From Octopus sinensis (Eukaryota): a DNA stretch of 10,982 nucleotides. Below are positions 1 through 10,982 of the stretch, piece after piece. Each line of letters begins with the position of its first letter. Position 1 is the stretch's first letter. Made by a program: the position numbers and the translations under genes. The notes below the pieces were generated by a model. The model searched no databases. It had not been told where the DNA came from and worked only from the letters and a program-made list of their open reading frames with translations. The stretch is taken from contig NW_021827124.1 of the NCBI RefSeq assembly GCF_006345805.1, forward strand, positions 1 through 10,982. Direction: 5' to 3'.

Positions 1-189
1 ACATACATACATGCATACACGCATACACACATATAGTTGCAAATATATTGATGCAATATAGATATATAAAAACATGTAAGATGCATATGAAATATATATA
101 CATATTAGAAATGTATATAGAAATGTATAAAACATCTATATATAAAAGATGTATAATCAGAGGAAATGTATATAATATATATATATATA
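1..189. repeat. AT/ACAT-rich low-complexity microsatellite
   Basis: (ACAT)n, (AT)n and degenerate AT-rich runs. Confidence 0.9.
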
Positions 190-437
190 CTCTTTTACTC
201 TTTTACTTGTTTCAGTCATTTGACTGCGGCCATGCTGGAGCACCGCTTTTTAGTCGAGCCCAGGACTTATTCTTCATAAGCCCAGTACTTATTCTATCGG
301 TCTCTTTTGCCGAACCGCTAAGTGACTGGGACGTAAACACACCTTTAGTTGGGCAAATCGAACCCCAGGACTTATTCTTCGTAAGCCTAGTACTTATTCT
401 ATCGGTATCTTTTGCCGAACCACTAAGTTACGGGGAC
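190..437 (-). mobile_element. SINE family A, 3' portion with internal duplication
   Basis: Reverse complement of the 3' half of 8243-8640 (tail tactcttttactcttttacttgtttcagtc). The segment cccaggacttattcttc...gccgaacc.ctaagt occurs twice (~259-323 and ~364-428). Confidence 0.85.
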
Positions 438-546
438 TTTGAGATGGTGCAGAATGCATTCACTTTTGGTGAGCCTCTTTCGTGATGTGGATTTTCTTTG
501 CCCCAAATGCGAACGTTTTGCTTGTTCACATTGCTATTCGTATGGA

Positions 547-934
547 GTGGAGGCACAATGGCCCAGTGGTTAGGGCAGCAGACTCGCGGTCATAGGATTG
601 CGGTTTCGATTCCCAGACCGGGCGTTGTGAGTGTTTATTGAGCGAAAACACTTAAAAGTTCCACGAGGCTCCGGCAGGGGATGGTGGTGATCCCTGCTGT
701 ACTCTTTCACCACAACTTTCTCTCACTCTTACTTCCTGTTTCTGTTGTACCTGTATTTCAAGGGGCCGGCCTTGTCACTCTCTGTGTCACGCTGAATATC
801 CCCGAGAACTACGTTAAGGGTACACGAGTCTGTGGAGTGCTCAGCCACTTACATGTTAATTTCACGAGCAGGCTGTTCCGTTGATTCGGATCAACCGGAA
901 CCCTCGTCGTCGTAACCGATGGAGTGCTTCCACC
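547..934 (+). mobile_element. Full-length tRNA-derived SINE with 11-bp TSD
   Basis: A box tggcccagtgg and B-box-like gtttcgattcc in a tRNA-like head. The direct repeat attcgtatgga flanks it at 536-546 and 935-945. May correspond to an octopus OR-type (tRNA-Arg-derived) family, not verified. Confidence 0.9.
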
Positions 935-1103
935 ATTCGTATGGAATGTGGCCTCATCACTGAAAACAGACAATTTTCAAAGTCTTCGAGTTTCTCTTGC
1001 ATTACTTCCCAGTGCTTTTTACACTTGTGCTTCTCAACAGGCTTTCAATTCTGCTCAAGCTGATGTTTGTAGGGGGTCAACCACAAGCATTTTTCTTATG
1101 ACA

Positions 1104-1644
1104 AGTTCATTCATTCTCGAGCCATGCTAGTGCCGGTGGTACGTAAGAGAACCATCCGAACATGGCCGTTGCCAGCACCGCCCCAACTGGCCTCATGCCA
1201 GTGGCATGTAAAAAGCACCATCCGATCATGGCTGTTTGCCAGCCTCGCCTGGCCCCCATGCCAGTGACATGTAAAAAGCATCATCCGATCATGGCCGTTT
1301 GCCAGCCTCGCCTGGCCCCCGTGCCAGTGACATGTAAAAAGCACCATCCGATCGTGGCTGTTTGCCAGCCTCACCTGGCCCCCATGCCGGTGGCACATAA
1401 AAAGCACCATCCATGCTAGGCTCATAAGGGCCGGTTTCCTGGTTTCAGAGGCATAGAAACTTCTCGCCTAGACGGGACACTGGTCCATCGCAGCGTTACT
1501 CATTTTGCCAGCTGAGTGGACTGGAGCAACGTGAAATGAAGTGTTTTGCTCAAGAACACAACGCGTCGCCGGGTCCAGGAATCGAAACCACAATCTTACG
1601 ATCAAGAGTTCAACACCCTTACCACTAAGCCATGTGCCTCCACA
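1104..1644 (-). mobile_element. tRNA-derived SINE with 9-bp TSD, interrupted at 1131-1410
   Basis: Minus-strand head gtggaggcacatggcttagtggtaaggg...gtttcgattcc, similar to the 547 head but with a different body (gcgatggaccagtgtcccgtc, V-domain-like). TSD cttatgaca at 1095-1103 and 1645-1653. Confidence 0.85.
1131..1410 (+). repeat. 63-bp minisatellite (~4.5 units) derived from the RTE LINE 3' UTR
   Basis: Period 63 (gccagtg/gccggtg at 1197, 1260, 1323, 1386). The motif tggcacgtaaaaagcacc also occurs in the RTE 3' UTR at ~2935-3075 (-) and at ~9053. Flanked by ccatgctag at 1122-1130 and 1411-1419. Confidence 0.85.
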
Positions 1645-1818
1645 CTTATGACATGCCAAACGGTTGACTTGGGGTTCCAGGTTTCAAGTCTTTCACTTTG
1701 CACAGATTTCTTTGGACTTCAACTAAGCATTTCCCAAAATTGGTTCCCCATCTCTCCTAAAACTGCTGGCCATCCAGATCCTTTTTTTCCAGCACAAAAA
1801 GCTTTCCTCTCGAAACTT

Positions 1819-2262
1819 AAGCTGGCTACACGTATGGTTCTTGGTCTCAAGCATTTGTCTTATGAAGAAAGGCTGAAGACGCTCGACCTATATTCTCTCG
1901 AAAAACGACGACGCCGTGGTGATCTCATTCTTGCTCACAACATCATAAGCGGAAAGTGTAACCTCTCGAAGGAGCTGTTCTTCACTCCTGCCCCAGAGCG
2001 TCAGCTGCGGGGTCACTCCGAAAAGCTCTATCTGCGACGATTTCATCTCAATCGAAGGAGAGGGGCTTTCTCCATCCGGGTTGGGGATCCGTGGAATAAG
2101 CTGCCGGACAAGATAGTGAAGATGCTGACGACCGCTCAGTTCAAAGTCTCTCTTGACCAGAAATGGCCTGAACTCTTTGCATGAACACCCTCCCTGTACG
2201 TAACTCCATGTCCCCCTACATGTCCTTGCTTTTGCTTTTTGAGCCAAAAAATTAATTTAACT
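1819..2262 (+). mobile_element. 5'-truncated CR1-clade LINE: ORF2 C-terminus plus 3' UTR
   Basis: KLATRMVLGLKHLSYEERLKTLDLYSLEKRRRRGDLI...RGHSEKL...FSIRV.DPWNKLP...FKVSLD is the typical CR1 ORF2 tail; stop at 2182-2184. Confidence 0.9.
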
Positions 2263-2282
2263 ATATATACACACACACATAG

Positions 2283-2585
2283 AGAGTCGGCTGTGGGGTC
2301 ACTCCGAAAAGCTCTATCTGCGACAATTTCATCTCAATCGAAGGAGAGGGGCTTTCTCCATCCGGGTTGCAGATCCGTGGAATAAGCTGCCGGACGAGAT
2401 AGTGAAGATGCCGACGACCGCTCGGTTCAAAGTATCTCTTGACCAGAAATGGCCTGAACTCTTTGCATGAACACCCTCCCTGTACATAACTCCATGAACC
2501 CCTACATGGCCTTGCTTTTTGCTTTTTGCTTTTTGAGCCAATAAAAATTGAATTAACTTAACTTAACTTAACTTAACTTAACTTA
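2283..2585 (+). mobile_element. Second, shorter CR1 3' copy with (AACTT)n tail
   Basis: Near-identical to ~1996-2250; ends in (aactt)n at ~2555-2585. Confidence 0.9.
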
Positions 2586-2651
2586 GATACAATTTTGTAA
2601 TTTCCATTGTTGTAGGGAATTAGTAAGGCCAGTTGACATTGCCTATAGCAG

Positions 2652-2768
2652 AAAAGGATGAAAGGCAAAGTCGACCTTGATGGAATTTGAACCGAGAACA
2701 TAAAGACAGATGAAATGCCACTAAGCATTTTACCCAGTGTGCTAACAATTCAGCCTGCTTGCCACCTT
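2652..2768 (-). mobile_element. SINE family C head (Meta-domain-like), 3'-truncated
   Basis: Minus strand ggtggcaagcaggctgaattgttagc...ggttcaaattcc...gtcgactttgcctttcatcctt; the gcctttcatcctt segment resembles the MetaSINE central domain. Confidence 0.7.
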
Positions 2769-3457
2769 CATCATCATCATCGCCATCGTTTAACGTCCGC
2801 TTTCCATGCTAGCGTGGGTTGGACGGTTTGACCGGGGTCTGGGAAGCCAGAAGCCTGCACCAGGCCCAGTCTGATCTGGCAGTGTTTCTACGGCTGGATG
2901 CCCTTCCTAACGCCAACCACTCCGTGAGTGTAGTGGGTGCTTTTTATGTGCCAGACAAGGCTGGCAAGCAGCCACGATTGGATGGACCTTTTTACGTGCC
3001 ACCGGCACGGAGGCCAGTCGGGGCAGCGCTGGCAACAGCTACATTCGAATAGTTCTCTTATGTGCCACTGGCACTGGTATCACAGCTACAATTTCCATTT
3101 CCAGTATAGTTTTGTGTCCCAAGAAGGAAAGGTATGCATAAGTGGACTGGCTACATCCCATGTAGAAGGCCACAGGTTATGGTCTCACTTGTTCTGCCGG
3201 GTCTTCCCACACACAGCATACTTCCAAAGGTCTCGGTCTCTAGTCATTTCCTCAGTGAGACCTAAAGTTCGAAGGTCATGCTTCGCCACCTCGTCCCAGG
3301 TTTTCCTGGGTCTACCTCTTCCACAGCTTCCCTCAACCACTAGGGTGTGGTACTTTTGCACACAACTATCTTCATCCATTCTTGCCACATGACCATACCA
3401 GCGCAAACGTCTCTTTTGCACACCACATCTGATGCTTCTTAGGTCCAACTTTTCTCT
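2769..3457 (-). mobile_element. 5'-truncated RTE-clade LINE (ORF2 end, 3' UTR, (GAT)n tail)
   Basis: RRLRWYGHVARMDED...VEGSCGRGRPRKTWDE...DRDLWK, stop at 3185-3187. The 3' UTR has ~60-bp repeats and ggttggcgttaggaagggcatccagc; (TCA)n at 2769-2781 on the + strand. Confidence 0.92.
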
Positions 3458-3459
3458 AA

Positions 3460-3578
3460 TGATAATAATAATAATCCTTTCTACTTTAGGCAGAAGTGGA
3501 GGGGGGCGAGTCAATAAGTACCCCAGTACTTGGTTGGTACTTATTTTTTGTTTTGACCCTGAATAGATGAAAGACAAG
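3460..3578 (-). mobile_element. Degenerate SINE family C 3' part with (ATT)n tail
   Basis: Minus strand gtctttcatctattcagggtcaaaa...taagtacc...agtagaaaggattattattatt. Confidence 0.55.
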
Positions 3579-3810
3579 AGCAAAAAGAGTTTGAAGAATG
3601 TCCGAATGGAATTATTGATCTTGAACAGTGTGGAGGAAAATTGTAATTTTGGTGAGAAAGGGTTATTTGCTGTTTGCTTCTATCTAGAAATCAAAGGAAA
3701 TGACTACTGTTCCCTTCACACTTTGCTTTTGTGCTCGGGACCTGATCAATGTGTGGAAACTGATCCATTTTCCATTACGGAAATTTCGTTAGGGCAAATA
3801 TTCTGGGGCT

Positions 3811-4120
3811 CTCTCTTTCTCCCTCTCTCTCTCCCTCTCCCCCTCCCTCTCTCTCTCTCTCTCCCTCTCTCTCTCTATCCCTCTCTCTCTCTATCCCCCT
3901 CTCTCTATTCCCCTCTCTATATCCCTCTCTCTCTATATATATCCCTCTCTCTCTCTCTCTCTCTCTCTATCCCTCTCTCTCTCTATCCCCGCTCTCTCTA
4001 TCCCTCTCTCTCTCCCCCTCTCTCTCTCTATCCCTCTCTCTCTCTATCCCTCTCTCCCTCTCTCTCCTCTCTCTTCCCTCCTCTCTCTCCTCTCTCTCTC
4101 TCTCTCTCCCTCTCTATCCC
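3811..4120. repeat. ~310-bp CT-rich (CTCT/CTATCC) polypyrimidine microsatellite
   Basis: Almost entirely C/T with sparse A, directly upstream of the putative ATG. Confidence 0.95.
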
Positions 4121-4252
4121 TGTCATCGTCCACTTTCTACAAAATCTGTGTCTAATGTTTCTGTGTTTTTTTTCTCTTCTTTCCTCTCTTTCATCCAAAC
4201 CTTGTGCGTTGCCCTTGCTGGAGCAGACAACCGATCCATCGCTGTGTTTAAT

Positions 4253-4615
4253 ATGTATAAGAACATCACCTCATATATCGTAATCTGTCTTTGCCTTTCA
4301 CTGTCCGAAGAAATCTCGCTGAAATCCGAACGTGGCCCTGGACACAAAGCGGAGGTCTTGCCAAGTGACTACACCAACCAACAACAACAACAAGAGCAAC
4401 AGCAACAGCAGCCAAAAGAAATGCATCTCCAGTACTGTGACCACCACCACCAACATAGGGATGTACAACAGCAGCAGCAGCAGCAGCCAAAGCAGCAGCA
4501 GCCACAACAGCAAAAGCAAAAGCGCAGCCAACCGCATTACTACTCCTCCTACCACCTTGTCACACCCCACTACCACCAACACCACCACCAACACAACCAC
4601 CACCACAACCACCAT

Positions 4616-4648
<33 letters not shown>

Positions 4649-5298
4649 CAGCAACAACAACAATTGCAAAATGACCAACTGTACAGCAATCATAATCATC
4701 ATCAGCATCATCATCATCATCATCATAATCGTCGTCTCCGTCGCCGTCGTCGTCATAAGTCGGAGCAGCAGCATCCGCAATTCCGCGAGCGCCATCTGGC
4801 GTCGTCGACGTCAGAGCATCGACCTCAACCGGTGGCGTCCGCGCCGTCATCGCCGCTATCATCACTGCCACCACCACCACCACCACCACCACCACCACCA
4901 CCAACACCGACACCGACAACAACAGCACCGTTGTCGTCATCATCACCATCGTCATCACCATCGTCATCACAGCTAAAACCACTGCCGCAGAGCAAGCACG
5001 GCCGCCCCCACCGCCAGCCACCACCACGAACCCCGCCGCCGTCGCCACCGTCCCAAAGTCCGCCGTCCCAAACTCCGCCGTCGCCATCGTTCGGGTGCCA
5101 AGGGGGGACAACGACAGAGCGACGGGGCCGAAAAGCAGAAGATCCCCGAATACATATTGGAACTGTTTGAGTATGTGAAACAAGTCGAGGGGAACCTAGT
5201 TGAGGAGTACAATCCCCTGGCTAACCTCGGAGCCGCCGACGCCACTGTTACCACGGAAACTGTTCGACCACTAATTAAAGGATTATTATCAAAAAGCC
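4253..5298 (+). CDS. Putative first coding exon of a secreted TGF-beta/BMP-superfamily ligand (signal peptide plus prodomain N-terminus), with apparent +1 frameshift between 4977 and ~5130
   Basis: ATG 4253 gives MYKNITSYIVICLCLSLSEE (signal-peptide-like), then poly-Q/H/P/S. The next frame (codons starting at positions divisible by 3) is open 4977-5298 and reads EKQKIPEYILELFEYVKQVEGNLVEEYNPLANLGAADATVTTETVRPLIKGLLSKS. This resembles prodomain P.YML.LY and (A)NTVRSF/TTETI motifs and ends at a consensus phase-1 donor C|GTAAGT. Confidence 0.6.
4378..4970 (+). repeat. Compound trinucleotide repeats (CAA/CAG/CAC/CAT/CGT/CCA/TCA)
   Basis: Successive codon-phase repeats giving poly-Q, poly-H, poly-R, poly-P and poly-S in the ATG frame. 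Confidence 0.9.
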
Positions 5299-5304
5299 GT
5301 AAGT
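5299..5304 (+). promoter_or_regulatory. 5' splice donor GTAAGT
   Basis: Perfect intronic consensus at the GC-rich to T-rich transition. Confidence 0.7.
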
Positions 5305-5392
5305 CATTTTTTTTTCATTTTTAAAGTTTCAGGTGAGAAACTAATTGAAAAACCTCGTTAATTCCTCGAGCAGGGAATAATTTACCTGTGAT

Positions 5393-6310
5393 GTTTGTTG
5401 TTGTTGTTGTTGTTGTTGTTTTAGCCCCAGGTCTGACCTGATCCAGCAGACCTATGATCAAAGACGTTCCAGCTGGGACCATTTTGTCTTTTATTCAGGC
5501 ATAGTGTATCAAGGACTACATTATCTAATGTGCCTGTTCTTGTTGTGTAGTCCTAGGTCAGTCCAGATCCAGTATACTTATGAGGAAAGATCTTCCAGTC
5601 ATGACCATCCTGTCTTTTTTTCAGCCATAGTTCATTTAAGACTACATTATCTCATACATCCTTGTCTGTTGTTGTTTAGCCACAGGTCAGTCCTGATCCA
5701 ACACACTTATGGCCAAAGACGTTCCGGCTGTGACCATCCTGTCTTTTATTATTCATGCATTGTGTATCTAGGAGTACATTATCTAATGTGTCCTTCCTTG
5801 TTGTTGTTTAGCCACAGGTCAGTCCTAGTCCAGTAGACCTATGATCAAAGATATTCCAGTTGTGACCATCCTGTCTTTTATTATTCATGCATAGTGTATC
5901 TAGGAGTACTTTATCTAATGTGTCCTTCCTTGTTGTTGTTTAGCCACAGGTCAGTCCTAGTCCAGTGGACCTATGATCAAAGATATTCCAGCTGTGACCA
6001 TCCTGTCTTTTATTATTCATGAATCGTGTATCTAGGAGTACATTATCTAATGTGTCCTTCCTTGTTGTTGTTTAGCCACAGGTCAGTCTTGATCCAGCAG
6101 ACCTATGATCAAAGATATTCCAACCATGACCATCCTGTCTTTTATCCTAGCATAGTGTATCTAAGACTGCATTATCCAATATGTTCATCCCTTATCAAAC
6201 GAATTCAGATCTAATTAACTATCATTCAAAGACACTCCATCTATGGCCATTCTTACTGCTCTTCAGACCTAAGTTTACCTCGGACTACACATTCTAAAGT
6301 GTCTTTCCTA
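5393..6310. repeat. Tandem array of 126-132-bp units (6 clear plus 1 degenerate), each led by (TTG)n
   Basis: tagcc(a/c)cagg-type anchors at 5422, 5548, 5677, 5809, 5941 and 6073; degenerate unit at ~6220-6310. Confidence 0.9.
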
Positions 6311-6629
6311 CATTTATTGAGACACTATTGAATGCTGCACCAGCCCTTTTTCTCGGAGTCTTCCGCCAGATTCAGTGACTAAAGGAAGCCCCTAATTCTG
6401 TTTGTTTGACAACAGTTAGCGGTTGAGTAAATGAAAGGTACAACATATGGCCTGGGGAAGTACATAAGGACACATAAACTGCCAGATTTTTGTTGGTCCC
6501 CGTTCATTGAAGACAGTTTTTCACACGGGAGGCCTGCGTTCATTTAGCATGTGTCATAGAGTTGTATAAACATTGCTACTGCTTGTCAACATCAACCTAT
6601 ATCTCCCTCCATTGACAACTTCTACCTTC

Positions 6630-6631
6630 AT

Positions 6632-6678
<47 letters not shown>

Positions 6679-7017
6679 CACTATATATATGTATTTACTA
6701 TATATATATATATCTATATATGTATGTATGTATTTATATATTGATATGTGTATAGACTTATAATAATGTATGTATATATCTATATATAAATTATATTATA
6801 TATATCTATATATATATATATAATGTATTATATATATATATATATACACACATACATACCTACCATGGACGCACATAGTGTATATGCATGTATACAAATG
6901 TACACACAGACCTCTCGATACAAATATATATATATAGAAATAAGTTTATATGTGCATACACACACCACACACACGCATACACACATGCACACACACATGC
7001 ACACGTGTATGTGTGTG
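6630..7017. repeat. (CA)n/(TA)n compound microsatellite
   Basis: Direct inspection. Confidence 0.95.
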
Positions 7018-7148
7018 TTTGCAAAGAACTTACAGGTTATTGAGTGGAAGCAGCCAAGTAAAGTTGTCCCTCATTTTACGAAAATATTTACATATTTACA
7101 GAAATAGTTTTGCAGATTTGCTCTAACGACTGATTTTTTAATGAACAT

Positions 7149-7320
7149 GTGTAGCTATGGCTGTGTGATTAAGTCGTTTGCTTCCCAACCACATGGTTCT
7201 AGGTTCAGTCCCACTGTGTGGCACCATCAGCAAATGTTTTCTGCTATACACCTAAGTCTTGTGAGTGGATTCGGTAGACAGAAACTGAAAGAAACCCATC
7301 ATATGTATGTGTGTGTGTGT
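7149..7320 (+). mobile_element. Diverged SINE family A 5' half
   Basis: tggctgtgtgattaag...ggttcagtcccactgtgtggcacc...gtagacagaaactgaaagaaaccc aligns with 8243-8400. Confidence 0.8.
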
Positions 7321-7376
7321 GCATCTATCTATATATATATACTTTATTTAAAAGCAGCAGAAATTCTAACAAATTT

Positions 7377-7430
7377 AACAAAACTGTCCGACGAACGGGA
7401 ACGTGAAATTCCGAGTAACAGGTTTTGTTG
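7377..7430 (+). ncRNA. Type I minimal hammerhead-ribozyme-like motif (U4C core), probably a Penelope-like element pseudo-LTR
   Basis: Stem I ctgt/acag (extended by aacaaaa/ttttgtt), core CCGACGA 7388-7394, stem II acg-ggaa-cgt, GAAA 7405-7408, short stem III ttccgag, GUA site ending at 7417. Confidence 0.6.
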
Positions 7431-7692
7431 AATTTCTGCTGCTTTAAATAAAGCATTTTACTCTACCCCTGGTATTTGAGTACTCTTTTTTTCCACCTTG
7501 TTTCACATTTATGTGTTTACTTTTATTTAATTTATATTAAATTTTTTTATGTATTGGATTAAGTCTTTCTTTGTTTGATTTGCAAAATAGTGGTTTTGTC
7601 TCTAATTAATATTATATAATATTTTGCTATTAAATTGGATTCAATCCTAAATCTGATTTTTCCCTGTAAATTTGGATTTATTCCCTAATATT

Positions 7693-7701
7693 TTATATAT
7701 A

Positions 7702-7744
<43 letters not shown>

Positions 7745-7829
7745 TACATATATACATATATATATTTATATATATATATATATATATATACATATATACA
7801 TATATACATATATATATATAATATATATA

Positions 7830-7880
<51 letters not shown>
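7693..7880. repeat. (AT)n microsatellite
   Basis: Direct inspection. Confidence 0.95.
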
Positions 7881-7881
<1 letters not shown>

Positions 7882-7883
<2 letters not shown>

Positions 7884-8030
7884 TGCATGAGTGGGTGTGA
7901 GGTAAGTAGCTTGCTTACCAACCACATTGTGCTGGGTTCTGTCCCACTGCATGGTACCTTGGACAAGTGTCTTCTACGATAGCCTCAGGCCGACCAAAGC
8001 TTTGGTGAGTGGAATTGAAAGAAGCCCATC
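7882..8030 (+). mobile_element. SINE family A 5' half
   Basis: Aligns with 8243-8403 and ends in (CA)n/(TA)n. Confidence 0.85.
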
Positions 8031-8032
8031 AT

Positions 8033-8062
<30 letters not shown>

Positions 8063-8065
<3 letters not shown>

Positions 8066-8141
8066 CAATAAGAGGCTTCCAAATAAGGAAGCGATGTGCT
8101 AGAACACAAACGCTTCGTTATTTGGAAGCCTCTTATTGTAT
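8063..8141. repeat. 79-nt near-perfect inverted repeat
   Basis: 8063-8086 is the exact reverse complement of 8118-8141; then one G.G mismatch, 6 more bp (gaagcg/cgcttc) and a 17-nt loop. Confidence 0.95.
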
Positions 8142-8242
8142 TTCTATATGAATAATATATAGTCTAATGACTAATTCATCTTTTGTGCTAGACCACTGGT
8201 AATAATAATTTATTATTATTACCCCATTTTATCGTATATATA

Positions 8243-8640
8243 GGCGCAGGAGTGGCTGTGTGGTAAGTAGCTTGTCTACCAACCACATGGTTCCGGGTTC
8301 AGTCCCACTGCGTGGCACCTTGGGCAAGTGTCTTCTGCTATAGCCTCGGGCCGACCAAAGCCTTGTGAGTGAATTTGGTAGACGGAAACTGAAAGAAGCC
8401 CGTCATATATATGTGTGTGTGTGTGGGTATGTGTGTCTGTGTTTGTCCCCCTAGCATTTGCTTGACAACCGATGGTGGCGTGTTTATGACCCCGTTACTT
8501 AGCGGTTCGGCAAAAGAGACCGATAGATTAAGTACTGGGCTTACAAATAATAAGTCCCGGGGTCGAGTTGCTCGACTAAAGGCGGTGCTCCAGCATGGCC
8601 GCAGTCAAATGACTGAAACAAGTAAAAGAATAAAAGAATA
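8243..8640 (+). mobile_element. Full-length tRNA-derived SINE family A
   Basis: A box tggctgtgtgg, B box ggttcagtccc, CORE-like ccttgggcaagt, central (AT)/(GT) microsatellite, (taaaaga)n-type tail. Confidence 0.9.
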
Positions 8641-8724
8641 TAATACAGTTAATTTGAGGAAGTTAATTCTTCATTAGAGATTATATAATCCAAGATAATC
8701 CACTGGTTTAATCCGTATCATTTA

Positions 8725-9415
8725 TACTCTACTCTTTTACTCTTTTACTTGTTTCAGTCTTGTGACTGTGGCCATGCTGGAGCACCGCCTTTAGTCGAGC
8801 GAATCGACACCAGGACTTATTCTTTGCAAGCCTAGTACTTATTCTATCGGTCTCTTTTGCCGAACCCCTAAGTAACGGAGGCGTAAATATACCAGCATTG
8901 GTTGTCAAGCGATGTTGAGGGGACAAACACACACATATATACATATATATGTATATATATATAATATATATATACCTTATTTACTGTGTTAACCCCGACT
9001 CAACCCGGACCTACATATATATATATATATATATATATAGTAAGTGGGCGGGTGGCACGTAAAAAGCACCCCCTACACTCACGGAGTGGGTTGGCGTTAG
9101 GAAGGCATCCAGCCGTAGAAACACTGCCAGATTTGACTGGGCCTGATGAAGCCTTCTGGCTTCACAGACCCCAGTAGAACCGTCCAACCCATGCTAGCAT
9201 GGAAAACGGACGCTAAATGATGATGATGATGATGATATATATGTATATATATAATGACAGGCTTCTATCAGTTTCCGTCTACCAAATCCACTCACAAGAC
9301 TTTGGTCAGCCCGAGGCTATAGTAGAAGATACTTGCCCAAGGTGCCACACAGTGGTACTGAACCTAGAACTGTGTTGTTGGTAAGCAAGCTACTTACCAC
9401 ACAGCCACTCCTGCG

Positions 9416-9417
<2 letters not shown>
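8725..9417 (-). mobile_element. SINE family A (3' half 8725-8935, 5' half 9256-9417) with an RTE tail inserted in its central microsatellite
   Basis: Both halves are reverse complements of the corresponding parts of 8243-8640. Confidence 0.85.
9050..9236 (+). mobile_element. RTE LINE extreme 3' end with (GAT)n tail
   Basis: Matches the reverse complement of ~2769-2953. Confidence 0.9.
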
Positions 9418-9454
<37 letters not shown>

Positions 9455-9486
9455 TATATATATACACATACATTATACATATATAC

Positions 9487-9646
9487 GACGGGCTTCTTTC
9501 ATTTCCGTCTACCAAATCCACTCACAAGACTTTGGTCGGCCCAAGGCTATAATAGAAGACACTTTCCCAAGGTGCCACGCAGTGGGACTGAACCCGGAAC
9601 CATGTGGTTGATAAGCAAGCTACTTACCACACAGCCACTCCTGCGC
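9487..9646 (-). mobile_element. Additional SINE family A 5' half
   Basis: Similar to 9256-9417, arranged in tandem. Confidence 0.9.
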
Positions 9647-9772
9647 GTATATATATATATATATATGTTCGTGTCGTGAAATGTAAATTAAAAGGGACCC
9701 CACTTGATCGGGAAGAAAAAGTTGAAGGCTCAATAATACTATAAAAAGAGATAAAATTCCCGCAAAAGTTCA

Positions 9773-9809
9773 ATTTGAAAACTCCACTTGAGTGGACGAA
9801 AGCGCTAAT
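9773..9809 (+). ncRNA. Degenerate minimal hammerhead-like motif (U3-A8 core)
   Basis: UUGAAAA 9775-9781, stem II tccac-ttga-gtgga closed by a C.C mismatch, GAAA 9798-9801, palindromic GCGC, UA; stem I is only ~2 bp. Confidence 0.35.
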
Positions 9810-9900
9810 ACATGATATATGATTTCTAAAAGCATGTAACGTACTAATAAATATCTGTAAATATAAAACCATCCAGATTTCTGAGTACCTCATTTCTTCT

Positions 9901-10500
9901 AATAATAATAATAATATATCTCTATCTATCCGCTCAGTTGAAGTCGACGCTCAGTCACTCGATGGATCAGTGTCCTCCAGTCAATTCTATCCTGGGCCGC
10001 TTCTTTCAGACTGGCTATGTCCATTCCGGTATCACTCTTGATGGTGTCAAGCCAGCTGGGTTCTTGGTCGGCCTCTTCCTCTCTTGCCACTGACCATTCT
10101 GAGCATGATGTCCTTCTCCAGGGATTTTCTCCTCATAATATGACCGAAATATGCCAATCTATGCTTGGTGATCCTAGCTTCTAGCGACATTTTCGGCCTG
10201 ATCTGCTTAAGAACTTCTCCATTGGTTGGCCTCTTCCTCTCTTGCCACTGACCATTCCGAGCATGATGTCCTTCTCCAGGGATTTTCTCAGCATAATATG
10301 ACCAAAATATGCCAATCTATGCATGGTGATCCCAGCTTCTAGCGACATTTTCGGCCTTATCTGCTTAAGAACTTCTCCATTGGTGAGCCTTGCTGTCCAT
10401 GGAATCCGTAAAAGTCTTCTCCAACACCAAAGCTCGAATGCATTAATTCTCTTCTGGTCAGCTTTCTTTAGTGTCCAGGTTTTGCATCCATACACTAGCA
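9901..10500 (-). mobile_element. 5'-truncated RTE-BovB-like LINE with a 158-bp internal tandem duplication
   Basis: YGCKTWTLKKADQKRINAFELWCWRRLLRIPWTAR...LAYFGHIM..SLEKDIMLG.VSGKRGRG...WLDTI...RVTERRLQLSG*, stop at 9926-9928; simple-repeat tail. Confidence 0.92.
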
Positions 10501-10513
10501 AAAACAAAAACTT

Positions 10514-10930
10514 ATACTCTTTTACTTGTTTCAGTCATGTGACTGTGGCCATGCTGGAGCACCGCCTTTAGTTGAGCAAATCGACCCCAGGACTAATTTT
10601 TTGTAAGCCTAGTACTTATTCTATCAGTCCCTTTTTGCCTAACCACTAAGTTATGGGGTCTGGGAAGCCAGAAGCCTGCACCATGCTCCAGTCTGATCTG
10701 GCAGTGTTTCTACGGCTGGATGCCCTTCCTAACGCGTAAGCCCAGTACTTATTCTATCGGTCTCTTTTGCCGAACCGCTAAGTAACGAGGACATAAACAC
10801 ACCAGCATTGGTTGTCAAGCGATGCTAGGGGACAAACACAGACACACAAACACACACACGCATATATATATATATACATATATATACAACGGGCTTCTTT
10901 CAGTTTCCGTCTACCCAATCCACTCACAAG
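10514..10930 (-). mobile_element. SINE family A, 5'-truncated, chimeric with an RTE 3' UTR fragment (~10655-10735)
   Basis: Family A tail from 10514; the insert ggggtctgggaagccagaag...ttcctaacgc matches 2834-2913; family A resumes with a duplicated segment. Confidence 0.85.
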
Positions 10931-10982
10931 TGCGGACACCGACACACAAACATATCACACACATACATACATATATATATTT

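What the first reader, a model, noticed from the sequence alone, without database searches (positions are those of the whole stretch)
4253..5298. Hidden TGF-beta/BMP-like prodomain exon, split across two reading frames
Seen: the 340-aa track ORF carries the signal-peptide-like start but stops at 5170. The protein-like segment IPEYILELFEY...ATVTTETVRPL lies in the +1 frame (open 4977-5298, no ATG) and ends at a phase-1 GTAAGT donor. Established: BMP2/4 (VP.YMLDLY...ANTVRSF) and myostatin (ATTETII) have a phase-1 intron shortly after this motif. Inference: a divergent ligand likely to be missed or mis-modelled by annotation. The mature cystine-knot exon is not in this window.
Basis: partly seen in the sequence, partly recalled or inferred. 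Interest (0 to 1): 0.75.

Follow-up and report, generated by a model that had tools for sequence, protein, structure and literature searches.

The report
Octopus BMP-like exon broken by assembly
This octopus stretch is likely the first coding exon of a divergent BMP/TGF-beta growth-factor precursor; it looks split over two reading frames only because the genome assembly carries one extra base that independent sequencing runs lack, and no database protein that we searched contains it.

Summary
The two-frame split is an assembly error. Contigs of 3 of 3 DNA runs that cover the site (three studies) lack one base at 5017/5018. Without it, ATG 4253 reads open for 348 codons to the phase-1 GT donor at 5299. 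The window is a whole 11-kb orphan contig. No homologue or Pfam hit was found, and no splice junction was seen. TGF-beta identity therefore rests on layout and a weak motif. A two-motif-plus-donor score puts the exon beside a true octopus ligand exon; none of 1,702 other sampled donors reach it. A ligand census found 11 host genes. Nine have their own first exon; two do not: C1252 (interchain Cys absent, databases hold only its last exon) and C10067 (activin-like). Two residues shared only with C1252's sister gene favour C1252. Odds: TGF-beta exon about 0.68, C1252 partner about 0.4. It is an annotation fix and a lead to two odd cephalopod ligands, not new biology in itself.

The parts
4224..4226 (+). 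Possible splice acceptor (CAG) 26 nt before the ATG; would imply an upstream exon
   Evidence: similar acceptors lie 11-32 nt before the ATG in the octopus BMP2/4, BMP3, Nodal and BMP5-8 first exons; pyrimidine tract modest (9 of 15); inferred
4253..4312 (+). Start codon and predicted signal peptide (hydrophobic core residues 9-17)
   Evidence: no signal-peptide predictor was available
4373..4732 (+). Gln/His-rich low-complexity tract (38 Q, 37 H in residues 41-160)
4730..4756 (+). Arg tract with R-x-x-R motifs, possible furin-type sites
   Evidence: cleavage inferred
4835..4990 (+). Pro/Ser/Thr-rich tract
5017..5018 (.). One extra base in the assembly: the cause of the apparent frameshift
   Evidence: left out in the contigs of X1, X3 and X4 (three studies)
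5019..5110 (+). Arg/His/Lys-rich basic tract, in the true frame
5142..5174 (+). alpha2-like prodomain motif (IPEYILELFEY)
   Evidence: helix H37-62 in a single-sequence model, mean pLDDT 73
5253..5273 (+). beta1-like motif (TETVRPL), degenerate
   Evidence: 3.0 bits; not aligned by the HMM; modelled as helix when folded alone
5299..5304 (+). Phase-1 splice donor GTAAGT
   Evidence: its use is not shown by any read

Best explanation
The assembly has one extra base at 5017/5018, and without it 4253-5298 is a single open 348-codon exon that likely encodes the front half of a secreted TGF-beta/BMP-family precursor, most likely the missing start of the divergent ligand whose last exon lies on contig C1252. 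Shown: the open frame, the donor, the single copy, the orphan contig. Inferred: a signal peptide sends the protein into the secretory path. A long disordered Gln/His, Pro/Ser and Arg-rich stretch stands where other ligands have alpha1 and the latency lasso. The alpha2 and beta1 elements splice in phase 1 to an unfound middle exon and then to the C1252 exon. Furin-type cleavage at that exon's RKSKR/KRRRR sites would release a cystine-knot ligand without the interchain cysteine. It would act as a non-covalent homo- or heterodimer that tunes BMP/Nodal signalling, and the basic tracts may hold the pro-complex on matrix glycans. Odds: family about 0.68; C1252 as partner about 0.4 overall.
For: Indel; frame and phase. 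Both ends single-copy in G000. The layout matches this genome's ligand first exons, which have long low-complexity inserts and end at phase-1 donors. The BMP3 and BMP10-like exons also show no alpha1 motif. The two-motif-plus-donor score ranks 8th of 127 candidates in 824 kb at 16.7 bits, next to the C12425 ligand's true exon at 17.7; six true exons take ranks 1-5 and 7. Only 5 of 1,707 sampled open-frame phase-1 donors reach 16.7, all true ligand exons, and 16 of 5,110 protein-derived ends do. The HMM score exceeds 2,000 of 2,000 shuffles. Census: 9 of 11 host ligand genes have their own first exon. C1252 is held only as a 248/249-aa last-exon model in two octopus species. C1252 is sister to C12425 (92/82). 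A Tyr two places after the alpha2 aromatic residue (5 of 87 ligands) and a Glu before beta1 (6 of 87) occur only in the C12425 lineage, and the window exon has both.
Against: No homologue in 5.8 billion proteins of 126-2000 aa. Among 1.84 billion representatives the single hit, P0009, is a repeat-protein artefact. No PDB prodomain hit at E<=10. HMM score 9 bits, rank 11 of 8,589 ORFs, below a repeat-derived peptide; only alpha2 aligns. hhalign probability 8%; BLAST to P0011 covers 11 residues. Chance hits reach 18.9 (a pattern-selected site), 15.2 and 14.7 bits. The composite score was designed after seeing the sequence and trained mostly on ADMP-type proteins, and the 87-ligand set has the same bias. 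No alpha1 or lasso. beta1 ends in PL, not SF, and lies 9 residues from the donor rather than 4-5. No middle exon was found, nor any contig overlap. The C1252-C12425 join is flagged as a meeting of long branches.
Confidence: 0.68

Rival explanations
1. It is a TGF-beta first exon, but of the activin/inhibin-like ligand on contig C10067 (or of a ligand missing from the assembly). It would splice directly in phase 1 to the arm-plus-mature exon, giving a two-exon precursor with low-complexity inserts in both halves. This counts within the 0.68 for the family.
For: C10067 has a phase-1 acceptor and no first exon in the 9.3 kb up to its contig start. It has the beta8 CxxC typical of activins (PMC7017013 section 26), and its best PDB hits are inhibin-beta chains at E 0.017-0.045. 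It carries similar Gln/His/Asn inserts.
Against: [quoted passage not shown] The scallop motif that by eye resembles the C10067 arm is preceded by an acidic DYY...EVISF stretch that the window lacks (judged by eye). Activin-type first exons usually keep alpha1, as the C10041 exon does.
Confidence: 0.22
2. It is the first coding exon of an unrelated, fast-evolving secreted or membrane protein, and the P-x-Y-x-x-x-L-F helix resembles alpha2 by chance.
For: No homologue or family hit. Match limited to about 10 residues. Alpha1 absent. Octopus has many secreted proteins with such repeats (general knowledge).
Against: The score at an exon end is reached by 0 of 1,702 non-ligand donors and about 0.3% of protein-derived ends. 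The genome has two ligands that lack exactly such an exon.
Confidence: 0.29
3. The frameshift is real (pseudogene, null allele or recoding), or the stretch is non-coding repeat DNA.
For: The assembly shows it. Most of the ORF is trinucleotide repeat, which stays open easily. Transcription is not shown.
Against: 3 of 3 covering runs lack the base. The same kind of frame change sits in the BMP3 first exon and the C10067 exon of this assembly. Two of the three in-exon substitutions seen in runs are synonymous in the inferred frame (weak).
Confidence: 0.03

Closest known systems
Octopus 'BMP 2-A-like' ligand P0011 (contig C12425; orthologues P0131, P0132, P0057)
   Same: Signal, low-complexity spacer, P-[DE]-Y-x-x-x-L-[YF]-x-Y alpha2 and E-x-[IV]-R beta1, phase-1 donor; nearly the same composite score
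   Different: Its first exon is 125 codons against 348; no overall alignable similarity
Octopus 'BMP 8B-like' / 'protein 60A' P0016 and P0130 (contig C1252)
   Same: Proposed partner; database models hold only the last exon, without signal peptide or alpha2
   Different: No physical or transcript link shown; middle exon not found
BMP9/BMP10 prodomains (PDB 6SF2, 4YCG, 7POI) and the octopus BMP3 and BMP10-like first exons
   Same: alpha2 PPEYMLELY of BMP10 is close to IPEYILELF; the octopus BMP3 exon has the same layout and the same kind of assembly frameshift
   Different: Both octopus genes have their own first exons; human prodomains keep alpha1; the window peptide does not hit them directly
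Activin/inhibin-beta and myostatin prodomains
   Different: No alpha1, no acidic DDYHA-type stretch, no PDB hit

Membership tests
TGF-beta superfamily precursor | N-terminal signal peptide | tested here: met
   Hydrophobic core residues 9-17, mean 3.2; hydropathy only, no dedicated predictor
TGF-beta superfamily precursor | Prodomain alpha1 helix and latency lasso (conserved I/L/V and Pro; PMC7017013 sections 24, 26) | tested here: not met
   No alpha1 motif in the window; also not seen in the octopus BMP3 and BMP10-like exons
TGF-beta superfamily precursor | alpha2 motif with a pair of F/Y residues (P-x-Y-x-x-x-L-Y/F) | tested here: met
   13.7 bits by PSSM, against 15.2-25.8 for six true exons; above 2,000 shuffles
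TGF-beta superfamily precursor | beta1 (T/I-V/I-R-S-F) followed by a phase-1 intron | tested here: inconclusive
   TETVRPL 3.0 bits; phase-1 donor present; splicing not observed
TGF-beta superfamily precursor | Match to Pfam PF00688 | tested here: inconclusive
   No hit at E<=10, but 3 of 4 true octopus exons also miss it and the fourth scores E 0.016
TGF-beta superfamily precursor | Same transcript carries arm domain, RxxR site and cystine knot (PF00019) | tested here: inconclusive
   The contig ends 5.7 kb after the donor; no junction in laid contigs; two orphan ligand exons exist
BMP2/4 | Is the first exon of the BMP2/4 gene | tested here: not met
   BMP2/4 on C11 has its own exon
ADMP, Nodal, BMP3, BMP10, BMP5-8, C1255 Maverick/GDF8-like ligand | Is the missing first exon of one of these | tested here: not met
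   Each has its own first exon; family names other than ADMP are my assignments from recalled motifs

The most novel reading that the evidence does not exclude
The exon completes an undescribed cephalopod growth factor. It would be one of a Nodal/BMP-derived sister pair without the dimer disulfide, whose prodomain has swapped the conserved alpha1/lasso for about 290 residues of Gln/His, Pro and Arg tracts. Or it is the front of the C10067 activin-like ligand, whose cystine knot is interrupted by roughly 260 residues of repeats. Either would be a TGF-beta ligand rebuilt by microsatellite expansion and hidden from gene catalogues by assembly breaks.
Probability: 0.4. Interest if true: 0.55.

Novelty: new member of a known kind. 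Interest (0 to 1): 0.3.

Why it matters
Counts and models of cephalopod TGF-beta ligands rest on broken gene models. In this assembly ADMP and the C1255 ligand are split over contigs, BMP3 and C10067 carry frame changes in repeats, and C1252 is held as a last exon only in two species. Recovering this exon would give the first full model of a divergent octopus ligand and a target for expression studies in embryos. The headline feature, two reading frames, has no biological meaning.

Tried and rejected
No RNA holder listed. Of four runs laid, X6 and X7 gave no contig. X15 (RNA only by guess) gave one contig over 5137-5278 ending in 9 adapter-like letters, before the donor. X16 gave a 31-base match in the intron. 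None bears on expression or splicing. Complex prediction of the window peptide with the C10067 arm returned no verdict (score 0.00, controls not folded). The single-sequence model of the C10067 arm had pLDDT 39 and its fold search had no hit at E<=0.001. The Atlas could not read the window peptide; for P0016 it returned only TGF-beta clusters. Chance hits rejected: P0009, TolB_like and a designed repeat protein, L044 (E 1.44, not examined further), L116 and L118. Pattern search for P-x-Y-M-x-[DE]-L-[YF] gave 6 hits against 10 control hits; only BMP3 was real. C1255 was first taken as partner and dropped when its own exon was found on C10041. BMP10-like was favoured by motif and dropped when its exon was found 116 kb upstream. 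No contig-end overlap with C1252 or C10067, only dispersed repeats. Exact look-up of 8 ORFs found none. Six topical literature searches listed no paper on these octopus ligands; the library lacks most subscription papers, and one octopus genome paper was not held. One search, on assembly indel errors, listed nothing relevant. Supplementary Table S5 of PMC11202624 (TGF-beta pathway genes in gonads) was not read and may bear on expression.

Full report
Observation. The window is repeat-rich octopus-type DNA and is the entire contig G000:C3595. Proteins identical to other G000 loci are labelled Octopus in the databases. The motif segment is in the +1 frame, 4977-5324, and the first in-frame consensus donor is the phase-1 GTAAGT at 5299. 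Both ends of the exon are single-copy in G000.

The frameshift is an assembly error. Of four runs laid on 4100-5450, three had contigs spanning 4969-5385 (X1, X3, X4; three studies, two organism labels), and all three lack one base at 5017/5018. X5 did not cover the site. Without that base the exon is 1,045 nt: 348 codons plus one base, with no stop. The same kind of frame change inside a repeat is present in this assembly's BMP3 first exon and in the C10067 ligand exon; those two were not checked against reads.

Anatomy. The exon has a possible acceptor 26 nt before the ATG, a hydrophobic N-terminus, about 120 Gln/His-rich residues, an Arg tract with RxxR motifs, a Pro/Ser tract, a basic tract and about 50 ordinary residues that fold as helices when modelled alone. 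Octopus ligand first exons look like this: BMP2/4 is Ser-rich, the C10041 exon is His/Ser-rich over 335 codons, BMP3 is His/Gln/Ser-rich and BMP10-like is acidic; those checked end at phase-1 donors.

Is it TGF-beta? Direct searches are blank: Pfam, 5.8 billion proteins of 126-2000 aa, 1.84 billion representatives (one repeat artefact), PDB, exact look-up and earlier scan notes by sequence. The Pfam blank is uninformative, because 3 of 4 true octopus exons also miss PF00688. An HMM of 46 exon-1 segments, mostly ADMP-type, gives 9 bits: above 2,000 of 2,000 shuffles, but rank 11 of 8,589 ORFs and well under the 20-27 bits of true exons outside the training set. hhalign gives 8% probability over alpha2 only. 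A score that needs alpha2, then beta1, then a phase-1 donor was trained on 54 motif pairs after I left out the rows I took as cephalopod. It ranks the exon 8th of 127 candidates in 824 kb, with six true exons at ranks 1-5 and 7. Of 1,707 sampled open-frame donors, 5 reach its score, all true ligand exons; 16 of 5,110 protein-derived ends do. This test was designed after seeing the sequence, so it supports but does not prove. Alpha1 and the latency lasso, the best-conserved straitjacket parts in PMC7017013 (abstract and sections 24 and 26 read), are absent, as they appear to be in the octopus BMP3 and BMP10-like exons.

Which ligand? PF00019 gave 19 matches among 21 scored candidates: 14 belong to 11 host genes, and 5 lie on four contigs that are gene-dense or unlike the host's in the fetched stretches and likely come from a co-sequenced parasite (earlier notes e1-9845536 and e1-8842078 agree). 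This is a lower bound; scallops have 12 ligands including GDF8/11, INHA and AMH-like (PMC10763453, passages and section 6 read). Own first exons were found for BMP2/4, two BMP5-8 and Nodal, C12425, ADMP (a database model on a 32-kb contig), the C1255 ligand (on C10041, found with an apparently spliced relative), BMP3 and BMP10-like. Family names other than ADMP are my assignments from recalled motifs. Two remain: C1252, held as a 248/249-aa last-exon model in two species, and C10067, an activin-like gene with a phase-1 acceptor, a CxxC and about 1,100 nt from the first CC to the stop. C1252 groups with C12425 (92/82, long-branch warning; 25 rows, C10067 left out), and both have F/Y in place of the interchain cysteine. 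Among 87 ligands, Tyr two places after the alpha2 aromatic residue and Glu before beta1 occur only in the C12425 lineage (5 and 6 rows), and the window exon has both. With a BMP-type alpha2 this favours C1252, but the set is ADMP-heavy, no middle exon was found, and no read or overlap links the contigs.

Mechanism (inferred). A secreted precursor with a disordered, partly basic N-terminal extension, a reduced straitjacket, an arm domain from downstream exons, furin-type release and a cystine knot that cannot form the usual interchain disulfide. By analogy with ligands lacking that cysteine (GDF9, BMP15, GDF3, Lefty; recalled), it would act as a non-covalent dimer, heterodimer partner or modulator.

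Verdict. Odds: TGF-beta exon 0.68 (C1252 about 0.4, C10067 or an unassembled ligand about 0.25), unrelated secreted protein 0.29, real frameshift or non-coding 0.03. Six literature searches listed nothing on these ligands; of PMC11202624 only passages were read. Interest 0.3; new member of a known kind.

Noticed in passing
L067:1291-3330 (G000:C10067): Very divergent activin/inhibin-like ligand whose cystine knot is interrupted by roughly 260 residues of Ser/Asn/His/Gln/Thr repeats; frame change inside an AAT repeat; below Pfam's cut-off (E 0.03) and without a first exon on its contig. Six ORF guesses from it and C10041 were not all informative; none of its four tested ORFs is in the protein collection.
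   Followed up: partly
L008/L046 (C12425) and L009/L038 (C1252): Sister ligands that both lack the interchain cysteine; they fall near Nodal with weak support; the C12425 gene has an orthologue in Argonauta (P0057).
   Followed up: partly
L080:4490-5160 (C4:163.18 Mb): BMP3 first coding exon is split over two frames inside a repeat in this assembly; about 95 kb upstream of exon 2, with a 100-N gap nearby (L081).
   Followed up: partly
L093 (C4:39275761, minus strand): BMP10-like first exon lies 116 kb upstream of exon 2 and has a long acidic insert and no evident alpha1.
   Followed up: partly
L043 (C10041) and L029 (C1255); P0134 and P0136: The C1255 nine-cysteine ligand and ADMP are each split between contigs, so their database models are fragments under misleading names.
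   Followed up: yes
L006/L019 and L007/L017 (C23:27.30-27.41 Mb): Two near-identical BMP5-8 genes in converging orientation: a recent duplication or an assembly duplicate.
   Followed up: no
L114 (C12425:60881-60997): Partial second copy of the C12425 ligand's exon 2 inside the next intron (68% identity over 38 aa).
   Followed up: partly
L010, L011, L014, L016 (C8901, C9002, C8596, C8702): Short TGF-beta ligands with reduced prodomains on contigs that likely come from a co-sequenced parasite.
   Followed up: no
window 5116: All three covering runs read G where the assembly has A (Gln to Arg in the true frame): a second assembly error or an allele.
   Followed up: partly
window 1800-2490, 5410-6184, 10064-10534: LINE-like 3' fragments in a direct duplication, a six-copy 132-bp tandem array just after the donor, and a 158-bp duplicated retroelement fragment.
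   Followed up: no
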